Below, piece after piece: positions 1-38,089 of a stretch of DNA of 38,089 bases. The stretch is from IMG/VR virus record IMGVR_UViG_2917886563_000005; one strand, written 5' to 3'. The DNA comes from a virus. Its lineage: Duplodnaviria > Heunggongvirae > Uroviricota > Caudoviricetes. Numbering within the stretch: position 1 is the first letter of the stretch; each line of letters opens with the position of its first letter. The translations under genes and the position numbers were made by a program. The notes beneath the pieces were generated by a model. The model was not told where the DNA came from. It saw only the letters and a list, made by a program, of their open reading frames with translations, and made no database searches.

Positions 1-477
1 ATGAAACTCATCAGTAATGATCTGCGCGATGGCGATAAGCTGCCGCATCGTCATGTCTTTAACGGCATGGGTTACGATGGCGATAATATTTCGCCGCATC
101 TGGCGTGGGATGATGTTCCTGCGGGAACCAAAAGTTTTGTTGTCACCTGCTATGACCCGGATGCGCCAACCGGCTCCGGCTGGTGGCACTGGGTAGTGGT
201 TAACTTACCCGCTGATACCCGCGTATTGCCGCAGGGGTTTGGCTCTGGTCTGGTAGCAATGCCAGACGGCGTTTTGCAGACGCGTACCGATTTTGGTAGA
301 ACCGGGTACGATGGCGCCGCGCCGCCGAAAGGCGAAACGCATCGCTACATTTTTACCGTTCACGCGCTGGATGTAGAACGTATTGATGTCGATGAAGGTG
401 CCAGCGGCGCGATGGTCGGGTTTAACGTCCATTTCCACTCTCTCGCCAGCGCCTCGATTACTGCGATGTTCAGTTAA
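1..477 (+). CDS. ybhB: Host PEBP-family protein YbhB (158 aa, complete); bio-side flank of the lambda att site
   Basis: Translation recalled as E. coli YbhB (PEBP/UPF0098 family); ORF starts at window position 1 and stops at 475-477. Confidence 0.85.
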   Translation: MKLISNDLRDGDKLPHRHVFNGMGYDGDNISPHLAWDDVPAGTKSFVVTCYDPDAPTGSGWWHWVVVNLPADTRVLPQGFGSGLVAMPDGVLQTRTDFGRTGYDGAAPPKGETHRYIFTVHALDVERIDVDEGASGAMVGFNVHFHSLASASITAMFS

Positions 478-485
478 TCACTCTG

Positions 486-508
486 CCAGATGGCGCAATG
501 CCATCTGG
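486..508 (+). terminator. Perfect 9-bp inverted repeat 9 nt after the ybhB stop; possible host terminator or REP-like hairpin
   Basis: ccagatggc-gcaat-gccatctgg read directly; no strong U-run follows. Confidence 0.3.
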
Positions 509-560
509 TATCACTTAAAGGTATTAAAAACAACTTTTTGTCTTTTTACCTTCCCGTTTC

Positions 561-725
561 GCTCAAGTTAGTATAAAAAAGCTGAACGCGAAACAGTAAA
601 AATCAATAATATCAATGCGTTACAATGCATTTAGTCTAAAAAATAGACTACATGATACTACAAAACACAACATATCCAGTCACTATGAATCAACTACTTA
701 GATAGTATTAGTGACCTGAGACAGA
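561..725 (-). other. attR: lambda-type att core (568..582, reverse orientation) with B' half-site toward ybhB and a lambda-like P arm on the prophage side
   Basis: ttagtataaaaaagc at 568..582 is the reverse complement of the lambda core GCTTTTTTATACTAA; cgctcaag precedes it; 583..725 resembles the lambda attP P arm (e.g. cagtcactatgaatcaactacttagat). Confidence 0.8.
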
Positions 726-1040
726 GCATTAGCGCAAGGTGATTTTTTGTCATCTTGCGCTAATTTTTTGTCACAAAAACATGTCGCACTCCAGAAGAGC
801 ACAAAGCCTTGCAATTCAGTGCAAAGCTTTGTGTGTCTCAGTTTTGTTTCATCAGTCACAGCACGCCATAGAATGCTGACTTGCTTGATGTGTCTGCGGT
901 TCACAATCCTTCAGCAATTTTCACAACTTGCCAGCAAACATCCAATGGCAACGCCTTATCGTCATGTTGCGCATTTACAAAATGCAATATAAATATGTTA
1001 AATTATTATAGAAATCACATAACGTTACGAGGGGTACACT

Positions 1041-2786
1041 GTGGGGATTTTTTTACTAGGCCGCAAGTTCGAAGGATCAAGCTTACTTTTTGATAAGGGA
1101 CGCTTATTTTTACAGAACAGCGTTGATGGAAATGTCTTCCTTGTAGTTGAGAAAGGAGGAAATCGAGCGTTTCTTCATACTGGTGAAAAATTTATAGATT
1201 TTGTTAGAGTTGGGCACTTGTCACATTTGAAATGCTATCTCTCACGTGAGAGCGACAGACTTTTATACTGCGTTTCATCATTAGGTGATGCTATTGAGAA
1301 GACAGTAACAGCAAACAGAACAAAAGCAAGTGGCTGGGAAACATTTGATATGCTTCCTGCAAAAGACTTAAGCGAATCATCCCTTAATCAAATAGAAATG
1401 CTTAAGGAAATATATTTTAAAAATGATGATTTAACATCTGTTTTCAACAGAATTGTTAGATCAGATTTGATTGACAAAGGAAGAACGATTGAAAAGCTAA
1501 TTGAAATAATGAGCGTCGACGATAAGACATATATCTCTTATCATCTATCTAAAAACATCAGTGAATTAGCAACGCTTTCTGATATTTCAGATGATGCGCT
1601 ATTTAAAGCATTTGTTTCAAACCTAACCAACTACAGCAAAAAAATATCTGTTATAGATGAAAAACTTGATTTTTTATCTAAGCTTTCGAACCAAATTATT
1701 TCTAAAAACAGCTGGATTGAACTAATTCATAATTTAAGAAAAATATCTCCACCAAAACATAAATCATGCATTGTTGCAACATGCAAAAATGAAGGTGTTT
1801 ATCTTATTGAGTGGATAGCTTACCATCTAAGCATTGGGTTTGATGCAATATTTATATATTCTAATGGTAATGATGATGGTTCTGACGAACTACTTAATAA
1901 TCTTCATAATGAAGGAATCATATACTACATAAAAAACATTGTTGGAGATGGTGTTAGTGCACAAAACAAGGCTTATGCTCATGCACTAACAATTAACAAG
2001 GAGGTTCTAAATTATGAATGGAGTCTTTTCATTGATATAGATGAATTTTTTGTTTTAAACGAATACATGTTTTCTTCCATCACTGATTATCTAGACTGGC
2101 AAAACAAAAATGAAACTGACGCAATTGCTTTAAACTGGATGTTTAGCAAACCAGTGGAAAATAGCGACTGGATAAACAATCCAATAACTAAAAGATTGCC
2201 ATATATTAATAAAGAAGCAAGCGCTCATATCAAAACATTTTTTAAGCCTCACAAATTCTCAGGCTCAACCCCTCATTTCCCATTGTGCAATAGCAATTAT
2301 AAGTTCGCATATAGAGACTCTTCAGGTAACATTCATGAAAAGTCCATCACAAAAAATGATTTATCATTTTCTAACAAACCACAAAACTCACACGCTTACA
2401 TTATTCATTACTTCAATAGAAGTATAGCTGAGTTTATTTGGAAATACTCTAGAAACAGAGGTAATCACCCAAATACAAAAAGCGGAAATAACTTTACAGA
2501 ACACTTATTTCAGTTCCTTGGCTTCTTCACATCATCATTAGACTCACCACGGTTCGTGGAGAATGAATCAATTGCTAAAATGACTGACATCATTGATTCA
2601 AAAATTAGCGAAATAGTAGCAAGCGAATCAATACAAATTGCGTATGAGAATGTTAAGAACAGGACAAGAGAGCGTTACGAATTAATCGAACCTTTATTTT
2701 GGGAGTATTTAAAGGGAAACATCAACTCAGAAAAACATAAAGACTCAATTTCAGATTTTATATCTAGATTTAAAGAAAAAGCCTAA
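1041..2786 (+). CDS. Cargo gene: 581-aa protein with N-terminal ~240-aa region of unknown function and C-terminal GT-A-fold glycosyltransferase-like domain; candidate lysogenic-conversion glycosyltransferase
   Basis: Motifs CIVATCKNEGVYLIEWIAYHLSIGFDAIFIYSNGNDDGSDELL and DIDEF look like GT2/GT92-type nucleotide-sugar transferases; visibly AT-rich versus flanks; GTG start at 1041 with GAGGGG 6 nt upstream (start uncertain, internal ATGs exist). Confidence 0.65.
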   Translation: MGIFLLGRKFEGSSLLFDKGRLFLQNSVDGNVFLVVEKGGNRAFLHTGEKFIDFVRVGHLSHLKCYLSRESDRLLYCVSSLGDAIEKTVTANRTKASGWETFDMLPAKDLSESSLNQIEMLKEIYFKNDDLTSVFNRIVRSDLIDKGRTIEKLIEIMSVDDKTYISYHLSKNISELATLSDISDDALFKAFVSNLTNYSKKISVIDEKLDFLSKLSNQIISKNSWIELIHNLRKISPPKHKSCIVATCKNEGVYLIEWIAYHLSIGFDAIFIYSNGNDDGSDELLNNLHNEGIIYYIKNIVGDGVSAQNKAYAHALTINKEVLNYEWSLFIDIDEFFVLNEYMFSSITDYLDWQNKNETDAIALNWMFSKPVENSDWINNPITKRLPYINKEASAHIKTFFKPHKFSGSTPHFPLCNSNYKFAYRDSSGNIHEKSITKNDLSFSNKPQNSHAYIIHYFNRSIAEFIWKYSRNRGNHPNTKSGNNFTEHLFQFLGFFTSSLDSPRFVENESIAKMTDIIDSKISEIVASESIQIAYENVKNRTRERYELIEPLFWEYLKGNINSEKHKDSISDFISRFKEKA

Positions 2787-2796
2787 TCAATTTTCT

Positions 2797-2826
2797 GCGG
2801 AGGTAATCCACCTCCGCTATTTTATA
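2797..2826 (+). terminator. Intrinsic terminator after the glycosyltransferase-like gene, between convergent genes
   Basis: gcggaggt-aatcc-acctccgc (8-bp stem) followed by tattttataat. Confidence 0.5.
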
Positions 2827-2851
2827 ATACATTGTGTGATTTACAATATTT

Positions 2852-5116
2852 TCATTTCGATGAGTTAATTGCCTCAATGATACGCTTCAGGATTTCATTA
2901 TTTCTGCGTTGTAATGCAGCCTCAAGGACTAAGGCCTCTTCATAACGGATCCCATAACGTGAGCCTGCCGGAGTGACCAGAATATCTTCATATTCTGGAT
3001 CTGCCTCTTCTTCATACTCTTCTTCGACTTCTTGAAACTCTGTCTCGATGTACTCTTCTTCTACATCTTCAACTACAGGGACGCTCACGAATGGATTTTG
3101 CGCAAATGGTGAACCATCTTCATTAAGAACAGGTATCATTTCCATTTTTGGAGCCTGATACTCTTCATTCACTACTCGTTTAATCCGTGTTCCGTCTTCC
3201 AGTACCTCATCCTTTAATACCTGACGACTCTCAGTAACCATCACTTGTTTGCTTACAATTCGAGTTTTAGTAACCTGCACAGGAACTGTTGTTATGCGAG
3301 TTTTAGTAACCATTACACCTTCGTTTGTCTGAACCTTAGTATATTGATCATCCCACTCGTCAAAGCAAAAGAATCCAAATCGGTGCACATCAAGCCCATG
3401 ACGTTCAAACGCCTCCTTTGCACGTTGAGCTATTACGCCAAAATGCCAACGAGCTCCGTCTTCTCCTTTTTCTTCTGTTCTGTCAAGATACTGAAATTGA
3501 ACGAAGTCAACCTCTGACCATGCGTCAAGTATTGTATCAGTGATTTCAAGAGGTGCAGTTTTAGCTCGCTCATCTGAAGTAACGGTAAAGGCTGTTTGAG
3601 TGAATCCACCAGACCACACACGACCAGCAGTTCCGACCGTGCTATTACTGTTCTGTGAGTATGGTGTAATAGATGAGTCTACTCTTACAACCCCATCCCC
3701 CTTTGGAGATAGCCTCAAATCAATATCTGTATCGCTTCCAGCAACGCCAACAGCAGGAGCATTAGATGCTGTCTGTGAGCGCATGGCTAGATAATTGGCA
3801 GGAACTGTAGGCCCAGACTCTATGGAAAATATAGGTAACCCAGACGATAATCGTGTAAATACTACGCCATTATCACTAAATAACATTCTGGTTGATCTGG
3901 TTGCATCCTCCAAAACAGAGAGTATTTCAGAAGTTTTCTGATTTGAATTGTTGTACCAAGTCATTGAGTGTCTATTACCAAAAGCAATTGCCACACCTTG
4001 ACCTGTTGATTCTCCGTCGGTTCCTTTAAGGCTATTGCTGCCAAATACGATGCCCTTCAGAAAGCGTGCTGTTTTCCCAGCAGTTTTGTCGTTAGCTATT
4101 ATTCCAATTGCTGCCGATGCAGCATTCAACACTTCTCCAGCTTGGGTTAATTCACCACCTGAGCCTAACCATAATGCGTCAGTCTGACCGTTGGGGAACA
4201 TTGAATTAGGATACAGTTCACGCTCATTCCCCCTGTTTGCTATATCAAGTTCAAGACCGTGACTTGCTCCGATTGTTCCTGCATTTCTTACAGTTGAACC
4301 ATAAAGTGCCCATGCGCTAGACCTAACACCTGATGAATCATCGTTGTAAGCCATCCCGGCTACGGCAAGAGCAGCATTACCCGGTTCACCATCTCCAGTA
4401 TGAGCAGATCCAAAAATTCCTATCCCATCTGGTGGGGCAATCCCAACATTTCTACAGTGTCGCTCTAAATAGAAATAAATATTTCCCCCTAGCCCTGCCA
4501 TCCATGGCACTTGCCTTAACCAATACCCACCAATGAATGTAACATCCATTTCCATTTCCCACGATGTAAGTGGGTCTGAAACAATATCCTGACTTAACAA
4601 ATAAGTGCCAGCAGGAATATAAATTTTGCGCCTTGTCGCATTAGCCGCAAGAAACGCTTCAGTAGAATCAACAACCCCTGTTGGGTCAGCACCTCCGGCA
4701 AAACCACTCCAAGTAACAGGCTTTGCTAATCCTCCGACAAATCCAGCTCCACCAGGCCCCTCCAGTTCAGATCGCAGTTGATCGGGGTCATACTTCAGCA
4801 CATTAGGAAAATAGAACTGCTGCGCACCATATGCATCATATACAGCCATAGAATGGCCTTGCACAGTTACGAACTTGGCAATCTGTCCGTTATATACCGG
4901 GTAACCAGCAGCGTTAATGATGATTGGTTGCGAAACAGGAAAGTGAGAGCCGTCTTCGTTCTCCACATAAACCTGAATCTGGTTTTCAGGATTTACCGGG
5001 TCAGTGTCAATTTTACCGATATAAATTTTGCCATTGGCTACGGCTTTAAAAGAACGCGCCATAGTGAAGAGTTGCGAAGGCATACTCACTACAACATTAG
5101 CTGTAATGTCTGTCAT
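2852..5116 (-). CDS. Tailspike: P22 gp9-like N-terminal head-binding domain, different central receptor-binding domain, C-terminal S74-type intramolecular chaperone and Glu-rich tail
   Basis: N-terminus [11 protein letters not shown]...[11 protein letters not shown]...VLKYDPDQ matches recalled P22 gp9 residues 1-~110; C-terminal SDERAK...WHFGVIAQ is characteristic of the autocleaving chaperone domain. Confidence 0.85.
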
Positions 5117-5183
5117 TTAATTTGCTCCAGATACAAGGAATCGCCGCAGCATTGCCACAGTGATGCATTATTAATCAAACAAA

Positions 5184-5198
5184 GGGACCGCTGTGGTC
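5184..5198. promoter_or_regulatory. Imperfect palindrome in the mnt-tailspike intergenic region; possible Mnt operator
   Basis: gggaccgctgtggtc contains GACC/GGTC half-sites; weak, from memory of P22 Omnt. Confidence 0.2.
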
Positions 5199-5262
5199 TT
5201 ATTGAGGATGCAACCAGCAGATAATAAGATGCCGATCCACTCACAAAAGCGAGGCATCAAGA

Positions 5263-5514
5263 ATGGGAAGAGATGACCCGCAATTTAATCTGCGGCTACC
5301 TTACGAATTAAAGGAAAAACTAAAACAGCGAGCCAAATCCAATGGTCGCTCTCTTAATTCAGAATTAGTTCAGATAGTGACTGATGCTGTATCAAAGCCA
5401 TCCAAAATTTCAGGCTATCGAGACGATGCGGAACGAATCGCTGATGAGCAGTCCGAACTTGTTAAGAAGATGGTGTTTGATACGCTGAAAGATTTGTACA
5501 AAAAACCCACCTGA
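5263..5514 (+). CDS. mnt: Mnt repressor (ribbon-helix-helix), 83 aa
   Basis: Translation MGRDDPQFNLRLPYELKEKLK...KKMVFDTLKDLYKKPT closely matches recalled P22 Mnt; GAGG upstream of ATG. Confidence 0.85.
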   Translation: MGRDDPQFNLRLPYELKEKLKQRAKSNGRSLNSELVQIVTDAVSKPSKISGYRDDAERIADEQSELVKKMVFDTLKDLYKKPT

Positions 5515-5530
5515 TGGTGGGTTCCATTTA
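5498..5530. terminator. Bidirectional intrinsic terminator shared by convergent mnt and lipoprotein genes
   Basis: aacccacc-tgat-ggtgggtt with A-run upstream and T-rich run downstream; stem overlaps the mnt stop codon. Confidence 0.5.
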
Positions 5531-5950
5531 TTAGTCTTGCTTTGTGGACGGTATAAGTGATGCATTTGCCTCTTTTGGCTTCAAGGTATACATTCCACCA
5601 TTAAATGGATCTACAGCAAGCCAACCAATTAACCCACCAAACACAAGGTTTCCACCAATATACCAACCATTAGCATTGGCTTTGATTGGCAAGGTTACTG
5701 GCTCGTACCCATCCTTTTCCATAGTGATCTGATAGCTCTTTTTGCCAAAATAACTACCATCTGACTTGGCAAGAGTTACTCCTTGCGGGGTCTTACCTTG
5801 CGCAACAATCACGCCTGATTCGTCTTTTACCTTAAAGCTCGCACCGGAAGGATTGCTGTTCACTTGCACAAGCTGTGTTTCGTCACCAACAATAGTTGCG
5901 CACCCAGATAACAATATAGCGCCAGCAACGACGCCGATAATCCTCTTCAT
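5531..5950 (-). CDS. Predicted lipoprotein (139 aa), function unknown; candidate superinfection-exclusion factor
   Basis: Signal peptide with lipobox MKRIIGVVAGAILLSGC; sits where P22 carries sieA/immI genes. Confidence 0.65.
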   Translation of the reverse strand: MKRIIGVVAGAILLSGCATIVGDETQLVQVNSNPSGASFKVKDESGVIVAQGKTPQGVTLAKSDGSYFGKKSYQITMEKDGYEPVTLPIKANANGWYIGGNLVFGGLIGWLAVDPFNGGMYTLKPKEANASLIPSTKQD

Positions 5951-6471
5951 ATTACTTTCCGTTTTGTTAGAATCAGAAAGATCTTAATAATAAAAAGTAT
6001 TTTCGTGAAGATATTGTCGATTGAGTTAATAACTCATTTACACCCAACAGTGCCATGATGGCAAAGATAAGGAGAGTTAATCATATGAAAAAATCACTGT
6101 TAATTATCCCGCTTCTGCTGGCAGGGTGTGCAAAGGTTAGCGACTATCAGGCAAGTTGCGAACAACGCTATCCAAAGCTTAGCGATATGGCTAATTGCCT
6201 TGATGCTAGCGTGAAGAACGACTCACGCATGGCATCAGCACCAACACCTAAGTTATATGTCCTTGCTGCGAAGATGCTCGGGCAAGGTGTCGATGATGGC
6301 AAGATAAGTGACGCGCAGGCAAGGCTTGAGCTTCAGAATCTTTATGTTCAATTACAAAGCCAAGAACAAGCCCAACAAATAGCGCAAAGCCAAGCATTCC
6401 AGCAGGCTTTATTGGAGTGCCCCCAAGCCCGTAGACAAATCTGCCCTATAGTTTGAGCATAGGAGGAGTCT

Positions 6472-6756
6472 ATGGGCACACCACGATTTACCCCAGAGTT
6501 TAAGGAGGAAGCTGTCCGTCAGGTTACTGAACGGGGCTATTCCGTTGCCGATGTTTCTGAACGCCTCGGCGTATCGGCTCACAGCCTTTATAAGTGGGTC
6601 CGGTCAGTCAGACCGGATAACAGCGAGCATCAGGCGCAGGATTTACTGGATGCGCGGACGGAGATTCTCAGGCTTAAAGCGCAGCTTAAACGTACTGAGG
6701 AAGAACGGGATATTCTGAAAAAGGCAGCGCGGTACTTTGCAAGGGAGCCCGACTGA
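6472..6756 (+). CDS. IS3-family transposase OrfA (HTH, leucine zipper), 94 aa
   Basis: MGTPRFTPEFKEEAVRQV...LKKAARYFA is typical of IS3-family OrfA; AGGAGG RBS. Confidence 0.85.
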   Translation: MGTPRFTPEFKEEAVRQVTERGYSVADVSERLGVSAHSLYKWVRSVRPDNSEHQAQDLLDARTEILRLKAQLKRTEEERDILKKAARYFAREPD

Positions 6757-7607
6757 AGTACCGCTTCATCAACGATCACCGTGAAATCTGGTCGATCGTA
6801 ACAATGTGTCGGGTTCTGAAGGTCGCCCGTGCGGGATTTTACGTCTGGCTTCATCGCCCTGTTTCTGCCGGAGAAAAGGATAATCAGCGGTTGCTGGAGC
6901 TCATCCGCGATGCTTATGCACTGAGCGGCGGAGTCTACGGTTATCGCAGGGTTCACGGCGATCTTCGTGAAATCGGTGAAGTATGCAGCAGAAACCGTGT
7001 TGCCAGAATCATGAAGCGGAACAGGATACAGGCCGTACATGGCTATAAGGTCCCGCGTGGCGTCAGGGGAAGGCCGTCACTGATAGCTCCTAATCGCGTA
7101 CAGCGGGAATTTACGGTGGTAAAACCCAACCAGGTGTGGGTAACTGATATTACCTACATCCGCACCTGGCAGGGTTGGCTGTATCTGGCGGTGGTTATCG
7201 ATCTTTTTGCCCGTAATGTGGTGGGCTGGTCGATGAAACCAACGCTGTCGCGCGAGCTGGCACTGGATGCGCTGCTGATGGCAGTCTGGCGGCGTAAGCC
7301 TGCAGAAAACGTCATAGTGCACAGCGATCAGGGCAGTCAGTATGGCAGTGATGACTGGCAGCGGTTCTGCAGGGCCAACAATCTGGCGCCGAGCATGAGC
7401 CGTCGTGGCAACTGCTGGGATAATGCGGTGGCAGAATCGTTCTTCAGTTCACTGAAAAAAGAGCGCATCAGAAAGCGGATATATAAAACCCGGGACATGG
7501 CCCGGGCGGATATCTTCGATTACATTGAAGTGTTCTACAACCGGACCCGACGCCACAGTCATCTGGGTGGCGTCAGCCCGGAGGCCTTCGAAAAGGCCTC
7601 ACCGTGA
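6717..7607 (+). CDS. IS3-family transposase OrfB (DDE catalytic domain), made as an OrfAB fusion by -1 frameshift near GAAAAAG (6717..6723); first ATG of the OrfB frame is at 6804
   Basis: OrfB frame is open from the slippery run to 7607; conserved ...ITYIRTWQGWLYLAVVIDLF...HSDQGSQY...DNA... DDE-type motifs; stop lies within the right inverted repeat. Confidence 0.8.
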   Translation, partial: EKGSAVLCKGARLKYRFINDHREIWSIVTMCRVLKVARAGFYVWLHRPVSAGEKDNQRLLELIRDAYALSGGVYGYRRVHGDLREIGEVCSRNRVARIMKRNRIQAVHGYKVPRGVRGRPSLIAPNRVQREFTVVKPNQVWVTDITYIRTWQGWLYLAVVIDLFARNVVGWSMKPTLSRELALDALLMAVWRRKPAENVIVHSDQGSQYGSDDWQRFCRANNLAPSMSRRGNCWDNAVAESFFSSLKKERIRKRIYKTRDMARADIFDYIEVFYNRTRRHSHLGGVSPEAFEKASP

Positions 7608-7894
7608 GGACAGAAACTGTCTACCGGAATGTGGTCACTCCATTATTGAATTATCAGGCTGTAAACACAATGCAAGCGATCGAGCAAAAAGCGAGACAGC
7701 CTGTTATAACTCAACCCTATCCAACACGAGTTGACACTTACACAAACTGCAATTCAGGGTTTGGAAATACAGTCACATGCAACAGTAGCAGTAACATCAG
7801 ATAACAATCAGCAAAGGTATCGCCTATGCAGAGGGATACGATAAACCTCGCGTTCTACATATTTGATTTTTGCACGTTCCTGGTGTTTGAAAAG

Positions 7895-9892
7895 CTATTC
7901 TGACAACGCATCAGACTTAACACCCTGCGTCATAGCGTTAATAGCCTTTTGTGCCTGCTTCATGGCTTTCTCAAACGCTGTTGATCCGCGTGGGGTATTT
8001 GCCATTCGTAGCATTGCATTTCTGAATGGCTCACTCTCATAGGCGCGAGCAAGAAGGCCGTAGCTTACTGCTGCGCCAGTTGTCGCCGGGTTCATTGCCG
8101 TCCCATATCCGATAATGAACGGGATGGTTTGCTGCCCTGTTGGTGTTGTTACTGCCGCTTTTGCAGCCTGCTGCGTGGATTGCAGGTAGTTTTTCAATCC
8201 CCTCAGGTAAGCAGCATCCTGCCCCTTAAATGTGATACCCGTTTGGTTTTGCAGGATGTTAAGCTGTCGAAGGAACTGGTCAGGGGATCCACCTGATTTC
8301 TCTATCGCCTTTCCAATGATGCCATTGCGCATTTGCGCTCTTCCAACGCGACCAACTGAGTTATACAGCGTCTTAATTTCCGATTTGTTCTTGCTGAATA
8401 GCATGTTATTCACAACTTCCGGCGTCAGGTCGCCTTTCATGAGAATATTCTTCAGCCTGGTATTCTTTAGTTTCGCCGCTTCGTCAGCGTAGACGGCATT
8501 GGCCTGCTGATATTTACGAAGAGTATCATTGCCAAGATTCTGACCAATGGCACCATTGATATCGTCGGTCATCGCCTTGTAAACGCGCTGTATGGCGGCA
8601 TCGGAACGGTTTGGTAACACTGGTCGCTCACCCTTCACGTCCATTCTGAACTGGCTGCGCAGATCGCTTAATTGCTTCAAATCCAGATTTACCGGACCAT
8701 CAGGACCAGCATTGCGAATAAGCTCATCACGATAGGATTGAAGTTTTGAAATCGTCTCGTTATCAGCGACCTTACCAAGCTTCTGCAGGTTAGATATCTC
8801 AGTATCAATCTGCTGAATTGCTCGCACAGGCTGAATGTTGACTCCCGCCATTGCATTCTGAACCTGTTCAAGTCGATTACCTGCAGCACGACGAATTCCT
8901 GATGTTTTCGCTTTAAGGCTTTCAATAACAACAGCTGGATCATACTCACCGAATTTATCAGCAAATCTCTGCACCAACTGGCTTCTCGCTTCCTGTTGCG
9001 TTGCTCTCATTCCGCTTGTGCCAGCCAGAGGGATATTTTCTGCTGTAGTCTGCGCCATTTTTCCGACGCGGGAAGTAGGTTGTAACAGGTCTGTGGTGTG
9101 CAGAGGCACTCCTTCACGCTCTGCAAACCTGATAGCCTGTTGCGCTTCTGGCGCTATCGCACCACGAACTCCACGATAAGCAGCACCTAATCCACGTCCG
9201 GCAGCGTTAATAGCTCCGCCAGCCAGAACGCCAACGCCTAAGTCGGTGGCTAGTGCTTCCGCATCATCTTTCACACTGTTTGCAGCAAGTGATCCAACTG
9301 CGTTTTCAGCGAGAAGGCGAGTTGCACCCTGAGCAATTCGACCAGCAAGTGTTGGTGCCTGTGTTGCCGCTCTCTCAACGCCGGCAGGAGTGAGGTAAGG
9401 CAATGCTTCAGCAAATACCCTGCCCTCTGTCGTTTGTGGAGTCAGCGCACCTTGCTGAAGGCCAAAGTCCTGCTCTAATCCATGCGTTGTTACTCGTGGC
9501 GCTGGTTGATATGTTCCATCGCCAATGCCGAGTTTACCGCCAGCCCATGCAGCCGCGCTTGTTACAGCATCGGCAACCGATGCAGGTATGTTTGCCACGT
9601 TCACGCCAGCCTGCACCAGTCCGCGACCAGTCTCTTTTACTGCTTCGCCAAGATCAGACATAAATCCACTTTGCTGTGGTTGTTGCTGTGCTACTGGTTG
9701 CTGTGTCTCCACTGGCTGCACAGATGGCAATGGATAGGCAGCATAGAAAGCTTGCTTAGCCTGCTCTGCATTTTCTCCGGCTTGCGGGGCCACGACTTCA
9801 TTGAAGTATTGCTCCTGAGCCTGCGCTTTTTGTTCTGGTGCTAACGCCTGATACTGTGGAGAGGCGATAACATCTTTCCATGCTTTAGCCAT
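7895..9892 (-). CDS. P22 gp16-like ejection (E) protein
   Basis: Position and size (665 aa) in the conserved P22 order 4-10-26-14-7-20-16; Ala/Gly/Gln-rich. Confidence 0.7.
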   Translation of the reverse strand: MAKAWKDVIASPQYQALAPEQKAQAQEQYFNEVVAPQAGENAEQAKQAFYAAYPLPSVQPVETQQPVAQQQPQQSGFMSDLGEAVKETGRGLVQAGVNVANIPASVADAVTSAAAWAGGKLGIGDGTYQPAPRVTTHGLEQDFGLQQGALTPQTTEGRVFAEALPYLTPAGVERAATQAPTLAGRIAQGATRLLAENAVGSLAANSVKDDAEALATDLGVGVLAGGAINAAGRGLGAAYRGVRGAIAPEAQQAIRFAEREGVPLHTTDLLQPTSRVGKMAQTTAENIPLAGTSGMRATQQEARSQLVQRFADKFGEYDPAVVIESLKAKTSGIRRAAGNRLEQVQNAMAGVNIQPVRAIQQIDTEISNLQKLGKVADNETISKLQSYRDELIRNAGPDGPVNLDLKQLSDLRSQFRMDVKGERPVLPNRSDAAIQRVYKAMTDDINGAIGQNLGNDTLRKYQQANAVYADEAAKLKNTRLKNILMKGDLTPEVVNNMLFSKNKSEIKTLYNSVGRVGRAQMRNGIIGKAIEKSGGSPDQFLRQLNILQNQTGITFKGQDAAYLRGLKNYLQSTQQAAKAAVTTPTGQQTIPFIIGYGTAMNPATTGAAVSYGLLARAYESEPFRNAMLRMANTPRGSTAFEKAMKQAQKAINAMTQGVKSDALSE

Positions 9893-11187
9893 TAATCACC
9901 CCATAGTGAAGAAAAGTTACTGCCAGTAGTAGATTGTTGCCCTGGCATATTCTGCACCGGCTCCTGATAATCAAACTGTTTTTTAACAGTGCTCAACTTG
10001 CTTTCAAGCTGATTTCTAATCTTTCCGATAGAGTCACGAAAAGCCTTTTCACTCATTTTGGGGCTTAGGGCACCAACCGCATCGGATAATTTTTTACCCT
10101 CAGCATCTGAAAGAGCGCCCATACCCTTCAGGGACTGCACCATAGGAAGGAATGTTTGAGCTTTAAAGGTGTCGAGCCTTGCTTCAAAGTTAGCCGCATC
10201 AGAGCCAGGAACTGTCGGAAACGCTGAGCGAATTCCTACTGCTTTTGAAAGGCCGGGGCTTTGCTCTATCTCGTTGAGAGAATCAAGCGCGGTGCTGAAC
10301 GTATCAACTGCACCCTGAGCGGCGGCCTGCCTGTCAGCGCGGGCTATGTCAGCCTTTTGCCGAACATCTGCCTGTTTCTGTTTTAGCTCTTCAAGCTTTA
10401 ACTGATTGCTTTCTCTGGCTATCTGTCTGTCCAGAGCCTTTTCTTGTAATTCTGCTCTTTGTATTTCGCGGGAAAGAGCAGCATTCTGTGCGCTGATGTT
10501 CTGTCCACGTATCTGGATGTCCTGACCTCGAGCTGTTAGTGCTTCTCCAGCCTGATTGCTGCGGATTGTCTCTGCCAGTCTGCCTCGGTCAATCTCACGA
10601 CCAGCCATTTTGTCCTGAACATTGAAGTAATCAATCGGACCAAGAGCAGCCATTCCAAGGTGATCAACAAACTCACCAAATCCTGAAGGGTTCTGCTGAT
10701 ACATCTGAGCAACGTTGTTAGGATCAACACCGACGCGCGCCAGCTCCTTGGCGTTGTTTTGCAGCCAGGATTGCATTGCTTTTGGCGATGATGATGCAAG
10801 GCGAGCGCCAGCCGCTAAGGTGCCGATAGAATTGCGCTGGTCTTCATCAATGAATCCCATTCCTTTACGAACAGATTCAATCTGGTCTGGATATTGAGTA
10901 GCCAACTGACGCAAAGCACCACGATCACCAGACGCATAAGCATTAGCGTACGCCTGCTGAAATTCTTTCTGCCGCTGAGCCTGCTTTTCCTGCTGAAAAA
11001 CACCCGCAATACCTGAAATACCTTGCAAAGCCGTCAGTCCAACATTGTTAGCGCCTGAACGCTCAATATCATTGTTCTGCCTGATAAGCTGAAGCGTATT
11101 TCCGATGTCATTTACGCTCGGAGCGTTTGAGTTGACGCCGCCGATACCAGCCAACAATCCGCCGTTTGTTCCTTGCCAAGTAGCCAT
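9892..11187 (-). CDS. P22 gp20-like ejection protein
   Basis: Gene-order position; 431 aa; coupled to flanking genes. Confidence 0.65.
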   Translation of the reverse strand: MATWQGTNGGLLAGIGGVNSNAPSVNDIGNTLQLIRQNNDIERSGANNVGLTALQGISGIAGVFQQEKQAQRQKEFQQAYANAYASGDRGALRQLATQYPDQIESVRKGMGFIDEDQRNSIGTLAAGARLASSSPKAMQSWLQNNAKELARVGVDPNNVAQMYQQNPSGFGEFVDHLGMAALGPIDYFNVQDKMAGREIDRGRLAETIRSNQAGEALTARGQDIQIRGQNISAQNAALSREIQRAELQEKALDRQIARESNQLKLEELKQKQADVRQKADIARADRQAAAQGAVDTFSTALDSLNEIEQSPGLSKAVGIRSAFPTVPGSDAANFEARLDTFKAQTFLPMVQSLKGMGALSDAEGKKLSDAVGALSPKMSEKAFRDSIGKIRNQLESKLSTVKKQFDYQEPVQNMPGQQSTTGSNFSSLWGD

Positions 11188-11196
11188 GATTACCCC

Positions 11197-11892
11197 TTAA
11201 AACAACGAGCCAAGCAGGCCAAGTCCGCCGCCAATTGCCGCACCTAATCCAGTGCCAAGTCCGGGAACAATAGAGCCAAGAGCAGCGCCAGTCATAGCCC
11301 CTGAAGCTCCGCCGCTAATTGCTGTCTGAAGGCCTGATGGTTTATTGGCGTTAGCAGCGGCAAGTGCTGCGCTTTGCTGCGCAATGCTGCTCATGTTGTT
11401 GGCGTATGTCTGCCCGGCGTTCGCTTGACCTTGCAGCGCACCAAGGCCAATGTTTGCCAGATTGTTGTAGTTGCTCATCTGGTTTGACAACCACGACTGA
11501 CCGAGAGTCGGGGCAATCGTGGCCAGTTGATTGCTTGTGGCTGTCGAGCCAAGCCCCCCCGTCGCCTCCGCAGCAGCAAGACTCTGGTAACGCGCCTGAC
11601 CTGCAAGGTCTTTATACTGCTGAGAGTTGTAATACTGATTAAGTGCCTGCCCCTGTCCTTCTAAACTGGAAAGATTCTGAAGCTGGTTAACATACTGCTC
11701 CGCAAGCGGCGTGAACGGAGCAAGGTTTTTCATGATCGTCTGCCACTGCTGATTTTGCAGGTCTGCGGAATACTTCTGAGCTTCTGCTGCATACTTTGCG
11801 CTTTTATCAGAACTGCCACCTTTCCCGCCTTTTTCAGGGCAATAAGGTTCCTCGCCGCGCAGTTTTCTGCCCAGCTTAAATGCATATAACAT
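11197..11892 (-). CDS. P22 gp7-like ejection protein
   Basis: Gene-order position; 231 aa (P22 gp7 ~229 aa). Confidence 0.65.
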   Translation of the reverse strand: MLYAFKLGRKLRGEEPYCPEKGGKGGSSDKSAKYAAEAQKYSADLQNQQWQTIMKNLAPFTPLAEQYVNQLQNLSSLEGQGQALNQYYNSQQYKDLAGQARYQSLAAAEATGGLGSTATSNQLATIAPTLGQSWLSNQMSNYNNLANIGLGALQGQANAGQTYANNMSSIAQQSAALAAANANKPSGLQTAISGGASGAMTGAALGSIVPGLGTGLGAAIGGGLGLLGSLF

Positions 11893-11894
11893 GG

Positions 11895-12350
11895 CTATCT
11901 CCCGTGATTCAGGAAGTCGATTAGTTCTTCGCGTGTGGCGCTGTAAAACGTCACGTCATCCACGCCTTTGAAGTATTTCTTGATGGTTCCTACACGCTTA
12001 AGGCCAATCATTGTGCAGTACATCTGACCGTGGCGGAATTTGCGTGCAGCAAATGATGTGACGCACTGAACGGTGGTGTTGGTCAGAATGTATCGCCAGA
12101 ACGCCAGCCCGATTTCCTTGCTGAAGCCGCGAATCTCTGGCAGGTACATGGCGTGGCAATCGAATGTAAGCGGCTGAACCTCCTGATAGTAAACAATGCC
12201 TCCGAACTGCATATGCACGTTCACCTCGAAGTAACGGCATTCAGGCTTGTAGTCGTATCCATCACCGTTGTTGCTCCCGGCGATAATGTCAGGGTGATTT
12301 CCGACTGCTTCTATCAGGTCGATGTTTCGCGTTGGTTTGAATGTAATCAT
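11895..12350 (-). CDS. P22 gp14-like protein (position-based assignment)
   Basis: Located between the tail needle and gp7 homologues as in P22; 151 aa. Confidence 0.5.
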   Translation of the reverse strand: MITFKPTRNIDLIEAVGNHPDIIAGSNNGDGYDYKPECRYFEVNVHMQFGGIVYYQEVQPLTFDCHAMYLPEIRGFSKEIGLAFWRYILTNTTVQCVTSFAARKFRHGQMYCTMIGLKRVGTIKKYFKGVDDVTFYSATREELIDFLNHGR

Positions 12351-13051
12351 CAGTCAATCAGCCCATGTAATCTAAGTGCCGTTTCAAGCGCCAGAATACG
12401 CTGCCGCGCCTGCTGCAAACCTGTAGCGAGAGCTGCGACTTCGGATTGCGTGTACGTAGTGCCGACAGTGTATGACTGGTTAGCGTTGAATGAGCCAAGA
12501 AGTGGCGTACCTGTGGCTGCAGTCCATCCGGTCTGCCTTGCTCCAACGACCTGAATTCCATCAACTGAATATGATGTTTTTACATCCAGCGGTGACGCAA
12601 GAGACTGCGATTCGGTTACAGTTTTCGATACGTAATCACTCTTAATGTCAGATACATCGCTTTCTACGCCATCCAGTCTTTGGTCAACAGTGACCAGATG
12701 CGCCTGAATATCGATAACCTCATCCAGCAAGTAATCAACATCGCTACGCAGTACGACTATCTTCCCTTCGGCAGTTGTTAACCTGACCTCAAGGAGATTT
12801 ATCGCTTTTGTGTTTGCGGTGATTCTTGCGTCGTGATCTGCCAGTTCGACGTCCTGTTCATCGTTTTTCATCTGAGCATCGTAAGCGCCCTGACCAGCCT
12901 GATTTGCCTTCCCGGCAATTGCGCCGACATCAGCCCCCTGATTAATGACATACAGCAGGTAAGACTGGCTGAATATATTGCGTGGAAGGATTGATGTATC
13001 GAGTCGTGTAGCCTGAATTGTTACCGGCTCATTGAGATTCGAATCAGCCAT
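12350..13051 (-). CDS. Tail needle (P22 gp26-like), 233 aa
   Basis: [28 protein letters not shown]...[13 protein letters not shown]...LRLHGLID matches recalled P22 gp26. Confidence 0.85.
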
Positions 13052-14469
13052 TACTCAATCCTTATCTGGCAACCAGACAGAGTGACAGGTGACTTCGTGA
13101 TAACGCGCAATTTGAAGCCGACATTTTTCCTGATGCGCCCTACTCGCTTCCACAAAACACGTTTGTCGTAAACGAACGGTTCATTCTGCTCAATCATCTG
13201 CTCACGCCCGTAATTGATGCCGTCAGTGGTTGCAGAGAGAAAAAGGCGGTCAGCGTACTGCGCAACGCCAGTTGACGATTCAACCTCAAGGTCGAACACT
13301 CTGGCGTTATCCGCTTTGAAGAGTGGAGTAAACAGCAGGTGTTCCTGTTGCTTGTCGTACTGACTGCTGATGTCGAATTGCAATTGCCCGGTAACAGATT
13401 CCAGCTTATCGCCGCACGTTATCTGATTGCCTTCGTAAATGAAGTCGATAGCGCGGTACACATCGTCATACAAGCCTGTTTTCAGTACACACCATTGCGG
13501 ACCATTGGCGCTTGAAGATGCGTCGTACACGAGAACATGGCGCGGAAGGTGGATAATCAGCAACTCATGAGCATCAAATCGCAGCGATTCCATCACACCA
13601 TCAGCCAGTTCATCAGCAGTGTAGGAGCGGAGGATTTTCTCAATGCTCGCGCTGGCGATTGGTGACACCTGACCGGATCCGATGATGTACACAGACGGCG
13701 CACCTGTTGCAGGATTGCTGATGAACGCATAAGAATCAGCAAACGGCGTTTTGCAGTAGGTTCCGGCTATTCCTTTTTGCACCATCAGCGATGGCTGTGC
13801 GACATACAAAGCGGCACCAACAGTGGTTGCGCCAGTCAGGGAGAAATATTCAATCGTCGATGAACCAAAGCAGACGATGAAGTCTCGCCATGTGCCGATG
13901 CCGATGATTCCGTCAGGCTGAGACTCGGCACGATATTGTGCACTGTAACGGTCAGGATGCGATTCGTCTTCAAGGTCAGTGATAAACCATGAATCAGTGC
14001 CGTCTTTTGACCACGCATAACGCCCACGTAAGCGCGTAATGTCGCGAACTGAACCTAACTCGTACTGTGTGAATCCGCTGTCTGTAGGCCAGTTTGAGAC
14101 GGTTTTAACCGTGCCATCATAGCGGTATTCGACCAGTTGACCATTAACGCCTACAGCCTGAGATGTCCGACCATGCGCCATTGATACACGACCACTTCCG
14201 GCAACATCACCGACTTCACTTTCGCCCTTATACAGCCTGCCACCACATACGCGATAAACAGCATTCTGCGCCATGTTGTACTCAACGCCGCGAGATACAC
14301 CGTTCACATCAGAACGTTTGGCAATGCCCGGGAATGAGCGAAGATATCCGCTGCTGTTGAGTATTTCTTTGGGTGTAGCCAGCATATTCACTGGCAGATA
14401 GTCGATATAGTCGGCGTTTCGGAAGTCTTTCCCGACACCTTTCATAAGCGGAAGTTGCTGAATCGGCAT
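13051..14469 (-). CDS. Tail accessory protein (P22 gp10-like), 472 aa
   Basis: Same size as P22 gp10 and correct position. Confidence 0.75.
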
Positions 14470-14946
14470 TATTCGCTCCCGTTATCGCAAGGTTCCTTTC
14501 GGTGGAAGTAATTCCAACCGTTCCACTTCGCCAACTGGTTTCCACTGCCAACAGGCATACGGTTTGGATAACCGGACTTACATTTTGCGGCTTTTGCTCT
14601 GTCCATTGCAGACAGTTTGACGAGTCGCTCTTTCCCGTATCTGGCAGTGGTTATAAGTTTTGCAGACGCTTCCAGCGCATAATCCGGAGCAATGCGGCAG
14701 GCAAGGTTGAAAATGACGGCATTGATAGCGTTATTTGATAAACCGTGTTCATCGCCAGGATCTGGAGCGACATCTGCATCAGCGAAAATGTAGCCAACGT
14801 TGATACCTGGTGACGCATCACCGCCAAGCCATTCAGCCATCATCATTTCAAGGTCGTTGACGCCGTCTTCCATAGACTGCGGTTCGACATCGGTTAACGT
14901 GGCATTTGATGCGACACCGAGCTTACGTAATGCTGCAAGGACTAAA

Positions 14947-14969
<23 letters not shown>
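14469..14969 (-). CDS. Tail accessory protein (P22 gp4-like), 166 aa; start at internal ATG 14969 rather than the 197-aa ORF start
   Basis: From [21 protein letters not shown]... the protein aligns with recalled P22 gp4 (166 aa). Confidence 0.75.
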
Positions 14970-15201
<232 letters not shown>

Positions 15202-15213
15202 GCTTGTCTCCAG

Positions 15214-15238
15214 ATAAAAAAGGGAGCCGAAGCTCCCT
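15214..15238 (-). terminator. Intrinsic terminator 8 nt downstream of the coat gene
   Basis: Minus strand reads gggagc-uucg-gcuccc followed by uuuuuu. Confidence 0.6.
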
Positions 15239-15245
15239 CTGGTTA

Positions 15246-16541
15246 TCACGCAGTCTGGTTAGGCAGACCAACACCAATTGCCTCTGGTCGTACAGCACAT
15301 GCTGAATACCACACAGCAATACGGCACTTACCAGACAGAGTGTTGATATCACCCTGCGTTGCGAAGATGCCGTTAACACCAATGCCTGGAATGCTGAAGG
15401 AAGACGTTTTCATGCCGGCAAACAGTTCATGGGTTACCGGGATCGGCTGAGACAGCAGACGAATTGAGTCATCAGCCCAGAACACGTTAGCGGTGGTTGT
15501 TGCCACGTTCAGAACGTTTACCGGAGTGGTATCAGCAAGAGAGGTGTTTACATTAGCGTAAGCCTTCTCTTCTTTTGTCAGTGACGCGTCATCAAGCGCA
15601 ATCGGCTTCGGCGTGATTTCGATGTGAGTACCATCGATCACACGGGTGATTGAGAAAGTCGCATCATCAGTCAGCACGTTCTTCGCCATCTGAGACAGGA
15701 ATTTCACACCAGTGAAGCTGATTTTGTCGCCGCGCTTAAACCCGGTGGTGGAGGATACGGTCACCGTTGCAACACGGTTATCGACGTTCTCTTTGTTACC
15801 ATCGGTATCAAGGGTGTATGCCTGCGGCTTAAACTTCTGCGCACCAGAAACAGTTACACCAGTAGCGGTTGACTTGGTAACTGCCGGAAGTTTCGGTGAG
15901 CGAAGAATTTCATCAAAGCCAGCAATCTGACGCTGAATAGTACCGTTGCGATACGCTTCTTCAGGAACTCGCCCGAAGATGTCGCCATCTACCAGGTTGC
16001 GGCCTGCTTTGCGGTAATCGTCAGGGTTCAGGAAGTAACTGATGCCCATGTCGCGGTTGAGTTCGCGGGAGAACATCAGGCGCTCTGCATCAGACACAAA
16101 ATCCCAGCCAGACAGGCCAGTAGATGGACCAATTGCGCGGGTATCGTGAACAACAAGCGAGCCCATTTCAGTTGCCTGTTTGGCAATTGCTGACTCAATG
16201 TTATTCGCCAGTTTTTTGGCGGATGCCTGGATGCGGCGACGGTAAGAACGCTCATCACGCAGGTCATCTGCACGAAGCTCGAAGAAATCGTTATCTGGAT
16301 CGCCCATGTTGCATTTCACGGACAGTTCCAGAATACCGGTAGCGTTGCCAGTTAAATCCCATCCAGTCTGAGTTGGCGCTTCCTGCTCAACAGGCATCCA
16401 CACGGTGTTGCTTGAACGTTGCATGGATTCTGCCGGAGGGGTGTATTTTGTCACTTTGGACGCCATTGGCGTCAGGTTCTGGACGGTTTCGATGATTTCA
16501 TCCAGAGCATACGTGACCAGTTGACCTTCATTTAATGCCAT
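15246..16541 (-). CDS. Major capsid (coat) protein, P22 gp5-like, 431 aa
   Basis: [20 protein letters not shown]...[14 protein letters not shown] is near-collinear with recalled P22 coat protein. Confidence 0.9.
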
Positions 16542-17452
16542 TATCGAATTCCTTTATTCAGTTGCGCCTTGAGCTTGCGGTACGTCTCTACATCCCCTTT
16601 GTTTGCTGCCGCCTCCATCTGCTTTTCAATCGCAGAGATATTTGCAGCAACAGCATGTCCCTGAATGGGTTCATCAGGTAACGGGGCTTCTGAAACAGGC
16701 TTGGCTCTAGGCTTGAGAGTTAAACGTTCTGACAGTCGAGTGAGTTCAATCAGCGCGGATTGCCCGTCCATCGCCAGCAACTGGCGTGTTTTCTCAGGAT
16801 TAGCACCAAGGTGATACATGAGAGCGGCGGATTTCTCCGGGAAGAGGCGCATGATGTCGGCACCGACTGCTGGCGGCACCAGTTGCATGAATGCATCCTC
16901 TTTCTCCTGATAGTCAGGGATATTGAGCTTTTCCGCTGCGTCGTAGTGCTTACGGGCTGCCTCGACGTATTGCGCTGATTGCTGGGTGAACTCCTGAGTT
17001 TTGCGACCCTGCTCGGCGACAGCCTGGCTTCGTGCGTCCATAGCCTTGATCTGCCATTCACTGTTTGCCTGCTGGAAGGCAGCCAGTGCGCGGCTCTGTT
17101 CATAGTCGTACTTAGCCAGTGCATCTTCGGAAAGATAATCGTTAGGGTCTGGTTGTTTTGGTAACTCAGGGTTCACCCGCAGGTGCTCCGGCAACTCCCC
17201 TCGCTTAACCGCTTCCATCTGCTGCTCAAGCTCACGCTGGCGTTTGCGTTCGATGCGGCGACGGGCAAATTCAGCATTAGTTGCCGGGTCTTGTTTTGGT
17301 TTCTCATCGTCTTTCAGGACAATCTCGAAGCCTTCTTCCTGACCTGCGTTGTCGCTGGCATTATCGACAACTAAGCCATCAGCAGATGCCGCTGCATGAT
17401 TGCCGGGCAGGGTTAATTCTTCAGAAGCCTGAATGTCGGTGGTTTGGTCCAT
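16541..17452 (-). CDS. Scaffolding protein, P22 gp8-like, 303 aa
   Basis: Strong similarity to recalled P22 gp8 (e.g. ...[11 protein letters not shown]...). Confidence 0.9.
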
Positions 17453-17465
17453 GGTTAACTCTCTC

Positions 17466-19631
17466 TTATTGAGGTGTCTCGGCTACTCCGCCGGAGGGGA
17501 TTTGAACTTGACGCATAAGATTCGCGAAATCCATGCGTTGTGAATGAGTCTGGTCTGCGTCTTTAAGAAGCAGCTCAGCGTTAGCACGAGCATCTTTGCT
17601 GCGCTGTTGCTGGAATTGACCTACGAGCTTGAGGTACTCACGCAGTTCTGCCTGCTTGTCGAGGTCCATATTGTTGAAGATTTCTGCAATCTTCGCGGCG
17701 TTGAGTTGGTTTTGGGCTTCAACCTTGGCGGCTTCAACCTGAATCTGCGCCTGTTGGTTCTCTGCCTTGAGCAATTCAGCCTGACCTTGCAGAAGGATAC
17801 CCTGCGCCTGAATTTGCTCTGCTGATGGCTGCTGCGGCTGCTGTTGAGCCTGCTGTACCATCTCCATCTCTTCAGGTGTTTCTGGTTTCTTCAGCCCCAT
17901 CATCACCAGTTGCTTGTTCGCGTACTCTCGCATCATCTCTACGCCTTTACCGTCAAGCAGCGTGAAGTATTGCAGCATCAGCATCTGGAACTCTGGAGTA
18001 CCTTGTGGAACCTTGGTGAGTAACTCCTGAATCTCTGCGCGGTTCTGTTCCTTCATACTCTGGAAGGATGGTCCAACGTCTGTATAGCACTCATAGCGAC
18101 CGCGAATGTCGTTGAGTGTGACCACATTGCCGGACTGGTAATCGACAACTTGCGCATAGAGTTGAACGTCTTTCTCGCTTCCATCTTCAAGTGTCAGCGT
18201 TACATGACGAGGAACGTCATAAATATCGTTGACCATTGAGGCATAAATCTCTCCATCACGTCGCATTGCGGTAGCCAGGTTATCCTGAAATACGTATGTC
18301 TCAAGGTCTGCCCGCATGTTCAGTTGATTGACGGTATCGAAAGCGACCTGAGAGTTTGCTGCCTGCGCATCCACACCAAGACTAGCCACCTCTTTCACTG
18401 CGTTGGTGGCAGCCTCAAGCATGTAAGCGTTGGCTTGCGGCACTTCAGGGTTTTCCATGTAGGAGATTGGACCAATCGGCAGGTCGTTACCGTTTTCATC
18501 AGTCCTGTTCTGCAGATAGTACGGATAGTCATCATTTCCACCGTACATGTATTCGTAGCCTTCGATTTGCTCAGGGAAGAAGGTAGGTTTCTTCTTCGGT
18601 GAACGAGCAACAATATCGGCGTTGAACGACATGATCATGTTACGAAGGCGCTGACCGTCTTTCGTCAGCCTTACCACTCCTTCGTAGCACTCCTTGTCAC
18701 CAGCGAATGACCATTCACCATACACTGGAACGATTGGAATATGCTCTCCGGCTATCTTCTCGCGGTCTTTCAGTATCTGCGTACAGGTGATGATCGACTT
18801 ATACACACGCCGACGCTTGACCTTACGCTCTGCTACCTTAATGAATCCACGATTAGCCAGGTCGTCGATGACGTCTTTGATATCCTGCTGGTAATAGCTG
18901 ACCGGCTCACCTGTCAGCGGGTCGCGGTAGATGAAGACCTTCTCTTTCTTCTCTTCGACCTCGTAATACTCAGCGACGTAGACGACATCATTCGATACCC
19001 ACGGAAACAGCCATGTATCGTTCGGATTCTGGAAAGATGGCAAGGTGTCCGGATCAATACCGTAATCCTCTGCGAACTCTTTCCAGCCATTGCGTGACAA
19101 GGCGTTAATCACCGTGCAGTGCTTAGCGTCGCTCTTATCCATCTGCTTGCTGTTTGCGTCCCATATGACGTGTGAGCAGGCTTCATGGATTGGCAGGCGT
19201 CGAATTACCTGATTGTTGCTTGTTGGGTCGTTGTCTTCGTACTGTGTGACCAGACGCCATGCACCAACGCCGGACTCTATCTGCTCACGAACGCCAACGT
19301 TAACGGCAATCTTTGCCGTGTTATGGCGCATATCAGTACGATACATCCCCATCAACACATCGGCTGCATCAGGATTAGCGCCGTCTTTGGGTCGGAAGAG
19401 AACGTCGATAGGGTTCCGGCGCATCTCTGCGACCAGTTTCCTGACCACCGGGCGAACAACATCGAATTGTCCGCGATATTGCAGGGTAGTGTAGTTTGAT
19501 AGCCAGTCATCCCATTGCGACACTCGGCTAAAATACAGGTCATTTGTCGCCTCGGTTCTGGCTTCATCGCTCGCCATCCAGTCCGCGTCAAACTTACACA
19601 GAATGGAATTGAGTCTGTTTTCGTCGGCCAT
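17466..19631 (-). CDS. Portal protein, P22 gp1-like, 721 aa
   Basis: Size and position; Gln-rich C-terminal barrel region typical of P22-type portals. Confidence 0.85.
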
Positions 19632-21131
19632 TTAAGTTCTCCGTGCGATGGGCCTGATTGGGGCTGGTATCTTTTTCTCTTTTGGTTTTTTGATGTCGCG
19701 CATCATTTTGGCGAAGCGGCGCATCATGTATGCATAGCGAACGGCTGAGAGAACGTCGTCGTTAAGCTTGACGATCTTCCCGTTTTCATCACGGTGATAG
19801 AGGCGGAACTCCTCAAAGAATGGCTCACATGTGTTGAATACTTTGAAGCGACCATCAAGCATCATGTCGCGCAATTCAGTGATGCCTGGCTCAACAGCGT
19901 TACCGCCATCAGGCCATGTCGCATGCTCCTGCAACATCATAAATCCAGCGTCTGCATACTGCCCTTTGAGCTGCTCACCGCCGCCCTTCTCATGCTGGTT
20001 TCCGTCATGAGGCCATGCGGTTGGCACTTTATGCGCCCATGACTTAACGGCTCCCCAAGCCTGAACGGCTGTCTTTTCTTTCGCCTTCCACACGCGTGAA
20101 AGGTAGATTATGTCTGCATCCTTATCCCACCAAAGCTGAACCTGCGCCTGTGGGTGATCCCATCCGAAATCCATCCCGCCAATTACGTAGAAGTGATCAG
20201 GACACTCGAACGGCTGACACTTAATCGTCTCTTCAGGTATCTGAAAGATTCGACCGCTACCCATCGTAGGAATACCCCGAGCACGCGCCTCTCTCTCATG
20301 TTCAGGATAGGATGCGATGATTTGCTCTTTCTGCTCGTCAGTGTAGTGCTCAGCGTCATAGATGGTCATGTTGACCACTTTCTGCGACTTGCTGGGGTTC
20401 TTCAGGAACTTGGTAACAACGTCAGACATCCCCATCAGCGGGGTAAACGTCAGAATTGAGAATTGACCGTATTTGTTGGTACGGGTAAGCCCTTCGCCAT
20501 AAATGCTGTATGGTGGCTCTTCGTCAAACCACACACCGTGGATTGTGTCACCCTGCCAGCGAGCGCGGCCTTGCGAGTATGGCTTGAAGTAGCAGATTGA
20601 AATGCCATCTTCAACGCCATCAGCCGTGTGATGCTTAACCAGAAGATGATCAACAAGGTTCGGAAAGAAAGGAGACTTCTTCCAGCTAATGATGTCTTCT
20701 TTCGGTATGGAACCGTAGCCAGGCTCGTCATTCTCTTCGATACGACCGCACAGGATGCGTTGAGTCGTTTTGGTTACAGTCTCGTTTGTCTCGCCGCCAA
20801 TCCAGAAGACAACAGGCTCATAGAAACGCTTACCTTTCCACTCCCCACCATATTTACCATCAGCCGGATAGCCTTTTGTTCCCGGATAACGCCCGGTAAG
20901 GTGAAATGCGACTTCAGCAGCACCAGTAAATGACTTACCAAGCTGGTTACCAGCCATAAAACAGCGCTCTGGATAGTCATGCCCGGCGTCGATGAACTCA
21001 CGCTGTTTGCTGTATGGCGTAAATTCATATAGCAGGTGTGTGTTACGGTAGTTCTCTTCTTCTTCGAGTAGCTCGAGCAATTCGATTTGCTCTTCGTCGC
21101 TCAGGTTATCAAGAATCGCGTCCAGTTCCAC
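19632..21131 (-). CDS. Terminase large subunit, P22 gp2-like, 499 aa
   Basis: Same length as P22 gp2; immediately upstream of portal. Confidence 0.85.
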
Positions 21132-21597
21132 GGTTGAAAAGCTCCTTGATACGAGAGCGTCGCTTATCGCGATCTCCCTTATCAGGTGTCACGTCTTCAA
21201 CTTGCGACTGCTCTTTGAGGCCCAAATCACGGGCGATGATGTTAGCGTTGAGAAGGTCAGCGGCTGCGCCAGAGAATTTCTGGTCGTAGATGACCTGTTC
21301 TGCTCGCGTAACGACTTCAGATAAATCTTCTCGCAGGCGATATGTACGCCATGTTTCAAGCGTCACATCAATGAACAGAGTGAGGCCGGTAATGGTCATC
21401 GCTCGCATCTTGGCGATAGGCTCTTGTATCACTTCACCCTGATACGAGAACGCCTTCATCTCCCATAGCGGGTTAGCTTCCACCCACTCGAAGTATTCAC
21501 AACAAGCAGCCCACAGCGCCTCAGGCGATTCGAATTTAGGATTTCGCCCATGACTACTGCGGGCCTCCCAAAATCGGTTGCCCTTTGGTGCTGCCAT
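21109..21597 (-). CDS. Terminase small subunit, P22 gp3-like, 162 aa (start at MAAPKG)
   Basis: [46 protein letters not shown]... matches recalled P22 gp3; contains the pac site. Confidence 0.85.
21309..21330 (-). other. P22-type pac site within the small terminase gene
   Basis: Reverse complement of 21309..21330 is GAAGATTTATCTGAAGTCGTTA, the P22 pac sequence as I recall it. Confidence 0.6.
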
Positions 21598-21632
21598 ATT
21601 CATCTCACTTAGTTGTCATTTCAGGCTGAGCA

Positions 21633-21875
21633 TCATGCTCCGGTAGTGAACAGGTCTAACGCTTCCTTCGATTTACGCACCGCTTCGAATGTGCGGATCG
21701 TGATATCTGAATTAGCGCCACCTGACTGGAAGTGAATTTTGAATAGCTCAAGCTTCAGCTCGTCAGTGCCAATGAATTGAAATGCTTCCTCTGCTGCTGC
21801 GTTCTGGTTCATGACCAGCTTGTAAATCTCTAACTGGAATTTCTGTTCTTCAGTCATGGGAATAATCTCTGCCAT
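21633..21875 (-). CDS. Hypothetical 80-aa protein upstream of the terminase genes
   Basis: ORF with consistent orientation in the late operon; no recognised domain. Confidence 0.5.
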   Translation of the reverse strand: MAEIIPMTEEQKFQLEIYKLVMNQNAAAEEAFQFIGTDELKLELFKIHFQSGGANSDITIRTFEAVRKSKEALDLFTTGA

Positions 21876-22232
21876 TGTTGGCTCCGTTTATCCGTTAAAA
21901 GGGATATCAGCTAAGTTATCCCGTGTAGGGTATAAGCCATTGTCGAGACCACTCATTGAATGGTCTCTGCAATAACCGATGTCTTTCCATCAGTCCGCCA
22001 CCACAAAGAATCTTTTTTGCCATAAGGCAGGAGGTTCATCTTTCAGTGGCTGCCAGTGTTATTTCCCCACTTACTGGCTTGGGTTGCTTCGTGGTACTGC
22101 CGTAACTGGTTGCCAAGAATAAATTCCGGTTTCATTATCAAGCCCACCCGTAGATGGGCTTTGTAATGGATAGCCGTTGCTCAGTTCTCGTAATGCTTTG
22201 ATTTTTCCGATAACGCAGTTTTGCGTTTGCCA

Positions 22233-22754
22233 TCAGCACGCGATATCGAGAGTCAACTGCAGTTGCTCGCGCCAGTACTCAACATTTGCTTCAATAACCG
22301 GCTTATCCCATCGCCAGCGAGCCATCTCTCTTGCCCCATTGCTGGCTTTTGATTTCCGGTCATCGCGAATGCGACATGCTTGCTCATATTTCTGCTGCTC
22401 AGTCAGTTCACCGCGAAGCAGACTATCAATGTGCAGGTCGCACCACACAGCAAAACGAGCATCACACCAACGGGCAAATGCAACTGAAAGTTTTGGATGT
22501 AGCCACGTACCACCACCCCTGTCCTTTCGTGCCTTGCTGGTTTTTACATACCTCGATTGTGAGGGATGTAAAATTTGAGATTCTTTCCCGGTCAACGCTT
22601 CGTCTAAAGCACGAACGTATTCAAGCGTTTCTGCCAAACGCATCCAGTTATCAATGCGTTTCCCAAATCTCTCAGCAACACCTGTGACGTTGATCCAACC
22701 ATCAGTGTTGAAACTGACAACTTCGCCTTTGTAATTAAGTGGCACGATATTCAT
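22233..22754 (-). CDS. KilA-N domain protein, 173 aa
   Basis: ...GGGTWLHPKLSVAFARWCDARFAVWCDLHI... is the KilA-N signature region. Confidence 0.7.
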   Translation of the reverse strand: MNIVPLNYKGEVVSFNTDGWINVTGVAERFGKRIDNWMRLAETLEYVRALDEALTGKESQILHPSQSRYVKTSKARKDRGGGTWLHPKLSVAFARWCDARFAVWCDLHIDSLLRGELTEQQKYEQACRIRDDRKSKASNGAREMARWRWDKPVIEANVEYWREQLQLTLDIAC

Positions 22755-22869
22755 AACGTTTACCTACTCTTTGAAATGAACCTTTGCCGCACAGGAAACC
22801 AGCCCACCGAGGCTCGCCAGCACTAACTGGTATCCTCAAAGGCCCATTCCAAAGGGTCAGGTTCGGTGT

Positions 22870-22926
22870 AAAAAAACATGCGTTGCGGTACGCATTTATT
22901 GCAAAAAAGCCCCGCATCGCGAGGCT
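22870..22926 (-). terminator. Two tandem intrinsic terminators downstream of the lysis cassette
   Basis: Minus-strand hairpins agccucg-cgaug-cggggcu + uuuuuug (22900..22926) and augcgu-accgca-acgcau + guuuuuuu (22870..22896). Confidence 0.55.
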
Positions 22927-22957
22927 CATTAAATGGACTTTGTGATTTGCAAAAAAA

Positions 22958-23395
22958 TTATTTCAAACACTGCGTCCTAATGTAATCCTGCAAGTAGTTA
23001 ACCTGCGCGGTTATCCTGTCGATTCCACTTCGGAGACGGTAATAATTGAGTTCAGCATCTGCTGTAAGTCTTGGGCTTTCTCCATCGCCCATGCTGCTGG
23101 CTCCGGTCGTTGACTTTGCACAGGTGGCGGCGACTTGCAGGCGCTTACGACCAGCAGAAACATCAGCACGGAGACTTTCGATAGTCGCGTTAGCATCAGC
23201 AAGCTCCTTTGTATATCTGGCGTCGAGTTCTGCTACATTGCGTTGACGTTTCTGCATGTCAGCGATAATGAATGCGGCCTTATCGCGCTGTTCTTTGTAG
23301 GCGATGGCGTTATCACGGTAATGATTAACAGCCCATGACAGGCAGACGACGATGCAGATAACCAGAGCGGAGATAATCGCGGTTACTCTGCTCAT
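22958..23395 (-). CDS. Rz: Rz-like i-spanin, 145 aa
   Basis: N-terminal TM segment, coiled-coil body, directly downstream of the endolysin. Confidence 0.75.
23011..23202 (-). CDS. Rz1: Rz1-like o-spanin lipoprotein embedded within Rz in another frame (start uncertain)
   Basis: Lipobox LLVVSAC followed by Pro-rich segment, fully inside Rz. Confidence 0.6.
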
Positions 23396-23868
23396 ACCTC
23401 AATCTCTCTGACCGTTCCGCCAGCCTCTTTGAATTTTGCAATCAGGCTGTCAGCCTTATGCTCGAACTGACCATAACCAGCCCCCGGCAGTGAAGCCCAG
23501 ATATTGCTGCAACGGTCGATTGCCTGACGGATATCACCGCGATCAATCATCGGCAAAGCGCCACGCTCCTTAATCTGCTGCAGCGCAACAGCGTCCTGGC
23601 TTTTTGGAGAGAAGTCTTTCAGTCCAAGCTGTTTACGGTAAGCATCCCACCAACGGGAAAGAAGCTGGTAACGTCCGGCTGCTGTTGATTTGAGTTTTGG
23701 GTTTAGCGTGACAAGTTTGCGAGGGTGATCGGAGTAATCAGTGAATAGCTCTCCGCCAACAATGACGTCATAACCATGATTTCTGGTTTTCTGTCGTCCG
23801 TTATCTGTTCCCTCTGACCACGCCAGCATATCGAGGAACGCCTTACGTTGATTATTGATTTCCACCAT
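23392..23868 (-). CDS. R: Endolysin, lambda R-type lytic transglycosylase, 158 aa
   Basis: [39 protein letters not shown]... near-identical to recalled lambda R. Confidence 0.9.
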
Positions 23869-24175
23869 CTTCTACTCCGGCTTTTTTAGCAGCGAAGCGT
23901 TTGATAAGCGAACCAATCGAGTCAGTACCGATGTAGCCGATGAACACGCTCGTTATATAAGCGAGGTTGCTACTTAGTCCGGCGAAGTCGAGAAGGTCAC
24001 GAATGAACCAGGCGATAATGGCGCACATCGTTGCGTCGATTACTGTTTTTGCAAACGCACCGCCATTATATCTGCCGCGAAGGTACGCCATTGCAAACGC
24101 AAGGATTGCCCCGATGCCTTGTTCCTTTGCCGCGAGAATGGCGGCTAACAGGTCATGTTTTTCTGGCATCTTCAT
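23852..24175 (-). CDS. S: Holin/antiholin, lambda S-type, 107 aa with dual start (Met1 24175, Met3 24169)
   Basis: [41 protein letters not shown]... near-identical to recalled lambda S. Confidence 0.9.
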
Positions 24176-24290
24176 GTCTTACCCCCAATAAGGGGATTTG
24201 CTCTATTTAATTAGGAATAAGGTCGATTACTGATAGAACAAATCCAGGCTACTGTGTTTAGTAATCAGATTTGTTCGTGACCGATATGCA

Positions 24291-24330
24291 CGGGCAAAAC
24301 GGCATGAGGTTGTTAGCGCAACCTCATGCC
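24291..24330 (-). terminator. tR'-like intrinsic terminator (12-bp perfect stem) between the late promoter and S
   Basis: ggcatgaggttg-ttagcg-caacctcatgcc; minus-strand RNA is followed by GUUUUGCCCG. Confidence 0.6.
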
Positions 24331-24466
24331 ACCCGCTTTCACGAAGCCAGCCATTGCGCTGGTTTTCTTTTATGCAAAGCACACCGCACCGTAGCCACAG
24401 CGGATAAGGTGATTATTTTTGTCTGTCTGGTATTTGGTTTGATGTGCTTTCAGAAAGGCCGTGCTT

Positions 24467-24508
24467 AAAACGCAAAAAGCCCCGAGCTATTAACTCAGGG
24501 CTTTATTT
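24467..24508 (-). terminator. Additional intrinsic terminator ~30-60 nt downstream of the pR'-like start
   Basis: Minus-strand gcccugag-uuaauag-cucggggc followed by uuuuugcguuuu. Confidence 0.55.
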
Positions 24509-24537
24509 AACGAGTGCATTTATCCATCGTTGGGTCA

Positions 24538-24566
24538 AATTTACCCAACTTTATTCAAAAAGTCAA
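24538..24566 (-). promoter_or_regulatory. Late promoter pR'-like (-35 TTGACT, 17-bp spacer, -10 TAAATT); a Q-utilisation site is expected to overlap
   Basis: Hexamers read on the minus strand immediately downstream of Q, as in lambda. Confidence 0.65.
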
Positions 24567-24608
24567 TATTATGCCGTTAATATGTTGTCATCCGTGGCAA
24601 TCATGCTG

Positions 24609-25232
24609 CTAACGTGTGACCGCATTCAAAATGTTGTCTGCGATTGACTCTTCCTTGTGGCATTGCACCACCAGAGCGTCATACAGCGGCTTAACAGTGC
24701 GTGACCAGGTGGGTTGAGTAAGGTTTGGGATTAGCATCGTTACAGCGCGATATGCGGCGCTTGCTGGCATTCTTGAATAGCCGACACCTTTGCATCTTCC
24801 GCACTCTTTCTCAACAACTCTCCCCCACTGCTCTGTTTTGGCTATATCAACCGCACGGCCTGTACCGTGGCAATCTCTGCATCTTGCGCCCGGCGTCGCG
24901 GCACTACGGCAATAATCCGCATAAGCGAATGTTGCGAGCACTTGCAGTACCTTTGCCTTAGTATTTCCTTCAAGCTTTGCCACACCACGGTATTTCCCCG
25001 ATACCTTGTGTGCAAATTGCATCAGATAGTTGATAGCCTTTTGTTTGTCGTTCTGGCTGAGTTCATGCTTACCGCAGAATGCAGCCATTCCGAATCCGGC
25101 TTGTGATTGCGCCATCCCCATAGCAGCCATCACATCAGTACCGGAAAGAGAGTCAGAAGCCGTGGCCCGTGGTGAGTCACTCATCATCGGGCTTTTTGGC
25201 GAATGAAATTTAGCTACGCTTTCGAGTCTCAT
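24609..25232 (-). CDS. Q: Late antiterminator Q (lambda-type), 207 aa
   Basis: From [28 protein letters not shown]... matches recalled lambda Q; ATGA overlap with the upstream gene. Confidence 0.9.
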
Positions 25233-25894
25233 GCGCCTTCTCCCTGTACCTGAATCAATGTGAGGTTTCCGCATAACACTGCGCCGGTATCGATATACAT
25301 TTGGTTGGCAAATTTAAGTGGTTTCACTGCTGGCGTATGACCAAAGATGAACGTGTCCGCGCCTTTGATTTCTTTCACGATCCCGTCTTGTGAGTTGCTG
25401 ATTCGTTCGCGGTTCCAGATTACCTGCTGATGATCAACTGGCTTTCCAAACTCGTATTCGTCACAAGGATAATCGGCGTGGCAGATGACATATTTTTTAT
25501 CTTTGCTCACCAGTTCGATGATTAACGGAAGTTCATCTGCTTTATGGGCAAGAGCTTTAGCCAGAATTTCTTTGTCGTAATCGAGATTAAAGAACCAGCC
25601 ACCGCCATTAAGCAGCCAGTGATTGACGTTTCCACGCTCTGATAAGCCATCAATCATCATGTGCTCATGGTTTCCACGTACAGCTCTGAACCAGGGGAAT
25701 GTGATTAATTCCAGGCATTCAACGTTCTCTGCGCCACGATCAACCAAATCGCCAACCGAGATAAGCAGGTCTTTTTTGGTGTCGAATCCAATCGTATCCA
25801 GTTTGTTCATCAGGTTCGTGTAGCATCCGTGCAGGTCGCCAGCTACCCAAATATTTCGGTATTTGCTGCCATCAATTCTTTCGTAGATATTCAT
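25229..25894 (-). CDS. ninI: Ser/Thr protein phosphatase NinI (lambda orf221)
   Basis: Metallophosphatase motifs GDLHG...GDLVDRG...GNHE; 221 aa. Confidence 0.85.
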
Positions 25895-26502
25895 GCTGCC
25901 CCACTTCTGCTGTTTCGCAGATTTTTAAGTTTCTGCTGATACTCCGCCTTGATGGCCCTGCACTCTTCGACAGTCCAGCGATGGCGGCTATGGTTTGATT
26001 CGATTTCGTCTACTGCTTCCTGCCCGATGCGGTTAATCAGTTCGACGCGATACGGAACGAGATTTCCGCTTTTATGCTGGTTGCACACCACGCATTGCTT
26101 GTGAATATTGCGTTCATCAAATCGGAGTTGAGGCGCCGCAGCAGTTGTCCGGTAATGCCCGGCATCCCACTGAGCAGACGTGAGCGTTCCGCACGAGATA
26201 CATGGTAAGTTGCGGTCTCTTTCTCTGATGAAGGCGTTTACGGCTTGTTGGGCTTGTTTAATCCAGTAACTGCGGGGCTTTAAGGCGAGTTTTCGAATCT
26301 TAATTTTATCTTTCTGTTTCTGCTCCTCTCGTCGTCGTTTCTTTTCTGCTGCTTTTTCCGCTTTTTCGCGTTCTTTGCTTCGTCGTTCGAGTGCTATCTT
26401 TGTTCCACACTCTGGAGAGCACCACCACTGATTAGCGAATGCAGGGTGAAACCATTCCCGACATTCTTCGTTTTTACATCGTCTTCGCGCTGGTTTAGCC
26501 AT
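25891..26502 (-). CDS. ninG: NinG/Rap-like recombination protein, 203 aa
   Basis: Cys-rich N-terminus and overall similarity to recalled lambda NinG. Confidence 0.8.
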
Positions 26503-26665
26503 CGTCTTCTTCCTCGTGCATCGAGCTATTCGGATCGCTCATCAGTTCTGCGCAGCAGTACTCACACACGTGAACTTCCAGCACATGCAGCTTCTGACCG
26601 CAGTTAGCGCACGTTAAAGCCTGCTCGACGCTTTCTTGTTCGTAACTTCGATTTGGGTCAATCAC
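26495..26665 (-). CDS. ninF: NinF-like small protein (start assumed at GTG 26665)
   Basis: [55 protein letters not shown] matches recalled lambda NinF. Confidence 0.7.
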
Positions 26666-26844
26666 CTTGTTTTCCTCGCACGATGTCTTAGCCACCGGAT
26701 ATCCCACAGGTGAGCCGTGTAATTGAAGGTTTTTACGTCAGATTCTTTTGGGATTGGCTTGCGTTTATTTCTGGAGCGTTTCGTTGGAAGGTATTTGCAG
26801 TTTTCGCAGATTATGTCGGTGATACTTCGTCGCTGTCTCGCCAC
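26662..26844 (-). CDS. ninE: NinE-like protein, 60 aa
   Basis: [51 protein letters not shown]... matches recalled lambda NinE. Confidence 0.8.
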
Positions 26845-26962
26845 ACGTCCTCCTTTTCCTGCGGTAGTAATAACACCCCTGTTGGTGTTCTTTCACACCG
26901 GAGACACCATCGATTCCAGTAAGGTTGATTTGGTCGGAAGCGGTTATCTTCTTTGCATTCAC
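26765..26962 (-). CDS. Possible NinD-position ORF (65 aa, GTG start) overlapping ninE by ~80 nt; doubtful
   Basis: ORF occupies the ninC-ninE gap where lambda has ninD; long overlap and poor RBS reduce confidence. Confidence 0.3.
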
Positions 26963-26980
26963 CGCACCGATAACATCGCA

Positions 26981-27853
26981 TCATGCAGCTTCCCTCCCGA
27001 AGTCGAAATCAAGCTGCCCTCCAAATATTTCGCATGACTCAGAACAAGAGCCGGTATCGAATCTTTTAGCTCGTACCATGTCCTGATACAGGGCTTGATA
27101 ATCATTTTCTGAATACATTTTCGCGATACCGTCCAGCGACATTCTTCCTCGGTACATAATCTCCTTTGGCGTTTCCCGATGTCCGTCACGCACATGCGAT
27201 CCCGTGATGACCTCATTAAAAACACGCTGCAATCCCTCCTCATCTTTGCAGGCAAGTCCGATTTTTTGCGTTGATTTTTTAATGCAGAATATGCAGTTAC
27301 CGAGATGTTCCGGTATTTGCAAATCGAATGGTTGTTGCTTCCACCATGCGAGGATATCTTCCTTCTCAAAGTCTGACAGTTCAGCAAGATATCTGATTCC
27401 AGGCTTTGGCTTTAGCCGCTTCGGTTCATCAGCTCTGATGCCAATCCACGTGGTATAATTCCCTCGCCCGAAATGGTCATCACAGTATTTGGTGAAGGGA
27501 ACGAGTTTTAATCTGTCAGTGCAGAACGCGCCGCCGACGTATGGAGTGCCATATTTCTTTACCATATCGATAAATGGCTTCAGAACAGGCATTTTCGTCT
27601 GAATATCCTTTGGTTCCCATACCGTATAACCATTTGACTGTCCAGGCTCTGGGTTGATATCAACCTGCAATACAGTGAGCGGTATATCCCAGAACTTCAC
27701 AACTTCGCGGATAAACCGATATGTCATCGGGTGTTCACAACCTGTATCCATGAAAACGTAATGCACGTCTTCACCTGCCTGTCGCTTTTGCTCCATTAGC
27801 CAGAGCAAATATGCTGACGTCCTGCCACCGGAGAAACTAACGACATTTATCAT
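26981..27853 (-). CDS. ninC: NinC (PAPS-reductase-like family), 290 aa
   Basis: From [20 protein letters not shown]...; length equals lambda NinC. Confidence 0.8.
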
Positions 27854-28290
27854 GCAGCCTTGTCTCCCCATCTTGCTTTCCACTCCAGAGCCAGTCGCGC
27901 TTCGTCTGACCACTTAACGCCACGTTCTGTACCGAATGCCTGTATAAGCTCTAATAGCTCCGCAAATTCGCCTACCCGCATCCTGCTGGTTGACTGGCCT
28001 ATTACCACAAAGCCATTCCCGGCAAGGTTAGGAACAACGTCCTGCTGCTTTAAGGCTGCGGTAAACACACACTTCCAGCTTTCTGCATCCAGCCAGCGAC
28101 CATGCCATTCAACCTGACGCGAGACGTCACCTAAGCAGGCCCATAGCTTTCTGTTTTGGTCTAAGCTGCGGTTGCGTTCCTGAATGGTTACTACGATTGG
28201 CTTGGTTGGGTCTGGAAGGATTTGCTGTACTGCGTGAATAGCGTTTTGCTGATGTGCTGGAGATCGAATTTCAAAGGTTAGCTTTTTCAT
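27850..28290 (-). CDS. ninB: NinB/Orf recombination mediator, 146 aa
   Basis: From MKKLTFEIRSPAHQQNAIHAVQQILPDPTKPIVVTIQERNRSLDQNRKLWACLGD... matches recalled lambda NinB. Confidence 0.85.
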   Translation of the reverse strand: MKKLTFEIRSPAHQQNAIHAVQQILPDPTKPIVVTIQERNRSLDQNRKLWACLGDVSRQVEWHGRWLDAESWKCVFTAALKQQDVVPNLAGNGFVVIGQSTSRMRVGEFAELLELIQAFGTERGVKWSDEARLALEWKARWGDKAA

Positions 28291-28363
28291 GACTTCCCTC
28301 TCCCCCAAATAAAAAGGCCTGCGATTACCAGCAGGCCTGTTATTACCTCAGTGATGTAGATGG

Positions 28364-29740
28364 TCATACGTCAGCCCCTTGTGCATATCGTCTGCCACGC
28401 GCAGCAGGTGCATTTGATGCTGTGCAAATCTGTCTGGCTTCATCCTGGTCACATGCAACAAAGTGTCCGTTACAGAACCGCTGGTAAACCGTACCAAGCG
28501 AGCCAAAACGGTTTTTCGTCACGATGATTTCAGCAAATGGCGCGGCGCTACTGTTCTCGTCATATACCGCTTCCCGATAGAGCATGATGATTGAGTCTGC
28601 GTCCTGCTCAATGCTTCCTGAATCACGTAAATCTGCGTTTGTCGGGCGTTTGTTTGGTCGCTTCTCAACATCGCGCGAAAGCTGACTTAGGGAGATAACA
28701 GGCGTTTTCAGGTCTTTCGCCATCGCCTTCAGGCTTCCTGAGATGTGAGCAATTGCGAGGTCGTTGCGGTCTGCTTTCGGCTTCTCAATCAGGCCAAGAT
28801 AATCCGCCATGATGAGTGACAGGTTTGGATTTTCCTGTTTGTGCCGCTCTGCGATTGAGCGAATTTCTTCTACCGATAACCGCGAGGCATCGACTACCCA
28901 TACATCCAAATCTGCAAGCTGACTCATGCCGTTAGCAACGCGCGCCCAGCCTTCGTCATCCATCGATGCAGGATTTCGCAGTACGCTAACCGACATCCTC
29001 CCGGCGTTGGCAATGCTTCGCTCTGCAATCTGCAATGCGCTCATTTCCATTGAGAAAATCAATACCCCGCGCCGGACGTCAGAACCAGGAATAACGCGGC
29101 TTGCAACGCCTTCGGCAATCTTCAGCGCCAGTTCGGTTTTCCCCATACCAGGACGAGCAGCGATTATCACCAGGTCTTCCGCGTTCATCCCTCCGGTGAT
29201 GGCATCAAGTTCTTCGATTCCGGTCTTCAGGGTATCTGACTCTTCTCCGTTCCTCAGACGCCTGTCAAGCGTGTCAGTGTAGTCAGTGATGATTTCCCCT
29301 AACCGTACCGGTTTAACCTCGTCACGGGGCTTTCTGATGGCTGAAAGACGCTTTACAAGTTCATCCATCGCCTGACTCGATGCGTCGATGGTTCCGCTCT
29401 GAATTGGTTCACGCATTTCATCCATGATTTCCAGCACCAGACGGCGGTGATAGTTATCCGCGACCATTCCGGCATATCCCTTCAGGTTTGCGGCACTCGG
29501 GCAGTTTTTGCTGGTCATCAGGATTGACGTGAAATGCTCCTCTCCGCACGCCTCGGCAACCATCAGCGCGTCGATTAGGTTTCTGTTTCGCGCCTGCTTG
29601 CGGATAACCTCGAAGGCTTTCCGGTAGAGCGGAATTGAAAACGCTTCCGGCTCCAGCGTTGCCAGAACGTCGCTGGCGGTTGGAGTTAATCCACCAATCA
29701 GCAGGCCACCGATAACGCTCGCTTCGATATCCTGTCTCAT
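28364..29740 (-). CDS. Replicative DNA helicase (DnaB family; P22 gp12-like), 458 aa
   Basis: DnaB N-terminal domain and Walker A ([15 protein letters not shown]), plus RecA-like motifs. Confidence 0.85.
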
Positions 29741-30558
29741 GCAATCCCCCTGTCTGCAAACTTCCCTTCCCGAACTCCCGTTAACGAGTCTTCCCTCAGC
29801 AGGTAATCAAAATCGGCCGTCCAGCCCGTGTCGTTGTCTCCGAAGTAAAACGGCTTGGCCTGATGCACAAACGCCCTGACATACGCTCTGAAACCGTCCA
29901 CGTTTGGCGTTTTCAGTTGCGGGATGATTTTCTTCAGGCGGCGTTTGCGTTTCTCGTTGACCGCAACAGCGTGTGGAAGTCTGTCACCGACTTCGGTGTT
30001 GTAGGCGTTCAGGAAGGATTCGTAGTCGATTCGTTCTGCCTTGCGACGTTCAGGTTTAACCTGCCCATCGCCGCCCCCGTTAGGGGGTAAGGGGGTATTT
30101 GTATTTATTGTCTTTTGTATATTGTCTTTTGTGTTTAGCTGACTTGGCTTATACCCATTAGCCGACTCGGCTAATGTTTTATTAGCTGCTTTAGCTAATG
30201 TTAAGCTGTCCTGGCTAATCCACTGCGAAACCACCTTGTTTACTCCGATTTTCACGCCATCAGCAATGAGGAATTTACGCTCAATAAGCTGGCGCTTGGC
30301 AGCGCAAACATGAGTGTGATGAATACCTGTCATGGCTGCTATCTGCGTGTTTGTGAGTCGATCCATCGGCTTATTGAATCCGTATGTCTTGCGCATGATA
30401 GCGAGCATCACCTTCAACTGCCGGACGGTTAAATCAGCCATCAGCAGACTGTCGGTAATCTCGTTAGCAACGCGCATGAAACCATCTTCGGTATCTGCCA
30501 CGCGATGCTCCACGACCTCCAGTTGAGGCCTGTAATCAGCTAACTTAACGACGCCCAT
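29737..30558 (-). CDS. Replication initiator (O-like; P22 gp18-like), 273 aa, containing the origin
   Basis: O-type N-terminal DNA-binding domain; iterons and AT-rich tract inside the gene. Confidence 0.8.
30075..30221 (-). other. Replication origin: four ~19-bp iterons, an AT-rich tract and a G/C-rich inverted repeat
   Basis: Iteron-like repeats ttagctgacttggcttata / ttagccgactcggctaatg / ttagctgctttagctaatg / ttaagctgtcctggctaatc; AT-rich 30096..30135; cccccgttagggggtaaggggg. Confidence 0.65.
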
Positions 30559-30706
30559 GTTTCACTCCTGCTTTGGCTAGTCTGTAAACACCAACAAGGC
30601 GCTCTGCGAACGCCCTGTTATTTGCTGCGGCTACCACTAATCCCTCAGGTGAATCAGGGTGTCGAATCTCTTCTTTTTCCTGGTATTTCTTACGACGTTT
30701 TGTCAT
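30545..30706 (-). CDS. Small basic 53-aa protein between c1 and the O-like gene
   Basis: ATG at 30706 with AGGAG 5 nt upstream; overlaps the O-like start by 14 nt. Confidence 0.45.
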   Translation of the reverse strand: MTKRRKKYQEKEEIRHPDSPEGLVVAAANNRAFAERLVGVYRLAKAGVKHGRR

Positions 30707-30740
30707 AATTACTCCTGTGGATTGATCCAGTCTTTCTACA

Positions 30741-31019
30741 TCAGGCCTCAAAACTGTTGCAGCAGTCTTGAGGCTTTTCTTTTGTCAGCACCTTGGCTAC
30801 TTTCTTTGCCAGTTCCGCCAATTCCTCGTCTTCAACACCCCACTCCAGCACAGCCAGAAGCATGGCCATCTTTGGGATAAAGCTGTCTTTCCATCGCGAA
30901 ATTTGCGATTCATTAATCCCTAACGCGTCGGCAACCTTTCGCTGACCACGTACAGCAATTCGATTTAGGATGTTGCTTGTAATTGCATTCGCTTTCTTGC
31001 GAGTACTTGTAAGTTGCAT
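30741..31019 (-). CDS. c1: C1 protein (lambda CII homologue), 92 aa
   Basis: ...ESQISRWKDSFIPKMAMLLAVLEWGVEDEE... is the CII-family HTH and tetramerisation region; start MQLTST with AAGGA upstream. Confidence 0.8.
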   Translation of the reverse strand: MQLTSTRKKANAITSNILNRIAVRGQRKVADALGINESQISRWKDSFIPKMAMLLAVLEWGVEDEELAELAKKVAKVLTKEKPQDCCNSFEA

Positions 31020-31076
31020 ATGTAAGTATTTCCTTAACAAATAAGAAGTTATACGCACCAACTGATGCGCGTTGTA

Positions 31077-31121
31077 TTCCCGCATTTCGGCGGGAATGAG
31101 GACCATGACTGTTAAAGAGCA
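31077..31121 (-). promoter_or_regulatory. nutR: boxA (31110..31121) and boxB hairpin (31077..31096) between cro and c1
   Basis: Minus strand reads TGCTCTTTAACA then uucccgc-cgaaau-gcgggaa. Confidence 0.6.
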
Positions 31122-31127
31122 ATTTGC

Positions 31128-31313
31128 TTATGCCGCTTTGCGATAAGCACTTTCTTGATACTTCAGGGCGCCAGCTGTAACGACTTCCAGTCGATAGGCG
31201 TCTTTCTCTGGGATGACTTCCTTCCACTGAGAGACTGCTGCATCGCTAATGCCTAACGCTTTAGCTACCGCACGCTGGGTTCCGAAGTGGTCGATAACAT
31301 CTTTCTTGTACAT
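31128..31313 (-). CDS. cro: Cro repressor (P22-type), 61 aa
   Basis: MYKKDVIDHFGTQRAVAKALGISDAAVSQWKEVIPEKDAYRLEVVTAGALKYQ... matches recalled P22 Cro. Confidence 0.9.
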   Translation of the reverse strand: MYKKDVIDHFGTQRAVAKALGISDAAVSQWKEVIPEKDAYRLEVVTAGALKYQESAYRKAA

Positions 31314-31327
31314 AGACTCGCTCCGAA

Positions 31328-31393
31328 ATTAAAGAACACTTAAATTATCTATCAAAGGAATCTTAAGTCAAGTTTATTTAAGATGTCTTAACT
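31328..31393. promoter_or_regulatory. Right operator region: three 18-bp P22-type operators (31328..31345, 31351..31368, 31376..31393) overlapping divergent PR (-35 TTGACT at 31366..31371, minus strand) and PRM
   Basis: Each site fits nnnnAAGnnnnCTTnnnn; the third abuts the c2 start codon, consistent with a leaderless PRM transcript. Confidence 0.7.
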
Positions 31394-32044
31394 ATGAATA
31401 CACAACTGATGGGTGAGCGTATTCGCGCTCGCAGAAAAGAACTCAAAATTAGGCAGGCTGCCCTTGGCAAGATGGTTGGCGTGTCTAATGTTGCTATTTC
31501 CCAATGGGAGCGTTCTGAAACTGAGCCCAATGGCGAAAACCTATTGGCCTTAGCCAAGGCTTTGCAGTGCTCCCCTGATTACTTGTTGAAAGGAGAAGAT
31601 AGTCTTTCAAACATTGCCTATCACAGCAGGCATGATCCAAGAGGTTCGTATCCTCTAATTAGTTGGGTAAGCGCAGGATGTTGGATGGAAGCTGTAGAGC
31701 CATATCATAAGCGTGCAATAGATAACTGGTACGATACAACCGTAGATTGTTCAGAAGATTCGTTTTGGCTGGACGTAAAGGGTGATTCGATGACGGCTCC
31801 AGCCGGTCTCAGCATCCCCGAAGGAATGATAATACTCGTCGATCCTGAAGTAGAACCTCGTAACGGGAAGCTTGTAGTGGCAAAGCTCGAAGGAGAAAAC
31901 GAGGCAACTTTCAAGAAGTTAGTTATTGATGCAGGCAGAAAGTTTCTAAAACCACTTAACCCACAATATCCGATGATTGAGATCAACGGGAACTGCAAAA
32001 TCATCGGTGTAGTTGTCGATGCAAAAATAGCAAACCTTCCATAA
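31394..32044 (+). CDS. c2: C2 repressor (P22-type, LexA-like autocleaving), 216 aa
   Basis: MNTQLMGERIRARRKELKIRQAALGKMVGVSNVAISQWERSETEPNGENLLALAKALQCSPDYLL... matches recalled P22 C2. Confidence 0.9.
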   Translation: MNTQLMGERIRARRKELKIRQAALGKMVGVSNVAISQWERSETEPNGENLLALAKALQCSPDYLLKGEDSLSNIAYHSRHDPRGSYPLISWVSAGCWMEAVEPYHKRAIDNWYDTTVDCSEDSFWLDVKGDSMTAPAGLSIPEGMIILVDPEVEPRNGKLVVAKLEGENEATFKKLVIDAGRKFLKPLNPQYPMIEINGNCKIIGVVVDAKIANLP

Positions 32045-32064
32045 GGGGCATTCGCCCCTTTTTT
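32044..32064 (+). terminator. Intrinsic terminator immediately after c2
   Basis: ggggc-attc-gcccc followed by tttttt. Confidence 0.6.
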
Positions 32065-32107
32065 CTTTCCTTTAAAAATCAAAGCAAAACTTAAGTCCCA
32101 CAATAAA

Positions 32108-32160
32108 ATTTAAGTTTTCTTCAAAACACCCTTGACCATTAATTAAAGAAATCTTAAATT
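32108..32160 (+). promoter_or_regulatory. Left operator/promoter: two clear operators (32108..32125, 32142..32159) and PL (-35 TTGACC 32132..32137, -10 TAAATT 32155..32160)
   Basis: Operators fit nnnnAAGnnnnCTTnnnn; promoter hexamers separated by 17 bp. Confidence 0.6.
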
Positions 32161-32206
32161 TAAGCCATCAGCAGGACGCTGGTAGCCAAACGGAACAGAT
32201 TGGCAG

Positions 32207-32247
32207 GCTCTTTAACATTGATGGGATTGTCCCGCCGAAATGCGGGA
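32207..32247 (+). promoter_or_regulatory. nutL: boxA (GCTCTTTAACA, 32207..32217) and boxB hairpin (32230..32247)
   Basis: boxB ucccgc-cgaaau-gcggga has the same sequence as the nutR boxB. Confidence 0.6.
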
Positions 32248-32361
32248 ACCAAAGAGTAGTTGGCTTTGGGGTGATGTGAAGTGCAGCAGCGCGACAGCAT
32301 CAGGGAGTTAACCTCCCTCCCCCCGTCACGTCACCGCTAAAGTCAATCATCGGAGGTCAAC

Positions 32362-32661
32362 ATGACAGTAGTCATTACATATCTGGCTGACGATAACGCC
32401 AGAAATCGCCGCAGAGCACGCAGACAGGCTCAACGTGAACAGGCAATGAATGAACAGCGACTGGCGCGGAAGATTGCGCTAAAGCTCTCTGGTTGCGTCA
32501 GAGCAGACAAAGCAGCATCACTTGGCAGCCTTCTCTGCAAGAAGGCAGATGAAGTCGAGCGTAAACAGAACCGTATTTACTACCGCAAGCCACGCAGCGA
32601 AATGGGTGTGACTTGTGTTGGTCGCCAGAAAATGAAATTAGGCAGCAAACCACTTATTTGA
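32362..32661 (+). CDS. N-like transcription antiterminator with arginine-rich motif, 99 aa
   Basis: N-terminal ARM DNARNRRRARRQAQREQ; first gene after PL/nutL; GGAGGT RBS; recalled as resembling phage 21 N. Confidence 0.7.
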   Translation: MTVVITYLADDNARNRRRARRQAQREQAMNEQRLARKIALKLSGCVRADKAASLGSLLCKKADEVERKQNRIYYRKPRSEMGVTCVGRQKMKLGSKPLI

Positions 32662-32669
32662 GGTGATAT

Positions 32670-32756
32670 ATGGAAGAAGAATTTGAAGAGTTCGAAGAGC
32701 ATCCGCAGGATGTGATGGAACAATACCAGGACTATCCGTATGACTACGACTATTGA
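32670..32756 (+). CDS. Tiny acidic 28-aa ORF (MEEEFEEFEEHPQDVMEQYQDYPYDYDY), not in the ORF track; speculative
   Basis: ATG 32670 preceded by GAGGTGA; overlaps ral start by 17 nt. Confidence 0.3.
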   Translation: MEEEFEEFEEHPQDVMEQYQDYPYDYDY

Positions 32757-32940
32757 TAAAAATCAATGGTGTGGACAATTCAAGCGATGCAATGGATGCA
32801 AGCTGCAATCGGAATGCATGGTTAAGCCTGAAGAAATGTTTCCTGTAATGGAGGATGGGAAATATGTCGATAAATGGGCAATACGAACGACGGCAATGAT
32901 TGCCAGAGAACTTGGTAAACAGAATAACAAGGCTGCCTGA
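32740..32940 (+). CDS. ral: Ral restriction-alleviation protein, 66 aa
   Basis: MTTTIDKNQWCGQFKRCNGCKLQSECMVKPEEMFPVMEDGKYVDKW... matches recalled lambda Ral. Confidence 0.8.
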   Translation: MTTTIDKNQWCGQFKRCNGCKLQSECMVKPEEMFPVMEDGKYVDKWAIRTTAMIARELGKQNNKAA

Positions 32941-33074
32941 TGGTGGCCTTTATTTTTGGCATAAACAACAGAATAAACACTGCACTGTGTATTCATTCCA
33001 ACGAGTGCATACACGGAGCAATGTCGCTCGTAACTAAACAGGAGCCGACTTGTTCTGATTATTGGAAATCTTCT

Positions 33075-33103
33075 TTGCCCTCCAATGTGAGGGCAATTTT
33101 TTT
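33075..33103 (+). terminator. Intrinsic terminator in the early-left operon (tL-like)
   Basis: ttgccctc-caatgt-gagggcaa followed by ttttttt. Confidence 0.6.
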
Positions 33104-33116
33104 GACGGAGTGAACG

Positions 33117-33365
33117 ATGATAAAAACTGATTATCCTGCAGAGCTTAAACAAAAAGTAATAACAGCAATTAAATGCTCTTTTATCTCATGTCGTACAGAT
33201 GAAGAACGATATGTCGTTGAGTGTGCAATTGTCGAGTTTCTCACAGCGATGGAATTTACCGCAGCAGAATCAATAGACGTATTAAAGCAATCGGACGGAA
33301 ATGATATTGAAACAGATGATGTTATTGACCGACTAATAAAATCATTCGAAGAAGAAATAGAGTAG
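33117..33365 (+). CDS. Hypothetical acidic 82-aa protein
   Basis: ORF with GGAG upstream; no recognised domain. Confidence 0.45.
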   Translation: MIKTDYPAELKQKVITAIKCSFISCRTDEERYVVECAIVEFLTAMEFTAAESIDVLKQSDGNDIETDDVIDRLIKSFEEEIE

Positions 33366-33448
33366 CCGCCTGAGCGCGGCTTTACCGCATACCAATAATG
33401 CTTCACGAGAGGCATTTTCGTTATGCAATCAAATATAAGGAGTTACCC

Positions 33449-33583
33449 ATGATGCACTTTCAGCTCGCGGGTAGCGGCGTCATGTCCGCTTTCTACCCGC
33501 ACGAATCTGAATTATCACGCCGAGTTAAACAATTAATCAGAGCAGCAAAGAAACAACTGGAGGCGTTATGCGCAATGAAATAG
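33449..33583 (+). CDS. CIII-like small protein (44 aa from ATG 33449)
   Basis: AAGGAG 6 nt upstream; central helix ESELSRRVKQLIRAAKKQL resembles the lambda CIII core by recollection. Confidence 0.5.
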   Translation: MMHFQLAGSGVMSAFYPHESELSRRVKQLIRAAKKQLEALCAMK

Positions 33584-33720
33584 CCATTAATCACCAGATG
33601 CTTCGTGCTGCACAAAACAAAGCAGTAATAGCCAGATTTATTGGTGATTCCAAAATGTGGCTTGAAGCAAATAAAGCGATGAAATCAGCTATCAACCTTC
33701 CATGGTATCGCAGGAAATGA
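33568..33720 (+). CDS. Kil-like small protein (50 aa), not in the ORF track
   Basis: ...ARFIGDSKMWLEA... resembles the lambda Kil FIGD-KM motif as recalled; located between cIII-like gene and recombination genes. Confidence 0.4.
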   Translation: MRNEIAINHQMLRAAQNKAVIARFIGDSKMWLEANKAMKSAINLPWYRRK

Positions 33721-33824
33721 GTTTTACAGATAACTGGTCAGACGAAGAATTCATTCGTCAGATGAACAAAATGCTCAATCAGCACAAAGAACAGGAGAAA
33801 GATGATGATTCTGACTCTGAATGA
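33717..33824 (+). CDS. Possible 35-aa ORF (ATGA-coupled), speculative
   Basis: ATG overlaps the upstream stop; acidic C-terminus; overlaps the next gene by 23 nt. Confidence 0.25.
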   Translation: MSFTDNWSDEEFIRQMNKMLNQHKEQEKDDDSDSE

Positions 33825-34113
33825 TAAGCGTGAAATATCGCAAATAATCGCAAGTTTTACTGATGAAGATTACGAACGAATCAACAGTGAAGTTGATCGC
33901 CTCTGCAAACGTTGCGACCCAATAAGCGAAATGCTTCGCTCATATAAACCAGATGAACACACTAAGGACGCTATCGACTGGCTGGAAGATGATGACTGTA
34001 ACTATCAGGAAAAAGCCGCTGAATGGTTCTGGGATGCAATAACCGAAAGAGTTAAGGCTGAATATGCCTTCGCAATATTCAAACGCAGACACATTTATGG
34101 AGAAGCAGCATGA
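33802..34113 (+). CDS. Hypothetical 103-aa protein upstream of recT
   Basis: AGGAG RBS; translationally coupled to recT (ATGA overlap). Confidence 0.5.
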   Translation: MMILTLNDKREISQIIASFTDEDYERINSEVDRLCKRCDPISEMLRSYKPDEHTKDAIDWLEDDDCNYQEKAAEWFWDAITERVKAEYAFAIFKRRHIYGEAA

Positions 34114-35012
34114 GCAATATCGTTGAATTCGTTAAACAGCAGGAGCAGTTATTCTGCGGAGCATTGACTGAACAGACGGTGACATGGGCTAAGGAAAGCC
34201 AGTTTGCAATTCAGTATTTCCAGAAAAACGATTACCTGGCTAAAACAGCACTGGCAAACCCAACCAGCGCACAGAACGCCATCATCAATGTTGCGGCGAT
34301 CGGCATCACCTTAAACCCGGCCAGCAAACTTGCTTATCTAGTTCCGCGCGACGGCATGGTTTGCCTTGATATCAGCTATATGGGATTACTTCACCTTGCG
34401 CAATCGACAGGTTCAATTAAGTGGGGGCAATGCAAACTGGTGTACTCAAACGACACCTATGAATCAAATGGCCTTGATTCAGCACCAACCCACAAATACA
34501 ACGCATTTGGTGAGCGAGGCTCTATTGTTGGTGGTTATTGCACGGTTAAAACAGCAGATGGTGACTACCTGACTGAAGAAATGAGTCTGGCAGAAATTAA
34601 AGCAGTGGAAGCAACGAGCAAGGCAAAGAATGGACCGTGGAAAACATTCTGGGAAGAGATGGCGCGTAAAACAATAGTTAAACGCGCCAGCAAATACTGG
34701 CCTAAAGCCCAGCGACTGGATAATGCCATTCACCTGCTTAACGAAGATGAAGGTATGCATCAGGAACCAGTTATGCCGCAGAAATCAGAGGAAGATATCC
34801 ACGAAGATGAACGGAAACGCCAGCAGGAAATAACGGATAAAGCACAACTTCTTTGTGATGAAATGGCCCAGGCTGAAAACATGGATGATTTGAAGCGATA
34901 TTTTGCAGAAGCATATCGCCTGACATCTGGAATGAAATTGCAGCAGAACGTACAAGCCATTTACATAGAATGCAAAGCGAAACTGGAGGTTGCCAGTGAG
35001 CAAACTATATGA
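34110..35012 (+). CDS. recT: RecT-family single-strand annealing protein, 300 aa
   Basis: ...NGPWKTFWEEMARKTIVKRASKYWP... matches the conserved RecT motif. Confidence 0.8.
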   Translation: MSNIVEFVKQQEQLFCGALTEQTVTWAKESQFAIQYFQKNDYLAKTALANPTSAQNAIINVAAIGITLNPASKLAYLVPRDGMVCLDISYMGLLHLAQSTGSIKWGQCKLVYSNDTYESNGLDSAPTHKYNAFGERGSIVGGYCTVKTADGDYLTEEMSLAEIKAVEATSKAKNGPWKTFWEEMARKTIVKRASKYWPKAQRLDNAIHLLNEDEGMHQEPVMPQKSEEDIHEDERKRQQEITDKAQLLCDEMAQAENMDDLKRYFAEAYRLTSGMKLQQNVQAIYIECKAKLEVASEQTI

Positions 35013-35478
35013 AATAGCCAATGAATACGCAAAATTGATGGATTCAGATTTAGAGCCAGAGATGATTGCTGACACAATAGAAGGCATGGAAGGAGAATTT
35101 ACCGATAAAATAGAGCAACTTCTCGCCATTATTAAAAATGAATCTGGTTATGCTGAACGCCTCAAGGACGAGGCAAAGTCACTGAATGAACGAGCCGCAG
35201 TAATTCAAAATAAGATTGACAGCATTATGGCGTATATAGCGTCATCGCTTGAAATGGTTGGCAAGAAAAAGATTCGAGCAGGTATCCACCAGGTAACAAT
35301 CCGCAAACCGTCAGAAACTGTAGAAATCATCGACTCAAGCGCCCTTCCTCAAGAATACGTTGAGTTTGAAACGACAATTAAAGCCGACAAACTGGCAATC
35401 AAACACCAACTAAAAGCAGGAATAAATATCCCCGGCGCTCAACTCAAAGTTGGGAAACCTTCACTTCTTATCAAATAA
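34996..35478 (+). CDS. Hypothetical 160-aa coiled-coil protein downstream of recT; possibly Gp157-like
   Basis: GTG 34996 with GGAGG 6 nt upstream; family assignment is from memory only. Confidence 0.45.
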   Translation: MSKLYEIANEYAKLMDSDLEPEMIADTIEGMEGEFTDKIEQLLAIIKNESGYAERLKDEAKSLNERAAVIQNKIDSIMAYIASSLEMVGKKKIRAGIHQVTIRKPSETVEIIDSSALPQEYVEFETTIKADKLAIKHQLKAGINIPGAQLKVGKPSLLIK

Positions 35479-35489
35479 CGGTATCGCCT

Positions 35490-35804
35490 ATGAAAAAGAC
35501 TCCATGGGAGAAATGGGAAGTCGATTTCTTGCGCGAAGTAGCGGCGACAATGCCAGTTGAAGTTATCGCTGAAAAACTGGAAAGGACTGAAAAAGCAGTA
35601 ATGGCGAAAGCAACAAGGATTGGCGCTGACATTGTTAGCCGACTTCGTGGAAGACGATGGACAAGAGCCGAAGTATCACTTTTCGGTAAGTTCTCCGCAG
35701 AAGAAATAGCAATTGCAACCTGCCGCTCAATTTATTCAGTAAGGGCTATGCGATACAAGCTAAAAAAACTCGATGAAAAAAGAGCAGGCATACAAATAAA
35801 TTAA
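35490..35804 (+). CDS. Hypothetical 104-aa protein with two internal ~40-aa repeats (possible tandem HTH-like modules)
   Basis: Repeats WEKWEVDFLREV...IAEKLERTEKAV and RRWTRAEVSLFGKFSAEEIAIATCRSIYSV seen in translation. Confidence 0.45.
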   Translation: MKKTPWEKWEVDFLREVAATMPVEVIAEKLERTEKAVMAKATRIGADIVSRLRGRRWTRAEVSLFGKFSAEEIAIATCRSIYSVRAMRYKLKKLDEKRAGIQIN

Positions 35805-35820
35805 CATGGAGTAATTAACA

Positions 35821-36102
35821 ATGAAGCTAAACATCGACCTCGGTAAATACGTTATTACTGGAACAAAACACGACCTGATTCTTAATGAAAGAGGAATTAT
35901 CAAAGAAGGTGAGAATGCAGGGAAAGAAACACTAAGCCGTATCGGTTATTACAGCAAGTTTGAGCATCTGGTCAAAGAGTTATGCAACCGTGAAATCCTG
36001 TTATCTCAGGCGCAGACGCTACAGGATATTCAGCAGCATATCGAAACTTTAGGTATGTCACTTAGCATGGCTATTGACCAGTTCGTGGAGAGTAAATCAT
36101 GA
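35821..36102 (+). CDS. Hypothetical 93-aa protein
   Basis: ORF in operon orientation; no recognised domain. Confidence 0.45.
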
Positions 36103-36266
36103 GAGGACTTGCATACAATCCCGGCATTCTTCCAGCAGAAATGATTATTCGCCAACGCGTAAAGCCAATGCCATCGAGAGAGGAATTACTTAAGCGAAAC
36201 TCGTTTCCATCAGTGAATCAAAACAAACATCTGAATGCGATGTGGCGCAAAGGAGGCGACCAGTGA
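36099..36266 (+). CDS. Small 55-aa ORF, ATGA-coupled upstream and GTGA-coupled downstream; not in the ORF track
   Basis: ATG 36099 with GGAGAG upstream. Confidence 0.35.
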
Positions 36267-36775
36267 GCAAGATTGACTATCAGGCACTGCGTGAAGAATT
36301 TCAATACATGCAGGAGCATTACAGCGATCCTGCGGATCGTGAAAAACAGGAACTTTATATTTACGCAGAAACGTTGCTGTATGAACTGGATAAAAGCCAG
36401 CAATACATAAAACGCCGCGACCAGGAGAACGAGGATATTGCGCTAACGGTTGGGAGGCTGCGTGTTGAGCTGGAAGCAGCAAAAAAGCGCATAGCAGAAC
36501 TGGAAGCCGAACCTGTAAGCCAAACTTACAAGTTGCACGAGCTGTCGGGCAGCTCTCCGGTAACTCCGGATGGTTGGATAAGCTGTAGTCAGCGAATGCC
36601 TGATGATGGTCAGCACGTAATTATTTTATGTGATGGTGCATTCGTTCTTTATGCGCAATATCGAGACGGTGAGTTTTTTGATGTCGTCCGCAATGGTGAG
36701 GAGTTCTTCGAAACGCAGAGCCGCAATGTAACCCACTGGATGCCGCTACCAGAACCGCCGCAGGAGGTGAAATGA
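36263..36775 (+). CDS. DUF551-like protein with N-terminal coiled coil, 170 aa (GTG start at 36263)
   Basis: AGGAGG 6 nt upstream of GTG; C-terminal ...[11 protein letters not shown]... typical of DUF551 prophage proteins. Confidence 0.55.
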
Positions 36776-37059
36776 TGGACTCCTTTGCAAAATATACGAT
36801 TATTGACTGGATGGCCTTCCTTCAGGTTTTGCTCATCTGGTTTTATATGGCTTACAGGAGTGGGCAGTGGATTGTCAACGTGGCCTGTAGCAAGGGATGG
36901 CGTTGGTGGAACCGAAAGAATAAAAAAGCACTGGCCTTGGATTCGTTTTACGAAGCATTCAATCTCAACAGTCTTCAGCCTGGTTCTGCCATTGTAGTCA
37001 CCACTCAAAGCGGCATGACAATACAAATTCACAAGCCAAAGGAGGAAGGTCGTGGCTAA
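36772..37059 (+). CDS. Hypothetical 95-aa protein with hydrophobic N-terminal segment
   Basis: ATGA-coupled ORF; Trp/Phe-rich N-terminus. Confidence 0.4.
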   Translation: MMDSFAKYTIIDWMAFLQVLLIWFYMAYRSGQWIVNVACSKGWRWWNRKNKKALALDSFYEAFNLNSLQPGSAIVVTTQSGMTIQIHKPKEEGRG

Positions 37060-37336
37060 CCTGCAACTTGCCGTCAAAGGTGAATACTTCGATGCCATGA
37101 TTCGCGGGGAGAAAACGGAAGAGTATCGCCTGTGTAATGACTACTGGAATAAGCGAATCATGTTCCGGGAGTATGACCGCCTGATTATCACAAAGGGATA
37201 TCCGAAGCGCGACGATTCCAGTCGCAGAATTGATGTTCCGTATGACGGATATGAAGTGAAGACAATCACACATCCACACTTTGGCGATAAACCGGTAAAG
37301 GTGTTCGCTATAAAGGTGAATATCGGCAATGAATAA
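37052..37336 (+). CDS. ASCH/PUA-like small protein, 94 aa
   Basis: KGEYFDAMIRGEKTEEYR motif resembles ASCH-domain phage proteins. Confidence 0.5.
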   Translation: MANLQLAVKGEYFDAMIRGEKTEEYRLCNDYWNKRIMFREYDRLIITKGYPKRDDSSRRIDVPYDGYEVKTITHPHFGDKPVKVFAIKVNIGNE

Positions 37337-37408
37337 TAATCCTCGCACTCGAGGGGATTTCTTTTATCTGAACTCGCTACGGCGGGTTTTGTTTTATGGA
37401 GACAAGAA

Positions 37409-37753
37409 ATGTCAGATTTGGCTATGAAGATTTTGAAATGGCAATCGACTGGCGATGTCGGCATCAGTAGCGCAACTCTTGCCTCAATCGCATGTGGACT
37501 GAAAAAGAATATCTATGGTCATCACTTCGGCGCTCCACATGACGCAGCCGATTTCCGACGATGCGTTGCACTTGTTGAGCAGATTCCAGAAATCAGAGAT
37601 TCATTCGACAAGGTTGCAAAGCGCGTTCCGGCATTCAAAGGCATCCTCAACGAATGGGATTCCCTCGTTGCTCTGTTGAAGTCTGAAATGAAGATACACG
37701 GAAACAAAGCACCAGAGACTTACAGAAGAATTAGCGAACTACGCAAGGACTAA
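37409..37753 (+). CDS. Hypothetical 114-aa protein upstream of xis
   Basis: ORF in operon orientation; no recognised domain. Confidence 0.45.
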   Translation: MSDLAMKILKWQSTGDVGISSATLASIACGLKKNIYGHHFGAPHDAADFRRCVALVEQIPEIRDSFDKVAKRVPAFKGILNEWDSLVALLKSEMKIHGNKAPETYRRISELRKD

Positions 37754-37820
37754 CCATGGAATCACACAGCCTCAAACCCAATGAGGCCTGTTCATTTCTC
37801 AAGATATCCAGACCTACCAT

Positions 37821-37845
37821 CGCCGCATCAATGCGGTTTTTTTAT
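37821..37845 (+). terminator. Short hairpin plus T7 run upstream of the excisionase gene
   Basis: ccgca-tcaa-tgcgg followed by ttttttt. Confidence 0.45.
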
Positions 37846-37888
37846 TGCCTGATTTGCAGGTTCGATTCCCTATTCGGAGATAGCACTC

Positions 37889-38089
37889 ATGCAACATGAA
37901 CTACAGCCTGATTCACTGGTTGATTTGAAATTCATCATGGCTGATACTGGCTTCGGTAAAACCTTCATCTATGACCGTATTAAGTCCGGCGACCTGCCAA
38001 AAGCCAAAGTTATCCACGGGCGAGCAAGATGGTTATATCGTGACCATTGTGAATTCAAAAATAAGCTCTTAAGCCGCGCCGATGGGTAA
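37889..38089 (+). CDS. xis: Excisionase-like DNA-binding protein (AlpA/Xis-type HTH), 66 aa
   Basis: ...FIYDRIKSGDLPKAKVIHGRARWLYRDH... resembles AlpA-type excisionases; GGAGA RBS; last gene before the expected integrase. Confidence 0.6.
   Translation: MQHELQPDSLVDLKFIMADTGFGKTFIYDRIKSGDLPKAKVIHGRARWLYRDHCEFKNKLLSRADG

Follow-up and report, generated by a model that had tools for sequence, protein, structure and literature searches.

The paradigm for early transcription antitermination by N proteins, which are disordered until bound, comes from phages lambda, P22 and 21. Antitermination of rrn operons works without N. Nun-type proteins also carry an N-terminal arginine-rich motif (ARM) and bind boxB. 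The HK620 genome paper is reportedly that of Clark et al. 2001. In the HK620 record (AF335538), putative nut sites have been annotated since 2001. The boxA of the rrnG leader is ugcucuuuaaca and that of lambda is CGCUCUUA, and the lambda spacer has served as the model for a NusA contact (PMC2724277). In the P22 complex 1A4T, HIS7 and ARG11 of the peptide contact a looped-out cytosine (PMC12550061). For the HK620-type ARM and boxB we found no experiment, structure or binding study in the searchable literature; the sole relevant match was the epsilon34 genome paper, in which N-terminal swaps are discussed as a sign of a new boxB specificity.

In this work we focused on the early region of a 38,089-nucleotide stretch of Caudoviricetes DNA (IMG/VR record IMGVR_UViG_2917886563_000005), hereafter called the window. 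We read it as the early transcription-antitermination module (N/nut) of a P22-like (Lederbergvirus-type) lambdoid E. coli phage or prophage, belonging to the HK620 specificity class, and give this reading a probability of about 0.9. It is carried by sequence, position, hairpin folding, homology of N, identity of the nut sites with those of HK620 and co-inheritance of ARM and boxB. The module is an ordinary lambdoid early-gene switch, made of a small arginine-rich N and two RNA hairpin sites, and it was already known: the reading is right yet not new, since the HK620 record had identical sites annotated in 2001. An earlier reading of this DNA, made from the sequence only, had taken the boxB/N pair as possibly unfamiliar, and in this respect it has to be corrected, the pair being that of the annotated HK620 class.

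Promoters, neighbouring genes and terminators

The following features surround the nut sites and the N gene:

32132-32160, plus strand: candidate promoter pL (TTGACC, 17 nt, TAAATT), from a sigma-70 consensus scan and placed like the annotated pL of HK620
31344-31371, minus strand: candidate promoter pR (TTGACT, 16 nt, GATAAT), from the consensus scan with 10/12 matches
31394-32044, plus strand: cI/c2 repressor gene between the nut sites, from its domains (HTH and S24 peptidase) and ~84% DNA identity to P22 immC
31128-31313, minus strand: cro (P22_Cro family), first gene of the pR operon (Pfam PF14549, 8.7e-28)
30741-31022, minus strand: cII/c1 activator gene, downstream of nutR (Pfam Phage_CII, 9.7e-45)
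32259-32348 (approximate), plus strand: long imperfect hairpin of the N leader, between nutL and the N ribosome-binding site, from a predicted fold
31047-31070, minus strand: candidate tR1 region, hairpin GCGCAUC/GGUGCGU followed by a U-rich stretch (fold, z = -2.5)
32929-32950, plus strand: candidate tL, intrinsic-terminator-like hairpin with a T-run downstream of ral, from a terminator scan
33075-33096, plus strand: candidate tL, hairpin TTGCCCTC..GAGGGCAA followed by T7, from the same kind of scan

The pL leader, from about position 32166 to boxA, is conserved among the window, HK620 and imm21. Folding of the N leader (32166-32380) gave -74.6 kcal/mol (z = -2.8), and its long hairpin may correspond in position to the N-leader RNase III hairpin of lambda. 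Position 1 of the Phage_CII profile falls on residue 2 of the 93-aa cII reading. The N7 and CUS-3 records annotate the cII start upstream, so that the gene runs through nutR. The HK620 record places tR1 directly 3' of nutR, like the hairpin at 31047-31070, which a simple terminator scan of the window did not detect; its assignment as tR1 is uncertain. The two tL hairpins are candidate targets of N.

The nut sites

The pL and pR transcripts carry one nut site each, ahead of the first terminators and shortly after a promoter-like site of matching orientation:

32207-32247, plus strand: nutL, between pL and the 99-aa N gene
32207-32217, plus strand: nutL boxA GCTCTTTAACA, an exact match, the same as rrnG boxA gcucuuuaaca (PMC2724277)
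32218-32229, plus strand: nutL spacer TTGATGGGATTG, the same as the HK620 nutL spacer
32230-32247, plus strand: nutL boxB hairpin UCCCGC/CGAAAU/GCGGGA, loop at 32236-32241, from its fold and an exact match
31076-31120, minus strand: nutR, between cro and cII
31110-31120, minus strand: nutR boxA GCTCTTTAACA, preceded by a T that gives UGCUCUUUAACA as in rrnG
31098-31109, minus strand: nutR spacer GTCATGGTCCTC, the same as the HK620 nutR spacer
31076-31097, minus strand: nutR boxB hairpin AUUCCCGC/CGAAAU/GCGGGAAU, loop at 31084-31089, folding with an 8-bp stem

nutL starts 47 nt past the -10 element of pL, and the boxA of nutR begins 7 nt beyond the cro stop codon, upstream of cII. By analogy with lambda, the nutL spacer would be the region contacted by NusA. 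The sequence-only reading had described two nut sites with an identical boxB, and this was borne out: the 19-mer TCCCGCCGAAATGCGGGAA (boxB RNA GUCCCGCCGAAAUGCGGGAC) has exactly two copies in the window, at 32230-32248 (plus strand) and 31077-31095 (minus strand), with no further copy there even at 3 mismatches and none expected by chance. The statement that boxA lies very near the rrn consensus also held, as nutR matches the rrnG leader boxA at 12/12 positions and nutL at 11/12.

The boxA GCTCTTTAACA occurs exactly twice in the window, each time with a boxB of the same strand 12-14 nt to its 3' side (12 nt from the 19-mer at nutL, 14 nt at nutR). Whereas boxA by itself is unremarkable, two or more hits at 1 mismatch being obtained in 18/100 shuffles, its pairing with boxB is statistically striking. 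The nutL boxB folds into a 6-bp stem with the hexaloop CGAAAU (-9.7 to -10.5 kcal/mol, z = -3.0) and the nutR boxB into an 8-bp stem with the same hexaloop (-12.4 kcal/mol, z = -3.9); none of 200 shuffles gave hairpins as stable. Rfam, searched over the whole window at the gathering threshold and permissively over 30900-32450, returned no nut or boxB family. The only match was a chance sRNA (E = 1.5).

We considered whether the hairpins might instead be terminators, RNase processing sites or chance palindromes, with boxA alone providing rrn-style antitermination, for which no N is required. The match of boxA to the rrn consensus over 11-12 nt would suit this explanation, as would its ordinary frequency in the window. 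Yet neither hairpin is followed by a U-tract, the same 19-mer at both sites is not expected by chance, boxB is invariant across relatives, and it tracks the type of phage-encoded ARM even where N proteins and immunity regions are otherwise unrelated. We regard this explanation as very improbable and retain the N/nut reading. Within that reading, boxA on its own may still allow partial read-through independent of N.

The N protein

Two features define the protein:

32362-32661, plus strand: gene of the N antitermination protein, 99 aa, mosaic, from homology to the N proteins of HK620, phage 21 and lambda
32392-32445, plus strand: codons 11-28 of N, ARM DNARNRRRARRQAQREQA, from alignment with other N types

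N comes first in the pL operon, no family-supported ORF being found between pL (32132-32160) and position 32362, and it has a ribosome-binding site, GGAGG, 7 nt upstream. The strong ARM that the sequence-only reading had seen in the 99-aa protein downstream of nutL is indeed there, with seven Arg in residues 14-25 (RNRRRARRQAQR); residues 12-25 read NARNRRRARRQAQR and residues 8-33 LADDNARNRRRARRQAQREQAMNEQR. When lambda, P22, phage 21, HK620 and hybrid N proteins were aligned, Ala13, Arg16, Arg20 and Arg21 of the ARM were invariant. The alignments placed the protein in the N family and not in an unrelated one, with PHROG 271, "anti-termination protein N-like", matching at 7.2e-36.

Residues 1-64, including the ARM, are 94-95% identical to the HK620-type N proteins of HK620, mEp213 and ECP1. 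Over residues 34-99 the identity to phage 21 N is ~94%, and residues 62-99 align with residues 74-110 of lambda N (PDB 6GOV chain N, E = 2e-4). By these comparisons N is a mosaic of an HK620-type N-terminus and a phage 21/lambda-type C-terminus. Residues 34-64 are nearly identical in phage 21, H-19B-type and HK620 N and have no detectable similarity to residues 34-47 of lambda N; their conservation suggests a candidate central NusA-binding segment.

The protein scored 20.3 bits with Pfam PF25694 (N_peptide), below the cutoff of 27.9. This P22-centred model also misses phage 21 N (22.4 bits) and lambda N (16.4 bits), and we therefore discarded it as uninformative for family membership, since bona fide N proteins fall short of it. 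The Pfam N36 model (PF11438) matches lambda N only. As NCBIfam has no model for N and Rfam no nut family, neither N nor nut is backed by these collections.

An ARM protein that binds boxB could also be a Nun-like exclusion or termination factor, arresting polymerase on a competitor phage; mEp235 and mEpX1 do have Nun genes, separate and just downstream of N. The window protein shows no similarity to mEp235 Nun, however (BLASTP, E = 5.2), its C-terminus is that of an N, with 94% identity to phage 21 N and an alignment to the C-terminal region of lambda N, and its cognate boxB sites are part of the pL and pR transcripts of the same phage. A Nun identity was thus rejected as extremely improbable, and we continue with the protein as N.

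Pairing of ARM and boxB types

In 12 reference loci, four ARM types correspond one to one with four boxB types, while the C-terminal modules assort independently:

Lambda ARM with boxB GCCCUGAAGAAGGGC: lambda, Sf101 and mEp213 N1
Phage 21 ARM with boxB UCUCAACCUAACCGUUGAGA: imm21, VT1-Sakai, mEp235 and mEpX1
P22 ARM with boxB GCGCUGACAAAGCGC: P22 and SH2026Stx1
HK620 ARM with boxB UCCCGCCGAAAUGCGGGA: the window, HK620 and Stx2c_EH1904

The window belongs to the HK620 class at both nut sites (boxB UCCCGCCGAAAUGCGGGA) and in its ARM DDNARNRRRARRQAQREQ, all identical to HK620. A DNA block of ~240 bp, comprising spacer, boxB, N leader and N codons 1-33, is flanked on both sides by segments shared with phage 21. 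In the reverse direction, IMG/VR was scanned for boxA with a CGAAAUG loop, counting the nutL sites with a readable downstream ORF. Nearly all of these precede an N with the core NARNRRRA(R/K)R (one has TAKNRRRERR), and the core is kept where other parts of N have diverged, the C-termini being of at least three types.

The natural variants from these searches support the predicted boxB stem. In their alignment 87.5% of cells are paired, with the best register at slide 0, and 4/8 pairs change on both sides, which was equalled in 2/500 shuffles. This covariation is thin, the inner four pairs being almost invariant, with a lone G-C to A-U swap in one nutR.

As the sequence-only reading had stated, boxB differs from the lambda and P22 boxB, here compared with the lambda and P22 nutL boxB of the reference genomes. 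A distinct N specificity of the HK620-type ARM and boxB is plausible because the two are co-inherited in the comparative data, its sole support. We would venture, at somewhat less than even odds, that among natural N targets the HK620-class boxB may be alone in having a true GNRA tetraloop (GAAA), flanked by a C.U mismatch, and that its ARM, which has no counterpart of lambda Trp18 and carries other residues at the cytosine-contact positions of P22, may form a fourth orthogonal ARM-boxB pair.

Alternatively, the HK620-type pair might overlap functionally with that of P22, perhaps also with that of lambda, and be a drifted P22-class variant rather than a separate class. The P22 nutR boxB (AF217253), ACCGC-C-GACAA-C-GCGGU, resembles CCCGC-C-GAAA-U-GCGGG of the window in its CCGC/GCGG stem and in the mismatch of its flanking pair, and the main difference between the loops is the C extruded in the P22 complex (PMC12550061); because the two are this close, some overlap with P22 specificity is conceivable. 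Both ARMs contain N-A-x-x-R-R-x-x-R-R, and the title of Cocozaki et al. 2008 (cited in PMC8022706) states that the lambda and P22 boxB requirements overlap. Against this, the ARM differs from that of P22 at about half of its positions, Arg18 and Gln22 of the window N align with the His and the third Arg of P22 RRHERRR (mapped to HIS7 and ARG11 of 1A4T), the loop sizes differ (tetraloop-like in the window, a pentaloop in P22), and the combination of an HK620 ARM with a P22-type boxB, or the reverse, is absent from every locus examined. We consider a drifted P22-class variant rather unlikely.

Distribution and conservation

The same mosaic N was found in IME10, N7 and CUS-3, in at least 80 viral contigs and in ~255/5,426 complete E. 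coli genomes, where RefSeq labels it "hypothetical protein". In all nut sites recovered from 80 close relatives boxA and boxB are invariant, while the flanks vary at scattered positions. As all relatives from the protein-based IMG/VR scan had 93% identity or more, the scan gave conservation without covariation, and the covariation data were therefore taken from the RNA-motif search. Some relatives carry an insert of ~250 nt after boxB, between nutL and N, for which Rfam and folding gave nothing.

A scan of a 596-Gb genome collection with the 18-nt boxB alone gave mostly chance matches in unrelated bacteria and was uninformative, the palindromic GC-rich 18-mer being too short for a collection of that size. 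Two inverted copies ~1.15 kb apart, as a nutL/nutR pair would have them, were found only in Escherichia sp. E1V33 and in a contig binned as Segatella copri. A single match occurred in Tatumella punctata.

Proposed mechanism

On the model of lambda, P22 and phage 21, RNA binding, the use of Nus factors and the choice of the terminators that are overridden can be proposed. Upon induction or infection, RNA polymerase would start at pL and pR. In each transcript boxA (GCUCUUUAACA, of the rrn-type consensus) would come first and recruit NusB/NusE, followed by the spacer and by boxB, in which a CCCGC/GCGGG stem carries the loop CGAAAU; this loop is probably a GAAA tetraloop next to a C.U mismatch. 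As the first pL product, N would bind boxB through its arginine-rich helix (about residues 12-28, NARNRRRARRQAQREQA), and its phage 21/lambda-type C-terminal part would bind the elongating polymerase together with NusA and NusG. Once modified in this way, the polymerase would pass tR1 to reach cII, O and P; by passing the tL terminators it would reach ral and the recombination genes.

Significance

The main value of this analysis is a correct annotation, with little beyond it. Prophage annotation misses a common regulator here, because NCBIfam and the Pfam N_peptide model capture neither the phage 21-type N nor the HK620/21 mosaic. The HK620 ARM-boxB class is common; it is a candidate fourth orthogonal N-peptide/boxB tethering pair and a candidate for testing how an ARM helix reads a real GNRA tetraloop. 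Should the tentative view of its loop and specificity be true, the pair would be useful as an extra RNA-tethering tag, and would provide the missing reference for how the pentaloops of lambda and P22 and the hexaloop of phage 21 imitate a GNRA fold.

Comparison with known phages

Lambda has the overall logic and layout of the window, and the C-terminal region of its N is homologous. Of the lambda ARM, the window N keeps Ala3, Arg6-8 and Arg10-11, whereas Trp18 aligns with Ala28; lambda boxA is non-consensus (CGCUCUUA) and its boxB, GCCCUGAAGAAGGGC, has a pentaloop.

P22 is of the same phage type as the window, whose virion genes are P22-like, and the c2/cro immunity regions of the two are ~84% identical. 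The gp24 of P22 shares the ARM pattern given above, and the CCGC/GCGG stem recurs in P22 nutR boxB, again with a mismatched pair next to the loop. The ARM of gp24 differs in about half of its residues, however, the central and C-terminal parts of gp24 are unrelated to the window N, and the P22 boxB has a GACAA pentaloop with a looped-out C in place of GAAA.

In phage 21 (lambda imm21) the pL leader and boxA are identical to those of the window, the gene order is the same, with ral downstream, and residues 34-99 of the window N are ~94% identical. Its ARM GTAKSRYKARRAELIAERR and its boxB, UCUCAACCUAACCGUUGAGA at nutL and UCACCUCUAACCGGGUGA at nutR, are of another type.

The P22-like coliphages IME10, N7, CUS-3 and vB_EcoP-611R6 carry the mosaic N over its full length at 92-96% identity. 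The records of N7, CUS-3 and 611R6 label it N or antitermination protein, and those of IME10 leave it unannotated; nut sites are unannotated in the records of all four. The virion genes of IME10 are ~95% identical to those of the window, and the gap between cI and N in CUS-3 is longer, consistent with the nutL-N insert of other relatives.

HK620 has boxA, spacer and boxB identical base for base to the window at both nutL and nutR ("putative N-utilization", AF335538), in the same placement relative to pL, pR, cro and cII. Its N is identical over residues 1-29 and ~94% identical over residues 1-64, the whole ARM included. The last 35 residues of HK620 N are of the P22/H-19B type (…LPNVAIYAAGYRKSKQLTAR), whereas those of the window N are of the phage 21/lambda type (…ERKQNRIYYRKPRSEMGVTCVGRQKMKLGSKPLI); likewise, the HK620 record describes a cI similar to that of 434/L and a cro similar to that of lambda/HK97, whereas the window has a P22-like c2 and cro.

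Results

The window is a lambdoid coliphage or prophage of P22-like type, and its virion genes share ~95% DNA identity with those of phage IME10. The region around the nut sites is a classical immunity/early-control region, with a map reversed relative to lambda:

28364-29740 (-), DnaB-like helicase
29737-30558 (-), O replication protein
30741-31022 (-), cII/c1 activator
31076-31120 (-), nutR
31128-31313 (-), P22-type cro
31371-31344 (-), pR-like promoter, TTGACT/GATAAT
31394-32044 (+), c2/cI repressor with HTH and S24 peptidase domains
32132-32160 (+), pL-like promoter, TTGACC/TAAATT
32207-32247 (+), nutL
32362-32661 (+), 99-aa ORF (N)
32740-32940 (+), ral

In CUS-3 (710-1090) and N7 (542-907), cII is annotated from an upstream ATG, with lengths of 381 and 366 nt, so that the coding sequence crosses the nutR boxB (window equivalent 31022-31106 (-)). 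Judging from the sequence, the true start is likely the ATG at window position 31022 (93 aa), where the Pfam CII profile begins. Between N and ral lies a very acidic short ORF (MEEEFEEFEEHPQDVMEQYQDYPYDYDY, 32671-32757 (+)), the first 30 nt of which fall within a stretch identical to lambda imm21.

The sequence-only reading had described matched nut sites with identical boxB, a boxA close to the rrn consensus and an N-like protein with an arginine-rich motif (ARM), and this was borne out in all respects. The 19-mer TCCCGCCGAAATGCGGGAA occurs exactly twice in the window, at 32230-32248 (+) and 31077-31095 (-), with 0 copies expected by chance and no third match in the window when up to 3 mismatches were allowed. 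An exact boxA, GCTCTTTAACA, lies 5' of each copy on its own strand (32207-32217 (+) and 31110-31120 (-)), separated from it by 12 nt in nutL and 14 nt in nutR. The E. coli rrnG leader has ugcucuuuaaca and lambda boxA is CGCUCUUA (PMC2724277); since nutR matches the rrnG leader at 12/12 positions and nutL at 11/12, the boxA is correctly called rrn-like. The boxB hairpins carry the hexaloop CGAAAU on a 6-bp or 8-bp stem (z = -3.0 and -3.9), an equally good fold being found in none of 200 shuffles. Seven Arg are present within residues 14-25 of the 99-aa protein.

The N gene has a GGAGG 7 nt 5' of its ATG, and its product has a match (7e-36) to PHROG 271, "anti-termination protein N-like". In tblastn searches of sequenced phages, residues 1-64 were 94-95% identical to N of HK620, mEp213 and ECP1, residues 34-99 shared 94% identity with phage 21 N (lambda imm21, DE3), and full-length matches of 92-96% were found in IME10, N7 and vB_EcoP-611R6. 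On sequence comparison, the window N is a mosaic. Its C-terminal 38 residues also align with the lambda N of the antitermination complex structure 6GOV (E = 2e-4). Its Pfam N_peptide score of 20.3 bits, below the cutoff of 27.9, is not counter-evidence, because the model is centred on P22 gp24 (152 bits) and the N proteins of phage 21 (22.4) and lambda (16.4) fall below its cutoff too. Nun was excluded by comparison with mEp235 Nun (E = 5.2).

The HK620 record (AF335538) labels "nutL; putative N-utilization leftward" and "nutR; putative N-utilization rightward", and both sites are identical to those of the window across boxA, spacer and boxB. Together with the mosaic N, this identifies an HK620-class N/nut module fused to a phage 21-type N C-terminus. 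When the DNA of imm21, HK620 and the window is aligned, the three sequences share the pL leader and boxA (32166-32218). Next comes a segment of HK620 type only (32219 to ~32460), which holds the spacer, boxB, the N leader and N codons 1-33. Codons 34-64 are again shared by all three, and from 32554 onward the sequence is solely of phage 21 type. The HK620-only segment thus lies between conserved joints and places the nutL boxB and the ARM in a single ~240-bp block, a structure that accounts for free C-terminal assortment among ARM types. At nutR, HK620 homology starts exactly at boxA.

N and boxA-linked hairpins were then taken from twelve reference loci, in which four ARM types go with four boxB types:

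Table. ARM types and their nutL boxB (type: ARM; boxB; phages)
lambda: MDAQTRRRERRAEKQAQW; GCCCUGAAGAAGGGC; lambda, Sf101, first N of mEp213
phage 21: GTAKSRYKARRAELIAERR; UCUCAACCUAACCGUUGAGA; imm21, VT1-Sakai, mEp235, mEpX1
P22: GNAKTRRHERRRKLAIER; GCGCUGACAAAGCGC; P22, SH2026Stx1
HK620: DDNARNRRRARRQAQREQ; UCCCGCCGAAAUGCGGGA; window, HK620, Stx2c_EH1904

The C-terminal modules of these loci, of lambda/21 type (…RQKxKLGSKPLI), P22/H-19B type (…YAAGxRKSKQxTAR) or mEp235 type, mix freely across the ARM types. Among 80 close IMG/VR relatives, boxA and boxB were unchanged in all recovered nutL (78) and nutR (74) and the ARM core was altered in only 2 of the 79 N sequences read; the nut flanks vary at scattered positions. 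IMG/VR was also searched in reverse from the RNA motif (boxA, 14-24 nt, CGAAATG; stem unconstrained). The nutL-type sites with a readable downstream ARM ORF precede N with the core NARNRRRA(R/K)R, with one exception (TAKNRRRERR); at least 12 sites had no picked ORF (contig ends or an insert after boxB). This core is kept where the remainder of N has diverged (e.g. MTIVMTILASDNARNRRRAKRAAEREQ…), with at least three C-terminal types. Natural boxB stem variants still pair, through C-G to U.G changes and extended stems, and a G-C to A-U swap is found in the nutR of a further locus, between a cro-like gene and cII. Overall 87.5% of stem cells were paired, with both-side changes in 4 of 8 pairs (reached by 2/500 shuffles) and a register clearly best at slide 0; as the inner four pairs are almost invariant, this covariation gives modest support. 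Together, these results support ARM and boxB as a cognate pair.

The loop pattern also caught a boxA-linked GCTCTTTAACACCAAAGCAATTCGGATTCGAAATGTCTATAT in IMG/VR loci L172, L175, L187 and ~7 more, where it has no boxB-like hairpin; it is probably another nut class or a chance match. In the Stx2c phage Stx2_EH1904 (3001-3225), the HK620-ARM N has only 75 aa and an unrelated end, …KKADEPPRVSWRVFYL, which points to truncation or a frameshift of N, or to a further C-terminal module.

From nutL to the ribosome-binding site of N, the leader (32259-32348 (+)) folds into an extended, imperfectly paired hairpin, GGGGUGAUGUGA…UCACGUCACC, which includes a GGGAG/CUCCC stem internally; over all 215 nt of the leader, z = -2.8. 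The placement of this hairpin resembles that of the RNase III-processed hairpin in the lambda N leader, which modulates N translation. A ~250-nt GC-rich insert (…GCGGGAAC/TGAGTTTAACCAAAC…GAGTGTGAGT/CAAAGAGTAG…, slashes marking the joints), absent from the window, separates boxB from the N leader in Stx2_EH1904, mEp213 and 8 of the 80 IMG/VR relatives, directly 3' of the nutL boxB (window 32249/32250 equivalent). A longer cI-N gap suggests that CUS-3 carries it too. The insert has no Rfam match and an ordinary fold (z = -0.5).

Phage mEp213 (PV340538; 1217-3273) has two tandem N genes, the first lambda-type (1516-1848) with a lambda-type nutL, the second an HK620-ARM N (3001-3273). The 'boxB' 5' of the second (2626-2641, CCCTCCGAAATGCGGG) lacks a boxA, and its stem is broken by one mismatch. 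Because its 5' flank is that of window 33030-33085, the left arm of the tL terminator hairpin, it looks like a recombination joint between terminator stem and boxB stem via the short homology CCC(T/G)CC.

The module is common, and at least 568 relatives are present in IMG/VR. Of 5,426 complete E. coli genomes, 255 carry the nutL-N segment at ≥80% coverage and 1,527 carry part of it. The region under the match is a "hypothetical protein" in 10/10 RefSeq E. coli genomes among the top matches listed. NCBIfam has no N model and Pfam N_peptide misses phage 21-type and lambda N, leaving a common prophage regulator under-annotated.

Discussion

On every feature testable in this analysis, the module belongs to the lambdoid N/nut systems: an ARM, C-terminal homology, two well-placed boxA-boxB sites, N as the first pL gene, and ARM-boxB co-inheritance. 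The window N would act like N of lambda, P22 and phage 21. On nascent pL and pR transcripts, boxA would be bound by NusB/NusE, the spacer by NusA and boxB by the N ARM helix, after which the C-terminal part of N would lock on the elongation complex and confer terminator resistance. We infer these steps, binding and read-through alike, from homology and layout. Candidate targets are:

31047-31070, hairpin region directly 3' of nutR, labelled tR1 in the HK620 record
32929-32950, intrinsic-terminator-like hairpin after ral
33075-33096, second such hairpin after ral

For P22-like phages, modular swapping of the N-terminal segments that set specificity has already been discussed (PMC2629481; PMC8022706). 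The finding holds and is well formed; the module itself is of the ordinary lambdoid regulatory kind and had been annotated before. Our literature search found no experimental study of the HK620-type ARM-boxB pair, and the residual interest lies only in what would be a fourth class of N-peptide/boxB recognition.

One possible reading of the CGAAAU hexaloop is a GAAA tetraloop with a flanking C.U mismatch. The phage 21 complex (PDB 1NYB) is a direct precedent, its CUAACC hexaloop forming a tetraloop-like UAAC with a flanking non-canonical C-C pair. In the P22 complex (1A4T), the GACAA pentaloop loops out its C and folds in a GNRA-like manner (PMC12550061). The P22 nutR boxB (AF217253), ACCGC-C-GACAA-C-GCGGU, is near-identical to CCCGC-C-GAAA-U-GCGGG of the window apart from one extra looped-out C. 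Partial overlap of HK620-type with P22 specificity is a serious possibility, though less likely than not. A distinct N specificity, as the sequence-only reading proposed, is plausible from the comparison of ARM and boxB and consistent with their strict co-inheritance: the HK620 ARM retains the Ala and Arg positions common to all N proteins and has Ala where lambda N has Trp18.

Follow-up and report, generated by a model that had tools for sequence, protein, structure and literature searches.

Small protein-coding genes in the N-ral-cIII region of a P22-like Escherichia coli phage: lambda orf28, Kil and a 35-aa frame starting on the kil stop codon

The question raised by this locus is whether three short open reading frames (ORFs) in the N-ral-cIII region of a lambdoid phage code for proteins, and what these proteins might do. 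The window studied here is the whole stretch of 38,089 nucleotides of the IMG/VR virus record IMGVR_UViG_2917886563_000005, and an earlier note on it had pointed to three candidates of 28, 50 and 35 codons. All three could be read from the sequence on the + strand, with the coordinates given in Table 1. Since there were 88 ORFs of at least 20 aa overlapping positions 31000..36000 (88 in 5 kb), the presence of an ORF is weak evidence by itself, and only comparative evidence can separate genes from noise. The earlier note had set in advance the conservation of the frames across homologous regions as the point on which its reading would stand or fall. We found that all three frames are conserved there, and the interpretation of the three small ORFs of the N-ral-cIII region is supported. 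The best explanation, which we hold to be quite probable, is that they are three real protein-coding small genes of an N-antiterminated pL operon, all of them on record, and for each of them a role can be proposed. The same note had regarded these small ORFs as invisible in the 60-aa ORF track. They are indeed real genes. However, they had not been overlooked, and the exact peptides of all three are already in public databases. The small genes are therefore correct as an observation but already known: the 28-aa ORF is orf28 of the lambda reference, routine annotation includes Kil (the 50-aa ORF), and records of the 35-aa ORF call it a 'hypothetical protein'. In addition, PGAP annotated neither orf28 nor the 35-aa ORF in the two RefSeq E. 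coli genomes that were checked.

The window is an E. coli phage or prophage of the P22-like (Lederbergvirus-type) kind, with structural genes that share about 95% identity with those of phage IME10. Positions 31394..35012 of the + strand hold a typical lambdoid early-left operon, with the order N - orf28 - ral - 82-aa gene - cIII - kil - 35-aa ORF - recombination module (Table 1). Related phages annotate the N-type gene as N, the product of ral carries the PGAP label 'antirestriction Ral family protein', and the counterpart of cIII in Kapi1 and HK97 is annotated as CIII. A stretch of 1.85 kb had matches in 391 phage records and in 2297 of 5426 complete E. coli genomes, as mosaic pieces. Furthermore, terminator-like hairpins were found at 32929..32950, 33075..33096 and 33397..33416, which is consistent with an operon that needs N for readthrough. 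A search of Rfam over 31000..35500 matched no family, so there is no hint that a structured RNA explains the conservation.

Table 1. Features of the early-left operon in the window, with the best family match of each product where one is given
Feature	Coordinates	Strand	Family match
CI-type repressor	31394..32044	+	
N-type antiterminator, phage 21/933W type	32362..32661	+	phrog_271, E = 7e-36
orf28, 28 aa	32670..32756	+	phrog_16060, E = 7e-19, full length
ral, restriction alleviation, 66 aa	32740..32940	+	phrog_1055, E = 2e-49
82-aa gene	33117..33365	+	phrog_14587
cIII, 44 aa	33449..33583	+	Pfam PF08134, E = 2e-30
kil, 50 aa	33568..33720	+	Pfam PF06301, E = 1.7e-20; phrog_2055, E = 1e-35
35-aa ORF	33717..33824	+	phrog_17766, E = 5e-16, residues 1-32
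102-aa gene	33805..34113	+	phrog_3486
RecT	34110..35012	+	

The smallest of the three, orf28, starts with ATG and encodes the peptide MEEEFEEFEEHPQDVMEQYQDYPYDYDY in 28 codons, with 12 acidic residues, 7 aromatic residues and neither Lys nor Arg. It is highly acidic and lies right after the N-like gene, just as it had been described. Its strong Shine-Dalgarno sequence (SD), GAGGTGAT at 32660..32667, overlaps the stop codon of N, and its GAGG core stops 6 nt short of the ATG. Initiation of orf28 would take place from this SD overlapping the N stop. Most of 35 distinct upstream contexts of orf28 carried GAGGTGA or AAGGTGA, and a few had GAGATGA or GAGGTTA. The 3' end of orf28 overlaps the start of ral by 17 nt. 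The exact peptide was recorded from 182 contigs. In the accessible literature, orf28 appears only as a hypothetical, non-essential gene (lambda CRISPRi screen, PMC10695390) or as part of a delta-orf28-ral deletion.

To collect homologues, loci of orf28 were gathered via the Ral protein and via DNA patterns. A tblastn search with orf28 against the phage collection gave no match, presumably due to the low-complexity filter. Among 204 loci collected through Ral, orf28 was kept upstream of ral in about 200. The loci bearing orf28 include Salmonella-, Providencia- and Kluyvera-type relatives. P22 orf28 shows three differences from the window, all synonymous. In other relatives Ral has just 60-92% identity with the reference used; there, for instance, the Providencia form of orf28 is MEEDIEEFDEHPDDDMRQYQDYPYEYDY, and the Kluyvera form is 23 aa long with in-frame deletions and a GTG start. 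In three loci the ORF was damaged or missing: a stop came early in one, the N-terminus was deleted in another, and the third had a Ral homologue but no orf28; a fourth locus had been flagged through a misplaced Ral match only, and orf28 is intact there. A second scan of genome contigs with a Ral alignment found no further relatives, and most of its matches were to lambda DNA, at 100% identity, in genomes of unrelated taxa, a sign of contamination.

There were 40 distinct DNA versions of orf28. Over codons 2-19, which are clear of ral and its SD, the minimum numbers of changes by codon position were 7, 4 and 25. The pooled pN/pS of orf28 was 0.20, equal to that of ral in the same genomes (0.20), and four other frames over orf28 had ratios of 1.2-2.7 (1.8-2.2 for the other forward frames). 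The low ratio speaks, indirectly, for translation of orf28. The wobble-coincident reverse frame had a ratio of 0.30 and contains stops; a reverse-strand gene under orf28 was rejected on account of these stops, despite the low ratio. The SD, the start codon and the first codons of ral put a further constraint on the C-terminal third of orf28. In a sample collected through orf28 itself, all 135 copies had ral, or what is left of it, immediately downstream, and at least 13 of them were intact beside a ral that had been inactivated, either by an internal deletion that shifts the frame or by a nonsense codon. Judging from these comparisons of sequences, orf28 appears to be a selected protein-coding gene strictly linked to ral.

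The 50-aa ORF starts with ATG, has GGAGG upstream, and its start overlaps the end of cIII by 16 nt, which is the layout of lambda too. The description of this ORF as 'Kil-like' can be replaced by Kil itself: it scored 72.6 bits against Pfam PF06301 (Lambda_Kil), for which the curated cut-off is 27.6, and its peptide is identical to UniProt VKIL_BPHK0 of HK022 (WP_001243355.1). The exact peptide was recorded from at least 1000 contigs, and PGAP too names it Kil. The window Kil and lambda Kil share 57% identity over a 30-aa core. Lambda Kil inhibits the assembly of FtsZ, and this depends on ZipA (PMC3961180). Given the family membership and the 57% core identity, the window Kil would be expected to block FtsZ-ring assembly like lambda Kil. 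The 50-aa ORF is Kil of the HK022/HK97 type, presumably a host cell-division inhibitor.

The 35-aa ORF had been described as coupled to kil, and we found that the two are joined: its ATG overlaps the kil TGA (ATGA). It has 35 codons, and its last 20 nt overlap the 102-aa gene, whose SD (AGGAG, 33793..33797) and start lie inside it. The sole SD-like sequence for the 35-aa ORF in the window is an AGGA that ends 1 nt before the ATG. A longer form of 40 aa from an ATG at 33702 exists, and this start is not kept in other genomic contexts. Gene calls in at least 1000 contigs include the exact 35-aa peptide, under the name 'hypothetical protein', and in phage Kapi1 it is Kapi1_014, also hypothetical. 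AlphaFold2, run on the single sequence, predicted that residues 9-30 form one helix (pLDDT about 93 at residues 11-20) and that the acidic tail is loose. We also asked whether a programmed frameshift might fuse the 35-aa ORF with the 102-aa gene, and dropped the idea since no slippery motif was seen in the overlap.

Homologues of the 35-aa ORF were sought by means of the extended form of 40 aa, look-ups of the exact sequence and DNA patterns. Members of this divergent family share the motif W/M-S/T-D-E-x-F-x-R-x-M, are predicted to form one helix and differ in their acidic tails, and 10 of 14 members matched phrog_17766. In the loci examined, [WMF]-[ST]-[DE]-x-[EQA]-F was present in 202 of 214 ORFs starting on a Kil stop codon. 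Beside Kil proteins of 65-93% identity, diverged members such as MNSKSPRDMTDAQFARLLKDLGVPVKIPEPVKEES, MSQQKPVKEWSDEAFVRLMKDLIVGKKQPQKESS and MSIADTWTDDAFIRLMQDMLNQQKEQENDDDSDSE were found; they conserve the motif with synonymous codon swaps (CGT/AGG for Arg and TTA/CTC for Leu). Where Kil is identical, the ORF behind it comes in two main versions, the 35-aa form versus a 52/56-aa form (83 aa in HK97). Codons 1-16 of the two versions are nearly identical in DNA, and an abrupt divergence follows. In all 71 loci that have the acidic 35-aa tail, it was paired with the 102-aa gene and RecT, and the longer forms (52/56/83 aa) were paired with gp42 plus Erf. In Salmonella phages, a 28-residue core lies behind two other genes, again with ATGA, and in one of these phages a different module lies downstream. 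The core follows three different upstream genes in all, with the ATGA overlap every time.

The set of 35-aa loci collected by DNA pattern is biased to synonymous change within the pattern. Thus, the overall ratio of 0.31 was not used, and we turned instead to the sites not covered by the pattern, together with the family anchored on kil. The pN/pS over the 15-codon core was 0.44 (24 distinct DNAs), and it was 0.54 outside the selection motif. The 35-aa frame was the only one of the six without stops. Meanwhile, close relatives showed about 4 synonymous versus 13 non-synonymous changes, which is nearly neutral, and a W7C variant of the peptide was present in 715 contigs. The ORF was broken at one locus by a stop codon and at another (Cedecea) by a frameshift. 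In an exhaustive single-sequence search of 1.8 billion proteins, just 7 representative clusters were found at E <= 0.001. We conclude that the 35-aa ORF is a real but weakly constrained small gene, on which selection is weaker than on orf28.

It is very improbable that any of the three frames is open by chance and has no coding role. The abundance of ORFs in these 5 kb would fit such a case, and so would the result that NCBIfam has no model matching any of the three peptides; however, all three show frame-specific purifying selection, and the ORFs are retained in diverged relatives. The question is then what the peptides do. For orf28, the most likely answer is that it acts with Ral on type IA restriction-modification enzymes. 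It would be a working microprotein, either a partner of Ral or an acidic decoy, and ribosomes terminating at orf28 would supply the ral start. This role is suggested by the 12 acidic residues, the lack of Lys and Arg, and the invariant aromatic and H-P positions. As a tentative possibility, orf28 could supply a second half that the Ral system has been lacking, being either a trans-acting acidic microprotein or a nascent-chain sensor that gates ral. In trans, it may work with Ral on HsdM/HsdR of type IA enzymes as a mini DNA or partner mimic. In cis, an acidic-nascent-chain sensor (ribosome destabilisation, EttA type) may gate the translation of ral. The main rival, which we consider somewhat doubtful, is that orf28 is a cis-only leader or coupling ORF that sets the amount of Ral, and that the released peptide has no function. 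In one version, the acidic N-terminal run (MEEEFEEFEE, plus HP and YP) would make ribosomes abort or pause, by intrinsic ribosome destabilisation or EttA-sensitive pausing, and ral translation would depend on Mg2+ or energy state. Several observations agree with such a leader. The end of orf28 lies 14 nt into ral, and orf28 contains both the SD (AGGA) and the ATG of ral; the stop codon of orf28 and codons 2-12 of ral are taken up in a hairpin at 32744..32774 (z = -2.4, 141-nt fold); and orf28 was never found apart from ral in the 135 copies sampled. In addition, E and D exchange freely at the acidic positions of the homologues, so that what is kept is the charge and not the particular residue, and N-terminal acidic runs with occasional prolines are described triggers of ribosome destabilisation (PMC9718836, PMC12673854, bioRxiv 10.1101/2021.02.02.429294). 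However, the aromatic residues, H11-P12 and M16 are as strictly conserved as the acidic residues, and a pN/pS equal to that of ral is easier to reconcile with a peptide that folds or binds than with a mere charge run. Furthermore, ral has its own SD, and orf28 stays intact in the loci with a broken ral, although these may be recent events.

For the 35-aa ORF, we consider it most likely that it is reinitiated after kil and has an accessory role in the recombination module. Translation would occur through termination-reinitiation at the kil UGA (AUGA). The peptide, with a predicted amphipathic helix (W7...L20) and a disordered acidic tail, may serve as an accessory factor of the recombination module that its gene heads. 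A serious rival, unlikely in our judgement, is that the 35-aa version is a by-product of phage mosaicism, either functionless or merely passing ribosomes from kil to the next gene. Its first 16 codons would be an HK97 gp42.1-type N-terminus that travels with cIII-kil and was joined to the 102-aa gene's leader in a frame that is open by chance. The near identity of codons 1-16 in the 35-aa and 52/56/83-aa types, with the abrupt divergence after them, speaks for such a fusion, and the 35-aa tail is dictated by the SD/start region of the downstream gene. The near-neutral polymorphism, the frequent W7C variant, the occasional stop and frameshift variants and the few clusters found among 1.8 billion proteins also agree with it. 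However, conservation in the Salmonella phages extends over residues 1-28, beyond 1-16, with two other upstream genes and a different downstream gene. The diverged form MSIADTWTDDAFIRLMQDMLNQQKEQENDDDSDSE retains the length, the helix and the acidic tail. Furthermore, the family motif is kept at low DNA identity with synonymous swaps, and no other frame of the six is free of stops.

Two by-products of this work may be useful. One is quantitative evidence for lambda orf28 as a selected protein-coding gene tied to ral. Either of the orf28-Ral readings, if true, would supply a function for a lambda ORF left unexplained in the reference annotation. An old ignored ORF of the best-studied phage is a reasonable target for a simple experiment, and it is the one lead here that deserves it. 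The other is a conserved small-protein family located where kil meets the recombinase module. PGAP left both small ORFs without annotation in the two RefSeq E. coli genomes checked, although the region is matched in 2297 of 5426 complete genomes.

Compared with known systems, the 28-aa ORF of the window is identical in 28 of 28 residues to lambda orf28 (lambdap47, NP_040623.1), which occupies 34271..34357 of NC_001416. The overlap of 17 nt with the ral start is the same as in the window, and the SD is of the same type. In lambda imm434, orf28 is annotated with its own ribosome-binding site. However, the upstream context differs. The window orf28 follows directly after a phage 21-type N, whereas lambda and P22 orf28 follow sieB, and upstream of orf28 these two phages keep just a deleted remnant of the 3' end of the phage 21-type N.

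Lambda Kil has 47 aa and the window Kil has 50 aa, and their termini differ. The 'Kil' of P22 has 62 aa and belongs to phrog_2394, a PHROG family different from that of the window Kil. Meanwhile, HK97 gp42.1 and the 52/56-aa proteins (phrog_2123) resemble the 35-aa ORF in the first 16 codons, the ATGA junction and the position before the recombinase. However, they are longer and have a different C-terminal part past residue 16. The PHROG label 'recombinase' for phrog_2123 has no visible support.

The 35-aa ORF may be regarded as the positional counterpart, possibly a remote relative, of P22 Arf (47 aa; PF17585, phrog_2445). According to the work cited in a passage of PMC12315714, P22 Arf enhances phage-mediated homologous recombination. 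Both are small and acidic, lie between kil and the recombinase gene, and overlap the kil end, and P22 Arf and the 35-aa family have the motif SDEEFI in common. BLASTP of the 35-aa peptide against P22 Arf aligned 12 residues with E = 0.005, as a single comparison. In addition, a public MAG record names an HK97-type relative 'accessory recombination function protein'. Membership of the Arf family was tested with profiles. PF17585 gave no match to the 35-aa peptide even at E <= 10, versus 121 bits for P22 Arf; phrog_2445 was unmatched by the window peptide and matched by 1 of 14 family members (E = 0.006); and hhalign of the 35-aa family against Arf gave a probability of 21%. Thus, the 35-aa ORF stands in the Arf position but was not filed as Arf, and its homology to Arf is unproven. 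Furthermore, the 35-aa family occurs with RecT, RecE and ATPase-type modules too, and not with Erf alone. A tentative possibility is that the peptide whose start lies on the kil stop codon marks out a broader Arf-like family of helices that are accessory to recombination.

The 94 nt upstream of orf28 in the window (32576..32669) were compared with the corresponding regions of lambda (L004, 2359..2420, minus strand) and P22 (L005, 2975..3025). In both phages, the 3' end of an N gene of the phage 21 type survives as a remnant 5' of orf28 (TTTACTACCGC...CCACTATTT), having lost about 60 nt. This remnant suggests that N-orf28-ral is the older arrangement, and that sieB and the resident N came by module exchange.

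A recurrent internal deletion, equivalent to roughly 32773..32892 of the window, has removed most of ral and broken its reading frame at L287, L289, L335, L369, L371, L378, L497, L498, L574, L583, and L592, and its junction joins two GGRCAAT repeats. In addition, a nonsense codon lies within ral at two further loci (L404 and L549). The upstream orf28 was intact at every locus with either lesion.

Meanwhile, Ral/orf28 DNA 100% identical to that of lambda was also found in draft genomes of unrelated taxa (L007-L022 and L199-L210), including Pseudoxanthomonas, Nocardioides, Shewanella, Paenibacillus, and Kitasatospora. Many of these contigs measured about 48.4-48.5 kb or else were short with low coverage, and these cases look like assemblies contaminated with lambda DNA.

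Where orf28 runs into ral, the orf28 stop codon lies together with ral codons 2-12 inside a predicted RNA hairpin; the 141-nt fold containing this hairpin had a z-score of -2.4. Furthermore, for the Providencia homologue, a shorter version of 5 bp can be sketched by eye. Downstream of ral, the family of the 82-aa ORF carries the label "anti-restriction protein"; the PGAP name of this ORF is hypothetical, and it had no match in Pfam or NCBIfam.

Features from the end of orf28 to cIII in the window
Feature	Position	Details
RNA hairpin	32744..32774	9-bp core ACUAUUGAU/AUCAAUGGU
Terminator-like hairpin	33075..33096	one side of 82-aa ORF
82-aa acidic ORF	33117..33365	between ral and cIII; phrog_14587
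Terminator-like hairpin	33397..33416	other side of 82-aa ORF

The small ORF after kil varied among its homologues. Two E. coli and Salmonella proteins (P0103 and P0104) have in-frame tandem duplications of the 7-residue unit KEFIRQM, giving two or three copies within the helix. In Cedecea colo (L034, about 1650..1760), a 1-nt deletion (GACGAG-AAGCC) splits the homologue, and the protein similarity seen on both sides of it points to a sequencing error or a pseudogene of recent origin. The label "recombinase" on phrog_2123/1723 had no visible support. Finally, HK97 (L196, 1501..1752) was compared with the 52- and 56-aa forms (L415 and others). In HK97, gp42.1 (83 aa) runs through into gp42, whereas in most relatives the small ORF ends after 52 or 56 residues, with the gp42 homologue in a different frame. 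Thus, HK97 differs from them by a frame change.

Follow-up and report, generated by a model that had tools for sequence, protein, structure and literature searches.

A recT gene that stands beside no gene for an exonuclease raises the question of how a phage might use its annealase, and of what the small genes on either side contribute. We have analysed such a locus in a 38,089-nucleotide stretch of viral DNA (Caudoviricetes; IMG/VR record IMGVR_UViG_2917886563_000005), the whole of which is referred to here as the window. The preliminary description had treated the locus as an unexplained orphan. Sequence comparison instead points to an HK140-type recombination (Rec) module of a P22-like lambdoid prophage, in which a RecT annealase is coupled to a Sipho_Gp157 protein, and we put the probability of this reading at about 80%. 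The orphan label no longer fits: a putative Mu Gam-type homologue is encoded downstream, and the arrangement has been described for phage HK140 by Zheng, Casjens, Davidson, Amundsen & Smith (2025, Genome Res, PMC12315714; hereafter Zheng et al., 2025). The module is an ordinary, previously catalogued one and there is little new in it.

Organization of the module

The module is carried by a P22/lambda-like E. coli prophage with P22-like virion genes. It lies after cIII-kil in the early-left operon, for which we used the bounds N (32362) to xis (37889-38089), and its genes are ordered 103-aa gene, recT, 160-aa gene (Gp157/MuGam) and 104-aa gene. The features referred to below are:

33702..33824, + strand, 40-aa ORF, acidic and Arf-like at its N-terminus, lying between kil and the 103-aa gene
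33802..34113, + strand, 103-aa acidic helical protein (phrog_3486); its gene overlaps the recT start as ATGA, which couples translation to recT
34110..35012, + strand, recT, RecT-family single-strand annealing protein (PF03837; SAP-4 type of Zheng et al.)
34985..34989, + strand, Shine-Dalgarno sequence GGAGG in the 3' end of recT, read from the sequence
34996..35478, + strand, 160-aa Sipho_Gp157/Mu Gam-like, putative DNA-end-binding protein (PF05565, phrog_253)
35490..35804, + strand, 104-aa basic helix-turn-helix protein (phrog_323, as P22 Abc1 and Mu gp9)
27850..28308, - strand, ninB, Orf-family recombination mediator (PF05772 NinB, E 2.3e-54)
25891..26502, - strand, ninG, Rap-family junction-specific endonuclease (PF05766 NinG, E 2.5e-90)

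The 160-aa gene had been described as coupled to recT, and we agree. Its likely start is GTG 34996, 6 nt 3' of GGAGG, which gives an overlap of 17 nt with recT; the homologue in HK140 is annotated with the identical start and the identical overlap. An in-frame TTG upstream (34990) was rejected as the start and is unlikely to serve as one because the Shine-Dalgarno sequence directly adjoins it. Outside the Rec module, the ninB gene of the early-right nin region supplies another recombination function of the phage, and the ninG product is not a resection exonuclease. No module protein matched a defence system in PADLOC.

The RecT annealase

Assignment of the 300-aa recT product to the RecT family is borne out, as it passes the curated cut-offs of both PF03837 (Pfam; 116.4 bits, cut-off 24, E 1.5e-33) and TIGR00616 (76.8 bits, cut-off 52.65). 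It also matches phrog_148 (E 1.2e-91), and the solved Listeria RecT structure 7UB2 matches residues 34-204 (E 6.9e-5). The protein is predicted to anneal single strands. Against the Rac RecT equivalog model NF007351 it scores 91.4 bits, below the cut-off of 296, and by its sequence it is of another type (SAP-4 of PMC12315714) than Rac RecT.

The core of the protein (approximately residues 1-217) is 57% identical to that of phi80 Rec, and beyond it lies a distinct C-terminal tail of some 83 aa. In this tail, identity to Exo-linked RecTs is about 17%, whereas among Gp157-linked RecTs it is 38-94% (4 vs 3 sequences). This suggests that the tail is specific to Gp157-linked RecTs and that RecT and Gp157 may be in direct contact; as a partner-docking domain, the tail may physically couple RecT to end-bound Gp157. 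The same pattern could be explained simply by a recombination breakpoint inside recT.

Absence of a phage exonuclease

P22, which has Erf and Abc1/Abc2 and no exonuclease, is the classic nuclease-less case. The present locus had likewise been said to lack a RecE or lambda-Exo partner, and our searches support this. We scanned nearly all ORFs of the early-left operon from N to xis, those of the nin region and, in the rest of the window, the larger ORFs, some structural and lysis ORFs excepted, and no exonuclease domain was found in them using Pfam or PHROGs. In particular, the scanned ORFs in or beside the module gave no lambda Exo/YqaJ, RecE/DUF3799, DnaQ-like or HNH nuclease. As a positive control, the neighbour gene in SEN22 was detected as DUF3799/exonuclease VIII. 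Nor did the scanned early-left ORFs match lambda Gam or phi80 GamL (Pfam, PHROGs), or the scanned window proteins P22 Abc2 (phrog_656).

A RecT without a phage exonuclease is a common state, and for a recT gene of a lambdoid phage it is a normal, catalogued condition: in the survey of Zheng et al. (2025), 84/246 Rec modules are without a nuclease. The same study reports that phages with an anti-RecBCD gene are mostly without Chi; there are no Chi sites in the phage part of the window.

The 160-aa protein and its probable relationship to Mu Gam

The 160-aa protein is, as had been noted, too small for a nuclease. It matches Sipho_Gp157 (PF05565) over the full length of the profile (positions 1-162 of 162; 125.5 bits, cut-off 28.6, E 2.7e-36), and this domain is present in all listed homologues and in 144/144 alignment representatives. 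The family is large (12,322 cluster representatives with E no higher than 0.001), and we found no biochemical study of any of its members in the literature. The protein also matches phrog_253, 'Mu Gam-like end protection' (E 8.6e-53), and the 104-aa protein falls in phrog_323 with Abc1. This runs counter to the earlier remark that nothing like Gam or Abc was evident. Profile searches of the neighbouring genes leave standing the half of the argument that concerns the exonuclease, as none was found, and overturn the other half, as the 160-aa protein is a Mu Gam-type (Sipho_Gp157) homologue. The preliminary description had itself listed such a finding as one that would refute it, and on those terms the puzzle is solved.

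The relationship to Mu Gam itself is more distant. Against Phage_Mu_Gam (PF07352) the protein scores 15.5 bits, below the cut-off of 28.3 (E 0.018), in an alignment that is collinear over positions 33-147 of 149. When diverse Gp157 members were searched, 25/144 matched PF07352 (best E 6.1e-7), but RasGAP_C was also matched in 25 members, showing that coiled-coil composition yields spurious cross-hits of similar strength. With a Mu Gam HMM, 11 Gp157 members and no reversed controls scored at least 10 bits. Alignment of Gp157 with Mu Gam plus 2P2U by hhalign gave E 4.9e-5 over 126 collinear columns with a shallow Mu Gam profile and a probability of only 68%; these figures required inclusion of the 2P2U fragment and a less strict alignment setting, and the shallow-profile runs were weak. 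HHpred analysis of another Gp157 member has given 99.4% to 2P2U (PMC10530707). Searches of PDB sequences with the single 160-aa protein and with the 144-sequence profile returned coiled-coil noise only, the profile (HMM) search not reaching 2P2U. Our own sequence tests are supportive of Gp157 being a remote Mu Gam homologue, but not decisive alone.

The two proteins are also alike in size (160 aa here, 174 aa in Mu) and in predicted architecture. The AF2 model of the 160-aa protein has a long helix (residues 21-88) followed by a beta hairpin, which resembles the long N-terminal helix and small C-terminal beta domain of Mu Gam (PF07352; homologue structure 2P2U), which is grouped with Ku in a Mu Gam/Ku superfamily. 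Additionally, a phrog_323 helix-turn-helix gene adjoins in both cases, Mu gp9 lying directly upstream of Mu gam. In contrast, the 160-aa protein belongs to another Pfam family (PF05565) and another PHROG (phrog_253, whereas Mu Gam itself falls in phrog_491), and Mu is without a RecT partner.

By analogy with Mu Gam, we infer that the 160-aa protein is a putative end binder that would shield linear phage DNA from RecBCD, and the overlapping small gene would then be a Mu Gam-type anti-RecBCD component of the module. The earlier proposal that a small neighbour deals with host nucleases is probably correct in this form. If the 160-aa gene does encode a Mu Gam-like end protector, the 'missing' RecBCD antagonist is therefore present and only the phage exonuclease is absent.

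Related modules

Phages HK140 and mEpX1 carry the trio of 103-aa gene, recT and gp157 at approximately 92% identity. This trio occurs in 14 phage records (91-98% identity), some of them already annotated 'Mu Gam-like end protection', and in 302/5,426 complete E. coli genomes, where the annotation is 'siphovirus Gp157 family protein'. A search with an alignment of close Gp157 relatives returned loci of 96-99% identity only. Among IMG/VR relatives, recT, gp157 and the 104-aa gene are together in 80/80. More distant Gp157 genes adjoin RecT, Sak, Sak4+DUF669 or SSB, and no exonuclease is found among their annotated neighbours. The slot beside erf/sak4 in Firmicutes is taken by Mu gam in some cases and by sipho_gp157 in others.

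According to Zheng et al. (2025), the HK140 module consists of a SAP-4/RecT-type annealase and MuGam with no phage nuclease and no SSB. The window has four genes in common order with HK140 and mEpX1 (approximately 92% nucleotide identity over 1,681 bases), with equal overlaps and with nuclease and SSB likewise absent. It differs from them by allelic divergence only (the RecT cores are 86% identical), although the neighbouring early-left accessory genes vary in the usual mosaic way.

The arf-erf-abc1-abc2 module of P22 is similar in its position after cIII-kil and in the virion genes that accompany it. It too pairs no phage exonuclease with its annealase, an Abc1-family gene follows, and the window may also share an Arf-like ORF ahead of the annealase gene. 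However, the annealase is RecT here and Erf in P22, and the window has a putative MuGam-type end binder and no Abc2 homologue, whereas Abc2 of P22 binds RecC. The modules of phi80 (gamL-rec-exo), Cronobacter phage ENT47670 and Erwinia phage Midgardsormr38 share a SAP-4 RecT (cores 50-59% identical) with a small gene that abuts the recT start. In these phages a lambda-Exo-like nuclease lies downstream where Gp157 stands here, the C-terminal tails of their RecTs bear no relation to that of the window RecT, and the 103-aa protein shows no similarity to the GamL of phi80. Lambda Red (gam-bet-exo) and Rac RecET are likewise early-left-operon modules built around a Rad52-superfamily annealase, but the window has neither Exo/RecE nor the lambda Gam DNA mimic, and its RecT is not the Rac equivalog.

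The small flanking genes

The 103-aa protein (pI 4.65) had been called unassigned, and it has no match in Pfam or NCBIfam; it belongs to phrog_3486 (E 1.7e-59), a family without an assigned function. Homologues in ENT47670 (49% identity) and Midgardsormr38 (39%) both adjoin a RecT gene. In phages of E. coli, Cronobacter and Erwinia the gene stays directly 5' of SAP-4 recT at 39-100% protein identity, and the partner downstream of the pair varies between Gp157 and a lambda-Exo-like nuclease. The phrog_3486 gene consistently leads RecT modules, in the slot of gam in lambda and gamL in phi80. Comparison of the 103-aa family by hhalign showed no similarity to lambda Gam or phi80 GamL (E 0.08-0.31) or to P22 Abc1, Abc2 (E 0.12) or Arf. 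A PDB sequence search with the protein was negative. Using its AF2 model (pLDDT 76.9, one model only), the best Foldseek match in the PDB had E 3.0; matches to T4 UvsY were non-significant and no Gam structure was returned. The 103-aa protein might be a novel antagonist of RecBCD or a mimic of DNA; alternatively, it might serve RecT as a cofactor, much as an analogue of P22 Arf. That it is an unrecognised component of RecT-type Rec modules, with the related idea that the RecT tail is a swappable docking domain, is a tentative suggestion that we think rather doubtful.

The 104-aa protein matches phrog_323 with E 1.3e-20, as do P22 Abc1 (1.3e-23) and Mu gp9 (5.2e-29). It is similar to Mu gp9 by BLASTP (E 5e-5) and has no pairwise BLASTP match to P22 Abc1. 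The phrog_323 profile is a repeat-containing helix-turn-helix model and the common match therefore shows family-level relatedness only. This Abc1-family gene and the 103-aa leader gene are inexpensive starting points in a search for other proteins that modulate how the host processes DNA ends.

The 40-aa ORF (pI 4.2) matches phrog_17766 (E 7.6e-16) and, over residues 6-25, phrog_2123 'recombinase' (E 5.3e-10). A BLASTP comparison with P22 Arf gave E 0.004 over 21 aa, and the ORF sits after kil, as does arf in P22. It is possibly an Arf-type accessory gene, this assignment being a weak one.

Proposed mechanism and alternatives

By analogy with the biology of Mu Gam and Ku, a Gp157 dimer would bind the double-stranded ends of the linear genome that headful packaging yields, as well as those of rolling-circle tails, and would block RecBCD there. 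RecT would anneal complementary single strands, which would circularise the terminally redundant genome and also drive recombination-dependent replication, with NinB and NinG assisting. Host functions (e.g. RecQ/RecJ or gaps at replication forks) would provide the single-stranded DNA in place of a phage exonuclease. If the ends were capped against all exonucleases, however, the source of single strands for RecT would be left without explanation.

Gp157 might instead be an annealase partner, either a loader or mediator for RecT, Erf, Sak and Sak4 or an SSB-like helper, its resemblance to Mu Gam being one of architecture only (a long coiled coil and a small beta domain). We consider this unlikely. 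It would account for Gp157 always lying beside a recombinase of some family and for the co-variation of the RecT tail with Gp157; moreover, the sequences give moderate evidence of homology to Mu Gam and the fold searches are uninformative. Against it, the collinear, near full-length profile alignments cover the C-terminal domain, which is not coiled coil, the Mu Gam signal is above the reversed-sequence control, and the published HHpred result links a family member to the Gam structure 2P2U. Genuine mu gam genes also occupy the equivalent slot in Firmicute phages, and end protection and a role as annealase partner are not mutually exclusive. Hijacking of host RecBCD as the exonuclease, with the 103-aa, 40-aa or 104-aa protein as its modifier, is less probable again. 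P22-type phages without an exonuclease are proposed to co-opt RecBCD in this way via Abc2 (PMC9836394), and the phrog_323 match common to the 104-aa protein and Abc1, the coupling of the 103-aa gene to recT in the gam/gamL slot and the acidity of both small upstream proteins are in keeping with it. However, no scanned window protein matches Abc2 or lambda Gam/GamL, and even Abc1 has no known molecular role. ENT47670 and Midgardsormr38 encode a phage exonuclease as well as the 103-aa homologue, so the 103-aa protein is no exonuclease substitute, and a MuGam-type end cap would block the loading of RecBCD rather than exploit it.

It is hardly credible that the module is a decayed remnant in which the exonuclease gene has been lost and recombination no longer works. 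An IS3-family element is inserted elsewhere in the prophage (6472-7607), and one- and two-gene modules are 'somewhat suspect' according to Zheng et al. (2025; PMC12315714), but the plaque-forming phages HK140, mEpX1, Kapi1 and Gally carry the equal arrangement. The ORFs are intact and overlapping, with 91-99% identity across the 302 genomes and the 80/80 viral contigs, and nuclease-less pairs of Gp157 and a recombinase recur in unrelated phages. Pairs of recT and gp157 might provide a compact means of recombineering with double-stranded DNA in recBCD+ hosts.

Prophage setting

An E. coli prophage of the P22-like lambdoid type makes up the window. Among its virion genes are those for a P22-type portal, for the large terminase and for a tailspike head-binding domain, and the minus-strand early-right genes are O, a DnaB-type helicase, NinB, NinD, NinF, NinG, a phosphatase and Q. 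The plus-strand order after kil is a 40-aa ORF, a 103-aa gene, recT, a 160-aa gene, a 104-aa gene, DUF5405, DUF2737-like and Ead/Ea22-DUF551 genes, and more small genes. There are two tandem candidate anti-restriction genes in the early-left operon, ral and the phrog_14587 gene at 33117-33365.

Immunity region, early-left operon and homologues of the 103-aa gene in comparison loci
30741-31106, strand opposite to cI: cII-like ORF
31128-31313, strand opposite to cI: cro-like ORF
31394-32044: cI, immunity region
32362-32661, +: N
32740-32940, +: ral
33117-33365, +: 82-aa anti-restriction-like gene (phrog_14587 'anti-restriction protein', 2.2e-48)
within 33398-33583, +: cIII
33568-33720, +: kil
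33702-33824, +: 40-aa acidic ORF
33802-34113, +: 103-aa gene, phrog_3486 (pI 4.65; helical)
34110-35012, +: recT, 300 aa (Pfam RecT 116.4 bits, cut-off 24; TIGR00616 76.8, cut-off 52.65)
34996-35478, +: 160-aa gene (Gp157)
35490-35804, +: 104-aa HTH gene, phrog_323
37889-38089, +: xis, TorI/AlpA-type, last gene of the operon
L085 3501-3809: Cronobacter phage ENT47670, RecT+Exo module
L086 3501-3803: Erwinia phage Midgardsormr38, RecT+Exo module
L002 5003-5314: phage SEN22, RecE-like+SSB-like module

recT lacks a recognisable partner exonuclease

The RecT protein scores above both family cut-offs and resembles the solved Listeria RecT (7UB2). The Rac RecT equivalog was rejected as its identity (91 bits against a cut-off of 296). 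The stop of the 103-aa ORF overlaps the recT start as ATGA. Pfam and PHROGs showed no nuclease domain in any ORF scanned; these were almost every ORF of the early-left operon, those of the nin region and, in the rest of the window, the larger ones. The same scan detected the RecE-like gene of SEN22, used as a positive control, as DUF3799/exonuclease VIII. On both the anatomy and the missing recognisable exonuclease the preliminary description is thus confirmed. It had also held that no Gam-like protein was evident and that the 160-aa protein was unassigned; neither statement stands. A Gam homologue in a neighbouring ORF, named beforehand as the finding that would speak against it, is what profile searches returned for the 160-aa protein.

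The 160-aa protein and Mu Gam

The ORF finder puts the start of this gene at TTG 34990, a candidate rejected because no spacer separates it from GGAGG (34985-34989). With GTG 34996, in the same frame and with 6 nt between it and GGAGG, the product is 160 aa, the length originally reported, and the overlap with recT is 17 nt; the same start and overlap are annotated in HK140. The protein matches PF05565 (Sipho_Gp157) over its full length (E 2.7e-36, profile 1-162 of 162) and falls in phrog_253, named "Mu Gam-like end protection" in PHROGs (E 8.6e-53). RefSeq names it "siphovirus Gp157 family protein", and the Mu Gam-like label is already on it in the RefSeq phage records HK140 and mEpX1 and in the Gally, Louie and Dewey records.

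The protein belongs to PF05565 and not to PF07352 (Phage_Mu_Gam), against which it scores 15.5 bits, below the 28.3 threshold, in a match collinear over nearly the whole model. An exhaustive profile search gave 12,322 Sipho_Gp157 family representatives. PF07352 cross-matches occur in 25 of 144 diverse representatives (best 6.1e-7) and are weak taken alone because coiled-coil families cross-match at similar rates. Profile-profile alignment of Gp157 with Mu Gam gave E values of 6.6e-4, 2.9e-4 and 4.9e-5 as the Mu Gam side was progressively deepened, the last on adding the solved Mu Gam homologue 2P2U (probability 68%; the 126 collinear columns take in the non-helical C-terminal domain as well). 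Additionally, 11 Gp157 representatives reached at least 10 bits with the Mu Gam HMM (best 24.6, collinear) and none of the reversed-sequence controls did. HHpred of another Sipho_Gp157 protein has given 99.4% probability to 2P2U (PMC10530707). The AF2 monomer of the 160-aa protein (pLDDT 78.7) has a helix at 21-88 and then a hairpin, and its fold matches were generic helical ones only. Taken together, these results make it very probable that Gp157 and Mu Gam are remote homologues; DNA-end binding would be expected of Gp157 by analogy.

A known and common module

The gene content, coupling and conservation of the module are directly observed. There are 14 phage records (EC.P3, E212, HK140, mEpX1, Gally, Kapi1 and others) that match a 1,681-base stretch at 91-98% identity, and 302 of 5,426 complete E. 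coli genomes contain it; in IMG/VR, 80 of 80 relatives have recT together with the 160-aa and 104-aa genes. In a survey of the Rec modules (recombination gene sets) of 325 lambdoid phages, Zheng, Casjens, Davidson, Amundsen and Smith (Genome Res 2025, PMC12315714) list HK140 as SAP (annealase) sequence type 4 "with no phage-encoded nuclease", lacking an SSB and having MuGam as its anti-RecBCD. A nuclease is absent from 84 of their 246 Enterobacteriales modules, and 46 phages make up the P22 functional type, whose only components are an annealase and an anti-RecBCD function. Beside erf or sak4 in phages of Firmicutes, one and the same slot is taken by Mu gam and sipho_gp157 genes (PMC8093625). 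Sampled distant Gp157 genes neighbour RecT, Sak (PF06378), Sak4 (AAA_24) with DUF669, or SSB, with no exonuclease among the annotated neighbours. The recT-gp157 arrangement is thus already known.

Chi is mostly missing from phages with an anti-RecBCD gene (PMC12315714). The sole Chi (GCTGGTGG) of the 38-kb window is at 179-186, inside the first ORF (PEBP-family, 1-477); the phage genes are free of Chi, which is consistent with this Chi-poor class.

Possible mechanism

A Gp157 dimer would cap double-stranded ends, both on the terminally redundant genome packaged by the headful and on rolling-circle tails, and might thereby shut out RecBCD as Mu Gam does. RecT would anneal single strands, supplied by host enzymes or replication gaps, leading to circularisation and recombination-dependent replication, with NinB and NinG as possible helpers. 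An annealase that works without a phage exonuclease has its precedent in P22, where Abc2 is proposed as the means of co-opting RecBCD (PMC9836394). PHROGs comparison gave no Abc2 homologue among the window proteins scanned.

When Gp157-linked and Exo-linked genes are compared, the RecT core shows 50-59% identity, whereas in a small sample the last ~83 residues (~218-300; window 34761-35012) have ~17% identity across the two sets and 38-94% among Gp157-linked RecTs. This tail may be a partner-specific docking domain, but the split could also reflect linkage or a mosaic breakpoint inside recT.

Small neighbouring genes

Homologues of the 103-aa protein abut SAP-4 recT in ENT47670 (49% identity) and Midgardsormr38 (39%), where a lambda-Exo-like nuclease follows recT; in the window Gp157 does. 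The SEN22 copy, 96% identical, stands ahead of the RecE-like nuclease, apparently through a recent module swap. In all four the phrog_3486 gene lies immediately before the first Rec-module gene and overlaps it, in the slot held by gamL in phi80 and gam in lambda. The protein has no similarity to Gam, GamL, Abc1, Abc2 or Arf. It is unassigned yet not random, and this conserved gene upstream of recT is a modest remaining lead.

Phrog_323 is common to the 104-aa protein downstream of Gp157, P22 Abc1 (L004 26970-27254) and Mu gp9 (L003 5482-5781), the last immediately upstream of Mu gam. This suggests that the HTH family is recurrently paired with end-protection or anti-RecBCD genes. The N-terminus of the 40-aa ORF, between kil and the 103-aa gene, resembles P22 Arf (BLASTP E 0.004; phrog_2123 'recombinase' 5e-10), and the database variant P0145 is a fusion of this ORF with the 103-aa protein's C-terminal half.

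Other features of the prophage

A 581-aa family-2/92 glycosyltransferase (1041-2786), probably a moron that modifies the O antigen, lies in a 33-34% GC island adjoining the tailspike gene (2852-5116) and matches no PHROG. An IS3-family insertion sequence at 6472-7607 (HTH_Tnp_1 in orfA, an rve integrase core in orfB) has the tailspike region on one side and the ejection-protein genes on the other. Finally, a 310-aa PAPS-reductase-domain protein in the nin region (26981-27913, minus strand) weakly matches the defence components SspD (1.3e-14) and BrxP, and may have a DNA-modification or counter-defence role.

Follow-up and report, generated by a model that had tools for sequence, protein, structure and literature searches.

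A probable P22-like early-left accessory region between the recombination genes and xis of a temperate phage

Seven small, closely packed genes lie between the recombination module and the excisionase gene in the window analyzed here, a 38,089-nt stretch of DNA from a virus of the class Caudoviricetes. A preliminary description of the sequence placed them in a region where lambdoid phages accumulate host-takeover and anti-defence genes. What kind of region is this, and do its products act against host defences? The block is very probably the non-essential early-left accessory region, known as 'exo-xis' in phage lambda and as 'ea' in P22, of a P22-like, Lederbergvirus-type temperate phage.

Position of the block in the early-left operon

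The block (35490-37753) contains seven ORFs, all on the + strand, as are the other features described below unless stated otherwise. The RecT and Gp157 genes are on its 5' side and a TorI-type xis is on its 3' side. The order on the + strand is cI, a pL-like promoter, nutL, N, cIII, kil, RecT, Gp157, ORF1 to ORF7 and xis. The cI repressor gene (31394-32044) is immediately 5' of the pL-like promoter motif (32132-32160). The boxA of nutL, GCTCTTTAACA (32205-32216), and a boxB-like hairpin (approximately 32231-32248) are assigned from the sequence and the textbook consensus, and an N-like gene (32362-32661) is found 3' of nutL. The recombination module, which matches PHROGs 148 and 253, consists of RecT (34110-35012; Pfam RecT, 1.5e-33) and a Sipho_Gp157 or 'Mu Gam-like' protein (34990 or 34996 to 35478; Pfam, 2.7e-36). 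The TorI/AlpA-type excisionase gene (37889-38089; phrog_66) is 98% identical to genes annotated as torI or hkaC excisionase, and the window ends at its stop codon. The gene order and the pL/N strand, with the pL-like promoter and nutL upstream, bear out the assignment of the seven genes to an early-left accessory block between the recombination module and xis. No match to a housekeeping protein was found for any of the seven ORFs.

By comparison with lambda and P22, transcription of the block would start at pL and set in directly upon infection or induction. RNA polymerase modified by N would read through the terminators in the spacer before ORF7 and through the hairpin before xis, and ORF2 to ORF6 would be translationally coupled. 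The products would be small modulators of various kinds and not the parts of a single machine.

Coding status, start codons and junctions

All seven ORFs of the preliminary description are found on the + strand. ORF1 (35490-35804, 104 aa) is separated by 16 nt from ORF2 (35821-36102, 93 aa), which overlaps ORF3 (36099-36266, 55 aa) by 4 nt in an ATGA. ORF3 in turn overlaps ORF4 (36263-36775, 170 aa from GTG 36263, with an earlier GTG at 36242) by 4 nt in a GTGA. The overlap between ORF4 and ORF5 (36775-37059, 94 aa, or 95 aa from 36772) amounts to 4 or 1 nt (ATGA/TGATG), and that between ORF5 and ORF6 (37052-37336, 94 aa, GTG start) to 8 nt (GTGGCTAA). ORF7 (37409-37753, 114 aa) follows after a gap of 72 nt. 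The tight packing with ATGA and GTGA couplings is therefore real, with overlaps at four of the six internal junctions. A Shine-Dalgarno motif (GGAG or AGGAGG) is present 6-9 nt 5' of the start in six of the seven ORFs, and no recognizable motif was found on inspection of the sequence upstream of ORF1.

Six of the ORFs match a Pfam or PHROG family with E values of 1e-21 to 1e-52, and the best match of ORF1 is at 4.5e-23. Variation among homologous DNAs is concentrated at the third codon positions of the seven ORFs, and the pN/pS ratio is 0.06-0.16 for ORF1, 2, 3, 5, 6 and 7 and 0.33-0.43 for ORF4. Because of these family matches and of the third-position substitutions with low pN/pS, the ORFs cannot be attributed to chance, and all seven are real protein-coding genes under purifying selection. 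It is extremely unlikely that some of the small ORFs, such as the 55-aa ORF3 or those with GTG starts, are not genes, or that a 116-aa antisense ORF over 36998-37348 is the real one. This antisense ORF does match phrog_20945 at 6.7e-60, and ORF4 to ORF7 are overlapped by three antisense ORFs that are longer than 100 aa. However, the pN/pS of the phrog_20945 frame is 1.56, with the variation at its first codon position, against 0.06 for ORF6, where 47 of the 67 variable sites fall at the third codon position, and on this ground the antisense ORF is rejected as the real gene. The remaining antisense ORFs over ORF4 to ORF7 had no family matches, while ORF3 has a DUF2737 match at 1.3e-30 and a pN/pS of 0.16. 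Phrog_20945 is a shadow-ORF artefact, read from the strand opposite the ASCH-like gene ORF6.

The expectation that the 55-aa gene and the GTG-start gene would be overlooked or given wrong starts by a standard gene caller is not borne out by PGAP, which annotates both correctly in a prophage that is 98% identical from ORF1 until two-thirds of the way through ORF4 and about 93% identical over ORF5-ORF6. It is true only of a longest-ORF rule and of old records such as that of HK022.

Comparison with the P22 and lambda regions

The 'ea' region of P22 (eaA-eaI, orf56, orf45), found also in HK620-type coliphages, occupies the same site before xis on the pL strand. It likewise lies 3' of recombination and anti-RecBCD genes and is likewise mosaic gene by gene. 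ORF3 corresponds to orf56, the N-terminus of ORF4 to EaD, and the C-terminus of ORF4 to the DUF551 domain of EaA. The recombination module of P22 is Erf/Abc1/Abc2, whereas here it is RecT/Gp157, and the xis gene here is of the TorI type, with the P22-type xis present only as a 63-nt remnant. No homologues of eaC, eaE, eaF, eaG or eaI were found in the window, and ORF1, ORF2, ORF5, ORF6 and ORF7 had no counterparts among the P22 proteins in blastp searches.

[quoted passage not shown] Common to both are an Ea22-family gene (ORF4) and the ea8.5-orf55 terminator spacer, but the slot after the spacer is filled by ORF7 here and by orf55 in lambda. Lambda orf60a, orf61 and orf63 have no match in the window by blastp or tblastn, and no counterpart of ea8.5 was found in the block; the queries came from a lambda RefSeq annotation that does not include orf73. 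By its gene content, the block is of the P22/HK620 type and not of the lambda type. As the orf60a-orf63-orf61 cassette is absent, the functional data on lambda and Stx phages can be transferred only via ORF4.

Mosaicism

Every one of the seven genes has counterparts of 94-100% identity among sequenced phages and prophages. Megablast matches to pieces of the block come from 584 phage records and from 4115 of the 5426 E. coli genomes, and the closest overall relatives are the Lederbergvirus phages 683R2, Gally and Kapi1. The genes occur in 30 presence/absence patterns across 80 related viral contigs, and the only full seven-gene match is a contig that is 100% identical. The breaks in blastn homology (35824, 36098, 36247/36270, 36750, 37047/37053, 37411 and 37833-41) coincide with gene boundaries, so that the block is a gene-by-gene mosaic, the modules of which recur, recombined differently, in E. 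coli and Salmonella phages and prophages that number in the hundreds. The turnover of the block genes by presence and absence is high despite their conserved protein sequences.

ORF1, a tandem helix-turn-helix protein

The AlphaFold2 model of ORF1 consists of two tandem three-helix bundles, resembling the HTH repeats of sigma-70 region 4 or Myb, and homologues with three repeats exist. The label of an HTH-like protein with an internal repeat, given from the sequence, is thus confirmed. ORF1 (pN/pS 0.15) matches phrog_11492 and also phrog_323, the family that contains P22 Abc1 (1.3e-20 for ORF1, 1.3e-23 for Abc1). Both are HTH proteins of about 100 aa with the repeat pattern W-x2-E ... IA-x2-(L/T)-x-RS-x2-SV, and both genes closely follow recombination genes, abc1 directly after the annealing-protein gene erf and ORF1 after recT and gp157. 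The two proteins give no pairwise match in blastp, and their hhalign probability is only 23% (pairwise E 9e-4).

ORF1 is present in 16 of the 80 loci. Gp157 is beside it in 14 of these, and the remaining two end at the edge of the locus. It never occurs alongside Abc2 (0 of 43 loci), and no Abc2 homologue was found anywhere in the window. Thus, unlike P22 Abc1, ORF1 travels with RecT/Gp157 and has no Abc2 partner. For P22 Abc1, their orf116, Silas et al. report a broad counter-defence phenotype: a number of wild E. coli hosts were sensitized to phage by it, and it triggers P4-encoded cell death (bioRxiv 10.1101/2023.04.06.535777, PMC12373910). These reports concern the P22 protein only.

ORF1 is co-inherited with the RecT/Gp157 module. 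It probably acts together with RecT/Gp157, or else binds DNA as a factor in counter-defence or regulation. It is conceivable that in recombination modules of the RecT/Gp157 type ORF1 takes the functional place of Abc1, in which case it would protect or license phage recombination, or disarm a defence, without Abc2.

ORF4, an Ea22/EaD-type protein with a DUF551 domain

ORF4 is a chimera of an Ea22/EaD-type N-terminal coiled-coil region (Ead_Ea22, PF13935; 42.2 bits against a cut-off of 27) and a C-terminal DUF551 domain. With 76.2 bits against a cut-off of 22, the latter confirms the earlier DUF551-like label. The N-terminus is 78% identical to residues 1-82 of P22 EaD and 55% identical to residues 1-81 of lambda Ea22, and the C-terminal domain is 44% identical to the C-terminus of P22 EaA. 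This architecture is that of the 'Ea22 V2' variant, with a DUF551 C-terminus, described in PMC10834534. The start is assigned to GTG 36263 and not to the first GTG at 36242, because AGGAGG is located 6 nt upstream and P22 EaD begins MSNIDKQALREEF. In PMC10834534 and PMC7093339, Ea22-family proteins are described as pro-lysogenic regulators, not as anti-defence factors. DUF551 is also found on MazZ-like dATP/dGTP pyrophosphohydrolases, which are said to counter restriction (PMC10834534). By analogy with other Ea22 variants, ORF4 is expected to be an oligomeric coiled-coil protein that biases the lysis-lysogeny decision towards lysogeny.

ORF2, ORF3 and ORF5

ORF2 belongs to DUF5405 (Pfam, 27.5 bits against a cut-off of 21.6) and matches phrog_154 at 2.8e-32, with a pN/pS of 0.10 and no match to PDB sequences. 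The phrog_154 label, 'replication initiation protein', was not adopted, since the Pfam text on DUF5405 gives no function and notes only its occurrence in phage P2. ORF3, present in 61 of the 80 loci, is a DUF2737 protein (105.4 bits against a gathering threshold of 25) that is 75% identical to P22 orf56.

ORF5 is a DUF4752 protein (Pfam, 1.5e-35; 121.5 bits against a gathering threshold of 27) with a pN/pS of 0.10-0.13 and with homologues confined to Enterobacteriaceae. An AGGAGG is located 7 nt before ATG 36775 and the homologues are 94 aa long, so this start is more likely than 36772. The earlier picture of a hydrophobic 95-aa protein holds for residues 9-27 or so (Kyte-Doolittle 1.65), which form a single, moderately hydrophobic N-terminal helix, but not for the rest of the protein or, more likely than otherwise, for its length. 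ORF5 is possibly a small membrane-anchored protein. Its hydrophobic helix gave the only PADLOC match among the seven ORFs, a weak one to KwaA (E 0.0075, 13.9 bits).

ORF6, a small ASCH-like protein

ORF6 matches phrog_625 at 3.5e-51, and its family comprises 754 representative clusters. The ASCH signature GxKxxExR, as defined in PMC6803910, is present as G19-E-K21-T-E-E24-Y-R26. Across 35 diverse homologues K21 never varies, while the conservation of G19, E24 and R26 is 90% or higher; the residue numbers of the four are identical to those in human EOLA1 (PMC6803910). At 94 aa, ORF6 is near the lower size limit of the ASCH fold, whose known proteins include E. coli YqfB, Zymomonas ZmASCH and human EOLA1. 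The ASCH-like label stands as far as the conserved motif is concerned, and close homologues are annotated 'ASCH domain-containing' by NCBI. It is not carried by the Pfam ASCH profile (PF04266), with which ORF6 scores 14.3 bits (E 0.068), below the gathering threshold of 21.2. Only three of the 35 homologues match that profile, at E values of 0.003 or worse, and a profile of the 35-member family matched no solved ASCH structure among PDB chains. ORF6 is probably a minimal ASCH-type protein, with a likely role in RNA or nucleotide binding or as an N4-acylcytosine amidohydrolase.

The spacer, ORF7 and the xis remnant

The spacer between ORF6 and ORF7 (37337-37408) contains two intrinsic-terminator-like hairpins, each followed by a U-tract (37338-37359, dG -8.1 kcal/mol, z -2.8; 37370-37389, dG -11.0 kcal/mol, z -3.5), and the Shine-Dalgarno motif of ORF7. 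It is the same element as the lambda ea8.5-orf55 spacer (about 90% identical), its second hairpin recurs unchanged as a lambda terminator among the predictions of PMC4195576 (Table 4), and it is homologous in 68 of the 80 loci. These similarities identify the gap as a putative conserved lambda terminator spacer. A 32-codon ORF (37329-37427) was rejected as a gene, since its conservation belongs to the terminator spacer and lambda lacks the ATG.

ORF7 is a member of phrog_1229 and has no Pfam family match. Its structure model is confident and all-helical, with seven helices, and neither model nor sequence has a relative among solved structures. ORF7 could belong to a novel class of early proteins aimed at the host or its defences, or it could be an excision cofactor. 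It is very unlikely that ORF7 is a 'moron', a cargo gene transcribed independently between a promoter and a terminator of its own, which the prophage would express to the advantage of the lysogen and outside the pL operon. Such an arrangement would fit the terminator-like hairpins on both sides (37338-37397 and 37822-37845), the transfer of ORF7 as a unit (37385-37841) that moves next to three different xis types, and its position in a variable slot otherwise filled by a lambda orf55 homologue. However, the 72-nt spacer showed no sigma-70-like promoter and, as a conserved lambda element, precedes pL-operon genes in lambda as well; the Shine-Dalgarno motif and start codon directly follow the U-tract, and the GC content of ORF7 equals that of the neighboring genes.

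Downstream of ORF7 is a non-coding spacer (37756-37845). Its first part (37756-37818) corresponds to the first 63 nt of a P22-type xis, with 90% nucleotide identity to P22 xis, and is also detected by tblastn with residues 1-37 of P22 Xis. A terminator-like hairpin with U7 (37822-37845) is located 3' of this remnant. A 47-codon ORF (37756-37899) is not a gene but the 5' remnant of P22 xis, and its ATG is deleted in HK022 and Gally. Searches of the region with Rfam (E up to 1) and ARAGORN found no RNA family and no tRNA, and the string GGTTCGATTCC at about 37865, considered as a tRNA fragment, was matched by neither.

Is the block an anti-defence island?

According to the reading put forward in the preliminary description, genes of this kind would serve host takeover and anti-defence. 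As a rival explanation, the block would be a dedicated island whose genes are the first to be expressed once the DNA has entered the cell, and most of its seven products would each inhibit a particular immune system of the host (restriction, RecBCD-linked, abortive-infection or CRISPR). This is unlikely, even though the block is part of an early operon and its region has a high turnover of genes, DUF551 occurs on the MazZ-like enzymes mentioned above, and P22 Abc1, which shares phrog_323 with ORF1, sensitized wild E. coli hosts and provokes a P4-encoded cell-death response. None of the seven ORFs matches a characterized anti-defence protein in NCBIfam and PADLOC searches, and the Ea22 family of ORF4 has been reported as pro-lysogenic. 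The link between ORF1 and Abc1 is remote, and support for an anti-defence role of the block is only indirect, by way of this link. The proteins are also highly conserved (pN/pS 0.06-0.16, ORF4 apart). At the protein level, ORF6 is 96-99% identical in the best 80 of 481 viral-contig matches, which is unlike the diversification of proteins in an arms race.

The reading as an exo-xis/ea accessory region with a mixed set of products is preferred. The NCBIfam search returned nothing useful for the seven proteins, a comparison of all seven with PDB chains returned nothing credible, and no activity can be inferred for ORF2, ORF3 and ORF7. There is a small chance that two members, ORF7 and ORF1, still hide new biology. 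None of the seven protein sequences is among the accessory genes screened in the supplements of PMC12373910, where the DUF names occur only in neighborhood tables.

The region type, its mosaic behavior and every gene family have already been catalogued, most of the families without a known function, and many phages and E. coli genomes by the thousand have annotated genes that are nearly identical to these, so that the block carries little weight as a discovery. Its value is the modest one of a curated example, in which two start codons are fixed, phrog_20945 is exposed as an artefact, a widespread unnamed tandem-HTH gene is tied to the RecT/Gp157 module and also, though remotely, to Abc1 of P22, and phrog_1229 is flagged as a small conserved early protein without structural relatives. 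The tandem-HTH gene (ORF1) and the phrog_1229 gene (ORF7) are reasonable picks for anti-defence or lysogeny screens.

Setting of the block in the early-left operon

The seven small ORFs (ORF1 to ORF7) lie on the plus strand within 35490-37753, tightly packed between the recombination module and xis, as in the preliminary description. The surroundings of the block are those of a textbook lambdoid early-left operon. A cI-type repressor gene (31394-32044) is followed by a pL-like promoter (32132-32160), a consensus boxA, GCTCTTTAACA, at 32205-32216 with a boxB-like hairpin after it, an N-like gene (32362-32661), cIII, kil, RecT (34110-35012) and a Sipho_Gp157 or 'Mu Gam-like' protein gene, which ends at 35478 and precedes ORF1. 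A TorI/AlpA-type excisionase gene (xis, 37889-38089) comes after ORF7. The nearest phages to the window are Lederbergvirus (P22-like) coliphages, and its tailspike has the P22 head-binding domain. Two strong terminator-like hairpins on the plus strand (32929-32960 and 33075-33106), with the N-like gene upstream and cIII downstream, are placed like the tL1-type terminators of lambda. They are adjoined by a minus-strand 94-aa ORF (33131-33415) without a PHROG match.

The ORF1-ORF7 block is an example of the accessory region that goes by the name 'exo-xis' in lambda and the Stx phages and by the name 'ea' in P22 (PMC10834534, PMC8614690, PMC4195576). The lambda exo-xis cassette orf60a-orf63-orf61 is absent from the window. 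The preliminary description was right about the location and kind of the block; the function it proposed, host takeover and anti-defence, is unproven. The block is an ordinary region of an already catalogued type, for which the operon context, modular mosaic origin and family assignments are established.

Mosaic composition

A 2.8-kb stretch of this region shares pieces with 584 phage records and with 4115 of 5426 complete E. coli genomes. Coverage of at least 80% of the stretch was found in none of those 584 records and in four of the 5426 genomes searched. Homology with single relatives breaks at gene boundaries (35824, 36098, 36247/36270, 36750, 37047/37053, 37411 and 37833-41). Among the 80 IMG/VR contigs taken as the best 80 of 481 viral-contig matches to ORF6, the nine genes from Gp157 to xis show 30 patterns of presence and absence. 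The full set is found in only one of these best 80, a contig (L016) matching the window at 100% identity and stopping at the window's last base.

Coding status and translation starts

All seven ORFs are real genes. When the window was compared with the homologous DNA of 88 loci, most variable sites fell in third codon positions, and pooled pN/pS was 0.15 for ORF1, 0.10 for ORF2, 0.16 for ORF3, 0.10-0.13 for ORF5, 0.06 for ORF6 and 0.10 for ORF7; the two halves of ORF4 gave 0.33-0.43. Six of the seven have GGAG or AGGAGG 6-9 nt before the start, and the successive junctions measure +16, -4, -4, -4 (or -1), -8 and +72 nt.

The longest mechanical version of ORF4 begins at GTG 36242. GTG 36263 has AGGAGG 6 nt 5' and overlaps the stop codon of ORF3 as GTGA, and the N-terminus read from it is colinear with P22 EaD. 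For ORF5, ATG 36775 (94 aa) fits better than ATG 36772, being supported by a Shine-Dalgarno motif (spacing 7), 94-aa homologues and PGAP. In the E. coli prophage CU37RT-2, which is 98% identical over the ORF3-ORF4 stretch, PGAP annotates both ORF3 and ORF4 correctly, and the earlier suggestion that standard callers would miss or mis-start the 55-aa ORF3 and the GTG-start ORF4 is therefore unsupported. Older records, such as the RefSeq entry of HK022, lack annotation of the ORF3, ORF6 and ORF7 homologues, which are 95-99% identical; in HK022 (NC_002166) these lie at 1502-1657 (96%), 3092-3373 (95%) and 3642-3983 (99%) of the extracted locus, L008.

A 116-aa ORF on the minus strand (36998-37348) matches phrog_20945 (6.7e-60), which would make it a candidate gene. 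Its pN/pS is 1.56, with variation concentrated at its own first codon position, the one that corresponds to third positions in ORF6. By both measures it is a shadow of the ASCH-like ORF6, so phrog_20945 appears to be assembled from mis-called shadow ORFs. This artefact deserves recording.

ORF1 and its possible relation to Abc1

ORF1 (35490-35804) belongs to phrog_11492 (4.5e-23). Its AlphaFold2 model (pLDDT 83.5) shows a pair of three-helix bundles connected by a linker; homologues of 151-153 aa, found in Salmonella, carry a third HTH repeat. Of 16 family members, 10 match Sigma70_r4_2. ORF1 (1.3e-20) and P22 Abc1 (1.3e-23) have phrog_323 in common, and the homologue in phage Gally was annotated as Abc1-like by that phage's authors. 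Direct comparison of ORF1 with P22 Abc1 gave no blastp match and an hhalign probability of 23%, a weak comparison.

ORF1 is present in 16 of the best 80 of 481 ORF6 loci. Gp157 stands alongside in 14 of these 16, and the other two loci end just upstream of ORF1. ORF1 and a P22-type Abc2 occur together in none of 43 loci within the same best 80. Genetically, therefore, ORF1 is part of the RecT/Gp157 module and not of the shuffling part of the block. Silas et al. report that, in wild E. coli, P22 abc1 is broadly phage-sensitising (a counter-defence phenotype) and that it triggers cell death via a P4 satellite. These phenotypes are the sole experimental hook for an anti-defence reading of the block, and an indirect one.

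ORF2 to ORF6

ORF2 (35821-36102) matches DUF5405 (27.5 bits, above the cut-off) and phrog_154 (2.8e-32). ORF3 (36099-36266) matches DUF2737 (1.3e-30) and is P22 orf56 at 75% identity. No informative relatives of ORF2 or ORF3 were found. ORF4 (36263-36775) matches Ead_Ea22 (1.6e-10) and DUF551 (3.8e-21). Residues 1-82 match P22 EaD (78%) and lambda Ea22 (55%), and residues 94-166 the DUF551 domain with which P22 EaA ends (44%). The architecture is therefore that of Ea22 variant V2, the term of Donaldson and colleagues for the form with a DUF551 C-terminal domain (PMC10834534). ORF5 (36775-37059) belongs to DUF4752 (1.5e-35), a family restricted to Enterobacteriaceae; it has a single moderately hydrophobic helix at the N-terminus and is polar elsewhere.

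ORF6 (37052-37336; phrog_625, 3.5e-51) belongs to a large family of 754 clusters at 50% identity. Its Pfam ASCH match is sub-threshold, and only 3 of 35 diverse family members match that profile. The ASCH hallmark GxKxxExR is present (G19, K21, E24 and R26) and conserved family-wide, with the same residue numbers as reported for EOLA1 (PMC6803910). On this motif ORF6 can be called ASCH-like with moderate confidence.

ORF7 and its flanking spacers

ORF7 (37409-37753; phrog_1229, 7.8e-52) has a narrow family of 59 clusters, of which those with names come from Escherichia and Cronobacter. A confident model (pLDDT 92.6, pTM 0.86) shows seven helices, with two of the five models below pLDDT 60.

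The 72 nt that separate ORF6 from ORF7 (37337-37408) are not a loose join. They share about 90% identity with the ea8.5-orf55 spacer of lambda (29282-29365), and HK022, 683R2 and Gally keep them, as do 68 of the best 80 of 481 viral loci. This conserved spacer contains two terminator-like hairpins with a U-tract behind each (dG -8.1 and -11.0 kcal/mol; z -2.8 and -3.5), the second of which is probably lambda tL3. A lambda terminator in the predictions of Bloch et al. (PMC4195576, Table 4) is identical to this second hairpin. CU37RT-2 has a different stem in place of the first hairpin, at an unchanged position, which favours a structural role. On the other side of ORF7, the stretch 37756-37818 corresponds to the 5'-terminal 63 nt of a P22-type xis (90% nucleotide identity); a hairpin and U7 terminator-like site comes next, at 37822-37845. 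The ATG of this remnant, which opens a 47-codon ORF in the window, is deleted in HK022 and Gally with the segment itself kept, so the segment is a conserved non-coding spacer. The unit 37385-37841 (ORF7 and the xis remnant) adjoins three different xis types. With terminator-like hairpins on both sides, ORF7 is thus bracketed by terminators, as a moron might be, but no promoter-like site was found 5' of ORF7. ORF7 is read instead as a pL-operon gene that would require N-mediated read-through.

Many database relatives of ORF7 are chimeras (P0015, P0017, P0027, P0032, P0047 and P0059), in which the ORF7 part is joined to PF04447 (a dATP/dGTP pyrophosphohydrolase), ERF, Ea22 or Kil. These could be intragenic recombination junctions or read-through gene calls in draft assemblies.

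Possible expression and roles

By analogy with lambda and P22, pL would transcribe the block at once on infection or induction. The internal terminators would be read through N-dependently, so that ORF7 and xis would be expressed in the antiterminated mode only, and the overlaps may couple the translation of ORF2 to ORF6. From family data, ORF4 might tilt development to lysogeny like other Ea22 variants; ORF1 is possibly a DNA-binding protein that works with the recombination module or as a counter-defence or regulatory factor; and the substrate that ORF6 might bind or process is RNA or a modified cytosine nucleoside. Less probably, a new host-directed activity might reside in ORF7, whose fold is an orphan, or in the Abc1-like, RecT/Gp157-tied ORF1.

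Ends of the window

No tyrosine integrase was found among the ORFs examined, which cover part of the window. The TorI-type xis closes the window, its stop codon ending on the last base (38089). Relatives carry either a host gene (dsdC) or sucrose genes directly behind xis. KplE1/HK620-type prophages share this arrangement and have int at the opposite end. At the other end of the window are a PEBP-family gene (1-477), a 581-aa GT2 glycosyltransferase (1041-2786), a P22-type tailspike with an endosialidase-chaperone domain (2852-5116, minus strand) and an IS3-family insertion sequence (6472-7607).
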